A stretch of DNA of 63,340 bases, counting the filler, from Asterionella formosa (Eukaryota): the NCBI GenBank assembly GCA_002256025.1. It is 2 parts of 2 records of this genome, joined end to end, with 100 filler letters (N's around TTAATTAATTAA, not from the genome) between each part and the next. Parts side by side here need not be neighbours in the genome. Positions count along the whole stretch, not along the records: positions 1 to 31,645 come from NKIB01000618.1; 1 more part is not named here. The stretch is one strand, 5' to 3'. This document shows, piece by piece, positions 1 through 63,340 of the stretch. The position numbers were made by a program, and so were the translations under genes. Numbering within the stretch: position 1 is the stretch's first letter; each line of letters opens with the position of its first letter. The notes below the pieces were generated by a model. It saw only the letters and a list, made by a program, of their open reading frames with translations, was not told the origin of the DNA and searched no databases.

Positions 1-459
1 TGTCTCTGCTTCTAGCCTTCCTGCTAGATAGACTAATTGACCTTCCTGTCAATTAACACACTGTTTCCTCGGTTGATAATCTAAATCTCAAATTAAATTA
101 TAAGCTAAACTAAATGTTTCCTTTCCATGCATCTTTGCTTCCTGCAAAGTCATTCTAAGACTCTCTTCGAGTTTCCACTTAACATTTCCATAGAAATCTT
201 CAATCTCTGATCTCGTTAGACAGCTGATTGACGTGGCAATGCAATATTCGACTCGTTCGATTACAATCGAGTCCACAATCCTTGTGACTCGGGCTAATAT
301 TCTTGACATGGGTGCACACTTGGACACGATTGGGTACCTGGTACCTGGTTGAGCCACCGTAGATCTACTAAAGGAAATTTCTATATATTACGATAAGCAG
401 CTATGTAGAGGTAAAAGGATTGATGCAACAGGAAACTCAACACCATCCACCATCATTCA

Positions 460-2130
460 TCACACCCCGAACAAACTTGCAGTCAAAGTCAAAAGCACAT
501 CGATGTGTCTTGAACTCATCAATGAGCCATGTCAATGCAACAGGGCCAAATTTGGAATAGCCTTGTTGAGTATGTTGGTCCACCCAACCAGAATCAATGA
601 TGGCATCATAAGCCATTAGGTACTAGTACTGATGAGCACACCATGCAAACTTTCATACTCTAACTGTGATGATTTGCTCTGAAAGACAATAGCGCACCCT
701 TGCATTGAACTTGTCCTTCCCATCTTCTCTTTCAAGCTCAAATTTCGGTATGCAACTTTGGAACAAGCCCACATGAACTCTATCCCTTCCCCTGCAAGGA
801 GTTCACCATGACATTTCAGTGTCAGGAGAACCGTGACACCAATCTTGGTTGCAATATATTGCAGCATGCCCTCTTCATTTAAAAAGTCAGCACACATTCC
901 CATCATGTGTCTCAAGCTGTTGAAATTGCTGACAATTCCGAGTTGCTTCTCTCTTCCCCCCAGTGAGTGTTTATTTGTTTAGGTTTGTTCTTGTGCCATC
1001 AATGAATCCTATTTCCCAAAGGACTTGCAGCAACCTCCCCCCTCCCTTGCTCTTCCTTCCCATCTTTCATGAACATTTTCAACAGTTTATGACTATAGGA
1101 ATTTCATGCAAAACACACAGTTGAACTACTAACTCCTTCTTGTTCTTCCCCCCCCCCTTGGTGTTGATCCCTTGCTTTTGTTGCTTTTCAGGTCTAATTC
1201 CGGCCCAAGGCTGAACGATTTCTTTCATTGGTAGATGTATTCCCTAATTGAATTTCATGACGTGTTGCTTCCCATTGTGTTGGCGACATCCAGAATGGAC
1301 CAACATGGCCATTTTTGAAATTCATTTGCTGTGTGTCTCCAACATTCAGGGTACATGGGAATGGGCCCAAAAACCTTGCTCCCTTTTAATGACCGTTTCT
1401 CTCATTACAGAGTACCTTTGTCCACCAAAAAATTTATTCATATCGAGCTGATTGAAGCCATCAATTTGTTGCTTGGAGTGACCAGCACTGTGATCAAATA
1501 GAAAGACAAAGTTGAATGTGGTGTAGAGCACCTGCAGAACATCAACAGCATCTTCGAACTGGAGCACTGCCATGTGGGCGTATTTCCAGTATCCCTCTCG
1601 GTTTTCTCCATATTCAATCACAATAACAGCAAGCAAATGGAGACTTTTCTGCTGCTGTCAATGCTTTCTTTTGTCATCTACCTTACACTTAAATTGCAGC
1701 TTCCTCGTCTGCATAGCTCTTCCCAAGGCAACAGAGGTTTTTCAGCAAGGATATTCATTTTTATCTGTTGGAGTCGCCCATGCTCCTGACAGAGATATGC
1801 AGAAATCATTGAGCCTGTACTACCTGCATCCTTTGGAAGTGGTCATGGCCGCTCTCCCTTAGTAGGACCAACTCACATCTTGGATAAAAATAGAAACTGT
1901 TCATATACAGTCTCATATTGTCCAATGAACATTACAGGTCTAGATTCCGAATCTTTCTTCACACTTAGGTTGCCTCCAAAAGGGAGCTCATCTATCATAC
2001 ATTGAATCTTGTAGCTTGTTGCATCAACATGGTACTACTCAACCATCTCAACTCCATCATCATCAGTGTTATAGTAAAAACCAAAATTCTCTGCAATATC
2101 ACCATTGCTTTCAAATAGCTTAGAATATAC
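460..2130 (-). mobile_element. Degenerate DDE transposase-like remnant (probably IS630/Tc1-related eukaryotic family); boundaries approximate
   Basis: Frame-broken minus-strand fragments read EYGENREGYW...FVFLFDHSAGHSK (1346-1636), LKCHGELLAGEGIEFMWACSK (616-915; resembles the P-x-x-H-x-E-L-x-x-I-E-x-x-W motif) and KTHRCAFDFD (~485-515). There are many stops and frameshifts. Confidence 0.55.
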
Positions 2131-4071
2131 CTTGATAATTTGAATCCATCTGTGTGTGCACAAATCAAAGGAAAGGTATTTGTTTCGAAAGATAAGCCTG
2201 TATGCTATTGTTTCAGGTCTCTCATGACCACCAACAAAGTAACAACACTACTGCTGTCTGCTAACAGTACTAGTAGTCATTTATTGTCAACATACTATAT
2301 ACATGTTGATATACACCAGTATATTGAGTGATGCTCAATTTAATCCTACATACCGGTATGAGCATAACAGGAATACATGGTACCAGGGGAGTTGGGAGGT
2401 AAAAGACGGCTTTTAATATAAGAAAAACGTAGCTAAATTACTCATTTACCGCAACTTGCAGGTACCTGTTACCGCATACCATAGTCTGTAGCAGCAGTCT
2501 ACATGATCATATTCATGTTTTAGTATAATTTATGTGTTCTAAACCAAAATTTAATTCACTTCTGATTAAATGGTTTATGTGATGCAACCAATGTGGTGGT
2601 GTTGGTGTTTGTGTTATTGTCATTGCATTCATCCATGACAAACATGAAATCGAAGTCCATTGTGCAGTGATGGGTGTGAAATCGTTGTTGTATCTTCATT
2701 GCAACTACTGTATGATCTTATTTGAGACATTCCTGTACAGTTTCAACTCCAGCTTGCCCACTATCAAGCTCAAGAGTATGAAACCATTGGTCAGGTAGGT
2801 GTGGATCTCTGTGCCCTGCTACACAAAAAGTTCATACTATGTAAAGCAAATTGTGTCGTCCTGTGCCGCTTCCAGTGTTTAATAGTAGCACTAATCATGA
2901 AGGAAAGAAAGCTATTTGAAGCAGCACAGGAGGATGTTCTATTGTTGAGTAAAGCAACAGAATATTAACAACATGGTGGATGTGATTATAACATGCCAAT
3001 CCAGGCGCAAAATATTATACAACATAGGTTGGGTTTATGCTAATACTGGGCCTACATGCACGGCGGATGTACCCGGTGGCCCCAAAAATCATTGCATCCA
3101 GCCATAAACAAGGGTCATTCAGAAAATCTATTCTTATTTGCAAGTTAAGTCGTTGTCATCAAATTCTAGTCGCCTTTAGCACGCAAGGTCGAGTCGCTCG
3201 CAGTCAGCAAGTTCTGGTCATAGTCAGCAAATTCTAGTCATTGTCAGCAAGTTCCAAACATAGAAAGGTAGGATTCCTATGTGGATTCAGAAGACGGTTT
3301 GCTTACTGAACCCGATCATCACTCAGCAAATCAGAGTCGTGTTCAGAGACTGACTCTGCAAATCGTCATCGGTCAATAAGTAAAGTTTTCCTAAATTACT
3401 TGAAGAATTGTTTTCATCTGAAAGCTGTCCGGCAGGCATGAGACGATCCTCTGGGACTGTGTCGAAACTGAAAAGGTGCGCATAAAACGTGCACTACCAG
3501 ACCTTCCTGATTTACAGGTACATCTGTTCATCATACATAGACCTACATACCCGTATTATGCATACCTCAAGTTTTCTGATCCCCCCAAATACCGGTACCG
3601 GTATACTAACAACGGAAGCCACAATGAGAAGCCATTTTGTTTGCTTTCTATGATGCCAACTAATATGAAGCTATCAGCGAGCAGTCCATCCTCAACTTCA
3701 AGGAGCAGAACAGGATCCACGAACATACTATCCCTTCAGTCTTATGTCGTATACAAAAAAATCGAGGAATTCTTTGGCATCATGATTGTTTGACATCACT
3801 TCATTTCTATCTAAAATGTTTAACATGTACTCATAGTTTGTTGCAGCACTCAAACAATTGCGGTGGAAACTCACAAATTGACTCCTTCATTGACCATATT
3901 GTCGACTTCTTGGGATGATGTAAGTAGAATACCGTTGATAGACAATGAAATGCCTAGCAGGACGTCGTGATCCACTATCCATGTGTGTACCTTGATTTGA
4001 CGAACCTCATAATTCTCGTAGCCCTAACATGACACTCCTCCTTTCATCTTTTGTCGCAAAACAGAAAGACT

Positions 4072-6502
4072 ATGTGGACTCCCCCTCCCACGCTTGTGGA
4101 CGAGGCCAATGAAACTACCTCACTTCTCAGGACCAGTCAGAAACAAATGACGTCAAATGACAACGATGACCATGAAGTGGTCACCATCATTTACAGGTTG
4201 TTTACTGTTCCACACCGTTACCACCAGCACCCTAAGACTATTCCCGCACTGTGCCCTGAGTTTCGAGGCCGTCGCCATCGTAATCTAAACGTTTGGCGAC
4301 TTAACGAATTTCGTCACTGGTGGAAGTCCAGTCGTTTGTTGGTTAGACTGGTCGGGAGCTACGAATGGTGCCACGATGTTGTTCACTGGACCTTGATGGC
4401 GACTTTCAAAGTGACTAAGCAAAAGGGGGCAAAACATGCTTTCAGACAGTATAAAGCAATAGGTCGGGGCGGCCCGAACACTGACTTTTTATCCGATGTC
4501 AAGCCTTTTACTAGAAGTATTCGTATTATCCTTGCTGTGTCTCGTGCATTGGAAGCAAGAGTGGACAATCGCTTGACTGAAGTGGGCATGGCCGAAGCCA
4601 TGGCATTCATGGGAAATCGCTGCTTTCGTCATTGGGCGCGTTTTTTTGCGGATGCAGCGACAAAGCATGCAGCCTTTCCGATCAGTGCCAAGTATATTGC
4701 TCCATTTCTGGACCAGAGGAGCCGACCTGTGATTGTGTTCATGGGTGTGGTGAGTAATGCAAAGCTTCAACAGATGCTAAAGTTGCGGCGTTGACTCAAT
4801 TACACTAACCAATCACCCATTTCAGCTTCGAGCCATCCTTCCCTTTGCGTCCTCCTTTCAAGGAAGTGCTTTCGGTCGCAAACTCACGTTTAATACCTTT
4901 AGTGCCTTCAACTATCGTTGGAGACCTGTACAAGGAATATTTCATTTCCACGAAAAGTCAGGTTCATACCAAGACGTTGACCCTGACCAGGAGCTCTTTA
5001 AATGTGCATGTCAGGTGGCTGTGGCTATTGGTCATGGTGTGGACCCAACCGAGACACGCGCAAACCTTAAGTCACTTGATTTTCATGTGATAGGGGCTGG
5101 TTCTGGAGGATACGCCAGATATCAAAAGTCGACTGCAGGGATTATTATTGTACTTCACGTCACGCCGTATGGTCCTAGTGTGCTTGACGAAATGCCCCGC
5201 TACATAATTATCGAGCGCTTCAGAACCTTGGGTGCTTCCAACAATGCCATTGTCAATGCCGCCATCACTTCCGAGGCGGAGCTCCAAGGCTTTACCTATA
5301 GTGGTGCTTTCTTTACAAGTCAAGAGTGGGCAGCCCTCAAAAAACGGTTCGACGATGAGTTGTTCGACTACAATAATGCGTGTCGAATCATGGGAACACC
5401 AGGCTCTCACATTGATAGCACAAAATTACAGCATAATGAGATTGCCTTCCCTCCAACGGACTTGCTCACTTTGAAGACATTCATTCGCACTGGGCAGGCT
5501 CCTCGGCAACGTAGAAAATCAGATAGACGCTGGCACCAGATCAGAAAGAAAGTTAACGAGATGGCCAAGTTGTTGCAAACCTATCAACAAGACAACAAAG
5601 CTCCCGCGGGCATTATTTTGTACATGGAGGGCTTGGACTGTGCGGGCAAGTCTAGCACTGGTGGTCTTATCATGGACGCTTTGGAACAGAGTGGATACGC
5701 GGTTGACATGCGACAGCACAACACTCCTCCCACCGAGGAGCAAAAAATGCAGGCATGGATGAAACGCTTTGAAACACCTTTCGAAGTAAACCCAGATGCT
5801 CGCTATTCAGCCCTTATTTGGGATCGCGGTCCAAGCGGCGACTTTGTTTATGGCAACTTGGATAAACTTCCATTGAACCAAAAACTGGAACGTTATCAGG
5901 AATTTTGTGATTTCGACATGAATTGTCAGCAGAGGAATATCCTCTTTTGCAAGTTGTTGTTTGTCAGCGATAAGGATTCCATCGCATCCACACTGGGCAA
6001 GCGTCTTGCTCACAAAAAGATTGCTCGCGACTTGAGAACATGGCTAGACGCCAACTCCATTCCAACGACCCGTGAAGGACTAGATGCCATTGAAGCACAT
6101 ATCGATCCCACTGATTTTGTCGCTTTCAACAAGTTTTATGAAAATCTTTCCAAGTTTTCTGAATTTTCTCGTAACACAGACACCGATTCACTTGGTGGAG
6201 GGAAGAAAAATGGCTATGACAATCCGTGGCTGGTCGTTAGTACCAGCAAACGCCATCCTGCACGCCTGGGCTTAATGGCTAACTTTGAGAAGCAGCTGAA
6301 GAATTTCTCCCGGCAGGCAATCGTCAAGTCAGCTGAGGCAAATTTTGACCCCGAATCGATGCCGTTGCGTCGCTCTGTTCCAAGTAATATTGTTGAAGAG
6401 AGGGAACATGGAATTTCCTCGCGAGCCATCTTGCAGTCCCTCTTGTTGCTTTTTGTGGTATACGCTTATGCACATCAGACTTGGACATTTGGTTGGGATT
6501 AG
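4072..6502 (+). CDS. PPK2: Polyphosphate kinase 2 (PPK2)-domain protein with a long unknown N-terminal region and a C-terminal TM helix. Exons 4072-4749 and 4826-6502; a small upstream exon 3945-3982 with intron 3983-4064 is possible.
   Basis: Intron 4750-4825 (GTGAGT...CTAAC...TTCAG, phase 0) joins ORFs 4051..4794 and 5015..6502 in frame. PPK2 motifs: Walker A EGLDCAGKSST, PTEEQK..WMKRF, Walker B WDRG, DPTDF, TDT...PWLVV...ARL. Hydrophobic tail AILQSLLLLFVVYAYA. Confidence 0.85.
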
Positions 6503-6547
6503 TATAGTCTAATGAGGTAGAAAAAGTTTAAGTTCATATTGATTCGT

Positions 6548-7246
6548 TTATAAGACTTTCTCGTCGATCCAAAGGTTTATGATACTAGCGACCTCACTGT
6601 CGCTTTTGCCCTCGACCTCGGTTACGGTGACTGGACCAAACGGCCCATCTGGATCTGAGTGCCGGGCAGCGATCCGAAATGAATCATGAATGCAATCTAA
6701 CCTAGTTGATAGTACCATTATGGGAAGCACTCCAGGCTCGAGCAGAAGGGGACGATCCTCCGCGCCTAAGCGAATGCGATCTAGAAGTTGCTGTTGAATA
6801 GCGTCGTGTCGATAGACTGACTTGAGATCACAGGCACTAGTTTGCGTAATTTCAACTGGATCAACCATGACAAGGCCACTCAGTGGCAAACTTTCGAGAT
6901 AGTATAATGCAAGCCAGGAAATCAAAGGGCCTTTCGAAATGAGAACAACATTCATTTCAGAGGCCAAATCTTCCTTCATTTCATCAAGACCTGCCGTCAA
7001 AGAAGTGAACTTACGAAGCTCCATACATCGAAACTGGATTCCGTAATTTTCAGGAAACCTTCGACTGAATGTGCGCTGCCAAGAAGCACCATCATAAAAG
7101 CTTCGATCATCCGCCGACACAACCATGCAGGGCCTTTCTCGGATATCGGAATCCAGAGGTACATCTACGGTCAATGTCATCAGGCTTCTACAGGAAGGAA
7201 TAGCGCAGGATCTTTTGACCATCTCGAGTTGGAGGTGGCGCTGCAT
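6548..7246 (-). CDS. Hypothetical protein, alpha/beta-hydrolase-like fold
   Basis: Open 232-aa ORF convergent with PPK2. The segment VVLISKGPLISWLALYYLESLPLSGLVMVDP matches the nucleophile-elbow strand-helix-strand pattern, but lacks a canonical GxSxG. Confidence 0.55.
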   Translation of the reverse strand: MQRHLQLEMVKRSCAIPSCRSLMTLTVDVPLDSDIRERPCMVVSADDRSFYDGASWQRTFSRRFPENYGIQFRCMELRKFTSLTAGLDEMKEDLASEMNVVLISKGPLISWLALYYLESLPLSGLVMVDPVEITQTSACDLKSVYRHDAIQQQLLDRIRLGAEDRPLLLEPGVLPIMVLSTRLDCIHDSFRIAARHSDPDGPFGPVTVTEVEGKSDSEVASIINLWIDEKVL

Positions 7247-8470
7247 TGTTGAAACATTTCCAAGTAGTAGACTTATGGAAATGTTGTCGTGTGCACCTTT
7301 GTCGTCATCAAGAAGGAACAGAGAATATAAGAAATGTTAGAAAGTCGAACACAAGGAACATGCAAGGCAATTCTTGTTTTTGGATGAGTGATATATGATC
7401 TTGAAATCCAATCTAATACGGAGTACCAGATACCTGTTACCCAACCGTGGTACCACGTACTGCTAAATATTTACCGATACCGTACTCACCGTTATGTTCT
7501 TGTGCAACCAGGGTACCAGGTACCAGATACCAGTAAAGACCTGATGTGACCCACTGAGCAAACTGGAGAAAAACACGGTTTGCCCCCACCAAATGCGTAT
7601 CATAAAAGTTAATTTTAAAACTTTGACCCAAATCCTGAGAATGTACCACAGAAAAACTTCCTGGAGTTGTGCATGAAGAATCACAAAGTGAAATATTATT
7701 GCTGACAATGGAAGGTATAGAAAATTAGCTACAGATATAGCAGAAACAATCATGATTCTTCCATTACTACTATGATTACATCTACAAGTTCTAGTCTAAC
7801 TCCTACTACCAGCACCACTACAGCATCAACTGAAAGCAGCACCACCATACTTCCACTACATCACTGCCCTGCTATCATGGTGATTGTCCAAAGGGAACAA
7901 GAACCACAGTAGCCAGCTCCATAATAGAACATCAATTGTTTCTCCAAATTGACATCATGACACCATTTGATTGAAGTTCCAGTATAGCCATTGTGATTTT
8001 CTTTACAATCAAAGTAACCAGACCAAGAAGGGAGGATTCTTTTGGAAAGGGGTTTCTCTTTTTCAGTTCCATGTATATCAATTGCTACTTCCTTGTTAGA
8101 ATAATTTGGGCCTAGTCTGTTGCTCTTGACTGTATGAAAAAATATAATCATCAGTGTGTCAGAGCAAATCATGTGCTCTAGTAATTAGCTAACTTGAGCT
8201 TAGCCTAGCTTGTTCCTATTGATTGTCAACAGAATATTATCATCAGTGTGTCGGAGAAAATCATGTTCTCTTTTAATTAATTAACTGCTCTTTTAATTAA
8301 TTAACTGCTCATCATTAAATCAGTAGCCTCATCCGTTGTTAGTAGGGGTCTCTTACTCGGCATTCTTGGCACCTATCCTCATTTTGGTATTTAACGAAAA
8401 CTGTTTGATATTGTTTGATTCTTGCTGCTGTCCAGCAATCATAACAGCTTGCGCTTCATTGTTCTTCGCT

Positions 8471-8490
8471 CACACACACACACACACACA
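8471..8490. repeat. (CA)10 microsatellite
   Basis: Read directly from the sequence. Confidence 0.95.
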
Positions 8491-9424
8491 AAGTCGGTAG
8501 AAGAGCGTGTCTGGAGATCCATGAACTATATCTGCTTGTTAAATCATGAAATACAGCTGACATAATTTGGTGTTAGTACTCAATCAAACAGAATCCAAAA
8601 CAGAATCTCAATTACAACTGAGCAGCTGAACCTGCGAGAAGGCCTTTCTAGAACCCTTACAAATAAAATTGTTGAGAAGATGGCTGGCTGTGCAGACCAG
8701 CATGCCAACAGGAAAAGAAAGCAAACAGCAAAAGCTGCAATCGACACTCATAAATGAATGAAAGCAGGACCTCACTTTGCTGTTGGAAACACAACCCAAA
8801 AACAAATATTTTTAGTGGAGTATTATCGAAAATGACTATTATTATGGGAATAAAACATCGAAAGGGACAATAAATAAAGGGTAGTTAAAGTTAGATCTAG
8901 TGGCACCTGAGAACAAGCTACAATAACCTTTGCACTTGCTTCAACATCACCATGCAATCGGACTAAAATAATTTGAGTTGTAACGACATGGGGTGAAAAA
9001 TAAGGATGACTCTCAGGTTGGTACAATTGTTCGCTCTGTCCATCGGGCTCTTGTTCGAGTTTGCAAATGGAAAGTGCTGCATGTGAACATACTACCGGTA
9101 TGTATGAACCACAATGAAGAGTAGACTATATCGGTAATACGGTAATCATATACCAGTAGATGGTTGTTGTACATAACAATTCTATTCTGTATATACAGTA
9201 CTAAATATTTAGAATACCAGAAAAGGCTTGTTCTCAAATCTACTTTTTGACTAAATCGACTACTGCTAGGGTCATTTCCTTGTAAAATATTTTAGGTACG
9301 ACCAGTGCAGCATTGCTTATTCTATGTTCGGCTCTTATCTACATATGTGCATATAGCTACCTAGCTATATACCGATATTTCGCATCTAACAAGCAAGGAA
9401 GCACAAAAATCAAATAATCCAACA

Positions 9425-10878
9425 ATGGTGGCATCGGCAGTCTTCATAACTGACCTCTCTGGCAAGTCAATCATCGCCAGAAATTACCGAGGAGATGTGC
9501 CTTTGACCAAAGCGTTGGAGCGATTCAGCAAATATCTCACGGAAGTTGACGATGAACAGAAGAAGCCTGTATTTCACGTCGACGATAGCGGCGACACCCT
9601 CTTGGGAGAGGATGTCGGTTGCACCGGACCCGGAGGTGAAACTTACATTTATGTCCAAGTGAGTGAAATTGGAACTGTTTTTGCGGGTCTCAATACCTCT
9701 CTTTGCCTGTATTTGTTATATTCCTAACCTTATTTGATCGTCAGCATAACAATCTTTACTTGGCAGCGGTTACTCGCAAGAATTCCAATGTTGCACTCAT
9801 CCTTACGTTCCTTTACCGGTTAGCTGGTGTCTTCAAGGATTATTTCGGCAACATCGAGGAAGAATCTATTCGGGATAACTTTGTCATCATTTATGAATTG
9901 CTAGATGAAACAATGGACCATGGACTTCCTCAGTCTCTTGATAGTACAATCCTTAGAAGCTTCATCACTCAAGAAGGTAACCGAATGAAGGAAGATGACA
10001 AGTCCAAGCCACCAGTTGCTTTGACGAACGCTGTCAGCTGGAGAGCAGAGGGAATCAAGCACAAGAAGAATGAGATATTTTTGGATGTTGTTGAAAAGCT
10101 CAACCTCCTTGTGGCTGCCAATGGTACTGTTTTGCATTCGGAGATTAACGGGGCTGTTAAAATGAAGTCTTTCTTGTCTGGTATGCCAGAACTAAAGCTT
10201 GGTTTGAATGATAAGCTAATGTTTGAAGCTACTGGTCGAAACAACCAGGCTAGAACTGGAAAAGCCGTCGAGCTAGAAGATATCAAATTTCACCAATGTG
10301 TCCGATTGGCTCGATTCGAAAATGACAGAACGATCTCCTTCATTCCTCCTGATGGTGAATTTGACTTAATGACCTATCGATTGAATACTCATGTCAAACC
10401 TTTGATTTGGGTTGAAGCTGTGGTAGAGCCACATAAGGGATCTCGCATTGAGTACATGATCAAGACACGGTCTCAGTTTAAGTCTCGATCTGTCGCCAAC
10501 AACGTTGAAATTATCATTCCTGTTCCCCCTGACGTTGACTCACCTTCCTTCAAGTCTAGTGTTGGTTCTGTAACGTATCTTCCTGATAAAGATTCAGTAG
10601 TTTGGACCATTAAGCAGTTCCATGGTGGACGCGAGTATTTGATGCGAGCCCACTTTGGCCTGCCGTCTATATCTGCCGCTGACGTAGATGCAGATCCAAA
10701 GAAGAAAGGCGAAAATGCCTGGAAGGCACCCATTCGCGTCAAGTTTGAGATTCCATACTTCACTGTAAGCGGCATTCAAGTCCGTTACCTGAAAATTATT
10801 GAAAAATCGGGTTACGCAGCACTCCCTTGGGTCCGCTACATAACTGCCAATGGTGATTATCAGTTACGCATGGCATAA
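9425..10878 (+). CDS. AP1M1: AP-1 adaptor complex mu subunit; exons 9425-9658 and 9745-10878
   Basis: N-terminus MVASAVFITDLSGKSIIARNYRGD. Motifs IEEESIRDNFVIIYELLDE, VSWRAEGIKHKKNEIFLDVVE, FHQCVRL, SFIPPDGEF and C-terminal LPWVRYITANGDYQLR. Intron 9659-9744 (GTGAGT...CTAAC...CAG, phase 0). Confidence 0.95.
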
Positions 10879-11098
10879 TCGTGCTGGTTTGATACACATA
10901 AACCTAATACGTAATAATAAACTATAGTGGATGATCAAAATATACCCCCTGGAAAAAGACCATGCAGCACTAGAAAGATGGGAATTGTCACTCTCAAGGC
11001 AATCTAAACCACATAAGCTGATGTCAACTGTTGGCCCAACAAAAGGGGGCGTGATTAGTTTCATGTCTACCTGTGCCTTCGCGACCCTATATGTAAAT

Positions 11099-13740
11099 CT
11101 ATTCATCTCCTGCGCTATAAGCTGGCTCCTCTTCAATAATAACGGGCTCCTCGACGACATCCATGTCATCGATACACCCCGGGCAATTGGCCTCGATCAC
11201 AGAAGCTACCATAGGAGACTTCTCCTTAGCCCCTTCGACTGCCCCAGCAGCAGCTGCCTCCATCAAAGTTAGCTCACCGCCTCCTCCATCATCTCCATTA
11301 GCATCCAAATCGTCCTTCTTCTCCCCAGCTGGAGAAATCCCAAGTTGTAGTAAGGCAAGCTCTTCTTCGTTCTCTTTCAAACCCTTCAAACTCAACACTT
11401 GTTTTCGTTTAGTCTCGAGGATGGCGTTGATCTCTTCGGCTGGGTATCCAAGACTTCTCAGCACAGCACCACCAAATGGCAACGTCATGAGAACATTGTC
11501 TTCTGGCAAGATCGGCACCATGGCAGCAACATCAAGTGTTGTTTGCAATCGGTTCGCATGGTCGGCATTGACAGCACGAGCGAAGATCTTGACTTTGGGG
11601 TAAAGTCGACGAAGTGCAATTACAACTCGAGTGCATTGAGATCTGTCAGAAATGCAAACAATCACTGCTTTGGCGCTTCCTACATTGAAAGCCTCCGCAA
11701 CTTCAGTTCTTGCGATATCTCCATAGAATACAGGAAGACCCAAGTTGCGTGCTTGAATAGCCTTGTTGGGATCCACCTCGAGACCCACATACTTATACAG
11801 CTTGCGGTCTAAGAGATCGCAGACAACCTTACCCACAGCACCATAACCAACCACCACAGCAAAGTCATCACTTGCCTTGATCTCATTCGCGTCACGATCT
11901 TGTCCAAGATAATGAGTGAAATCACTCTGTTCTTCAAGTCTCTTGGCAATCTTGCCTCCGATGGAAGCCAAGAATGGCGTGACCGCCATCGAGAGAGCCA
12001 CACTAGTTAATAAAAGCTTTGTTGTCGGTTTATCTAAGATTCCAAGCGATCGAGCCAACCCGAAGGCAACAAAAGCGAATTCACCACCCTGAGCGACCAT
12101 TAAACCAGTTTGCTGCGAAGTTGACAATGAAAGTCCAAATGCAAGCGATAATGCTGTGGTAATGATGGCCTTCGTACTGATAATTCCCATCACAATTGAC
12201 CCAACAAGAGGCAAATTTCCAGCTATCAACCCCACATCAATTTCAAATCCAACAGTGACAAAGAAGAGACCCAAAAGGATTCCACGGAAAGGGGCGATAT
12301 CAGCTTCAACCTGGTAGCGATATTTTGTCTCCGACAAAAGAACACCTGCCAAAAATGCTCCTAATGTGTTGCTCAGTCCGAGGCCTTCAGTTAGGAAGGA
12401 CATGGACAGAACAGTCAAAAGAATAACGCCAAGAAATGCTTCCTGCGATTTAGCCTCAGCAACTACTTTGAACAAAGGATTCACCAAGTATCTTCCAGCC
12501 ATTGTAATTGCGCCAAGTGCCATACCTGCCTTGATCACAGCACTTGTGAGTGCATTCGCCAACCCAGATCCTCCGCCTGCCAAGATGGGAGTAACTACTA
12601 ATAGTGGAACAACAGCTAAGTCTTGGAATAAAAGCACCCCAAAAGATGCCTTCCCGAACCGAGTAGCAAGCTGCTCCTTGTCCTTGAGGAGTTGCAACAC
12701 AAAAGCAGAGCTTGATAGAGCAAGCCCTCCACCCAAGACAACACAAGCGGGGGCAGGCAAACCACAAAGCGCGCCAATGGCTCCAATCACAGCGGCCGAA
12801 ATCGTGAATTGGCTAAGGCCTAGTCCAAAAACATCCTTTCGCATGCTCATGAGGCGTTCGACACTAAGCTCAATGCCCATTTCAAATAAGAAAAAAACGA
12901 TTCCCAACTCAGCAAGGGTTTCGGTGGTATGAATACCACTGATCGTTCCCCAACCGTTTGGACCCATCATCATACCTGATGCCAAGAATCCCAGGATTGG
13001 CGACACTCGCATTCGTTGGCAAAGAGGAGTGACTAGCGCCGTTGCTAACAAAAGCAACAAAGTATCAGACTTGGGACCTTTCATAAAATTAGATAGATCA
13101 GATAAGCCCTCTTGAAAGGTCTTAGTTGTCTCTCGTGTAGCATCCTGTACAAGGTTTTCAGCCTTTTGCAATGCGGTCTCAGATGTCGAGCTTTTATCCC
13201 AAAAATTTACCGCCTTTGATTTCGCCTGTCCTCCACGAGCCTGCAAGCCAGATCCTTTCTGGATCATATGCATTTCAGGTTGCTGAGACTGGCTGTTGTG
13301 AACGTACTGATTGATGTCATGTCGCGAGCATAAGAGAACGGACAATGCCAGAGCTGCCGCTGTGAGGAGATTTCGTTTCTTGGCTTTCTGCCACATTAAA
13401 ATCTTTTGAGCCATGACTTTTGCTCGTGAAATGATTTTTCGGCAAGAACTTTGACCGCATTGTAGTAGTTGTTTGCGTCGGGACTTCACAAGGGCGAAAT
13501 GATCGTTAGCGTTTGAAGCTCAGTCCAGACAAATCTCGGGGTAAGATCTTATCTTACCATTTCACCCTGATCTGATCCAGTCATATAGAGCGTCTGTCGA
13601 CTGCGAACATCGTTATTCACCAGGCCTGCCATGGGCGCTCGAGAGTTCCGCAGTCCCGCCGAAGCTACTGGCGTCGTGAAGGCCTCACATCCAAGGGTGA
13701 GGCCAAAATAAATCAGTGCTAGCGGCGACACAATCTTCAT
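11099..13740 (-). CDS. Plastid-targeted KEA/KefB-type K+/H+ antiporter (CPA2 family plus KTN/TrkA-N domain); exons 13740-13558 and 13483-11099
   Basis: Exon 1 encodes a signal peptide and AF motif (MKIVSPLALIYFGLTLGCEA-FTTP). Intron 13557-13484 (GTAAGA...GCTAAC...AAG, phase 0). CPA2 motifs LAELGIVFFLFEMGIEL, LLFQDLAVVP, FRGILLGLFF, QGGEFAFV; KTN motifs VVVGYGAVG and FYGD. Confidence 0.92.
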
Positions 13741-14560
13741 TCTTCTTCAAATATTTCTAGATACTGATGGGTAACAAATAGCAAAGCGGCCCGCTCGTCG
13801 GCAACGAAGGACCCACCGTTGTGATTGATGATGAAAGGAATCGATGGAGAAAGGTGACGAGTTATGATCAAGCCTTCATATTTTTCTTATGTTTGCAAGT
13901 ACCGGTAGGTCATCCCCCCTACGTCCGTCTTGTATGACATATGCCTGTAGATAACAATTGCTAAGATTTAGATCTCCATGAACATACGTATGCAGGTATG
14001 TACATCTACAACTTAGATATGATCCCTGACGTGATGTCATAATTGCGTTGCATATTACTATCAGTACATATGTGTGTTCTCCCATTCGCAGCTGGTAAAC
14101 AATAAGGCAGTCGCTTGATTTTTCGTTCTGAATCCTTTTTATCACTTGATGGTACCCATCAGGAGTATTCAGTATATGAAAAAGAATACGATGAAACACT
14201 CACGATACCATCGTCTTTGGGCTACCAGTATGCTGGTTTATCCCTAAATACGTCGACTACCGCAACAACAACAAAAACCTGTGTTTGGCTCGGTTTTGGT
14301 CCGGCAGCAACAACGACGGCCTTCTTAGCTAATAATTTCTGTAAACCGGTAGTCGGCTCATGTCTTTCTTACCGGTATGTATCCTTTTATGGTCACATGA
14401 ACACCCTGGTATCAGTCCATCACTACCAGGTAGCAGCAATCTTAAATCATTGCTAGTTCCAATCAAATCATCAAAACACAAATCTCCACTTAATTCGCAT
14501 TTTGGCATTGGATCTTTCATTTTCGTTTGGAATTGCAAGCATTCAACATCACCGTATCCC

Positions 14561-17014
14561 ATGACCAAAAAGAAGGATTCATTGCCCAGAAGCAAAACAA
14601 GCAGTAGAGCCAAGGTGTCTTCAATGGAGCGCCCAACTGGCAAGCGCAAGAGCACAAATGGTATCAATAAAACAGAAAGCCAATCAAAATCAATCGATAT
14701 CAAGGAGAGGCGTAAACTGCGAAAGCGCCAAGATCAAATTGAACATGAGAAGCAACGTGACAAAAATGGAAACATTGTCTATGGCGAAGGCGAAGAATCA
14801 TTTTGGGAAGTGGAAAAAGTCGTCGGACGTCGTATGATAAAGAAAAAGGTGCAATATCTGGTCCGTTGGAAGGGATTTTCCGAAGCCGAAAATACATGGG
14901 AGCCAGCAGAACACTTGTGTGATACTGCCATGGCGGAGGCCAAGAGGTATACCACTATGATGAAGAAAAGAATCAAAGAACTGGAGGAATCTGAAGAACT
15001 TTTGTTGGCACCTGACCAAGGTGGCGCTATTCATACTGTGACGAGTTCTGACATTGTTCCAGATGAAGTGCCTAGCGGTGATGCCATTCACAATCCTGCT
15101 GCTGGTTTAGAAGATGGACGGTGGGCGTGGACAGATGAAGAACAAATTAACTACCAACAAGTCGAGCGCATAAAGGTTAGTGATCTTGATGCAAAGGAGC
15201 GAGTGACGATTGCTCGAGTGAATGGAACTCCTGTGGTTTTGATAGGACACGTCGGATGGGCCAATTTTGCCAAGGATTGGTTGGAACCAACAAGCAGCGA
15301 CCAAGTACACGATTCCGAGACATGGATAGATCTGTCCAAGCCTCACTTTCTCAACATTGAGAAGATGATTTTGAGCATTGGAAATGAAGAAGTACCCGTG
15401 GTCAGACGAAACTATAACGAGACAAATCCAATACATGGCAATATCTTGGCTTCGAAGTTCCTCAGTACCTGCTGGCCCAATGCAAATGACGTCAAGTCAA
15501 TACCACCTACAGGATCTGGACCAAATCTCTATCTTCATCAATGGCAGTTCCCACTTTCGGATACAGCTGGTGGTAAGCTCTGTCATCAAAGCAATCGGTT
15601 GCCGAATGATATCCTTGGAGAAGATCTTTTGAAGTATTGGATTGACTTGCCTCAGTGCAAAGGAGATAGCCCACTTCAATACTTATTTATGGGGCGCGAA
15701 GAGACCATGTCAAAGCTTCATCGCGATAATGGTGGGCTTGCGATTTTAATTGCTCCCATTGTTGGGGAGAAAGAGTGCGTCCTTGTACACAGGTCCGATG
15801 GGGCCAGCTGTCTCTACCATCTCGACGCCAAGCTTGATGATATCGACTTGCATGCATATCCTCTTATGGCACATGCTCGAATCTGGAAGACGACTATTCA
15901 GCCGGGAGAAATTCTTCTCATGCCTCATGGCACGTATCACCAATGCCGCAATGTCTCGCCTTGTCTTTCCTACAGCAGATTTCATTTGGACGCAGTGAAC
16001 CTTCTTGCCTTCTTTCAATCAATGATAGATGGCGATGCTCCAGAGATTCTACACAAAGACGTTCTATGGAACTCTACAACAGAGCTGATTCGCAAGATTG
16101 ATCGATATTTTGATTTGATTAGAGCTAGGCGAAAGTCAAACTCATTTTATACCTTACCTCCACTAAACAATGACATGGTAAAGACAGTCGATACCTTAAG
16201 AGCACTACGTCATATTTGTCGCGAATTGCATCGTCGTGAAAATGTTCAGAATACTGTCAAGGGAAAGAGAGTGCCTGGGATTTCAGTTCGAGCCAGTAAG
16301 GCATCAGACAGAAAGACAGTTTGCCCCGTTGTCGGAGCTGCTAGTCCAGCCAATCTTGAGGCCAGTAGACCTGATCATGACTGGAGCATCATAGTTGATG
16401 ATATTGATATCTGTTTGCACGAGTTTCGTCATCGAAACATGGATCGGATTCCTCCGTTCCGACCGAGGCGCGAAAAGAAATCAAAGGATAAAGCAGCACT
16501 GATGGACCAAGCAATTATCGACGAGTCCCAAGCGTATCCTGATGGATCGATTGCACCAGTGACAATATTCGCCACCGATGTTGAAAGCGCTTTTTTGGAT
16601 CTACCGTATGCATCTATTCGAACGCTCGAAGACAAGAAACCCATCGCCTTCCAAGAAGGCAATCACGTTATTGTACACCTCCACGGACGGCGCGCCGAAG
16701 GTGTTATCATGGAAATTTGTTCTCCGATGGATGCTGCCTACTTGAGCTACGAAGACTATCCTGCGTTCTATGACGAGTATCAGCCTTACGAGAAACTTCG
16801 ATCTCCAATTGGAGGTGATAGAGCGGCTGAGATGCCCCCTGATGAAGTCCAACCAGGTATCGTTGTCATGAATAGATGGGGCGATCTCGGTGAAGAATAC
16901 AGAGCAGTTGTTCGGCACACTAGCACAGAAACGTTCTTGAAGGTCCGACTTAATTTGGGAAGTTGTCACATTTTGCGCTGGGTCCCGGTAATGTCCATTG
17001 TCAAGAAGTTGTAG
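14561..17014 (+). CDS. Chromodomain plus JmjC-domain protein with a C-terminal Tudor/chromo-barrel-like region
   Basis: Chromodomain FWEVEKVVGRR...YLVRWKGFSEAENTWEPAEHL. JmjC YLFMG...SKLHRD...GEK...PGEILLMPHGTYHQCRN, with intact HxD...H. Start placed at ATG 14561 (MTKKK), within ORF 14360..17014. Confidence 0.9.
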   Translation: MTKKKDSLPRSKTSSRAKVSSMERPTGKRKSTNGINKTESQSKSIDIKERRKLRKRQDQIEHEKQRDKNGNIVYGEGEESFWEVEKVVGRRMIKKKVQYLVRWKGFSEAENTWEPAEHLCDTAMAEAKRYTTMMKKRIKELEESEELLLAPDQGGAIHTVTSSDIVPDEVPSGDAIHNPAAGLEDGRWAWTDEEQINYQQVERIKVSDLDAKERVTIARVNGTPVVLIGHVGWANFAKDWLEPTSSDQVHDSETWIDLSKPHFLNIEKMILSIGNEEVPVVRRNYNETNPIHGNILASKFLSTCWPNANDVKSIPPTGSGPNLYLHQWQFPLSDTAGGKLCHQSNRLPNDILGEDLLKYWIDLPQCKGDSPLQYLFMGREETMSKLHRDNGGLAILIAPIVGEKECVLVHRSDGASCLYHLDAKLDDIDLHAYPLMAHARIWKTTIQPGEILLMPHGTYHQCRNVSPCLSYSRFHLDAVNLLAFFQSMIDGDAPEILHKDVLWNSTTELIRKIDRYFDLIRARRKSNSFYTLPPLNNDMVKTVDTLRALRHICRELHRRENVQNTVKGKRVPGISVRASKASDRKTVCPVVGAASPANLEASRPDHDWSIIVDDIDICLHEFRHRNMDRIPPFRPRREKKSKDKAALMDQAIIDESQAYPDGSIAPVTIFATDVESAFLDLPYASIRTLEDKKPIAFQEGNHVIVHLHGRRAEGVIMEICSPMDAAYLSYEDYPAFYDEYQPYEKLRSPIGGDRAAEMPPDEVQPGIVVMNRWGDLGEEYRAVVRHTSTETFLKVRLNLGSCHILRWVPVMSIVKKL

Positions 17015-17959
17015 TTATTGCCTATCTGGGGAATAAGGAGTTTGTGAATAAATTACAGAACTTATTGAACAGCTTATTATAAATTGCTAATAGCATATCT
17101 GATTTGTTTTTTGTGAACCAGATAGAACGTTGTGATGCGAGTTATTGTTCGGTCTGGGGTGAATTTGTTATTGGAAATATAACCATTTATTTCAAATATA
17201 TTCTGTTCACTTCTCTTGGTTTAGTTAATACCTGATCATTTATTGTCCAACACATTGATTAGGATTGTTCAATACCAGTAATCCTATCTGTAGATTCCTG
17301 GTACCGGTACACACCCTGTAACATTTAGTATCTAAAGACTCTATTATCAGTATACATCAGCAATTCGCTAGCTCGTGGTCCATCATATGGTATGGATGTA
17401 TTCTGTATAGAAACTGAGTGGTAATAAATGGAAAGAACGAATTCTTGCAATGCTGCAATTACATTATTAAACTTTTGGAATTCTTTGAACTTTCTGAAAT
17501 ATATTCTCTGTACTTCGTTTGCAAGATTGGAGAATGGCAAATTGATCAGCTGTGGAACTGAAGAAATGCCGCAGCGCCTTGTCTCATTCCTAGATAAGCT
17601 TTGATAGTCACCACATTTTTGTTAGGGCGATATATACTGTGATAGTCTATTCCTCCAACAAATTGGATGGCCAGTAGGTCTTGACTACCGGGTCCAGGTG
17701 CACAATATCTACAAGCAGACTACCATTAGCCTTGATGAATGCATAAGAAAATTCTATAGCCTACTTTGATACCTCTACTAAAAATTGATAGCAACCCCTG
17801 CCTCTTTATTGCTACCTTTTCCCATGAGTGGAATCTTTTAGTTGTTGCCGCAATGACAGTAAATTTTCATTTAATCAACCATGAAGAATGAGGAATGCTG
17901 AATTCAACTTCATTGGACACAACATTGGAAATGCGATTTTTACATCAGCCAGTAAATTG

Positions 17960-18200
17960 ACATCATTCCTAGTGTCCCCAACTGAATCCCACTGACAAGC
18001 CTGTAAAGCACAAAAACGACGATTTGTCCACATTCGAATTAAGAGAATTAGGCGGTTGCTACTATGTTAGTTGACTATTCCATTCTATCATACTTCCAGC
18101 ATCAATGAATGCTGGAAAGCTTGGACTAACATAAGTAGTCGCATTATCATGTTGCAGATATACTGCCCTTGATTCAATTTGCCATGTCAGGCCATTTTGC
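17960..18200 (-). mobile_element. Tc1/mariner transposase remnant (plant-mariner/DD39D-like C-terminal motifs)
   Basis: Manual minus-strand translation gives VYLQHDNATTYVSPSFPAFIDAGSMIEWNSQLT**QPPNSLNSNV. This matches the QQDNAxxH...W.I.L..QPPNSPDLNV pattern and contains in-frame stops. Confidence 0.6.
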
Positions 18201-19039
18201 ACATTAAGAAGTAACTACCTTCCTGATAATGTAGTACTAGTCTGCATAAACCTCCTTTTGCTACTAGTCTCCAGAAACCTTGTCGCTGCGCCCTATTCGC
18301 CGACTTCATGGTTGCTGATACCTGTTTGATGAATGGAGATATTCCTATTTTACCATTTTTCCGCCACCTTCACTTGAATCACAGCAGTAGCTGCTGCAGT
18401 GATCTCGTCATAGTTGTTGGCTGATTGTGGCATAAAAAGCCACGATTCCTGCAAATAGGAGATATATAAATCAGTGAGAGTTGCTTAGTTGAAAGCCGCA
18501 GCCAATTACAAAGGGCACAGACCAATGATTGCCATTCTTACCTTATTTTGTCTCTGGAATGACACAAGCATGAGCTAGATTACTTGTGTGAGTGCTTACA
18601 ATGAACAAATAGCAAGACAACATATGAAACAACTCACAACCTACCACAGAAGGCACCAACAACAAAGCCTTGAACTTTTATTCATTGAAAGCTGTAATTT
18701 AGAGAGGAGGATGAGGTGTGAGAAGAAGAAGCTCAGATTATGCATCAATTGCATCAAACTTACTGTGCAGAGTCCACCATAATCAATGTGGTTTTCCATG
18801 CTTTTGGCATATTTTGCAAATTTATGTGGTGCAAGAATTATTATGATAGAGCCTAATTCAATTAATTTAAAATAGGGGTGGACAAGTGCAATGGTTCTTA
18901 TTTACTAATACCAGTATTATCTGTGTAAGCTAAAATGAACACACAAATGCTGACCAAAAAGTTTACTGGTACCTGGTACCGGTAAATGCAAGTATGACAA
19001 ACAAGGGAGTATCATTCTTTTCATAAACTCAACCTGCAT

Positions 19040-19210
19040 TGCAGCCACATTCTCGCTAATGATGACGTGTTTCGCTGTGTTTTCCCTAAAACTAGTGCAT
19101 GTATTATTATTTAGTATATAATGCAGCCACATTCTCGCTAATGATGACGTGTTTCGCTGTGTTTTTATTGACCTAAAACTAGTGCATGTATTATTATTTA
19201 GTATATAATG
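19040..19210. repeat. Tandem direct duplication, two copies of 82-88 bp, upstream of the NDH2 gene
   Basis: TGCAGCCACATTCTCGCTAATGATGACGTG...TTTAGTATATAA occurs at 19040 and 19122, with a small indel in the second copy. Confidence 0.9.
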
Positions 19211-19553
19211 TACCGTTTCTATCCTTTTTATGATACCTATTATAAACATTTATGTATACCTGCTCTCTGTCCGCCACCATCACACGCGCAAACATTGTAA
19301 CTTTTTATGCATGTATAAAATGATGTCGATGATGAGTCGATCTTGGCTGTTCGATAATGCATCATGAACGACATCAGCAAGGCTCACAACAGGCTAGTGA
19401 GGCTTCGCATTCCCATCGGTGAATCTCTTCTTAAAATATATCCAATTCTTACTAACACGACACCTAAGAGTCATAAATTCAGGAAAGAGCCTCAATCGAT
19501 TCTTGATCATAATTCTCATCGGAGAAAAAACAAACGAAGGAAACACAAAAAAC

Positions 19554-21498
19554 ATGAAAATCCAAACCGTAGCACTGGTGCTTGCAACCTTCAGCTCCTC
19601 CAATGCTTTTCGTCCTCTCAAAGGCAGCGTGCAGCGACAAGGTCACCGATTGCACATTACAAAAGACGAAGAAAGACATTTGAGACGAGATCTAGAAAGC
19701 AAGAACAGCATTGTGGAGGATGAATCGAGATATTCCATCCATGACGGAGCAGACATGCAAGGAGTCTTTCTCCAAGATGCTGCCAAGTTCAAGGACCCTC
19801 TGAAGCACAATCGCGAACCCAAATCCTTGACCTCCATGATGGATCGCATGACAAAGCCGAGAGCGTATCCACTGTTCTTGGCTGAGAAAACAGCGGAATT
19901 TTTTGAGGCGGCCATTCCACTTCTTGGCAAGGCCGGTATTGGCAAGCCTAAAGGAACCAAGGAAAAGATCGTGGTACTTGGTACTGGATGGGGAGCTGCG
20001 TCCTTCTTGAAATCAATCGATACGGATCTATTCGATGTCACTGTTATCTCTCCGAGAAACTACTTCTTGTTTACGCCCATGTTGGCGGGGGCGTCGGTTG
20101 GTACAGTCGAGTTTAGGTCAATCACCGAACCGATTCGTGAGGTGAGTTTCATTTCGAAAGTTCGTTTCTGAATGAATGTATTCCTGATTATTTCTGACAC
20201 CCTCCCCTTTCTTCAACTGAACTAAGATTAACCGAGACGCCAACTTCCTAGAAGCCCTTGCCACATCAATTGACACAACGACCAAAACTATTTCGTGCGA
20301 ATCAGTCGTCTGTAGCGGTAATGAGTGCAACATTGCAGATTTTACTGTCAACTACGATCGTTTGATCTTCTCGATTGGAGCTCAGACCAACACCTTTGGT
20401 ATTCCGGGCGTTCGTGAACACTGCTGCTTTTTGAAGCAAGTGGAAGATGCTCGCCGCATCAGGACAAATATTGTCAATTGCTTTGAACGTGCCAATATCC
20501 CCTCCCTTACAGATAAAGAGAGATACAACAATCTTTGCTTTGCCGTGATTGGCGCTGGACCTACAGGTGTGGAATTCGCAGCGGAGTTGAGGGATTTCAT
20601 CGAAGAAGATGGTCCGAAGTATTATCCTGATTTACTCCAATTCGTTCGAATCATGGTTATAGAAGCGTCGTCCACAGTATTGGCTCCATTTGATAAGACG
20701 CTTCAGGACGAGGCAATCAAACAGTTCAAAAAGAAAGTCAATATTGCTGATCCAGATGCAAGAAACCTTTTGCCAATGAACTTTGAGTTGACGGAGTTAT
20801 TGTTGGATAGCGCTGTCAAGGAAGTAACCGAGAAAATTATCACATTGCAAGATGGACGAGAGATCAACTATGGATTGGCTGTCTGGGCTGCTGGAAACGG
20901 TCCTCTTCCTTTGTCTCTACAATTAATTGATTCTCTTGGTGAAGCGCAAGCTGCAGAGCAGAAGGTAGCTCGGGGTCGTTTGGCTGTCGACCCATGGATG
21001 CGTGTGATAGGTTCAGACGGAAATATAATGGCATTTGGTGACTGTACCTGTATGACACATGGTCAACTTCCTGCCACTGCTCAAGTCGCATCCCAGCAAG
21101 GAGAATACTTGGCTGGTGTGATGAACAAGAACTACAACATGAGCCCTGAATATTCAGTGGATGGGATCTTCCCTCCTCCCACCAGGGATCCTGATCGCAT
21201 TGTCACCTCTGTCTCCGAAGCTATTGCTGGATTCGCCACACAAAGTGAGGATTATGCCAAACCATTCCAATTCCTCAATTTGGGTATTTTGGCTTATACT
21301 GGTGGCGGCACTGCACTGTCACAGGTCTCCTTGATTCCTGATGCACCTGATTGCAAGATTCGGGGAAGTGGAGAGTTCGGAAATGCTGTGTGGAAGAGTG
21401 TGTATTTATCCAAGCAAGTATCGTGGAGAAACCGAGTGTTAGTATTGAACGACTGGACCAAGCGAAGGTTATTTGGACGCGACATTACACGTCTTTAA
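19554..21498 (+). CDS. Type II NAD(P)H:quinone oxidoreductase (NDH-2), predicted plastid-targeted; exons 19554-20141 and 20227-21498
   Basis: Presequence [24 protein letters not shown] site [24 protein letters not shown] site [35 protein letters not shown]-terminal [15 protein letters not shown]...FGRDITR. Intron 20142-20226 (GTGAGT...AAG, phase 0). Confidence 0.92.
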
Positions 21499-21825
21499 AT
21501 TCCTCGGAGAATTTCCTAAAAGGCTCGTCATGCCAAGCAAATCATACTACATGGATCTGGCACTATCATAGGGATGGCACCAGTTTACATCTCATGCATT
21601 ATTGTCTGTGATAATAATCTCATACAAATTAATAAATAACTCTTAGTGCTGGCCTCTATTTTCTCTTTTGCAATAAAGAAGAACAAAAAACATATTACAT
21701 CTAGTTCCTCGACTCGAGCTTCTGATTTCACCTTGTACATTGAAGCGTTTGATAATATTGACCATTCATAAATTTTAAAAGGAAAAAAGTAGAAAGTAGC
21801 ATACCTGTAGTTTCCTGTTCTCTAC

Positions 21826-23751
21826 CTAGATGGTGTACTCAGGTGGATTCTCTGGTTCAAGTGAATTTTTCATTCCCAGTGGCGTTACAAACATTTCCTT
21901 AGTTCTCATGGTATTGGTTTTGGTCATAATATCCGCCGGTGCCATTCCTGGTACCAAATAGCCCGATAGTTTCGATACCAATGAAATCAACACAACTAAT
22001 CCAAGAAAACCACCAAAAACCGTGGAGCTTCTTTTGCCCAATGCATTGGCAATGGTAGCCACAATCACCTTTGCCAGTGAGAACATACTTACTGCCACAC
22101 TACCCAATATGGCAACCTGGCCCAATCGATCGAGACGCTTTCGTCTCGCGACTTGTTGAAAACCAATACCTTCTTTCTGCAACATTGAAATAGTATTGGG
22201 AGCAAAGATCTTGGGGGCAATACCATGGAAAATGGCGTCAAGGATAATAGGAAGAATAAAAGTGATGAAACCAAGTGCGCCAGGACGATCCAGCTCTCTG
22301 GAAATTTTCACCAATGCCTTAGATTCTCCAACACGTTTGTCCGAAAAAATCTGTACAGCTTGCGTGAGATCACCATTGCTAGAATCGATTGCTGTGCTAA
22401 GAATCTTGACATCTTCCAAGGCACTGTTCGCTCCAAGTCCAAAGTATGGCTTGACAGTGTGGGCGCAATCCCCAAGCATAACGGTCCGTTGCCCTTGATT
22501 CAATCGAGGTCCGACGTAGCGAAATGAAGGCAAAAAGGATGGTGCCTTTTTGGCAGCAGTTACCATAGTTTCGTCATCGATCAGTTTTGAAAATTGAGGG
22601 AGCGCCTCGTCAAAGAGCTTCCTTAATTCGACAGGATCACTATTGGGAAGTGCCATAGGATCATCTTTTCTCAACAAGAGCACCCCGCAATACGATCCCT
22701 TACGATTTGCGGGCAAGGCGTCAAATGTTACTCTACCCCCCTTGGAGCGTGCAGAATAATTGAGATCGTGCCTCCAGTCGGGTGGGAGTTGCATGGGAAA
22801 CGTTTTGTAAATTCGTATATTGTCATCTACATATCTTGTGACATGAAATGGCTTGCCAGCAAAGATTCTTTGAATCGGATTCATCTTTTTTCTCTTGGCT
22901 CTATCATCCTCTTCCATTCGATTAGCAACAGTCCGTGCAGTTCCGTCGGCGGCGATGAGAAGGTTGGTGGATATGACAACGGAATTCTCCACATTGCACA
23001 GCAAGTCTGATTCTCCTTCACTATCTCCCAGTATTGATTTCTGATTGAGTGTTACAGTTTCTCCTTCACATTTTGAGACTCGAACAACCACCTCAGCTCC
23101 ATCCTCGCCTGCTTCAAAATCCAATGGCTCGACTTCATATCCATATTTCAAGTCGATTTGTGCTGCATAGTTTTTCAAAATGTGCTGATGCAGCACAGCC
23201 ACTAACTTGTCTCGTGGCAACACTTGGGTATCAATGGGCCGATCGGTAAAGATTCGTTCCGTCCCCTCCTCTGACGATTCGGGCGACCAATCCTTTCGTC
23301 CCTTTACAGCTGTGCACACATCCTCCACTTCCTTCCAGACCGCAAATTCGTTGAGAGCAGTCTGCCCTCGAGAGCCCAAGCCAATCAAATAAAATTTGGC
23401 AACATCTCCCCACACAGATTCATCAGTAGGGGAAGGTGGGGCTTGCAGGCGATCAAAGACTTTGATTTGCTTGGATGGGTATTTTTGTGCCAGCATGATG
23501 GCAGTCAGTAGGCCTGCTGGACCACCTCCGCAGATGACAGAGTCTGTCTTTGTCATCTCAATCGGAATCGACAGTGCTGGCTCAGTTGCAGCAGTGCTAC
23601 TGAAGAGCGAGGTCTTTGCGGTGTACTGGCGAAAGAGCGGCGAGTGAAAAGCGGTCGATCGAAGCGACAAAGCAAGTGGTTGCCGCTCTACGCCCAGACT
23701 CATAAGAAGTGGCAAAGTGAGTGCCGGAGCACTCCTCATCGAAAACTTCAT
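21826..23751 (-). CDS. FAD-dependent monooxygenase, kynurenine 3-monooxygenase-like
   Basis: GGGPAGL Rossmann motif, IGLGSRG, LIAADG, MLGDCAHTVKPYFGLGANSALED, C-terminal hydrophobic helices and an N-terminal targeting-like extension. Confidence 0.85.
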   Translation of the reverse strand: MKFSMRSAPALTLPLLMSLGVERQPLALSLRSTAFHSPLFRQYTAKTSLFSSTAATEPALSIPIEMTKTDSVICGGGPAGLLTAIMLAQKYPSKQIKVFDRLQAPPSPTDESVWGDVAKFYLIGLGSRGQTALNEFAVWKEVEDVCTAVKGRKDWSPESSEEGTERIFTDRPIDTQVLPRDKLVAVLHQHILKNYAAQIDLKYGYEVEPLDFEAGEDGAEVVVRVSKCEGETVTLNQKSILGDSEGESDLLCNVENSVVISTNLLIAADGTARTVANRMEEDDRAKRKKMNPIQRIFAGKPFHVTRYVDDNIRIYKTFPMQLPPDWRHDLNYSARSKGGRVTFDALPANRKGSYCGVLLLRKDDPMALPNSDPVELRKLFDEALPQFSKLIDDETMVTAAKKAPSFLPSFRYVGPRLNQGQRTVMLGDCAHTVKPYFGLGANSALEDVKILSTAIDSSNGDLTQAVQIFSDKRVGESKALVKISRELDRPGALGFITFILPIILDAIFHGIAPKIFAPNTISMLQKEGIGFQQVARRKRLDRLGQVAILGSVAVSMFSLAKVIVATIANALGKRSSTVFGGFLGLVVLISLVSKLSGYLVPGMAPADIMTKTNTMRTKEMFVTPLGMKNSLEPENPPEYTI

Positions 23752-24117
23752 AGTACTGTCACTGTTGAACTGTTGTGTGGCCGATGGGAGCTAGAGTAGG
23801 GATTGAGATACCGGAAGCGTAATGTACTCACAGTTTTAATGAGTGCGTCATTTCTTGTCGTTTAGGTGTGATTCGCCGCCATTTTTTCGGAATCTCGTTC
23901 ACCATCAGAGCGTTGCTTGATTTCTCTGACTGGTCCAATGTACCAGGTACCGGGACTGTATATGCATATCATCATCTTTCATCATGCCTAGGCGGGAAAA
24001 GAATCCTTCCTGTCGGGATGTACCTACATCATCTACATGTAGGAAGAATTGTGCGAACTCCATGATCACATGTGCTCGTACCGGTATGGTACCAGGTACC
24101 AGGGTACCGGTACCTGG

Positions 24118-24312
24118 TGAGCGATCTTGCGCATCAATTCAGATGTATATAGGGTTAGTGTTATATCATATCTATCAGAAGTCAATAATGAGAGAACTCG
24201 ACTAACCCTTATTGTATACTTTGGTGTCAACTTAGAGAACAAGTTACACACAAGGATTAACAAATAAGCTCATATATTCAATGAATACTACTACTTCTAG
24301 TTAGATACTTCA
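24118..24312 (+). repeat. 5' LTR (195 bp)
   Basis: TGAGCGATC...GATACTTCA, repeated at 25847-25999 and 26980-27024. Confidence 0.9.
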
Positions 24313-25846
24313 CTTTGAATTCAAAAAGAGTCCAATTAGAATTAATAATGTTGATGTCCTCTCAAGTTCCAGTGGTCCCATTGATGAAGGATAACAACAT
24401 ACTAAACATCAAGATTCAAACCTCTTTGTGTATCCTTACAAGCCAGGTCGATATTTGGAGTCGTCTTACAGCAAAGATATGATCAATTGACGCTCAGGGG
24501 AAGCTTGTTGATTGATTTCAGTAAATCCTGTGATATGGCTAACACATATATCTTCAGTCCAGCAGATTCCTTGCTTGTTCTCCTATTGCTCCAGAATATG
24601 CCTTCTTGATATCGCATTGTCTGACTTGATGAGCGTTGTGATGCACCCAGATACTCAGTCCTATGACAGTCTCTGCAAAATCATGGTGAGGTGGCTGAAG
24701 CATTATTGTTATCATGACATGTTCCTTTGAAAGTCAGCATCAGCGGATGTGGATTTTCTGATAAAACTCGATAAAACCGTTCAACGTGCTGTTGATGAAT
24801 GTCGCTGCCTGTCTCAAGACCTTAAAAGAAGTTCCTAAAACTCATGATAACTCATCCAGAAGATCAAGAGGTTTTCGCCAAGGAAGATTTGAGGTTGATT
24901 GTCATTTTGCTTGATTGACAATGCATGGCAACAAGTGTTTGAATGGAACAATGAAAAAAACACAAAATAATTAATTCGCTTGGTTTTGACTTACTTCGAG
25001 AGTCAACAATCATTCAAAGATCAACTCAAGCACATCCTCAAGCATGAATTCTACCATAAGCCGAAATCGACTTCGCATCGCTGAAGGCAGCTGTGTTATG
25101 TCGAGACAACGCGCGTGCCTGGTATCAATTTTTTTAACACAGTCACCAAATTTACCAGAAATTTCACGTATCAATAATTAGACATCAGAATATATTGCGA
25201 TGAAATTTGAAAATGATTGGTTATACAGATATCTCCGTCCAGAACATTGTATACATGACAATGGAGGTTGAATTTACTGGTATTCCTTTCATGCAAATTT
25301 TAGTGTTGAATGGAATTAAAAATGGGACCATTACAGTCAAGAATCCACAAACAAATGCTATCAGTGAACATTTACATCAATCTACCAGTAACAGTCCATG
25401 AATTATGTTAAAGGCTCATCCCCCAATCAAGGAATTTCAAGCTCAGAATATCGTGGATACCCTGTTTGCTGCATCATAGTATGCAGCTCGAGCTACTATT
25501 TCTAGCACATTGCCTATTTCGCCAGGAATATGGCTGGGTTTTCCAACATGATATGATATTAAATATTCCTTTTATTACAGATATGCAATTGATATTGGGA
25601 TATCAATGTCTACGTTGTGATAATTTCCGTCGTCGTTCTTGTGATTACAAAGTTGGTGATGAGATTTTAATCCTATTGGATATCCTTCTTCCTTGGATGA
25701 CCATGGACAAGGTCCTTATTCTATTATTCAAGTATATGCCAATGGTACAGTTATTTTTCAACAAACCATGCAGACTACGGAACAAATTAATATTCATTGC
25801 ATCAAAACTTTTCAAAGGTAAAAGGTTTTCCTTTGCTGTGGGAGAG

Positions 25847-27024
25847 TGAGCGATCTTGCACATCAATACACCAGATGTATATAGGGTTAGCGTTATATCA
25901 TATATATCAGAAGTCAATAATGAGAGAACTCGACTAACCCTTATTGTATGCTTTGGTGTCAACTTAGAGAACAAGTTACACACAAGGATTAACAAATAAG
26001 GCCGTTGCTAAAGGTGGACCAAAACGCAGACCAAATAGTGTTTTGGTTTCGGTAACCCTAAAAAACGATGCTATCGGGAGTGAAAACCCCAATGCAAACG
26101 CATTACGTTTAGGGGATTCCGTGCCCATATCCCAATAAGTTACCCAAACGCATTATGTTTAGGTTTTTTTCTCCCAAAGTTACCTAAACGTAGGATTCCA
26201 TATTGACTACTTTGAATATAGTCACTAGAAACCCAATAAATATCGTCACAGAATCACTACATATAGGACGCATCATATGCTGGTACCGGTATATCATATC
26301 TATATACAACAATAGCTATACTGTACCGGTACCAGGTACCATACCACACTGGCGAGAACAACAACAACAACAACAAATCGACTTCGATTTATTATGCGGA
26401 ACACATAAATCAATCTTCTGTCACCACGACTTCATCTTCATCGTCCTCTTCAACTGAGGCTGCTGGTGGCAGCAGTATAGCTCCGGCAACTGGGACTGGT
26501 GCATCGCCACGTCCCATGATTGTATCAATATATCTGGTAAGTAAGCACTAGATGATTTGTTGCAGGTCATGGTGCATCGCCAATTTGTTTGTACCAAGAC
26601 ACCATTGTTTTTGTTTGCGGCATTCAATTCTCTCTGGGTTGCTGAAACTGTTGTCAGTTGTATTTCATCATGAAGAACAACAAGTGTGGTCAGAGTATAT
26701 ATACCGGTATTTACGGCACTACCGGTAAATTGCTGGGAAAACTAACTAATTCCCAAATAGGAATCATGATGTTTCATTTATAAAAGTAGTCTAATAGAAA
26801 TAATTTACTTTTTTTATAATGGTTTTGTCATCCTATGTCACAGTAGATGGGTGGTTGACAACATTTAGGATTTCCCAAAAACCGATAGCATCGTTTTAGC
26901 GTCAGTTGACCAAAACCAAAACCAATCCAAAAATAAGTTTTTGGGTTTTGGTTTGGGTCAACAGTTAGCAATGGCCTAAGCTCATATGTTAAACAAATAC
27001 TTCTACTTCTAGTCAGATACTTCA
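25847..27024 (+). repeat. 3' LTR, split by a 977-bp insertion
   Basis: Matches the 5' LTR up to ...AACAAATAA (25999) and resumes with GCTCATAT...GATACTTCA after 26979. Confidence 0.9.
26000..26976. mobile_element. Non-autonomous TIR DNA element (PIF/Harbinger/Tourist-like) nested in the 3' LTR
   Basis: Imperfect TIRs: GGCCGTTGCTAAAGGTGGACC at the left end; reverse complement of the right end is GGCCATTGCTAACTGTTGACC. Subterminal AAAACGATGCTATCGG is also inverted. TAA TSD at 25997-25999 and 26977-26979; the empty site is seen in the 5' LTR. Confidence 0.88.
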
Positions 27025-27470
27025 CCAGGTACCCCCCTGGTACCGGTACCTGGTAGTTTAAATTTGTATGTGCTGCGGGTGGTATTAACGGTACCAGTAG
27101 TACCAGTGCCTTAAAATCATTCACACTGCTGCCTAACAATAACGACTAGGAACAAACTACGGTATGCTGCCGCACCTGTAGTCTAGAGTAGAACCATCGC
27201 CCAACAAGTTTCCACCACCGGTAGTACCGGGTACCAACAGCAGGTTTACTAACACTGAAATGGAGAATTACTGCCGGTAAATGCGTGAACATAGGTAAAA
27301 ATTCATTCTTTGCAACCAATCATGCATATCAAGTAATGCTCAACCGTACTAACTATTAAGTTGGATGAATCAAAATGGAATAACAATAAAGTACCGTAAG
27401 AATCTAGACTAGTAGTTTAATGGAACAACAGATCAGGCAAATGAGGGTCAAAATTGTCAAGGTAAAATGC

Positions 27471-27505
27471 GGTCTTTGATGGTCAGGGTGGAATTGTAAA
27501 ATTCC
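27471..27505 (-). promoter_or_regulatory. Putative histone mRNA 3' stem-loop (27505-27490) and downstream element ATCAAAGACC (27480-27471) of H4
   Basis: Minus strand reads CAAACAACC-GGAATT-TTAC-AATTCC-ACCCTGACC-ATCAAAGACC: a 6-bp stem with a 4-nt loop, 51 nt after the stop. The hairpin is identical to the one after H3. Confidence 0.75.
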
Positions 27506-27556
27506 GGTTGTTTGTGGCTGAAAGCCTCATAGTTGTGGTTGATGGTAAATGGTTGT

Positions 27557-28777
<1,221 letters not shown>

Positions 28778-28827
28778 ATATTCTGCTTCCATTTAACAAT
28801 GCAACTTTTCAGCTGCAACAAACAACC

Positions 28828-28862
28828 GGAATTTTACAATTCCACTCAGAAAATCAAAGACC
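28828..28862 (+). promoter_or_regulatory. Putative histone mRNA 3' stem-loop (28828-28843) and downstream element ATCAAAGACC (28853-28862) of H3
   Basis: CAAACAACC-GGAATT-TTAC-AATTCC-ACTCAGAAA-ATCAAAGACC, 50 nt after the stop; same hairpin and spacing as at H4. Confidence 0.75.
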
Positions 28863-29195
28863 ATCTAGAACGTGTGCCCATCACTTCTATCGCTATTTTA
28901 TTTTCTCATGGTTTGCACGCCAACTGCTGAAAAGGCAAGTTTTAAGTTCGCAGAAGGTATTTTACCCTATTATTCGATGGAGGACTAGCTGATCATGGAA
29001 TAAATCTTCCACCAAAATTTTTCTAGTTTGTAGGCAGCGTCTTTGATTATCATAATCGATACCGCTTGAATTCACTACTCCACGGTATGTAGGATCAACT
29101 GATTGTTTGTGTATGCACGTTTTTTACTCGGTCCAAACTCCAAGGTAACTTGTTTGCATGTAGTTGGATTTGTACTGTACTTCCCTAGTTTTGTT

Positions 29196-29363
29196 AAAAT
29201 AGGTGAGTCCTCAACCACCTTTGGCGAAAGGTGATCAGCGGTGTTAGGGGAAAGTCCAACCGCCTAGGAAGGCGGCACAAGCTGCTTGTAGGGGGCAACC
29301 CACTATTTCTTGTGCACCAGGCAAGACATGTGGGATGGTAAGGAGTGTGGGAGTCGAACCCAA
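29196..29363 (-). ncRNA. Candidate structured RNA or SINE-like element with a tRNA 3'-half-like head
   Basis: Minus strand TTGGGTTCGACTCCCAC-ACTCCTT-A-CCA (29363-29336) resembles a T-arm/B-box, acceptor 3' strand and CCA. Three hairpins and a TTTT (29199-29196) follow. No tRNA 5' half is visible. Confidence 0.35.
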
Positions 29364-30544
29364 GAATTGCTTCTCAAAAAAATTGTTATCTGTAAACTTT
29401 TTAATTGGCAATCATTTCTAACCAGAAAGTCTTGAATGATCTGTAATTTTTAAGTAGTAGGATATATTCATGTTAAAAGTAAGATCAAAAGAGCTAAAAA
29501 AAGTTTCTGTCATCTAAAATGAATCATCTAATTATTATATGATTTGTACCATGTGAAAAATGTCGTACTCATTGAAGGGCTCAAATAAAATCACTTACTT
29601 GAAGGTACAAGAATTGATATGGGAAAAATTCAATGACAGTACATCAGGTTGTGGAAAACAATGATATCCTCATGCATTGTATATATTTGAATTATGTATA
29701 AGCGTAATTGATGATAGTATACACATGATGTGCGATAGTATGAAGAGTGTCTTTGAACTATGAAAGTGTTCAACTGTGTATAGATTTATAAATGTAATTT
29801 TTTAATCAATTTATTCATGGCTAATATATTTGAAATCATGTTTAATGGTTCCTTGTCATGCACACTTGCTTGTTCACATCCTGCTGGAATAAAAGATGAC
29901 TTCAGCCTCATCAAAAGGAAAACTGAACTGACGAGCGATACAACACATTGATACGACACCTTGCGGCTGAGAAAAGGATTGAAAATGGAAAAGTTAATGG
30001 AATCTATCCATGGTAATGTCAAGGGCACATGCCAGGATAATCGGTTGTTGGGTTCACAAAACCTAATTGATTGCTTACTTCCCTAGCGATTCAACCGCTC
30101 ATTTTGCATTTGGTGGGAAACCACCAATGTCGACAAAACAAAATTAGCAAGTGCTCTCGTTGGAATGCTCGACTTTAAGATAATAACTGACACATTTTTT
30201 ATCTTTCAGGATAACTGTAGTTGTAAGTTACACATGACATTGGTGGAACAATTTATTGATGTGTACTTATGCGACAATTTATTGATGTGTACTTATGCTG
30301 CGATATTCAACTGACTCATTATTTTACTGAATTATGCGAAAACTTATCGATTTCTGGTAAGTGAAGCATGATAAAATGCAACAGCAATGTTGAGTTTTAA
30401 ACAAAACATGGCTAACGAAGATTAGTTCCTTCTGATTGTTAGTCTGTTTAGGAAATCAAAATGAATAAAACAATTAAATCGCCCATTCGGAGAAAATGGA
30501 ATGTGTAAAGGTAGAAGGCAGTCAGATGAGTTTTAGAATCAGAG

Positions 30545-30700
30545 TGAAAGGGAGGCGCGAGGCATGAATCAAGGTAATTGAAGGGAGGCAGGAGGAGTCA
30601 TTATGTATCAAGATCATTGAAGGGAGGTGGGAGGCATTATGTAACAAGAGCATTGAAGGGAGGAAGGAGGCGGGAGGCATGATGCATCAAGAACATTTTT
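30545..30700. repeat. Degenerate minisatellite, about four units of 30-40 bp (GAAGGGAGG...GCAT...CAAG..CATT)
   Basis: AAGGGAGG core recurs at about 30548, 30582, 30620 and 30656. Confidence 0.7.
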
Positions 30701-31102
30701 GGGAAGCATTTTGTATCCGCACAGAATATAGAAACATGAAAATGATTTCTAGATTTAACAGCAAAATTACAATCCATTTCAACCTATTTTCAACAGTGAT
30801 TTCGATTAGAGTTACCATCATGGTAAGTTAGATATATGATGAATGAATGTGCATCGTAGGATATTGTTTTTGATCATTACATGGTCTGTTGTTTATCATA
30901 AGTATACTTGACATGATCATGTATTATCTTATACATTTATCAAACATATAACGAAATATGTACCATGCAACGAAAAATTATATGCCAGTTATCATACAAT
31001 ACCCCTGATCTTAAAAGAACAATTCTTTATAAAATTCATTATCTTTGAAGAAGCTCAGAAGGAAGAAATAATTTGAACAACTGGAAGACTGCTGTGTTGG
31101 CT

Positions 31103-31303
31103 TTAACTGAATTCAATGGCCACCATAACCTCTTTACCTTTGATTTTCTTGAGCTCCCTCTGCAGAACTTTCATTCTTTCAAGTTGATGACACTTTTTGA
31201 TATTCACATGATGATTTTGTACCCACAGTGATGGGTGATTGCATTCGGAATGGCATGAAACAATGGCACCTTTGCCCACTGTCAATTCTTGTTTTTGTGC
31301 CAT
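31103..31303 (-). pseudogene. Short fragment, possibly the N-terminus of a decayed DNA-transposon protein
   Basis: 66-aa ORF (LTVGKGAIVSC...HPS...HQLE.M.V...E.KKI) in an AT-rich repeat tract. Family resemblance is from memory only. Confidence 0.25.
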
Positions 31304-31645
31304 CCTGCTCAGATATTTTTGAGGTGATTTTGGCAGGCAGACTTCTCATGTATCTGAAATTTTTAACTTAGAACTAATTGCCAATGCATACCTTGAGATG
31401 CCCTCAGCTCTTTACATATGTAGAAAAGCTTTTCAGAAATGAAATATCCAATGAACTGAGTTTGGGGCAAGGGATTGAAAGTCCAGCCTGACTCTACCGT
31501 ATACTTCATTGTCCTGGACCCCCCCTATGGTTGCTGGACCCCCCTGTACATTTTTCTCGAGGTGGAACCAAACACCCAATAATTTTCTTGTCATAGACAA
31601 AGTAACGTGCCATAATTCTTTTTGTCCTCGTAGGCACTAGTATGT

Positions 31646-31745
31646 NNNNNNNNNNNNNNNNNNNNNNNNNNNNNNNNNNNNNNNNNNNNTTAATTAATTA
31701 ANNNNNNNNNNNNNNNNNNNNNNNNNNNNNNNNNNNNNNNNNNNN
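31646..31745. other. Assembly/scaffold spacer (44 N + TTAATTAATTAA + 44 N)
   Basis: 100-nt symmetric N block with a linker giving stops in all six frames. It is an artefact, and contiguity across it is not guaranteed. Confidence 0.97.
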
Positions 31746-32542
31746 CTGTTATTACCAGCATATTGTTAACATAGTACCAGTAGACTAATGCTGGTAAATC
31801 TCTTTCCTTCTGTAGTGACACATGCAGTCATCTACATATGAATTAAGGACTGTGCATGCTTGTCTACAAAGTTTAAGAAAAATATTGCTTAACGTTGTCT
31901 TGATTAAATTAGATTCCATCATTTGCTTAAACCTAAATAGTCTTTCAGTACTTTAACCCAAAGTAAAACGATTTGGAAAGTAAAATGGCTGTTGATCCAG
32001 TCTAGTACAATAGTAGTGGCTAAGACACCAAAGATGCTAGTTGTTCTTTGACAGGAATGGGAGGTTGGGATTGGAGGGCAAAAGCCAGAAAGGCTATTTA
32101 CAAGGGTTGAAAGGAGTAGACTGAAATTGATTTACTGCTGGTGCTAAATTCTGTGGGAGACAGTTGCAATGCTAGTTTGTGCTGGTGATACTACTCCTGC
32201 AAACACAGCAATAGACCGAATTTATGAGCCATATGGCCAAGACCAAACAGTGACATACATACTCATGCATCTGATTAAAGATTGTTGCACTGGTGGGCAT
32301 TCACTACTGTGTGTTTAGATAATTTCATTGAAATTTTGAAATTTGCAATGTCTTTAGTATTTACATTGCTTGTTTAGTACCTCAATTGTTATTAACTATT
32401 TTATCTCCTAGTAGTTTCATGGTTTGCATGTTAACATGCATATTACTAGAAAACTGGGGAGGTACAACAAGGGATTTCATTTCATGACAAAGCTATTAGA
32501 GGTGATGGTATTACCCAGTCTATACAAGGCAGTATATATACT

Positions 32543-32810
32543 GAGCTTCTTTGTCGAAGGTGCTAGTTAACTACCACTGCACTACATAGCGACGACTTTA
32601 TGTGCCAGGTACCTGGTACCAGGTACCCAGTCTAAACGAGTACCGGTACATCGCTACATAGCTTTTTTGTCGAAGGTGCCGGTGCACAACAAAGCTACGA
32701 CTATATGTACTGGTACCTGGTACCCAGTCTACCCTGTACTCATGTACATCGCGAGCTTTGTCGAAGGGGCTAGTTAACTACCAGTGCAGTACACAGCTAC
32801 GACTATATGT
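32543..32810. repeat. Degenerate tandem repeat, about three units of 95-115 bp
   Basis: TTTGTCGAAGG.GC at about 32550, 32666 and 32757, each followed by AGC.ACGACT.TATGT and GGTACC-rich segments. Confidence 0.75.
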
Positions 32811-33721
32811 ATGGCCATAAAAGGTTGCGCTGAGAGTTGATTTATTTTCGGGTACGTTCGTAGTACCAGGTACCACCTAAAAACTAAGAGTCAACGTTAG
32901 GAAGATTTTGAACAGAGAGTCAATCGAGTAAATTCACGTTTTGGACTAAATATGCTAGATACAGGCATAATTATTTAAGCAATGTTGTAGTGATTGATTT
33001 ACCAACTAATAATGATTGTCCTTAGAACTCTTCAATTGCCTTGTGTTACTTCCATATTTAGTCCCAAAAGTTGATGTCGACGCCGAGAAATGGAATGAAA
33101 AAGCTAAATTAATTTTTACTCCATTCAGCTGGCATCTCCTTTTATCTATGTCAACAGGTATTCAATAGTATTTCCGTTGATAGATTCATTTATTGTCCAA
33201 ATAGATTTTTTTTGTTGCTATAAAATATGCAACAACGTCAGTATGCTTACTCCTCTATCTAAATGGAGAACATCAGCTGCAACCTCTTGGCATGACTACC
33301 TGAAACAGTACATACGAGTTTTTTCATGAAATCACCACAATCACAGACATGTTCATCATAGCCAAGTCTCATACCTCCCTTTCTTAATTGAATAAAATGG
33401 TTTTATTTTTATAAATGTACTTAGATTAGTTTTATACATTTACTTTTTTATGAAAGACGTCTGATGACTGTTGAAATAGAATGAAATTTTTTGCGAAGAA
33501 TGAAAACTTTAAGTCGAAAACAATAACTTTTCTATTTCTATGACCTGCTCCTCTTTCTTTGTATGATTCATTCTCAAGTCTTCTAGATGGCTGCTGGGTT
33601 GCTTGACATGCTCCACATTGTTGGCATAAATTACCTCCTGTTTTATGATTACATCCAACAAGAACAAAAAGTTTGCAACTCCAAATCCATGTTTGCTTTT
33701 TGTCCTAACTGAAACATCCAA

Positions 33722-34000
33722 TTAGTTTTCCAGCAACTCATGAACCTCAGCATACCTCCAAATGTAGCGCTTCGCTTTTGTGATTAAGTGCCTACCAATG
33801 AATCCAACTTGACAACATGCCTTGCCATCCTCCCTTGTGGTGCCTTCTCCATTGTCTCTCAACAAAATAACTGCAATAGCAGTCTCCTCTTCATCGGTCA
33901 AGTCATCAACAACGACAGCTTCATGAAATCCAATAATGCTGTCTGGCACAAAATTACGTCCACAGGCATTGTGGATGTCACACGTAATCGTGTTGCCAAA
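33722..34000 (-). pseudogene. Small ORF remnant with a CxxHxxC motif and a HIRAN-like 'CxVGF' strand, probably transposon-associated
   Basis: Minus strand reads GNTITCDIHNACGRNFVPDSIIGFHEAVV...ETAIAVILL...CCQVGFIGRHL...YAEVHEL. Family assignment is tentative. Confidence 0.3.
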
Positions 34001-34183
34001 TTTTCGTTTAGTGAGGCTTTTTCAGTCCCGTTCCTTTAGTAGCACCAGGCAGTCAGGTACCAGGTAGCACCTACATCTAATACTAGGTCGTCCGATACAT
34101 GATAAGTCTAGGATGGCTGAGAGTCGATCGAGTAGGATATGATTTTTGAATGTGGATGTAGATTCTAATAGGCACAGTTGTGC

Positions 34184-34430
34184 TGGGGTATAAGTATCAA
34201 GTACCATAACGCTACCAGAGACAGCCGCCAAGAAAGTTCGGACTGTTGGGGAAAGGCTGCTTATTACTCAGTTTTCCCTCATTGATGATTGGGCTCAATT
34301 TGTCAGATGGGGGTATAAGTATCAAGTACCATAACGCTACCAGAGACAGCCGCCAAGGTTCGGACTGTTGGGGAAAGGCTGCTTATTACTCATTCTTCCC
34401 TCATTGATGATTGGGCTCAATTTGTCAGAT
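34184..34430. repeat. Tandem duplication, two copies of about 124 bp
   Basis: GGGGTATAAGTATCAAGTACC...CAATTTGTCAGAT is present twice and nearly identical. Confidence 0.92.
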
Positions 34431-35280
34431 ACTTAGCCAAGTCGAGTCTCCAGCAGGGATAGCCTAAGTTGTTATCGTCCACCTGTCAACTGTACGAGCT
34501 GGAACAGGAAGGTACGGGCAAAGCGACTCCAAGGGCATGGCATCCTTGTACTTTGATTATGTTCTATTCCTCTGCAACCAGCCAGCATAGTAGCTATGGT
34601 GATGTTCACCTGAACTGCGCTATTTACCCAGTTCTCTATCTAGCCCGGAAAGAACTCCTCCCGGATACTTGATCATATGCACACAAGTCCTTTTCATTGA
34701 TGGTCGGCCCGTCATGTCCACCATTGGGTACAGGACCATTGATTTCCAAAATGCATCTTTCAATATACCACCCCACGGCCAAAAAGCAAGTTTGTTGTTT
34801 CCATGGTTTGGAAAAACTATATATCTATTAACTAAAATTTATAATTAAGACACGCTTCAAATTGCAGAGCTGTTGGCTGGCATTATTCGAAGGCGGAACA
34901 GTCGTATTCGCCTCCTGGTCCGTAAGAGTATGAGCAGCGAACGCCGCCGAAATTATCTTTCTCGAATGTTGTTTCTTAACAATTCAATTCCTACTTCATA
35001 ATAGCGATGGATAGCATTTGAGCAAGGAATGTAGGACTCGTTCATTCCTTCACCTTTTTGCCTACAACTAACTTTGGATCTTGTTGGTATCATGCTTATA
35101 ACTCTAGCTCAAGAAAAAGGATAGAGAGTAAACAAAACAGGTCATCATTCGCACTACTGCAGTTTAAAGAAGCAACAATAGAAAACAATATGTCGGACCT
35201 CAATTGATGATTGTGGAACTAATAATATCAATCATTCTCTGTTCCTGCATACATATTCCCTCCTTGCTTCCCCTCCATCA

Positions 35281-35675
35281 TTACCCTCCTGTCTGTTCCA
35301 ACATGCAATCAATCTGATCTTGATCATCCAATTCAAGCATTTTGGGCGTCGCATCACCTTCGATACGCTCTCCGTCCAAAAGGAAGCGAAGCGACGTAGA
35401 TTGGACACCCTTTCGTTGGGCGTATGTCTCAAAGACTTTACTCATCTTTGTCGTCTTTTTGATTTTGAAAAAGGTCTCTTCTCCGGTCTGTGTTCATTCG
35501 TTGAAAGCAGAAATATTGTAAGTTTAATCAGGACTGCTTGTTGCTTGGTGTATTCCACATAAAGGATGCATTGACTCTCGTTTTAGTTGCCTGTCGTTCC
35601 TCTAGCACTTCTTACCTGATCGCGAACACGGATAGTGATGGGTTCACTACCTTCGGTCTTAGCTTCGTCGGACAT
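35281..35675 (-). CDS. SUMO: SUMO (small ubiquitin-like modifier), 88 aa; exons 35675-35616 and 35487-35281
   Basis: Spliced translation: MSDEAKTEGSEPITIRVRDQ|TGEETFFKIKKTTKMSKVFETYAQRKGVQSTSLRFLLDGERIEGDATPKMLELDDQDQIDCMLEQTGG*. Intron 35615-35488 (GTAAG...CAG, phase 0). Confidence 0.95.
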
Positions 35676-36009
35676 GGCAATATAAAGGGGATTAATAAGG
35701 CAATAGGAGCACCTTGGGTCGCAACGGGTCTTTGGTTGAACTGGTGGCAAAACATGTGCACTGATCTGATTACCACTCCACAACGATAATAAAATTACAT
35801 AGGAGTCTTGGAATTCATGCTGTGTATGAATACCAGCATACCGGTACAAAGCTACAGATGCAGATGTAAAGACTTACGGGGGGAGCTGTGGATTTCCACC
35901 GACAACATCTTGTGTGGTACAGAAACAGGCTTAAAAATATGGTGCCCACGACCACCAAAGGACAATTCATCAGGAAATACTAATACAGGATCTCGACTTT
36001 AACATTGCT

Positions 36010-38565
36010 CTATGTTGTATGCAAATAATTAGATCCAATCTCCAGGTCTGCACTTGACGAGCGCTGAAGTGGGTTGGAGTGGTTTCGAGGTTTCGGGTGA
36101 CGAAGAATGTTCTGGAGAAAGCACAGGTAAACCGGCACGACGCCGTCATCGCCTCCAGCAAATTCTTGTATTTTCAGCCTTCGGAGCTGAGATGCAGAAA
36201 ATGGGGCCAGAGTTAGCAACATAAAAACTGTGGGGATAAGTAGAAGATACGTTTTTCGGCTGACTAGTCCAATTCGCTGAGCCTTCGCCAAAACTAATAG
36301 GCTGACTTCAGAAACCTGGGCCATGGCACTTCCGACAGCCAGTGATGAAGTGATGCTGTAGTCAAAGACTCGGTTAAGGGTCGTTGCGACAACAGCAAGC
36401 TTAAAGAGGCCAATCAAGAGAACAAGTTGAATAATTTCACCAGCATGGCTCAATACGAAAGTTGGGGATAGAATTGTCCCAAGGGACGTCAGGTACATGC
36501 CGCCAAAAACACTGGTAATGGGTGCGATCGATGCAATAACTTTGGGAACGTACGGGGATCGCATCAAAGCAATTCCGGCTAGGACAGCACCGGCTTCGAT
36601 AGAAAGTTTCAGTTGATCTGACATCGTAGCAATCAGGAGGGCATAGGCTACCACACTCAAGGTGAAGAGTTCGCTCTTTTCTCCAACCATCCGAGCTTCG
36701 GCAAGGTTAGCAGCGCTGATAATATTCTTAGCAAGAATCATTGATCCCCGTAAGAAAACTGTGGCAACACCTATCCGACAGAGAATATTTATGGCTGCAA
36801 AGAGTGCAAAATTCTCCTTCGATTCCTTCACGTTGTCCCCGGTGTTAAAATGGTTGACAGATGATAAGAGCTCAGGTAGTGCAAGTAAGGGAACCATGAA
36901 GAGGTCGTGCATTGATATCACCTTTAACACGCCTTTTCCCCAGTGCGTGTCAGCTATTTTTGCTACGTGCAAGTTTTCGCTCACGATAGTTGTACTGCAT
37001 ACTGCAATGGCACAGGAAACAATGACAGCCTCGGGAATGGATACAACAACTTCAGTTAACCACACAATGGCAGCAGCGAAAAAAATTAATAGAACTAGCA
37101 CGACACATCCAACAACATTAGGGTCGCGATCCGAATCCAAGTTCGAGCTGCTGGTCGCTTTGACCAGCTCCGGTTGGGAAATGCTCCTTCGTCCCAGCCT
37201 TCTGTAATAAAGCGTATTATCGGTGTTACTTTGACCAGAAGTAGGTGAGCTGCCAATCGATTTCTCGTCTTCGTTGTCCATGTAATGGAATTCCTCGGCA
37301 ATCGAGCTCACGATTAGGGGATCCCCAGAGTATGTCAGAGAATATAGCAAACCTTGTTCAAAAAGCAGAAAGATAACTCCAAATTGAGCCAAAGTCTGTA
37401 CTTGATGTATTTCGCCAATCAGTTCCAAGCAGCTCGGTCCAATAAGCATGCCGCCCATCAGGAAACCAGCAGTTGGTGGAAGCTGCATGAATACGGCAGC
37501 CAGTCCAAACAACGAGGCTGTCATGGCCAATTTGACGATATCGAGCAAAAGTTGAAAGTCCATCGACAACACTGCAGGATCAGAGTCAGAACGGATGGAT
37601 TTGATTTCTTCCCTGACTCGAATCTTGAGATCTGGATTATCTTCTAGTTGTTGGATGACATTTTCAGATGCCTTGGCCTTTTCAGTCACGGCCTTGTCGT
37701 CGTCATTGTTGGCAGCGTCAGGTTTCAAAACAGAAGCAGCAGCATCTACTATCTCATTGAGTGCCTTTTCATCCTCTCCGTTCAGTTTCTCCTCTTCTAC
37801 TTCTTCTTTCATTGTGGTTGCTTCCTTCGCAGAAACAAAGGTTGAGTCTGAAGTACTAGCATCGACAACAGACGCTGCGTCTGAGGTTGACAAGTTCGAA
37901 ACTTCTCCTACATCATTTTCAGACTTATTTCCTTCTTCAAAAGCAGCGGATCGTCGTTCCCGCCTTTTTTCCTTCAGTGGACTAACTAGTTGACCGGTGA
38001 CATAATCAACTTTCAAGTTCAGAGTTCCTCGATGTAAGCCATCAAGAATTTTCTCTGTCTCCATCTCCGCATTTTTCTTTTTCATCACCTTTTCTTCGTT
38101 ATCCATCTTTGCTTTGGCTCTACTTATCTCCTCTTCGGCAGATTGAATTGATTCAACCAAGTCGTAAATATCAGTTTTGACTTGAATCAAATCTTGATCC
38201 AAGGTATCATTGGATATCTGACGTTTTCTTTGAGCTGTTGCAAATGAGTCCCGAACGTCGCTAGCAGCTGAGGAAACCCGTGCGTGTGCATCAAGCTCCA
38301 CCTTTTGTAAATCTTTCTCAAGCTTCTGCTCGAGATCATGAAGCTTGACACCCCAAAGCTGAGCCGTGGAATCTGGTGCAGTAGATTGGGAAATTTGGAT
38401 TTGCTGCGATACGACGGAAGTTTCTGAGTTTATGGATGCCGTGGAAACATATTCAGAATAGGTTTCTGTTACGGTCAAGGCAAGCAACACCCATAAGCAC
38501 GAGGGTCGAGGAACTCCTTTGACTGATGCTAATGTTCTTCGATTACACTTCCGTTTGTGGTGCAT
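36010..38565 (-). CDS. CPA2 cation/H+ antiporter, TMCO3/KEA4-6-like, with an N-terminal signal/anchor and coiled coil
   Basis: Motifs DPAVLSMD, GFLMGGMLIGP, QVQTLAQFGVIFLLFEQGL, STTIV, SMHDL, LSIEAGAVLAG, AQVSE; no KTN domain. First ATG at 38565 (the track ORF opens at GTG 38601). Confidence 0.85.
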   Translation of the reverse strand: MHHKRKCNRRTLASVKGVPRPSCLWVLLALTVTETYSEYVSTASINSETSVVSQQIQISQSTAPDSTAQLWGVKLHDLEQKLEKDLQKVELDAHARVSSAASDVRDSFATAQRKRQISNDTLDQDLIQVKTDIYDLVESIQSAEEEISRAKAKMDNEEKVMKKKNAEMETEKILDGLHRGTLNLKVDYVTGQLVSPLKEKRRERRSAAFEEGNKSENDVGEVSNLSTSDAASVVDASTSDSTFVSAKEATTMKEEVEEEKLNGEDEKALNEIVDAAASVLKPDAANNDDDKAVTEKAKASENVIQQLEDNPDLKIRVREEIKSIRSDSDPAVLSMDFQLLLDIVKLAMTASLFGLAAVFMQLPPTAGFLMGGMLIGPSCLELIGEIHQVQTLAQFGVIFLLFEQGLLYSLTYSGDPLIVSSIAEEFHYMDNEDEKSIGSSPTSGQSNTDNTLYYRRLGRRSISQPELVKATSSSNLDSDRDPNVVGCVVLVLLIFFAAAIVWLTEVVVSIPEAVIVSCAIAVCSTTIVSENLHVAKIADTHWGKGVLKVISMHDLFMVPLLALPELLSSVNHFNTGDNVKESKENFALFAAINILCRIGVATVFLRGSMILAKNIISAANLAEARMVGEKSELFTLSVVAYALLIATMSDQLKLSIEAGAVLAGIALMRSPYVPKVIASIAPITSVFGGMYLTSLGTILSPTFVLSHAGEIIQLVLLIGLFKLAVVATTLNRVFDYSITSSLAVGSAMAQVSEVSLLVLAKAQRIGLVSRKTYLLLIPTVFMLLTLAPFSASQLRRLKIQEFAGGDDGVVPVYLCFLQNILRHPKPRNHSNPLQRSSSADLEIGSNYLHTT

Positions 38566-39346
38566 TCTGTTGCGCAATGTTCTGGACAAAAGAATGTGCA
38601 CGCTGTTAATAGCTGTACCTGATGGTCAAGTTTTGCGCCACGCTGGATGAATGGGGTTTCCACTCCTCTGCTGATCAAGGATGATGATGGAATGTGCACT
38701 GCTATTTAATTAATAGCTGTACCGGTACCTGATTGGCAACCTGCGCGCCATGTGCGCTGATTACCCATCATCACAACAAGAAGAGATGTCTGTATGTACT
38801 GCACATACAACATGACAGAGACCCACTCCTATGTACGACGAACTTTCGTCAATTCGCTCGTGGTCATGATACCAGGTACCAGCTGGGACCATCGTTCTAT
38901 ACATCCATACCGCTATGTATGCATAAACGACATGCTACCGGTATTGACTCTTCGTGATAAAGGATTTTGTATTTATGTACACGAACCACATACCAGGAGT
39001 ACTTCATGTCCAAGTAGCTGGGACTGGTACTGAGGTACTGGTACGGAGTACCATACCAACCACACTGGAGGTCCCATGCATTGCACGTATAATTACACAG
39101 GTAATAGATAGGCCTTCATGAGCAAATCCTCCAAATCGTAAACCAGCGACGACATTATCAAGGGTCAACGCCATGATGGTTCCATTAGTCTAGTCTATCT
39201 ACTCCACCGTCTCTAATATCATTTGAAAGGGAGAGAAAAAACACCTTGCAGACAGCAGAGAACTGTGCATGAAACTTAAAAGGATTTTGAACGTCCTTAT
39301 AGAATAAAAGGACAACGACATCCTCGCACCTTATCAAGTTATTGCT

Positions 39347-42229
39347 ATGCAGAATCTAGTGCCGCACTTTATGAGCTTCTCCAGTCGATACACGGACGAG
39401 GATTTTTCGATTCGCGCACAGGAAATTTCCAGCCCTGTCCAAGACAGTCAAATGAATGATTTTGATCGTAACACAGGCCAAGAGGAGGATGCTAACAATG
39501 GGCAAGAACTAGACAGTCAAGGCAGAGTTATGGATACAGTAAACGATTCACAAAATAAGAAATCTGCAGCGGAAACGGAGCATTCACCCATTTCCAAGGT
39601 TCGAATATTGAAAATAGGAGATAGACGAGATTTGAAAAGAAAACGGCATTCAGACGAGCGCGAGGAAGCGGAATCTTTACAAAATACAGTACCTCGGGTC
39701 GTTGGTACACCAGGAAGGTCACTTTTGAACGCCATTTCCAAAGGCTTAGAGTCGATTGGATCAGCGATAGAGCGGGTGAGCAACTCTAGGGTCCGTACTC
39801 ACCAGCCTCAGCCGGAGATAATATCATTAGAAGAATGTGGAGACAGTTTGGCTCGTTTGCAATCAGCGTCTTGTGGTACAGAACAACCATGGAATGTGCT
39901 ACAAATCGATAATTATGCTTTAAGTCGACGAACTAACGGTAATTATGCTGCCAAATCAACGGCAATAATCGACGTCGAGAACGACTTAGAGGGACGAATG
40001 GGCAGACCAAGAAAAATCAAGCCATCTCCTGATTTTTCAAAGGAAGAAATGAAGGTGTTTCAAAGCACAGATTCACCAAATGAGAGCAGAATAATGCTGC
40101 ATGATGAGTCATTCAACAAAGCGCTATCCCTAAAGCGAAAGAAAGTTATTATCGAAAAAAGAATCAAGGCAATAAATCCGAAGCAGTCCTTTGATTGTGG
40201 ACCACCCAAGGAAAAGAAACCAAGAAAACTTGTAAAGAAGAATGGTGTAAATGTGGCTGACGGGCCCATGGGAACGACAAATAGAGACGCGACCACACCC
40301 GAGTCAAGACCACTTATTGTGCTTCGTGCTTGTCAAGCACGTATTAAGAAAGGCATGGTACGTGGAGCAATCGAGTTATGTCACCATGTGTTAATTCAGT
40401 GGCACAACGACGCTTTGAAAATACTAGTTAAGAATATCCAGAGCAAATCTGGTACCGATCATTTGACGGTCTATCAATTGCTATGTTTGAGGAACGATAT
40501 CGCTGGGATTTGGTGCACCTATGCTCGAGTCATTCTTGAGGTCGCTCGATTTCTTGATGGCAGAATGAAAAAGCAAATTTCAAAATCGGTCGACGACCCC
40601 GCCCTTCAGACTTTCTTACCTAGCCGAGAGCAATGCGAGAAGTTATATGTGGCTTTAGTCGGAGAAGCCTTGAGAACGCTGAGAAATGCCCAAACATGCC
40701 CTTTGGTTGGAAATCATGGCCATGTTACTATCAACCTATCACGAGTACTTGAATTTGATTTTTGTAGAGCACAGCTTGGAAATTACTTTGAACGTTCAAG
40801 CGAAATGTTGTCAACTGATGAAATTCTTTCGACTTATTTTTCTTTGGATTTCCAATTAACTCGTGACCTGGCGACTTCGTTTCAGAACCTCTGTGGACCG
40901 GATTTCATGTTTGCTGGCACTTATAGTGAATCGATTATAAAGGAAAAACTTCATGAGATCACAACGACTGGAACACGTGAAGAAACTGGAAAGAGACGCA
41001 TCAATATCAAGGCGATCGATAGAGTCAAATTGATATCACAGTGTTTATCTGAGTTACCCGAATTCTCGCCGAAGCCTTCTCCTGAGCTTGAATTTCTTTT
41101 CTCCAAAGTTTTGAAAATGGGAGATGACCATTTTTTTAGGGAAAGAACTCCTACACTCGCGACATTGGATTTTGAAGAAAGGGAGAGTCGGCCTTCTAGT
41201 CTCGGCTTCAAGGAGTTAGATTTCCATGATTCTTCTAATGAACATTTCCGGGGGGAAAGGCCTAGAAGGCCAAGCGCCATCTGCCTCCCCTGTACTGACG
41301 AAAAAAAAAGAGAGAACAAGGACAAAATACTTTCAGAAATGGAAATGGTCAATGAACTCAAAGACGCCTGCGAGAAATTCCGAGTACAGGCTAAGTCCAA
41401 GGCTGTGTCAACTGGATTCTGCGCTGCATATGCAGATTTTGAAGAATTGGATCTCAACAATGGGCGTGGAACCAAGGTTTATTCTGTCGAAGTTTTCGAT
41501 ACGATTAGGCAATGCTGGGAGAATACTAAGGAGAAGCCATTCTCTCTCAGTAAAGCAAGCGCCATAACTGATCGTGGGAACGAGTATGGCCTTGCCGACA
41601 TGGTGACCGACGTCGAACAGATCTGTACGAACTGCCTCGTTTGCGCGTTCTCGTCGCTGCCCGATTTTAAAGCACACAATAGAGAGTGTTTCAAGCGAAT
41701 TAAGACCCAGAAATCTGCGATTGCATTTGGAAAGTCACTTATTTCCAGAAAATGGAATTTGTCGTCATTTGACCCTGAAAATGGTCGAGGCCGACAAATG
41801 GATGATGTGCTCAACGTTCTCGATTACTCGGTTGAGATGTTTGAAGTGAAGCCAGGTCATTGGACTTACCCAATTGAAGATCTAGAACAAGAACATTTTC
41901 CAATGTTTGCTCCGTCTTTTTCTGGTCAAATTGGATTGCGATGCCAGTATTGTGTAGATAAGGATGGCTGGTCACGTGACGGATCTTTTATTTTTCCATA
42001 CGCAAGGAAGAATCTACCTCAAGCTATGTGGCATTTGTGTATTGGTCATCTTGATGATTGTCCCAACCAGCCTGTTGATGTAAAAACGCACCATCAAGAA
42101 TATAGGGAACGAGTAGCACACGACAGCGGTGTGTTGACGGAATATTGGAATAATGCTGCCGAAGAACTGGGCCTCCAACCAAGACGGGGGAATGTCGGTC
42201 TTGTTTGGAGAACAGTAGTGGGAAAGTGA
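39347..42229 (+). CDS. Uncharacterised 960-aa protein with basic NLS-like patches, a C2HC-like finger and a C-terminal Cys/His domain
   Basis: Long uninterrupted ORF containing LKRKR, GRPRK, CTNC...HNREC and GQIGLRCQYC...GSFIFP...HLDDCP...YWNNAAEELGL. Confidence 0.8.
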   Translation: MQNLVPHFMSFSSRYTDEDFSIRAQEISSPVQDSQMNDFDRNTGQEEDANNGQELDSQGRVMDTVNDSQNKKSAAETEHSPISKVRILKIGDRRDLKRKRHSDEREEAESLQNTVPRVVGTPGRSLLNAISKGLESIGSAIERVSNSRVRTHQPQPEIISLEECGDSLARLQSASCGTEQPWNVLQIDNYALSRRTNGNYAAKSTAIIDVENDLEGRMGRPRKIKPSPDFSKEEMKVFQSTDSPNESRIMLHDESFNKALSLKRKKVIIEKRIKAINPKQSFDCGPPKEKKPRKLVKKNGVNVADGPMGTTNRDATTPESRPLIVLRACQARIKKGMVRGAIELCHHVLIQWHNDALKILVKNIQSKSGTDHLTVYQLLCLRNDIAGIWCTYARVILEVARFLDGRMKKQISKSVDDPALQTFLPSREQCEKLYVALVGEALRTLRNAQTCPLVGNHGHVTINLSRVLEFDFCRAQLGNYFERSSEMLSTDEILSTYFSLDFQLTRDLATSFQNLCGPDFMFAGTYSESIIKEKLHEITTTGTREETGKRRINIKAIDRVKLISQCLSELPEFSPKPSPELEFLFSKVLKMGDDHFFRERTPTLATLDFEERESRPSSLGFKELDFHDSSNEHFRGERPRRPSAICLPCTDEKKRENKDKILSEMEMVNELKDACEKFRVQAKSKAVSTGFCAAYADFEELDLNNGRGTKVYSVEVFDTIRQCWENTKEKPFSLSKASAITDRGNEYGLADMVTDVEQICTNCLVCAFSSLPDFKAHNRECFKRIKTQKSAIAFGKSLISRKWNLSSFDPENGRGRQMDDVLNVLDYSVEMFEVKPGHWTYPIEDLEQEHFPMFAPSFSGQIGLRCQYCVDKDGWSRDGSFIFPYARKNLPQAMWHLCIGHLDDCPNQPVDVKTHHQEYRERVAHDSGVLTEYWNNAAEELGLQPRRGNVGLVWRTVVGK

Positions 42230-42559
42230 GTTGATGGGGTTTAAGTACTTACTTGACAAGTTTAAGTATGTACCGGTTACTGGTAGTGTAAACGAGAATT
42301 CCAAAAAGGGAGTAAATACTAACCTATCCTGGAGCCTCAAGTCGGAGAAATAGAGTAGACTGCGTTGTTGCCCATTGCCAAGGTATACCCTTGCTTAAAT
42401 TGGTCATGTTATAGGCCGAATTATGTAACAGTAAGTCCCCCGGTGTCCAATAAAAGTGCATTGTTGGTATGACTACCTTATGAAGCATATGTATGTACGA
42501 CCAAGTTGTGAAATTGATAACATGATGCAGAACAGCAATGAGATCAACTGTATCACGAC

Positions 42560-43170
42560 TTAGTGACAAAGTTTTATGCTCATTTTATTCTTCCAAATGA
42601 GGAAACATCAAAACGTGGGCAAATGGCTCAAAAAAAGCAAAGGACAATGACCAGCAAGGCGACCCCAAGCAAAAGTGAGAAAGTCTTGCTTACTCTGTTT
42701 TATTCTATCCAATCTCAAAATTGTTCTCCTTATCTGGCCAAAGTGATGAAAACAACCTATCTTAATTAACAGTTTCAAAGTGGTTGGGATTGGAAATTTT
42801 GAACTGCCAGCATCATCATACCAACCACCCAGCAATATAACTATAATAAGCTATATATGTACAGTATACATGTTATGTCTATATCAACTGCTGACTAATG
42901 AAGGTGATAGCTAGTATTCTTGTAAAATAATTTGAAATCTTATTATCATCATGCTTCCATCATTCTCATGGCACAATGCTGCTTAATCTTGATTCTGTAT
43001 GGAAAGAGTCATGTCTGTATTTGCTCCAGATCATTACATCGATATTTTCAGCCATCTATATACCTACCGGTAATATAAACTGAATTTTTTTGCGTTTAGG
43101 TGTCATGTGTGATGATGTGCATCATGCATGTTTATATATAGCTTTAAATTGACTGCTTATAATTTTATTC
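42560..43170 (+). repeat. Dispersed repeat family, copy A
   Basis: Aligns by eye with 47780-48310 (e.g. GTGATGAAAACAACCTATCTTAAT...TTGGGATTGGAAA...AACTGCCAGCATCATCATA). Boundaries are approximate. Confidence 0.8.
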
Positions 43171-43799
43171 TTTGCTGTTTTGTTGAACTTCATCGTTTTT
43201 TGTTTGTATGCACTCGATCTTCCCTCCCGTTTCTTGTTTTTGGATTCTGCCCAGTTTAAAAAAAATAGAATTCACATCGCTATGGCGTATCGCAATCTAC
43301 TGGAAACGTCCAGCAGTGTCATGAGAAAAAAACAATCAGAGCCTGACTTGCAAATGGCTTTGTTGCATAGAGCAGTGCCATATACCATGAATCATTGGTT
43401 ACTTTCAATTATAACTGACTCTGTCCCAGCAACAATGCACTGAGCAATCACAGTAATCAAGACCATCTGGTCAGGATAGCTGACATAATCGAAGTGAACC
43501 CTGCTAATGTGGAAGAAGCTGCATTTCAAGACATACTCCAACAAGTAGTATTACTTACACCAGCTCAATACAAAATATTTATGAAATGAAGGCACAGGCT
43601 CATCAACAGACCTCAGACAGCTAGATGATGCAACCACTCTAGACTGCTTTATGAATACAATCCGTTCAACTGCTGGTCAAAGCGCTAAGTTATATGCAAT
43701 AAGTGGCTAAATCCAGGAACAACATTCAGTGGTTGTTTATGGTTATGATAATGTCAACTCTGGTGACTTCAACATTTAACAGTTTTCACACATTTTAAA

Positions 43800-45609
43800 A
43801 AACGCCTGAAAATTAAATGCACTGATCAATTTGCCTCGAATAATAAAGACAAAATCGCCTGACCCAGCATGGACAGGAAAGCATTGCTTCTGACGGGTGT
43901 CAGAAGAAATACAAGTTTATGGTATATAAGCATACCATTTATCTACCTTTTCTGCAATGCAAATGACCAACCTCCCAATGATCAGGATAGTTTGGATGGT
44001 GTTACCGAAACCATGACTTGGAATGCCCCGCTCACTGGTGATATCTTCAATGGTGCTGATAAGTATAAGCTATTTCAACTACTTGTTGCCTAGAAGGCTA
44101 GTGGATCTAGTGGATCTAGTAAGCAAACACTTGTGAACCGATTCTCTCAATATTCTGATGGTCAAGTTGCCTGGTTGAACTTGGTGCTTACCAATGAGGT
44201 AACTAATTACCATAATGCTTGCATCCTCAAGGCTGAAGAGATGAAGCCAAAGCGAAGCGACAGACAAAGATGGACATTGGCTGATTATTGCTCCGTCCAC
44301 ATGAATGTTTAGGCTGAATTAGAAACTCTTGTAATTATATGTGATGGTGCAAGTCAAGTCCGTGCATTGCTAGTGAGGATCCAAACCAACCGAATCTGCC
44401 AAATGTTTGCAATTGCTTTAAATGATGACTTGTGTGCTACCAACTTGCAGGCATCAGCAGTTATTAAACTTCAAAATTTAATATGTATTCTCCTTGCATC
44501 CACGATATAATAGTACTCTCCAGCAAGCAGAGCTCCTCAATGGATCATCCTTTTGTTGAATGTAGTGTAATCCTTCCCTGGGCTCCTGGGGTAGGGTCTT
44601 CCTGCTCTTACACAATGTATGACAGTGTAATGCCATGACTGAGGACCCCAGGAATTACCAACAAGTAGTCAGTTAATGAACGCCTTTACCACTCAGGCCA
44701 TTTATGTTCATCCTTGAACTTTCTGGGTCAGCTGCCTTCTATTGGTACTAGTAACCAAAACTTGATATCAGATTTGCAAATCTGAGCCAAACTGAGGGCT
44801 TCATACATCATTTCCTCATCAAACTGTTCATTTTTTGGGACATCGCTTGCCCTGGTGTAACAGTTCTGAATCCAAAGATGCATGAAGCCAGACAGCTTGC
44901 TTCTTAGCGCATCCGAGCGAGCCCAAGCACAATCCACCCATTTTCCTGAGTGCGCCATCCAAACTCATCCACCTCCATATTGTATATAAATATCTTTTGC
45001 CGCATGGTAACGGAAGTCCTCAAAATGATTCAATCCTGCCTGCATGAGCGATGCAGGCCTTGTCTTCCTCAGCTTCGAATCCAATCACCTGGAGTACATA
45101 CTAATCAACGCCCTCCAACATTGCTGGTGAGCCTTTGTTCACAAGCGGAGCAACTGCCACTTCGGCAATGTTGCTGTTTTGTAACTATATAATGTCGATA
45201 AAATCTTTGTAAGAAGTGAGGCCACTAAGACACAGCAGGCTCTCCAGAAACATGTTCGCCATGGTCGAGTCTCTTTTTACCATGTGTCATCTGCTCACAA
45301 TTATGCGGACCACTTCACCAAAGCTTTACCATTTGCTACCCTTAGTGCTCTCTGCATGACCATGATGGGTTATTCTTTCCTTGATGCTGGTCATCGGGCT
45401 CTCGCTCATCCATTTTCTGCTGTCCTCTCCTGACAACTATTGATTTCGTTTTCTTTCTCTTTTCTTTATTCTTCCAGAGATGGGGGGGGATGTTATAAAT
45501 CACTAGTCTGTCCTGCTGATCTATCTGTTTGTCTGACACATGAAGTGTTAGTTACTCGTGTGACTCTTTATTCTTGTCCGGTTAAACTACTCTAATCACT
45601 CTTTTAACA
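43800..45609 (+). mobile_element. Decayed Copia-type LTR retrotransposon (gag-like and RNase H remnants, PPT, 3' LTR 45491-45609)
   Basis: RNase H C-terminal motif HVSSAHNYADHFTKALP at ~45281-45331. Polypurine tract GAGATGGGGGGGGA is followed by a TGTTA...TAACA LTR. Gag-like fragments NAPLTG..F...KLFQLL and DGQVAWLNL lie upstream. Confidence 0.7.
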
Positions 45610-46143
45610 AACACACTTTCCAAACTCCTTTTGAGCTTGTCAGGCTCGTTATTGGACTCACCCCTTCCCTCGTAATATTCTCGATCATCGACATTGTCGA
45701 TCTCCCTCGTTCCCTCTTTCATTACAGGAAATGATCAGCTAACTTTCAAGAAAGTCACAATAAAGAAAATGAAATATATATCAAGGACCTGGCTAGGAAC
45801 ACTGGCAACCAAATTTTTTACAAGAATCCCACATGAGGGAGTGTCCACAATAAATCTCTCTACCACCTCACCTTTCTGAGTCCTGGACGGGGGGCTATGA
45901 AGACAATCCTGTAGTAGATTTTCAACTAGTCTACTATGGGCAACAAAAAAATTTGATACAAATATAATTTGGTCAATCAAAGAAGTATTGGAAAATAAGG
46001 ACGACAGGGTATGAGGTGGTGTAAAGCAACATGTAAATTGCTCCTACCATCAGCCAGGTATATACCAAAAGTATACACCATACTATACACCTATACTTTT
46101 AGATGTATTATACGATAGAATATGATTTTAACCATCCTCATAA

Positions 46144-47567
46144 AGAGCATCTCCACCACATCGACCAAATACCAAAGCCAATTGCAGTTGAACATATCAA
46201 TACACGTCAATTGGTCGAGAAATTTTTTATCAATAGACGAAATTTTCTTATATTTTCCAAGCGCATCTTTTATCAATAGTCAAAATTTTCTTTTTTTTCT
46301 CAGGCGTATCGACCAAATCCTATAATAGTCAGCCATATCTCACGCCTAAATTTTTAGCCAATAGAAATAGTGCTAGAGTGTAATTGCTTACATGTGTATT
46401 GCTTTTAATTCATGAAGCACCCACATGTATGCCTTTTCTTACACAGATAGCAATACACCTATCTGGTACTACCCACCAAAAACTACTACGATGCATGATT
46501 ATGTACTTGAATCTTGGTCGTAGAGAATTGTGGCTTGCTTTACACGACTAATATTTATACAAATGAGTGACGATAGCGACTTGTCAGATGACGATCGCTT
46601 CTTCCGCTTCCGCAATATGCGGAAGCAAAGAGAGACTGCCAAGCAAGAAAGTTAAAAGGGAGGAGTATTGGAGGTGGAAAAGGCGTCCAATCTCAATCAT
46701 TTTCGGAAAGACTACAACAAGCTTTTTAAAAAGGATTATTTTGGTGAAAAAACGATTTATTGAACGGCAATTTTCAGGAGGCGCTTCCAGGTGAACCGGT
46801 CATTTTTTCAGAAGATTCTTGATGATTTGGTTGCTTCGGATTTGTTCTTTTCTCAGAAGAAGCCCCGCACCAAAAACTTACCTTGCTTGGTGCTTCGCAT
46901 GTTAGCCTATGAAATGTCGGCGGATCAGCTAGTTACACAATGTAACAAAGATGCTGGCAGATTCAACAACACTCAACAATCTGCAGCACTGAGGCCCAGT
47001 GCACGCCATTGAGGTGTGATCCTTCCCATCCGGGATGATCTCATCATAAATCTCGAACACCTTGCTCCAAAACTTGCTTGCTTTCTGCCCAGTCCCAGCG
47101 ATTGCGTCTCACTTGCTGCTACCCAGACCCAAGAGAGTGCCTTGTCCTCTTCCTTCTCCCATTTGACACCGGAACCTATCCTGATGATGATTTTTATTTT
47201 ATGATTTTGACTCAAGAAGACATTGACCAGTAGAGTTCTACGTGAAGAGGCTATATTGAATGCACTGTAATTAGCTATGTATGTAATAATTAAAACATAA
47301 ATGTTAGGGTGCCAGTGGGAGCCACAATCTCAACAATATAAGTACTTCTTTTATTTGGCTACGGTCAGAGTCTGATCAACCAGACACCTGAAATTAGGTG
47401 AATAAGGGGGTCATCCTCGACCAAGCAGGCCAAAGCAGCATATTTGATCTTGGTCGATGCGGTGGCTTAAGCATTTTTGCTTTTTCGACTAGCATGACAC
47501 ATCATGACGTGTAATGACCTGCAACTTCAATTGTCTTGGTATTTGGTCGATGCGTTGGCGATGCTCT
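46144..47567. mobile_element. PIF/Harbinger deletion derivative with TIRs of about 45 bp and remnants of both ORFs
   Basis: Left end AGAGCATCTCCACCACATCGACCAAATACCAA; reverse complement of the right end AGAGCATCGCCAACGCATCGACCAAATACCAA. Plus-strand transposase N-terminus KDYF...RRFQVNRSFFQKILDDL...FFSQK...LRMLAY..SAD. Minus-strand Myb/SANT-like WEKEEDKALSWVWVAASE. TSD is imperfect. Confidence 0.82.
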
Positions 47568-47689
47568 AGCTCCGCCACGAAAGCTATACGCGAGCGAGGT
47601 TTTGTTGAGAAGGAGGGCTGGTGGAATAGAAAACCTCTTTTGCCTGCTACAAGTTGCGATCATTTTTTTGAAATCGATAACATGACGCC

Positions 47690-48310
47690 GGACAGGCGTT
47701 CATTTACATTGAAAACTCCATCAATCCACTCTTTAAAATCGTCTTTATGCATGGTGATCACCACTTATTGACATACTGGGTTTTATGATAGTCTTATTCT
47801 TCAAAACAGGGAAACGTCAAGAAAACACCACAACAATGACCGGGGCAATAGAGGGGCGGCCCGAAGCAAAAGTAAGCAATGAATAGTGAAGCAATAGTAA
47901 GAGAAAGTAAGCAAGTCTTGCTTGTGTTGCTTAGCTAATTCTCTCCAAACTCAAAATCGTTCTCCGCAGTGATGAAAACAACCTATCTTAATCAACGGTT
48001 TTCAAAAAGTCGTTGGGATTGGAAACTCGTAACTGCCAGCATCATCATAGCAACAACCTAATATAACTATTATAAACTAGCTACCGGTACTGGTATGTAT
48101 TTACGGTACTTACGCATGTTATGTACGCATGTATACTATACATCCACTATAAACTAGTGTATTGACTGTTGACTAATGAAGATAATAGTATACTGGTGGA
48201 AGGTCTGGTAATCAGCAAGTTGTGTACCTCAACGGTAGTGTATGCATAGCAGTCCTGTTGCTTATTGTATTTATGCATGTTTTATTATTTTAAATGAATT
48301 TATTAAGCAA
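47690..48310 (+). repeat. Dispersed repeat family, copy B
   Basis: Homologous to 42560-43170 (direct) and to 59495-59665 and 62930-63100 (inverted); shared core CAACAATGACCGGGGCAATAGAGGGGCGGCCCGAAGCAAAAGTAAGCAA. Confidence 0.8.
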
Positions 48311-48325
48311 CTGAATGTCCTCCAT

Positions 48326-51300
48326 TCATTTGAGAAATTTTACGCTTCTTAAGTTGCATAAATCCCAATGCAATGCATTGGGGGCCATCGCACCAGGGCA
48401 TATTTGCTGCCCTGCCGTGTTTCGACATTTCTCTAGAAACCCTGAGCCATTTTCATCCTCAACCTGGACCCCACACCAAGCACACCATGGTGATATTTTG
48501 ATGAATTTGGATGCCAAAAGCTGCCACTCCACTGGATAAGCACATGACAATGGTCGAACAGATATAGTTGCCTCTCCCTCAAAAACAAATGAACTAGTAT
48601 GATATGTCAGTGCAGAATTGATATCAATGAGCGTTGACGTGCATGTGAAATAACACTCAGTTTTTAAATCACAAAGTTCTTTTGATGCCTCTATGATACG
48701 ATTGGAGTAAATTACATGAGGTTTGGAACAAACACCACAGATGATGAAATCAGCTTGTGCAGCTGTGTAAGCTTGCGAGTCCCCAATTGCCTGGGATCCA
48801 ACATTTGCAATTGATGGGATGACTGATGAATCAATGGCTGGGTTTCCCATATGCAAAAACTGGGACGAAGCGACCAGATCTCTGCGGGTCCAGGATTGGC
48901 AATGGGAACTTCTACGAAGAGATTTGGGAAAACAGAGCCACACCCATTTTTGGAGGCTTGTAGCATTCAGCAGACAAGCTTTTGATGAACACCAAAGAGT
49001 ATAGAGATAGATGAACGTTCTTGTCACAGAATGCCTTCCAATCTGAACACTTCTTGACCCCCTTCTTTGTCAGCTGCTCCAAATCAAGAGTAGAGTCGAT
49101 ACTCAAAATGGCAAACAGGAGGCGATCGATATCGTCTGCTTGAACAGCACATCTTGTAATTTACATTTGCTAAATCGTTGGGCAAGAAGCTCAATAACGA
49201 CGCCAACACTACCAATGAGACTCCTCGAAAATTCGATGATACCTCTCTGGCAGCACAGATGTCTCCAAGACCTCCACATTTTGAAATGATTGCTTCCTTG
49301 CGCTTGTCCATTGCAGGGCGTGCCAATGACATGCCATTCATGGCAAGATTGAAAATACACATGACACCTTCAACATAATTGGACCAACTGTGGCCTGCAA
49401 CAGTGCGAATCAGAACACACATACTATCAAGATCCGCCCAGGAGGAGACACATGGCCAAAGCAGCAGCTTAGACTGAAACATGTGATGGGTTGGGGTCAG
49501 CTCCACAATCAGTTTGCAACAATAAACAAACACATTCTGTTCCAAGGTCGATATTATTTTTCAGAATGTGGACAGTGCTGAGTGTAATCATATGCGTCAT
49601 CTGTGTGCTTGGAAAAGAATGCGCTGTCCCAAAGCTGAAATATGACATTTACTCTGCAGAAGGTTTGTGATGGTTCATTTGGGATAGCAATGTTGAGCAT
49701 TACACCTGGCACAATCTTGAATTTCTTCAATGTGTCGTGATCAAGAGCTTGACTTGATGCATCAGCAGTAGCTTACTATGTAGTTCGCATATGGGCAACT
49801 GGAGCAAGTGCATGACCTGGCTCTCCAACTATGATTAGCGCTTTGTCATCTGCGCTGGTGAACATGTCAATACGAGTCCCAGAGTTGGCCAGCTGAGCAT
49901 TTATGGAGATGAACCAGTCACGTCCATACTTCTGCAATGCAAGCCCATAGTGTGCATCAATATGTGGTGACCGAACGCTACATTGCTAAAGCTTGAAGAC
50001 TATATTCAAGCGACCATTACAACGTGCCGCCAGCATTGTAGTTGAGTCTGATGGTGTCAGATTCATAGAGACCAAATTGTCTCAACAATTGATGAAATGA
50101 AGTCCTCAATCGATGTCGGAATGGGCAAGAAGCCTAGATTGGGGTTACCACCAGCAGCATGTCTTCAATCATGAGCTGCCTTGTAATCCTCTACAAATAA
50201 GTCAGCAAATTTCCAGAAAGAATCGTATTTAGACTGCTGCAAGCCGCCATTGAAGGAACAGAGATCAGCTGCGACTTTATAGTTCTCACCAATGTCAAGG
50301 AGAATAGTTGTCAACCTTGCCCACAGTGCCCGCCCAACCTTATTAGTACTTGCAGCTGATTGGTCTCCAGTAGCAATTGAGTAAAGCATGTCGGAAAATC
50401 TTTTCCCAGTTGCCCCAGAAGATCTCAGCAGTAAAATAGAGTGGTCAAATGCCTTCTTCATGGGACTTGTAGCAAATTTGTCAATATTAACAATTGTTGA
50501 AGCCAACATACTATTGATTTCGGGACCATTCTGAGGTGTTGACTGAAGAACGTGTGCATGGAAGTGGAGATTGCCAAGTTGATTGCCATGAACACCATAT
50601 GTCATTCATCGACAGAAAATCGGCAACCTCAGATCTTTGACAAATGAATTACGCTCAAGGCGGTCTTTGAAGACAACAATTGCGTCAAGAAGACATATCA
50701 CCTCAAACAATGCTGCAGCAGTTAGATGACCAGATAGAATGTCCTTCTGCTGGGCTGAGAATTGATTTGTTGGATTCCCAAATGCTACATCAAATATGTT
50801 TGTGAATGCAACAGGATCACGTGTACTAGCTAGGAGTCAAACTTGTTGAGATCTCCAACTGCCGCACCGCCTTGCACTGACGATTCTGAATCTCACTATC
50901 ATGCAGGTTATCAATGAATAAATTGGACAGCTTTTGCAAACCAATGCCCACCGATGTTACAGAAACCATGGTGACTTTAGAAACAATAATAATGCATCCG
51001 CATCATGCTTGCCAAGAATTGACTGTGTCTTCAGCTGATAGTACATATTAGCTGCAGCATGACCATGCTGAATGGGTCATTGTAAACGGCATCAACTCCA
51101 AGTATATGCCGCAAAGGATGTCCACGCGCTACGAAATTTGACCGGTGTGGATCTAGATAGAATAAGACAGTAGCAATTGTATCAAGGAATTGTTTGCCAG
51201 TTGTCAAGGACAGTGAAGGCGACCACCCAAGGTTTTTATTTTTGCAGGCAAAGCGCAGTGCATTAAACAGGTCATCAGCGCGATTGTTTCGATTCATTGA

Positions 51301-51480
51301 GCGAGCAGTTGGAAGGCAATCATTTGAAGCAGAAATAAGCATAATGGAGGTTAATGCATTAACTCCAGCATGTACAGATGAGGGAATAGAAAATGGCACT
51401 TGACTTCCATAGCACCAAACATATTCATGAAATCAATTGCATTCTTCATTTCCATCCCATTCTGAACAATTTGACCATGC
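48326..51480 (-). mobile_element. Degenerate large DDE transposase-like gene (Zator/TP36-like motif order) with C-terminal Cys clusters
   Basis: Collinear minus-strand fragments: FTSADDKALIIVGEPG...ALDHD...KIVPGV (~49865-49705), HTDDAYDY, DLDSMCVLIRTVAGHSWSNYVEGVMCIFNL, CGVCSKPHVIYS, CAWCG. Multiple stops and frameshifts. Confidence 0.6.
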
Positions 51481-51992
51481 GAAGATGGCGTGATTACAGA
51501 ATGCTGGGCAAAGTAAAGCATAATAACCGCCTCAACCGGATCAAAGGAAAGCACAACTCTCGAAATGTTTGCCACTTCAAGAACGTCACGGAATGCAAGC
51601 AAAGTGGTCTGCAATGGACAAAAACATCGGAGGAACTGTACCCTGGGATATTGATACAGATTTATAACTAGTAAGAGAGGATTTTGGGCGTGCTGATGAG
51701 GAGCTGGACATTGTTGACAGAATGGCCGAAAAACTGAATGAGTTGTTGGACATGAACAGATGCAATGAAATTCACAGGAATTCACAGAGGCAGCACACAG
51801 CAAACAGTCCGTGAGAGTTCCACAAAGGTTAAAAAAAACATAGATAGTTCTAATTTTGTATATATTTATAAATTCCGAAATGCCTTCAAAACTGATGCAC
51901 ACGCGTCCATCACATATAATCGACTTTGTGCACCCTAAGGAGTATTTCTCCCCTTTCGTTCTATTCGTTGAGGAATTCAGATTCAGTTCATC

Positions 51993-52814
51993 ATGCGGAT
52001 GCAACTAACACTACACGCAGAGAAACTCCGGAAATCCGGCGCATTTCGAATTGGCAATCCTTACGCGGTTGCAGTGATAACGGCCGGGGACAGAATTGGA
52101 GAGGAACTTGGCCGAACTGAAGTCATAGAAAGTACTTTATCTCCAAATTGGGTCACGGTGATTTTTGTAAATGCCGACCCAGCTCTTTTCATGCCATTTC
52201 GGGTTACTGTCTATGATTGCAACGAAAAAGACGATGATCAAAAAGTCATGGCGGAAACCAACTTTGAAATGACAGAAGTATTTGAGAGTAAGGGGAATAT
52301 ATTTGTCCAAAGCGATGGAAGTTCACTTGTATATGCACATGTGGTTCAGAGTCAACAGGGAGAGGCGAAAGGAACTTTTGCTTTTCATTTCCGTGGATTA
52401 GATATCAAGAATATAGAAGCAGGCGTGTTAGGCTTGGGAAGATCTGATCCTTTCTTTGAGATTGCAAAGAAGAATGCTGATCATTCCGCTGGAATCGTGC
52501 GATGGAATCCTGTCTACCGGTCCGAGACAATTCATGACAATTTGAATCCGTACTGGAAAGAAGGTCACCTTTCTCTGGAAGAGTTGTGTTACAATGATCT
52601 CGGCTGGCCACTTCGAGTCAGCATCTGGGACTGGCAAAAAAATGGCAAACATCGAGAGATTGGAGAAATCGAAACGACTATTGATGACTTGAAGTCGCAT
52701 CTCGCGCTCAAGGGAAACGCCGATAGGGAAAACTCTGTTGAAATGACCAAGATTGGGGGAACCAAAAAGATTGGGCTTTTGGTTGTTTTAAAGTGTGAAG
52801 TTCAATTGGACTAG
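51993..52814 (+). CDS. Tandem C2-domain protein (copine-like, lacking the vWA domain)
   Basis: C2A: NPYAV...LGRTEVIESTLSPNW...VTVYD. C2B: GRSDPFFEI...VYRSETIHDNLNPYW...ELC...LRVSIWDW...IGEIETT. Stop follows C2B directly. Confidence 0.88.
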   Translation: MRMQLTLHAEKLRKSGAFRIGNPYAVAVITAGDRIGEELGRTEVIESTLSPNWVTVIFVNADPALFMPFRVTVYDCNEKDDDQKVMAETNFEMTEVFESKGNIFVQSDGSSLVYAHVVQSQQGEAKGTFAFHFRGLDIKNIEAGVLGLGRSDPFFEIAKKNADHSAGIVRWNPVYRSETIHDNLNPYWKEGHLSLEELCYNDLGWPLRVSIWDWQKNGKHREIGEIETTIDDLKSHLALKGNADRENSVEMTKIGGTKKIGLLVVLKCEVQLD

Positions 52815-53240
52815 TGATTTATTTGTCAAGTGATTTACAAATTCAATGATAGTAACGTTATCAAGGTTTTCCCTTCTAAAAACGTGTTACATACCTACCA
52901 GTTACAATCAACAGTAATTGTGCAATGACTATTCAAAGTAAATTATCAAGCTTGCGAACTGATATCTAAATCCTAGTTCTATTCTTTCGTTGTGGCAATA
53001 ATGCAAATCGTGGGTTTCCTGTGCTTCACAGTCGTTGGCCCTGGTATACACGTCAGTCACGATAATTCTAGGATTTCAACGAAGGGGACACCTGTGAGGA
53101 ATACAGACAAGTCAGGCTGTTAAGTGACGTATTATTTAGATCACATCTTTAAATGATAACACCGAAGTAATGCAAAAATAATTCAACTACCCTGGAGTCC
53201 GTTTCCTAAATTCTACTTTTCTGAGCTTCACTACTTGTCG

Positions 53241-55745
53241 TCATCGCCTATATCCAGATGCTGTGAAGATTTCAACATCCAGCGAGTACGAAAAGTACTT
53301 GAAGGTCTTGTCTGCAACGTGCTCATCAAATCCGTGCGTTTCGCATGAGCCTTTTGTCAATTGGAGACCAGCTAGGCGCTGCGCACCAAATACTACCCCT
53401 CGTGTGGCCAAGTGTGGAACACAAAACTGGGCACAGAGGTCGTTACTTCCACCCTCTTCAAGGATTCGGTCTCTGTTAGAATAATATTCGTAAGTGATCT
53501 TGTTCACTTCGTCTGAGTACATTAAGTCGCAGCCAGTAAAGAAAGCTTGCAAGTATAATTCCTTCGGATGAGGAAGCCCGAGCAATATTATCACAAACAA
53601 GATCACATAAAGACCAGCAACTGTATATAGAGGCTTGCGCCTTAGATAAAAATCGGGACTTGCTTGCTTGAACTCTGTAAGTCCAGCTTCACTTGTATTT
53701 TCAGAGTGTGCACCAAGCGAAATATCGAATAGGGCAACCGCTGAGCCAGCACCAATCAAAATTGCAGAAAATAACATGAGCCAAGAGTTGAATGAGAAGG
53801 CGAGAGAACAACACGCGAACATGAAGAATGTCATTGTTGATACACCACAAGCTGGCCCTTTAGTCACTCGCAATACCATTACGTAAAATGAATTTAGGCC
53901 CAAAACCAATGCCATACTAGAGCAGCTGGCCCCGTTGGCGAACGTTGCGTAGAGAAGGTTGGATCCGAGCAGAACAAGAAGGCAAGCAATCAAGAATCGC
54001 CATTTCAAGAGTTGCTCTAGGGGCCGAGCACAAACCCAGAGAGAAATTATGACGAAGCAATATGTTAAGATACCGCTGCATAGAAAATTGGAGGTCAGCA
54101 GTCGGTATATTTGGTTCTGGTATACGACCATGGATGGGTTGTTTATACCGAACCTGCTCAGGACGATGGCAGTGGGCCCTATGGAGGGATTGTTCAAGGG
54201 ATGCGCGAAGCTGTTAGAAAAAATCATTGTCCAAAAGTAAACTGTTGTCGTCAGCATGTAGCCTATTGTTATAGGAAAATTTTTGAACCTCAGAAGGAGC
54301 GCGATGATGACAGTTGAGCACGACGTGTTCCGAGCGTGGACGTCGTCCTTAATCAAATAGTCGTCATCAACACGTATTGTGCGCTCTTGATGAACCTTGT
54401 AAAAGATAGCCATCGTTAAAATCAAACCAATAAATATGGACGAGACAAAGAGAGGAATGGCTGGTCCAGATCGACCGACTAAGCGCTCCTCTCGAAATAT
54501 GTTGCTGGCCCATTCTTCAAAGCCATCAACTTGAAGGGGATAGTACAAGCCAAAGCTGCAGTGTCCTTTGTCCTCAATAAAGAAAGACTTGACGTTCTTG
54601 TGCTTAAATTCAATGCTATTGACTGAAGCGCTGAGGTCGTACCACCACTGCTGATTAGCATCATTGCCGTCTAGTCGCCTATCTCTAGCATCATCACCAT
54701 AGTCGCCTGCATTGTCATCTTCGTTGTTGACATCATCGTCATCGTTGTCACTATATTCTTCACCGTTACCACTCATCCATTTGTAGTATAATTGAGATGT
54801 CTCATCGTTCGTATGAGAGACAAAACCCCAGCTGTCCCGATTAGAACCTCGCTTCAAGACATGGTCCCAAACTTTAGTAGGATACTCCACAGAATATCGC
54901 CATTTTTGGTAGTGGAAGCCTATTCGATCAAGAATAGGCCAAGGATTCCAGTTGCTTAATGCATTCTTGAGAAAATACTTCGGCGTCAAATAGACAGGCG
55001 AGTCAATAATAGTATTGACTTGTGTCGTTCGAACACCAAACTTGTTGTAGTGCTTATTGAGCAAATCGTACACAACCGGAAGCGATGTCCCTCCAGCGGA
55101 GCAGCCTGTCAAGGCAATGTGATTTGGATTCGGAAAATTGGCGAAAATCCAGCGCAAGGTGCCCATCATGTTGTGGGCTCCCTTGTGAAGAACAGTACTG
55201 TCCCCACCATAGGTAGTGGCATTGCTTCCCAAGTGAACGTCTTGTGTACAGTACGGAACAACTACAGTGTTGTATTCTCGAAAGTCAACATCCCCAACCT
55301 TTCCAGCGCATAGCATATTGATTGGAAACTTGCTGTTCAGGTCCGAAACTCCCTTTGCGATCTCACTGCATGAGAGTCCCACAAATTTGTTGAATGCATA
55401 CGGAAACGATAAATGGGATGACATATATCCGCAGGTATTGGCATCCCAACAAGCTCCCCCTCCCATAAATTCGATCAAAAGCTTTTCGTTATTAGCATAC
55501 TTTTGAGCAGGCCTGCTAAAGAAAAACGCAAAGTTCGTGCCATCCCCGCATTGGGGCTGACCAAAGCTTTGCGAGGTTTGGTCCGGGCAAATTTTGTAGA
55601 ACTGGTTTGGAGTCAATGTCGACAGTTTCTGACTAGTTGAAACTGAATCAGAATCACATCCACCACCATAACTTGTTCTATCGCTATAATCTTCGGCTTG
55701 AACATAACAACAAAGGATGAGATAGAAACCAAAGATAATTCTCAT
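53241..55745 (-). CDS. Pectinacetylesterase/Notum-family esterase fused to a rhomboid-like multi-pass membrane domain
   Basis: Signal peptide MRIIFGFYLILCCYVQA. Esterase motifs CGDGT, EFMGGGACW, PYCTQDVHLG, GCSAGG and GHC. A TM helix follows, then rhomboid-like NPSIGP...QIYRLLTSNFL...LEQ..W.FL...GAS. Confidence 0.85.
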   Translation of the reverse strand: MRIIFGFYLILCCYVQAEDYSDRTSYGGGCDSDSVSTSQKLSTLTPNQFYKICPDQTSQSFGQPQCGDGTNFAFFFSRPAQKYANNEKLLIEFMGGGACWDANTCGYMSSHLSFPYAFNKFVGLSCSEIAKGVSDLNSKFPINMLCAGKVGDVDFREYNTVVVPYCTQDVHLGSNATTYGGDSTVLHKGAHNMMGTLRWIFANFPNPNHIALTGCSAGGTSLPVVYDLLNKHYNKFGVRTTQVNTIIDSPVYLTPKYFLKNALSNWNPWPILDRIGFHYQKWRYSVEYPTKVWDHVLKRGSNRDSWGFVSHTNDETSQLYYKWMSGNGEEYSDNDDDDVNNEDDNAGDYGDDARDRRLDGNDANQQWWYDLSASVNSIEFKHKNVKSFFIEDKGHCSFGLYYPLQVDGFEEWASNIFREERLVGRSGPAIPLFVSSIFIGLILTMAIFYKVHQERTIRVDDDYLIKDDVHARNTSCSTVIIALLLRFKNFPITIGYMLTTTVYFWTMIFSNSFAHPLNNPSIGPTAIVLSRFGINNPSMVVYQNQIYRLLTSNFLCSGILTYCFVIISLWVCARPLEQLLKWRFLIACLLVLLGSNLLYATFANGASCSSMALVLGLNSFYVMVLRVTKGPACGVSTMTFFMFACCSLAFSFNSWLMLFSAILIGAGSAVALFDISLGAHSENTSEAGLTEFKQASPDFYLRRKPLYTVAGLYVILFVIILLGLPHPKELYLQAFFTGCDLMYSDEVNKITYEYYSNRDRILEEGGSNDLCAQFCVPHLATRGVVFGAQRLAGLQLTKGSCETHGFDEHVADKTFKYFSYSLDVEIFTASGYRR

Positions 55746-57399
55746 TGTTGCCCATTGTCGATTCAGTGTCAAAAACTGGTAGTCGTTTTTTGTTCTTTTG
55801 AAGGATTTTTATTGAATACCGATTTTATGAATATTCCGGTTTATATATATACATTGCCTGATTTCAATATTGATTCAAAGAATTATTACGTATCCTATTT
55901 GATGTAGACTACCAGGTACCAGGTTCTACAAACAAAACGGTATTTAGCTGATTATGGAGGAACGGCGGTGCCGCGCCGGCTAACTCCATCAGTACGACTG
56001 GTACCGGTTTCCTGATGCACAAACAAGTACAGAACGACAAGAATCCTTTCTTTTACCAACTCCGTATACCATTTCCCGCAATATGTTACACATGTGTTGA
56101 TAAATTGTCCAGCTGTCTAGTAGTACGACTTTTCTTCCCCCTTCTAAAGACAGCAGCCTCCAAGTTTTTGGGCAAGAAGAACTTGGTGGTGTGGCTGGTA
56201 CTGCACGAAAATATCAGGAACCAATGAAATGGGAGCCTCCGAAGCCCTTATTCATTTCACTACTACTAGTACTGTACCAATTGGTCACCAGGGGCAGAGA
56301 AGAACAACGATGTAGTCCCAGAGAAGCTTGAGTCTAACCCGCCCCTTGTCACCGAGAACAAGCAAGAAGAAACTATTAGGAGGATTTACCCCGATTGTTT
56401 AAAAAAACCAATGGACGAAGATGCAGGAAAAAGCGCAAAGAAAACCTTGCCCTAGGTAGGGCACCTAAGTCAATGGCCCCCATATTCATCACTAAGGGGG
56501 GGGGGGGATAAAGAAGAAAGCAAAATGTATTCTTGATGTTGCCAATAATGAGATGGTGAGTTTTATGTCGTACTCCTGCTACGGCCCCCCAGCAAGAAGG
56601 ATGAAGATGGGAAACCACCTGGAAAGACAAAGAAAAAAGGAAAAATGAATAGAGTGAGGCTGAATGATTTCATGGTGATCTTTGAAAGGAAATATATACA
56701 TATATTATCCATTTATTCATTAGGTTACTTGTGGAAATTCACATTACGTGATGTATTAGTACTGTGTTTTGTGCATGCATCTCTCAAATCTAAAAATGTG
56801 AACAATGTAGGCCAAGTTTGCTGAGGGTCAACTTTTAACATCGACCCAGGATTTCGTCCAATACTAGTAGTAGGTATGACAACGGTAGGAGCATAAATAC
56901 CGTCCACAGAGACAAACATTAGCTGTTTCCTCTTTACAGATTCATAAACCATCAGTTGAGCAAGCTCAAACATTTGAGAACGCCGGCTTTTAAGCATACT
57001 CTCACATGGTTCCTTACATGAGTTAACAATTGCAAAGGAACCAGTTTTTTCGTTTCAGAGTGACGAACACAATCATGAATCACTAAAATCAAAGTAGGCC
57101 AAAGCAATACAAAACCGAAACTTTTCCCAACATAATCCTACTACCACTTCCCTGCTTGTCTATCCATTTGAACTCGGCCCAACCATAGCACCAAGACCCC
57201 TGTCCCAATTAACTGGTGGGATTAGCAGCATGGAAATTATTTCTATCTCATTTGTGTTCATACATGACCTCAATTGCCGTGATGGTTATGAAGGGAAGCA
57301 ATAAGTATCCTAAACAAGGTCCACTCCGGATGACTTCTTTATTGCCGCCGAACTGGAAGTGACAGGAGGCGATGACCATTCACCATTACTTTCGTTTAA

Positions 57400-58830
57400 T
57401 CTGGCCGTGCTGCTTTGGGTTGTTTCATTACTATTATTGTCACATACTTGGGACTTTCCGTATTTCAAATGCGGTCAAAGAGGGGGAATTCTGTCCTATG
57501 AAAAATGGCCTTAAATTTTCAGATGATCGAACTTTACTTATAGATTTAAGTGAAACAGAATTGTTCAACAGCTCAGGAGGACAGGATCCTACCGCAGTAA
57601 AAAGTAGAGGACTCTGTTCAAGAAACAAATTGCATCATGGGAAGAAGTATATAACACTGGTCCATCAAAAGTTTGCGGAACATGACATCATCGAACAATG
57701 TAATCGCTTTCGAGATATTGCTGCTCAAGACCAAGTAAATTAACTTGCAAAATGGTAGGCAGATAAAATTGACTTCGAGAGGACCAAAGCTGTCTTATAT
57801 GCAGAAAAGAATGTATCAAATCAAATCGAATTATAATTTTGGAAGGTCTCCAACTTTGGTCACACCAGGCAGAACTGTTACCTTGCTTCTTCTGGAGAAG
57901 TTGCCTATGAATCTTCAAATCAGGACGAGATTCATTAAGTGAGATCCCCGAAAAAATCGGAATGAGTTCGGTTTGTCAACAAAGGGACTGGGATACAAGT
58001 TTCTCTATTCCTCAAGACTAGAGGATGCGTAGTTGACACTCCACATTAACCAGGATAAGCCTTATGACTGAAGACAGGGCTAACTCGATCAAAAAACAGG
58101 GAGGCAGCACGGAGAAACGAGATAAACTACATGCGGAATTCTTGAAATCTAGAAGAGAGTCAGAGTATATGGCTAGGCTATGATGGCCCCGGCTACAGAA
58201 AGATGCGAAGAAGGAAATTTGGTCAGGCCACCTTAATAAAATAGGGATCCCAGTAAATGACGATGAAAGTAAAATAGCTGATCTCAGGACAGTCACAGAC
58301 GCCTCTGAAATGTTCTCTCCCTTACTACTAGTAAAGAGAAACAGCGAAAACCTCTCTCTCAAGTAGCAGATACACCTTTGTCAACGGGGTGTTTGGCCAT
58401 AACCTGTGACCGTTTCAATGAAACAATTTCTCGGAGTCGATTTTAGAGGATGGAACTATTGACTTCTCATCTTCTGAGGTTAATACAGCTATCAAATCTT
58501 GCATCCAAGAAATTAAATACCCTGACGGTGAGGATGGCTGGGACCAATCCAATTTCATCTAACAATCTCCATTCTCGAATTTCAACAAGCTTCAATCAGA
58601 AAAAACTTCGTCCTTTCCCTATAGCCGTCAGTTAGGACACCATTGTAAGTCAATTCTGAAGGACGACATCATTTGCCAGGTATACAATAGCTACTCTTAT
58701 GTCTGTGCCTTTCGAATTCGGTTTCACACTGAATAGGTGGTAGTTGAATGCTCTGCAAGTTATTTTGGAAAAAGTCAAAGGTCACCCAAGGATTGACAAA
58801 CAAGGGTTAATATATATAGAAAGATAAGAA
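57400..58830 (+). mobile_element. Decayed non-LTR retrotransposon (LINE): endonuclease end through RT N-terminus
   Basis: Fragments FSDDRTLLIDL (SDH motif of the APE endonuclease), SRQLGHH and PFEFGFTLNRW*..QVILEKVKGHPRIDK. Many frameshifts. Confidence 0.62.
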
Positions 58831-58847
58831 ATGCTTGCCAACTACCT

Positions 58848-60815
58848 TTCAAAAAAACGTTTTTGGGCTTTTTCGATTCTCAATTTTGCAGATGCACGAC
58901 GACCCATTTTTCTTCGAACCAACTATTCTCAAAATGCACACACAAAATAGGATATAACAGTAGAACAACGGCAACTTGACTTTGATTGTGAATTGCGCAA
59001 CCACGAAAGTGGCGATGATGCAAAGGAAGAAAACGATGATATGCTTGTTTTGATCATCAGAACCGCCCGTTAAATATCCGGCAGTATGGTCAAATGTAAC
59101 TGAAACAGCCGTAGAAAGTTTATGAAACAACTGTTATTCTGCCTCTTCATAATATGATTATGATAGTGAGTTGTGTTATTCTGTTTCCCACAAATATTTG
59201 AGTGGTCGGCCGATCTAAATCAGCATTTGGCAATATGTAGATGTACTCATCAAATATATGTATTTTAATTTGGTTTTGATTAATTTATTTAGATGCTAAT
59301 AATTTAATTAGTGATTGCAAGTTTATACTCACATCTAAATAACTAATAAAAATGCACATTTTCGAGTAGGCCGACCCTCACCTAGAAAACTGGCATATTG
59401 TCCACGTAATCTGTCCTAAAATAAGCTGCTCGGCACTGAGTGTTCCAATAATCGTTGCAACTAATATTGCACAGAGGGAGTATTGCCTTTTATGGTTACT
59501 TTGCTTACTTTTGCTTCAGGCCGCCCCTCTATTGTCCCAGTTATTGTTGTGTTTTGAAGAATAAAATTAGCATAAAACCTTCATCACTAGCTAACTGGTG
59601 ATAATACAGACGATTTTAAAGAGTGAATTGATGACATTTTCTAAGTATTTAAACGCCAGTCCGTAACGTTTTCAATTTAGCAACAAGACTGCAAGCAACT
59701 CGCTGGTACATGGTAACTGGTACCTGGTACGCCAGCAGCTAGTGGTCCTCGCTTGTCGGAATATATAATACATACATACCGGGTATGTACGGTAACGGGG
59801 TACAGCAAGAATTCTACTTGGTACTTCCTCTGGTTGAAAATAGTTGCATCGATTGGCCCCGACTCAAGTGCCAAGCAGCTTATTTTTAGGAGGGACTACA
59901 TAGAAAACATACCTGTCAGCTTACTCGAAAAAAATGCGTTTTTTAATTAGATACATGTGAGTTTAAATTTTTTTCCTTACTAAGCAATTAAATAGTATTA
60001 AAAAGTTAGCATCTAAACCTACTATGGATCGCAAACAATTTAACATATATAGCTATATGCATTGCAAAATGTGCACATTGCCAAGTGCTTGTTCACATCG
60101 TCCTGCCACTCAAAAATTTACAGGAGAATGAATAAAGCATTTCACTGTCATAATTGTAACCGAGACAGAATAACAGTTGTTACATGTAAATTCTATGGTA
60201 TTTACATTTGTATCGACTAGCAGAGAAATATAACAACGTGCCCCAGGTAAGTAAAGTCATTCAATAGTGAACAGGCACAGTATGGTGGGAATATGTATGA
60301 CCAATACATATGTATGTTGAACAACCCATGCATGGATTTATACCGGGCAGCCAACATCTACCTGGCTGGTACCTGGTCCAGACAGCAGTAAAACCAACAG
60401 GGTATGAAATTAATAATATAGCACACATTAGTAGAATTAAACATTTGGTGAAAGTTTTTCTCTGTGTCCGGCAACGATTGGGTTTGTCGTGATTTTCAAA
60501 GCAGTTGTTTATATCGTGATCCCCCGTTTATCCTTTACTATCGACCATTCCGCCAAATATTTAACAGATCCGATCACCAAAACCAGCATACCGTTGTTTT
60601 CTTCCTTCCCCTCATCGCCACCACTTTCTTGCTACCGGTATTTGTGCACTCCCTAATTGAAGGCAAGTTGCTGGTGTTCTCCTGACTGTTATATCACTCC
60701 TTGTTTGTATGTTGAGAATAGATGGTTCCAATATAAATGGGGGGAGGGGGTTGATGCATCTACATTTTGCTTGTAAGTAAAAAACGAAAAAAGTTGGAAA
60801 AACCGTATTTTAAAA
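58848..60815. mobile_element. Element or pair of elements with long diverged inverted repeats (foldback/MULE-like)
   Basis: 58848-59340 is the diverged reverse complement of 59950-60215 plus 60540-60815. The track ORFs 58849..59130(-) DDQNKHIIVFFL and 60464..60685(+) DHQNQHTVVFFL mirror each other. Confidence 0.65.
59495..59665 (-). repeat. Dispersed repeat family, copy C (partial, inverted)
   Basis: TTGCTTACTTTTGCTTCAGGCCGCCCCTCTATTG is the reverse complement of the copy B core. Confidence 0.8.
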
Positions 60816-60999
60816 ATGTACTCAAAGTAGTTGCCAATGTAAAATTTACTACGTTTATGATATTAACAAGCATACCAGTAGATCTGTAGCTTTTGTGATT
60901 GAGCACATTAGGGCAATTGAACCGGAGAAAGCCATAGGAGTCAGAGTTCCCACGAAGAAAATTTAAGAATTGCAGCAACTATATTTTCAACCAGAGGAA

Positions 61000-62085
61000 G
61001 GAGTACCGCTACCAGCAATGCACAACCCTAAGGTAATACAGTCTACAAATAATTGTAAAACAGAAATTATGAGAATATAAAACGAGTTTGTAACCCCAGA
61101 GCGAAGTGAACCTCAATTCGAGAAGCCTCAGTTCGAGCAGCCAGAGAAGCTTCAATGAGAAGCCCAGAGCCTCAAGTTCCAAAGAACTCCGCCAAACTAG
61201 GAGTTTAGAACACGCCCAAAGCCTCAAGTTCCAAACTCCTAATCTAATTAGTCAAGTCAGTCGCAATATTCAATAGACTCTTGTAATTCCCTTCCAAGAC
61301 AACTGGAAAGAGAGGCTAGAATCATAATCAATCCTGTGTTGGTTTCCCATGGGTGACCACTTACATCCTCCATGGAGGTTCAGCCACACCTTTTCCTGAT
61401 TCTCTGTGGCTTGTTTGAACAGCCAAACGTTCCAGATATTAATCCAATCCACCACATTAGCATTTCTCTGAATCGTTATTGTCTCATTGCAATGCAATTG
61501 TTCAATCATAAATGATTCATGAGTTATTTGTCCCAACTTGGTTGGATGTGGTGTAAGTTCTTAGATGCCCATTCCTGCTTCATTATCAAATTTTCGTCAT
61601 TTCAAATTCTCTCCACATAAATTATAATCAATCAAAGCTGTCGTTTATTCCGCAATAATAGTAAATCTGCAATAGAAGGTAATTCCATAAGCACATCACG
61701 ATGAAAAACAAATGCTCCTGATGAGACTCATGTTGTTCTCCTCACTGCAGCTAGTCCGTAGTGTACATACTGGCACCTGTAAAGCGTAATCAACCACTTC
61801 GGGGTTAGTGTAAATCAAGTTTCTTAAAATGATGCCTACAGTTTGATGCATCCTCTCAAAAACTGCATTTTCTTGTGGGTTCCTCACACTAATTGGTGTA
61901 TTCCTTATGCCCAATTGACGTAAAAGTACTTGGAAATTTTCTCCCACAAATTCCGTTCCTTGATCATGGATTACTCTCACTGGTTTGGGATACTTGAATA
62001 ACCAATTCATTTCAAATGCTTTAGCTGAATCAATAGTACCATTTAAAAACTGCTGTGACCCATTTTTGGAACCGTTGTGACCCAC
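61000..62085 (-). mobile_element. Gypsy-type LTR retrotransposon remnant (integrase core, C-terminal domain, PPT and probable 3' LTR start at 61365)
   Basis: FEMNWLFKYPKPVRVIHDQGTEF...ISVRNPQENAVFERMHQTV is an integrase DDE core, related to the one at ~25200. GGAGGA-TGTAAG marks a PPT/LTR junction. The LTR end is not determined. Confidence 0.8.
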
Positions 62086-62929
62086 TGGGCAAACAGGAGG
62101 AAAACATGGTTGGCCCCCAGCATCAAATGCCGATATTTAATTTTAAAACTTCGACCCTGAGCATCATGTATGCTTTAAGGCTATACCATTAGATATAAGT
62201 TAATAGCAATTTGTTTGTCCTAAAATATTGGTTGAAAAGTGCAATCGACGAAAATATTGCCAAAACATGGATTACCCCATGTTTTGAGAATTCATTGTTA
62301 TATGATATGCGCAGCTATATACAAAAATATCGCATTCTATTTAGTTTGTGTCAGATTCGTGTCTTATTCCTGTCCCTGTCACCTCTTATTGCCTAATTAA
62401 CTTAAGCATTGATAAACGGGTGCGCCAAGGTAGACCCACATACCATCATCACCCATACACAGCTGCAAAGGAAATGTTTACGGGCGCAGGCATTTAATGT
62501 GGCTGAATGCTTTGCCACATGTACCAGTAGATTTGTGTGTAATTGCAACATATATACTCATGTTAACAATCTGGATACGAAAATTTTTAAAAATAATGTT
62601 GCGAAAACCAAAAAGGGTAATCCGTGATCGTAATGGTATATAAATTATATACAATTATAGATAAAAATTGAAGTACTGCAGTGACCCATTACCGGCAAAT
62701 TAGGTTCAAATTAAAGGGTTCGTATCTCAGCACCTCAACCTTCAATGAGAAACCTGGAAGTTTGATTCTCGCAAAGCATGGATTTGGTTTCGTCGAACTA
62801 ATTAAACTAATTGGAGAACTCAGTGGGTCACTGCATTTTTCACTGATAACAGGAAGGTCCGGTAGCGCACGTTTTATGCGCGCCCTGTCAGTTACAATTC
62901 ACTAACAATGATTTGTCCCATGCCTGCCA

Positions 62930-63100
62930 GGCGCTTTTGCTTACTTTTTCTTACTATTGCTTACTTTTGCTTCGGGCTGCCACTCTATGGCCCCGGTCAT
63001 TGTTGTGTTTTCTTGTTGACATTTCCCTGTTTCGAAGAATGAAATTAGCAGATAACCTACTAGTACATCGCTTAGTGGTGATCACCACCATGCATGTTAA
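62930..63100 (-). repeat. Dispersed repeat family, copy D (partial, inverted)
   Basis: TTGCTTACTTTTGCTTCGGGCTGCCACTCTATGGCCCCGGTCATTGTTG...GTGGTGATCACC matches the reverse complement of 47745-47880. Confidence 0.8.
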
Positions 63101-63340
63101 ATTGTCTAGTTGAAATATCACAGATCTTACTTTTAAGATCTCTAAAGCTGAAAACGTATTTTCACTTTACACTTTGTAATATTGTGAGCTTTCTGTTAAT
63201 AGTCTATCTAGTCTTGTTCTTGCCTGATTACTCATGTAATCCCGAACAAGACTTCTCACACTTTCCTTGATCCCGTCAAAATGATCTTGCTTACTTTGAC
63301 AATAAGTAAGCATATTCATTTGACAATAAGTGAGCAGCAC

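Follow-up and report, generated by a model that had tools for sequence, protein, structure and literature searches.

An intron-bearing diatom gene encodes a divergent PPK2-fold kinase with a basic helical module and a putative membrane anchor

The window, a 63,340-nt stretch of Asterionella formosa DNA (filler included), carries an expressed, intron-bearing nuclear gene of this freshwater diatom. The C-terminal 250 aa of the encoded protein form, as judged from a predicted model and homolog alignments, a P-loop kinase domain of the PPK2 fold in which the catalytic set is intact. The best explanation of the whole, to which we give a probability of about 0.6, is that the gene encodes a membrane-anchored, elaborated PPK2 that came from bacteria and is active as a polyphosphate/nucleotide enzyme. 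To our knowledge, every characterized PPK2 uses polyphosphate. A large part of aquatic primary production is due to diatoms, which keep much of their phosphorus as polyphosphate, and the protein is an uncharacterized candidate link of polyphosphate with nucleotides in this major algal group. All features described below lie on the plus strand, and residues are numbered from the ATG at 4072.

Gene structure and splicing

An earlier note on this DNA had read two exons (4072–4749 and 4826–6502), joined by removal of a 76-nt GT..AG intron, as a eukaryotic gene with a spliceosomal intron. The RNA agreed with this reading. The intron (here intron 2, 4750..4825, with CTAAC at 4805–4809) was spliced out in RNA contigs of all four runs, which came from four studies, so the two open reading frames are joined and not separate. 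The joint mapped from the contigs was 4748/4825 ("cut +1"). An identical exon junction (...FMGV/LRAIL...) is found in P0001, a 784-aa protein with three differences from the product of the window, and the translation of P0002, a 75% relative, runs through an intron at this same position. The exon that holds the ATG at 4072 covers 4065..4749 (residues 1–226), and the last exon covers 4826..6502 (residues 227–784 and the TAG stop codon at 6500–6502). The neighboring genes in the 63-kb window are eukaryotic as well and encode an AP mu subunit, Na+/H+ exchangers, a chromo/cupin protein, and NDH2.

A 145-nt GT..AG intron lies further upstream (intron 1, 3920..4064). Its joint, 3919 to 4065, was found in contigs of two of the four runs (X1 and X5); the X7 contig retained this intron, and the X6 contig began at 4091, downstream of it. 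The ATG at 3915–3917, which together with two more bases makes up the end of the upstream exon (3915..3919), reads in frame over the 3919/4065 joint, and an in-frame TGA is located at 3891–3893. P0279, a 788-aa protein of the same 90% cluster, has the N-terminus MIKTTWTPPP, which indicates that it uses the ATG at 3915–3917. The true start is probably this ATG, which adds four residues (MIKT) and gives a protein of 788 aa rather than 784 aa.

A PPK2-family domain at the C-terminus

The kinase domain spans residues 486–735 (5603..6352) and was assigned with Pfam PF03976, Foldseek, and VIA. Exon 2 scored 29.6 bits against PF03976 (gathering cut-off 22.3 bits) and P0001 scored 28.9 bits, a weak and partial match that covers profile positions 5–146 of 229. 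The domain is single, as Pfam matched one stretch only. Thymidylate_kin gave a weak Pfam match (E 0.22), and some family members are auto-named "Thymidylate kinase(-like)" in UniProt. A profile built from 44 homologs matched the PPK2 sequence 3czp in the PDB with E 5.5e-5.

The AF2 model (pLDDT 84.5, pTM 0.82) was compared with known structures; the PPK2 references were the C-terminal domain of PA3455 (3czp) and the enzymes of A. aurescens (3rhf), D. radiodurans (6aqe), and F. tularensis (4yeg). The predicted fold is the same as that of these bacterial PPK2s, with VIA Z scores of 16.6 (6aqe; 233 residues aligned, rmsd 3.2), 15.6 (3czp), and 14.1 (4yeg), although sequence identity is ~16–19%. 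Foldseek returned 48 matches of the kinase model at E≤1e-3, and the matches listed were all PPK2. The earlier note had assigned the protein to PPK2 unless another P-loop kinase family matched better; the APS, dTMP, and adenylate kinases reached Z scores of ≤8.6 with the predicted model, against 14–17 for PPK2, and the family assignment held.

The full PPK2 motif set named in that note was also recovered. The Walker A motif EGLDCAGKSS (5627..5656) aligns to EGNDAAGKGG of 3czp, the Walker B motif WDRGPSGD (5819..5842) has its WDRGP aligned to FDRSW of 3czp by HMMER, and the C-terminal motif NPWLVVSTSKRHPARL (6224..6268) aligns to APWTLVEANDKRFARV of the same protein. Residues G495, L496, D497, C498, K501, S502, S503, D559, R560, G561, P562, and G564 are invariant in the 44 sequences, and K618, R619, W694, R702, and R706 are conserved in at least 90% of them. 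Thus, Walker A GxDxxGK, Walker B D-R, the first lid Arg, and the C-terminal PW...R...R of bacterial PPK2s are retained. In canonical PPK2s the Walker B motif reads DRSWY, whereas the clade described here has WDRGPAGD.

The lid is remodeled and the protein falls outside the curated classes

The lid region (5993..6118) consists of LGKRLAHKK, an insertion of ~25–30 residues, and HIDPTDF. Alignments with the PPK2s in the PDB break exactly at this insertion, which those PPK2s do not share. GKRL (K618, R619) aligns with the region of the first lid Arg; past the insertion, the second basic motif is unalignable. The cited part of one review describes conserved basic residues of the PPK2 lid, such as R178 of FtPPK2, as binding polyphosphate (PMC8776046), so the insertion could alter the binding of polyphosphate.

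None of the NCBIfam class models TIGR03707, TIGR03708, NF050016, and NF042973 came near its cut-off with the diatom protein (best, TIGR03708 with 26.9 vs 547.65 bits), and the bacterial relatives likewise stayed below the class cut-offs (e.g., 63.1 vs 247.2 bits). By these sequence models, the protein is outside all three curated PPK2 classes. The same review, in the part cited, takes a Gly in the signature position that follows Walker B as the mark of class II (PMC8776046). DRGPSG aligned with DRSWYG of PA3455 (3czp) and places the invariant G564 at this class II position; by this single-residue criterion, the conversion of NMP to NDP may be the preferred reaction. The two fused PPK2 domains of class II enzymes of the PA3455 type are missing in the diatom protein, which has one Pfam stretch and an antiparallel upstream domain.

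The N-terminal region comprises a basic helical module and an alpha+beta domain

Upstream of the kinase, the AF2 model builds seven helices into a strongly basic module (residues 60–255; 4249..4912, intron 2 included) with pLDDT mostly >90. The median net charge of this module is +21 in the 44 homologs, and 14 Arg/Lys residues and one His are conserved in at least 90% of them. It is followed by an alpha+beta domain (residues 256–420; 4913..5407) with the motifs GxGSGGY and TPYGPS, which are invariant in the homolog alignment, and by basic linker helices (residues 421–485; 5408..5602), among them the helix that enters the PPK2 core. The linker has a median net charge of +9 and aligns with the bacterial relatives.

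Searches with the N-terminal region gave the following. Exon 1 had zero Pfam or NCBIfam matches at E≤1, and exon 2 had none at this threshold upstream of its residue 233 (protein residue 459). The N-terminal model used for fold searches, 407 residues in two domains, so that a weak match could escape, had no Foldseek match in the PDB at E≤1e-3 and no VIA match of Z≥8 among 48,161 chains; the ESM Atlas search gave no usable match. The best VIA matches were the MxB/dynamin stalk for the helices (Z 7.2, noise level for helical bundles) and a pseudopilin for the alpha+beta domain (Z 6.5, also noise level). The fold search proposed in the earlier note thus linked neither N-terminal part to a known fold. 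A degenerate second PPK2 domain was considered for the alpha+beta domain and rejected, since the predicted sheet is antiparallel and Pfam finds no second stretch. Homology of the helical module to SPX or CHAD gained no support and was set aside as well: exon 1 has no Pfam family at E≤1, and neither SPX nor CHAD is among the top 50 structures matched by the N-terminal model.

When exon 1 alone was compared with longer proteins, 29 matches were obtained, 23 of which were already matches of exon 2. Three of the other six (P0310–P0312) also match a Cyclotella homolog, and the remaining three are P0307–P0309. The ~200-aa helical module was detected only in diatom members of the PPK2-like family, while the bacterial relatives share residues from ~371 (phmmer) or ~299 (profile-profile comparison). 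On sequence evidence, ~130–190 aa, belonging to the alpha+beta domain and linker, are common to the bacterial relatives. The claim of ~450 aa of novel N-terminal sequence therefore stands for the helical module but not for the part downstream of residue ~299 or ~371.

Two conserved hydrophobic segments

The protein has a C-terminal hydrophobic helix, a candidate tail anchor (residues 758–779; 6419..6484). Its Kyte-Doolittle value, taken over residues 755–778, is 1.62, and across 40 homologs the best 19-residue window has a median of 1.85. Just five residues lie beyond it. The earlier note had described one hydrophobic helix near the C-terminus; this helix is present and conserved, but a second conserved segment, PVIVFMGVLRAILPFASSF (residues 219–237; 4726..4858, spanning intron 2), has a Kyte-Doolittle value of 1.76 and a median best window of 1.78 in 43 homologs. 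Within the first 200 residues, no window reached the reporting threshold of 1.3, and no hydrophobic N-terminal signal was seen.

Bacterial relatives and distribution among diatoms

Relatives at E≤1e-3 numbered only 188 among 1.84 billion representatives. The closest are ~450 aa long, and the organism names among them, available for two of the 10 bacterial-type representatives looked up, are those of MAGs assigned to Deltaproteobacteria and Myxococcales. These two proteins, MBI4818970.1 ("hypothetical protein", Deltaproteobacteria bacterium) and MCA9555172.1 (Myxococcales bacterium), belong to the same clade as the diatom protein. The Myxococcota-type proteins share with it, at 28–38% identity, the PPK2 domain, Walker B, lid insertion, and linker, as well as the C-terminal part, if not more, of the alpha+beta domain. 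The aligned members are mostly ~400–500 aa, some 524–1206 aa. In contrast to the diatom protein, they lack the diatom-invariant motifs GxGSGGY and TPYGPS, and the sequences inspected have neither the basic helical module nor the C-terminal hydrophobic helix.

Alignment of the diatom and bacterial profiles with hhalign gave a probability of 100 (E 8.8e-61) over diatom residues 299–726 (375 columns). All 11 bacterial members matched Pfam PPK2 (best E 2.6e-25), and the 18 PDB sequences that their profile matched at E≤1e-3 are without exception PPK2s. As judged by sequence, diatom and bacterial members form a small, distinct PPK2 clade with WDRGPAGD at Walker B and the 25–30-aa lid insertion as hallmarks; the sister group in bacteria is an undescribed PPK2 clade in its own right. 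Across 28 aligned bacterial-type sequences, the equivalent Gly, Asp, and Lys of Walker A and the Asp-Arg of Walker B do not vary. One degenerate relative, P0139, reads ...GIATTNKV... at Walker A and WNHGP at Walker B; with both motifs lost, it shows what loss of the catalytic residues looks like.

In the tree, which is unrooted, the diatom sequences (19 rows) group as a single clade with SH-aLRT 100, and a long stem separates them from 33 deep rows, which are rich in Ala, Arg, Gly, and Pro. The family was seen in no fewer than 16 named taxa of diatoms, centric as well as pennate; orthologs are present, for example, in Cyclotella cryptica, Seminavis robusta, Cylindrotheca, and Nitzschia. A Symbiodinium-labeled row nests within the diatom clade and the other organism-named eukaryotic relatives listed are diatoms, in agreement with the diatom-like host suggested earlier. 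Phaeodactylum tricornutum and Thalassiosira pseudonana are not among the organism-named matches listed, which does not imply their absence, as most matches are nameless. Scans of genome contigs for the bacterial genomic context, with an alignment (A4) and with P0179, gave pattern matches and zero confirmed relatives. A metagenome scan gave four loci of 28–31% identity; at two of them (L002 and L004), the gene is broken across several frames, as in eukaryotic DNA.

Discussion

By likeness to characterized PPK2s, the enzyme would be active and move phosphate between polyphosphate and nucleotides. A diatom ancestor may have received the gene from bacteria and gone on to elaborate it, the additions seen in diatom members alone being the ~200-aa helical bundle (net charge ~+21) and the hydrophobic helices at 219–237 and 758–779. 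As the tree is unrooted and just two of the bacterial-type representatives carry organism names, this direction of transfer is tentative. Bacterial contamination, or a mis-assembled bacterial gene, might be suspected, as the PPK2 family is mainly bacterial and the closest non-diatom relatives are bacteria. This alternative, which we consider negligible, is already refuted by the two GT..AG introns that are spliced out in polyA-selected RNA contigs, and it also conflicts with the eukaryotic flanking genes and with orthologs on long diatom contigs (e.g., 4.35 Mb in Nitzschia inconspicua). A more serious alternative, although still unlikely, is that the fold has been kept for other chemistry. The protein would then be a P-loop enzyme, kinase or NTPase, that has given up polyphosphate as a substrate, maybe an ATP-dependent nucleotide kinase or an enzyme for another acceptor, with the remodeled lid and the alpha+beta domain as a new substrate site. 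The clade-specific lid insertion, the scores below every curated class cut-off, the thymidylate kinase auto-names, the weak Thymidylate_kin match in Pfam, and the conserved alpha+beta domain without known fold or function are all compatible with such a change. Yet the scores of PPK2 structures are about double those of any other kinase, and the residues specific to PPK2 are all kept, namely the Asp of Walker A, the Asp-Arg of Walker B, the first Arg of the lid, and PW...R...R. The strongly basic character of the added module suits a polyanion, and all characterized PPK2s use polyphosphate according to the cited part of PMC8776046. Still less probable is a loss of catalysis, in which only the fold is retained and the protein serves as a scaffold or binds polyphosphate. 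The sequence is very divergent, its Pfam score is weak, and at least one relative (P0139) has indeed lost Walker A and Walker B; however, the Walker A Asp/Lys and Walker B Asp-Arg are invariant in 44 of 44 aligned homologs, with the matching residues invariant in the bacterial-type sequences too, which points to selection on catalysis.

The topology bears on which polyphosphate an active PPK2 could reach. The C-terminal helix, with five residues after it and no N-terminal signal, fits the tail anchor claimed in the earlier note, in which case the helix would anchor the protein with its bulk facing the cytosol; the internal segment is equally hydrophobic, so this simple topology is insecure and two passes are possible. 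A tail anchor would place the catalytic domain in the cytosol and away from polyphosphate in vacuole lumens, which counts against the note's wording that the enzyme serves organellar stores. By the positive-inside rule for membrane protein topology, positively charged flanks remain on the cytosolic side. The strongly positive N-terminal flank of segment 219–237 would suit a signal anchor there, with 758–779 as the second span of the same enzyme; the basic module would then be cytosolic, and an endomembrane lumen would house the alpha+beta and PPK2 domains beside stored polyphosphate, which would settle access to it. Both segments are conserved, alike in strength, and diatom-only additions missing from the soluble bacterial relatives. 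Nevertheless, we consider two passes doubtful, because AF2 builds residues 218–254 as a single 37-residue helix packed in the bundle with high pLDDT and positions all domains confidently (pTM 0.82), the segment contains a conserved Arg (R228) and Pro (P232), and a lumenal nucleotide kinase would require lumenal nucleotides.

For the preferred reading, a membrane-anchored and active PPK2, the basic helical module may bind a polyanion such as polyphosphate, or an acidic membrane face. This proposal draws on an analogy with CHAD, not on homology. CHAD is described, in the cited part of PMC6537752, as a polyphosphate-binding helical bundle in which Arg, Lys, and His make up most of the conserved residues and which co-occurs with polyphosphate enzymes. 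The diatom module would resemble it in function only, as a basic helical bundle alongside a polyphosphate-type enzyme, and has no Pfam CHAD match at E≤1 and no CHAD structure among its 50 best structural matches. More tentatively, and with low probability, the bundle holds or possibly conducts polyphosphate, and diatoms at large have a membrane-anchored PPK2 that provides a VTC-independent, energy-conserving polyphosphate-nucleotide route, akin to what the earlier note had envisaged. If both helices then spanned the membrane, the kinase would be inside the polyphosphate-storing compartment.

VTC4 is a triphosphate tunnel metalloenzyme. The VTC complex is the eukaryotic polyphosphate polymerase (PMC7332688, PMC6537752, in the parts cited). 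The diatom protein differs from the VTC complex in its unrelated catalytic fold, and Pfam finds no SPX/VTC domain in it. It is similar to VTC in being a putatively membrane-bound eukaryotic candidate for polyphosphate metabolism with a basic helical part. In these same parts, VTC is the sole enzyme named for polyphosphate synthesis in eukaryotic algae and no nucleotide-linked mobilizing enzyme is named (PMC7332688, PMC6537752); "PPK2" occurs nowhere in the available text of PMC7332688.

Earlier eukaryotic PPK2s, for which the cited part of PMC3680246 proposes a bacterial origin, are those of Ostreococcus tauri and Nematostella vectensis. According to the same part, these are canonical, intron-less, and conserved over most of their length with the Pseudomonas PPK2, and a BLASTp survey of 2013 found no PPK in two diatom genomes (PMC3680246). 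The diatom family likewise consists of PPK2 members encoded by a eukaryote, but it is far more divergent, multi-domain, intron-bearing, and putatively membrane-anchored. Canonical bacterial PPK2s, too, differ from it in lacking the alpha+beta domain, basic helical module, putative anchor, and introns, and PA3455 has two kinase domains where the diatom protein has one. In the literature searched, we found no report on the activity, localization, or regulation of any family member.

Should the enzyme prove active, it would add a step to models of how diatoms manage phosphorus and energy, and it would show a bacterial enzyme refitted with membrane and polyanion-binding parts specific to eukaryotes. 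Metatranscriptome counts of "eukaryotic ppk2" could then also be interpreted in concrete terms. The family is transcribed in lake metatranscriptomes.

Gene structure and splicing

Translation of the window revealed two long open frames on the + strand between 4072 and 6502. They are separated by 76 nt (intron 2, 4750–4825, + strand) with GTGAGT...TTTCAG ends and CTAAC at 4805–4809. With 4749 joined to 4826 the reading frame continues, for a product of 226 + 558 = 784 residues. The database protein P0001 (784 aa), which differs from the window's product at 3 residues, has the identical junction (...FMGV joined to LRAIL...). In P0002, a 75% identical relative called by a prokaryotic gene finder, the intron at the same place is read through. 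Splicing was checked by comparing 3900–6700 with Logan contigs from four runs of four studies, three of which are recorded as RNA (two polyA-selected) and the fourth only assumed to be RNA. In 4/4 runs the contigs skip the 76 nt, with GT..AG at its ends, which shows the gene to be expressed and spliced and bears out the intron proposed in the earlier note.

A further GT..AG skip of 145 nt (intron 1, 3920–4064, + strand) was found in 2/4 runs; the contig of run X7 retains this intron, and that of run X6 starts downstream of it. An ATG at 3915–3917 continues in frame into the main ORF across the 3920–4064 joint and would add MIKT, and an in-frame TGA lies upstream of it at 3891–3893. The homolog P0279 (788 aa, same 90% cluster) has the N-terminus MIKTTWTPPP and therefore uses the upstream ATG; its residue at the position of the window's Met (4072) is Thr. 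The gene at the previously proposed extent of 4072..6502 is real, and its true coding sequence is probably 3915–3919 + 4065–4749 + 4826–6502. The RNA contigs carry a 5′ leader past 3900, with ~216 further bases in the record of run X1 (window 3849–3919 and upstream), and TTTGTTGCAG, ending at ~3848, looks like an additional 3′ splice site. In the homologs P0087 and P0083, the prokaryotic gene call leaves the family sequence directly after WDRGPAGDF, suggesting an additional intron there in some diatoms, absent from the window's gene.

The C-terminal domain is a PPK2

The C-terminal domain of the diatom protein is a PPK2. Exon-2 residues 233–383 matched Pfam PPK2 with 29.6 bits (cut-off 22.3, E 6e-7), covering only profile positions 5–146 of 229, and the NCBIfam PPK2 class models gave 12–27 bits against cut-offs of 300–800, none of which was reached. 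A profile from an alignment of 44 long homologs, also the source of the conservation counts, retrieved PPK2s first from the PDB (3czp, E 5.5e-5, then 3rhf, 5o6k, and 9gia), with thymidylate kinases only at E above 0.4. The AlphaFold2 model built from this alignment (mean pLDDT 84.5, pTM 0.82) had 48 Foldseek matches in the PDB at E ≤ 1e-3, all PPK2 among the matches listed. VIA-align against 48,161 chains gave Z of 16.6 (6aqe), 15.6 (3czp), and 14.1 (4yeg), compared with 8.6 or less for the next best, other P-loop kinases. The best match is thus PPK2, as had been claimed, and not another P-loop kinase.

Invariant among the 44 homologs (P0001 numbering) were G495, L496, D497, C498, K501, S502, and S503 of Walker A and D559, R560, G561, P562, and G564 of the Walker B region; K618, R619, W694, R702, and R706 were kept at 90% or more. 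According to the available part of PMC8776046, Francisella PPK2 needs K66 (the Walker A Lys), R118 (the Walker B Arg), and R178 (a lid Arg) to bind polyphosphate and to be active, and the class can be read from the residue that follows Walker B, which is Asn in class I, Gly in class II, and Glu in class III. Because HMMER alignments pair DRGPSG with DRSWYG of PA3455, G564 reads as class II-like, this single residue being the sole class evidence.

A separate clade with bacterial relatives

PPK2 is a very large family. A phmmer search of exon 2 against 1.84 billion representatives returned only 188 proteins at E ≤ 1e-3, and therefore most canonical PPK2s evidently lie outside its reach. Besides diatom-type proteins, the list comprised proteins of mostly ~400–570 aa, with a few of 620–1200 aa. 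The bacterial-type matches spanned query residues ~150–210 to 495 at 21–38% identity; among 10 representatives examined, two clusters were organism-named (from MAGs of Deltaproteobacteria, on a 72.8-kb contig, and of Myxococcales). The bacterial-type sequences examined carry GPD[GA]AGKSSTG, FWDRGPAGD, and FGKRLAR, then an insertion before (K)IDxxDF, and a bacterial profile matches canonical PPK2s up to this insertion and beyond it, but does not span it. Pfam PPK2 was matched by 11/11 bacterial-type members (best E 2.6e-25), and all 18 PDB sequences retrieved by the bacterial-type profile at E ≤ 1e-3 were PPK2 (best 3czp, 1.1e-17); none of the bacterial-type relatives scored reached an NCBIfam class cut-off. 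Judged from sequence, these relatives form a bridge from the diatom proteins to canonical PPK2.

Profile–profile comparison of the diatom and bacterial alignments (probability 100, E 8.8e-61, 375 columns) covered diatom residues 299–726; the two groups thus have in common the kinase domain and linker, along with at least a portion of the alpha+beta domain that comes before them. By phmmer alone, the similarity extends back to residue ~371. On these comparisons, the diatom and bacterial-type proteins form a small, separate PPK2 clade. In a quick, unrooted maximum-likelihood tree of 52 hand-chosen rows (19 diatom-type, 33 bacterial-type; most family members left out), a branch supported by SH-aLRT 100 (stem length 2.06) separated the diatom-type rows from the rest. 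The bacterial-type rows are deep, and Ala/Arg/Gly/Pro make up ~0.4 of their residues, like in high-GC bacteria. The simplest reading of this unrooted tree would be one transfer from bacteria to the diatom ancestor. The bacterial-type members P0250 (1206 aa), P0222 (974 aa), and P0247 (1153 aa) have long N-terminal extensions, and in P0250 the PPK2-like domain occurs together with DUF4781.

Distribution in diatoms

The PPK2-like protein is conserved diatom-wide. Among the matches listed, the organism names on eukaryotic members were all diatoms, bar one Symbiodinium microadriaticum entry, and the nearest named relative was Fragilaria crotonensis (60–62% identity). Further named taxa were Fistulifera solaris, Nitzschia (three entries and Nitzschia sp. 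RCC80), Mayamaea, Cylindrotheca closterium, Cylindrotheca fusiformis, Cyclotella cryptica, Chaetoceros, Ditylum, Amphora, Thalassionema, Thalassiosira sp., Skeletonema potamos, Attheya, and Seminavis. The partial Symbiodinium entry, P0117, is probably contamination by a diatom sequence in that assembly, because it falls within the diatom clade, where P0110 is its sister (SH-aLRT 99). The view of a domesticated PPK2-family gene of diatoms holds. Database names of members are 'hypothetical protein', 'Thymidylate kinase(-like)', and JGI's automatic 'polyphosphate kinase 2 (PPK2 family)'.

In the 52-row tree, Amphora (raphid pennate) groups with Cyclotella (centric), and Thalassionema with Ditylum, away from the Fragilaria/Nitzschia group; such groupings hint that diatoms have at least two old paralogs. 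In the diatom-type P0139 (571 aa), GIATTNKV replaces GLDCxGKS and WNHGP replaces WDRGP; this protein has no Pfam PPK2 match and may be a pseudoenzyme paralog.

The diatom PPK2 family was undescribed in the full-text literature searched, a scope without most subscription journals and all supplements. The available part of PMC3680246 describes just two eukaryotic PPK2s, with none found in Thalassiosira pseudonana or Phaeodactylum tricornutum. That of PMC5012681 includes 'ppk2' in its tally of eukaryotic plume transcripts and remarks that characterised eukaryotic ppks are lacking; 'PPK2' is nowhere mentioned in PMC7332688.

Diatom-only additions and proposed topology

In the AlphaFold2 model, a disordered N-terminus (residues 1–55) is followed by a module of seven helices (72–254), an alpha+beta domain with an antiparallel sheet (261–415), linker helices (427–481), the kinase domain (488–730), and a final helix (758–779). 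The polycationic helical module was seen only in diatom members: exon 1, which encodes most of it, matched 29 longer proteins, at least 26 of them from the same diatom PPK2-like family. Its 196 residues (60–255) have a median net charge of +21 in the 44 homologs, and 40 positions are kept at 90% or more, including 14 Arg/Lys and one His (R81, H82, K85, R88, R92, K128, R148, R151, R158, R167, R183, R186, R190, R228, and R244). The linker contributes a further +9. A separate model of residues 53–459 (pLDDT 83.2, pTM 0.60) matched nothing in Foldseek at E ≤ 1e-3 or in VIA at a Z of at least 8, and the N-terminal region gave no usable match in the ESM Atlas. Of the N-terminal region called novel earlier, the helical module was seen only in this family, and another part is common with bacteria.

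Two hydrophobic segments are conserved, where the earlier note saw one. The C-terminal helix has a median best 19-residue Kyte–Doolittle window of 1.85 (40 homologs), and the internal segment 219–237 has a median of 1.78 (43 homologs); the remaining helices are far less hydrophobic (0.58 and 0.78). We count these hydrophobic segments, as candidate anchors, among the observed features. Most likely, the diatom protein would be an active, membrane-anchored polyphosphate/nucleotide phosphotransferase, whose basic helical bundle may bind a polyanionic substrate or an acidic membrane. A functional precedent for the bundle comes from CHAD domains, which are likewise built of helices, carry conserved basic patches, and bind polyphosphate with nanomolar to micromolar Kd (available part of PMC6537752); homology of the bundle to CHAD or SPX found no support in the Pfam search or structural matches.

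A tail anchor would leave the enzyme facing the cytosol, which makes a link to lumenal polyphosphate stores, as the earlier note suggested, awkward. A two-pass topology would place the kinase in the lumen; it is less favoured, as it clashes with the predicted packing of helix 218–254 in the AlphaFold2 model. The putative tail-anchored topology is placed ahead of it. The earlier observation is confirmed with amendments, and its interpretation is partly supported; the tail anchor, a link to organellar stores, and independence from VTC would be putative parts of that interpretation.

Genomic surroundings

Other large ORFs of the window code for proteins typical of eukaryotes, namely an adaptor-complex mu subunit, NDH2, Na+/H+ exchangers, and a chromo plus cupin protein. 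At 6548–7336 (− strand), a convergent open frame of 262 aa, with no Pfam match, begins 46 nt past the stop of the PPK2-like gene, and RNA contigs continue across the gap between them. A single 855-aa frame at 53241–55808 (− strand) has an unusual pairing of Pectinacetylesterase (residues 86–277) and Rhomboid (residues 565–696). Two Na+/H+ exchanger-family genes, at 11099–13519 and 36010–38625 (both − strand), are reported on the same contig, and the former also has a TrkA_N domain.
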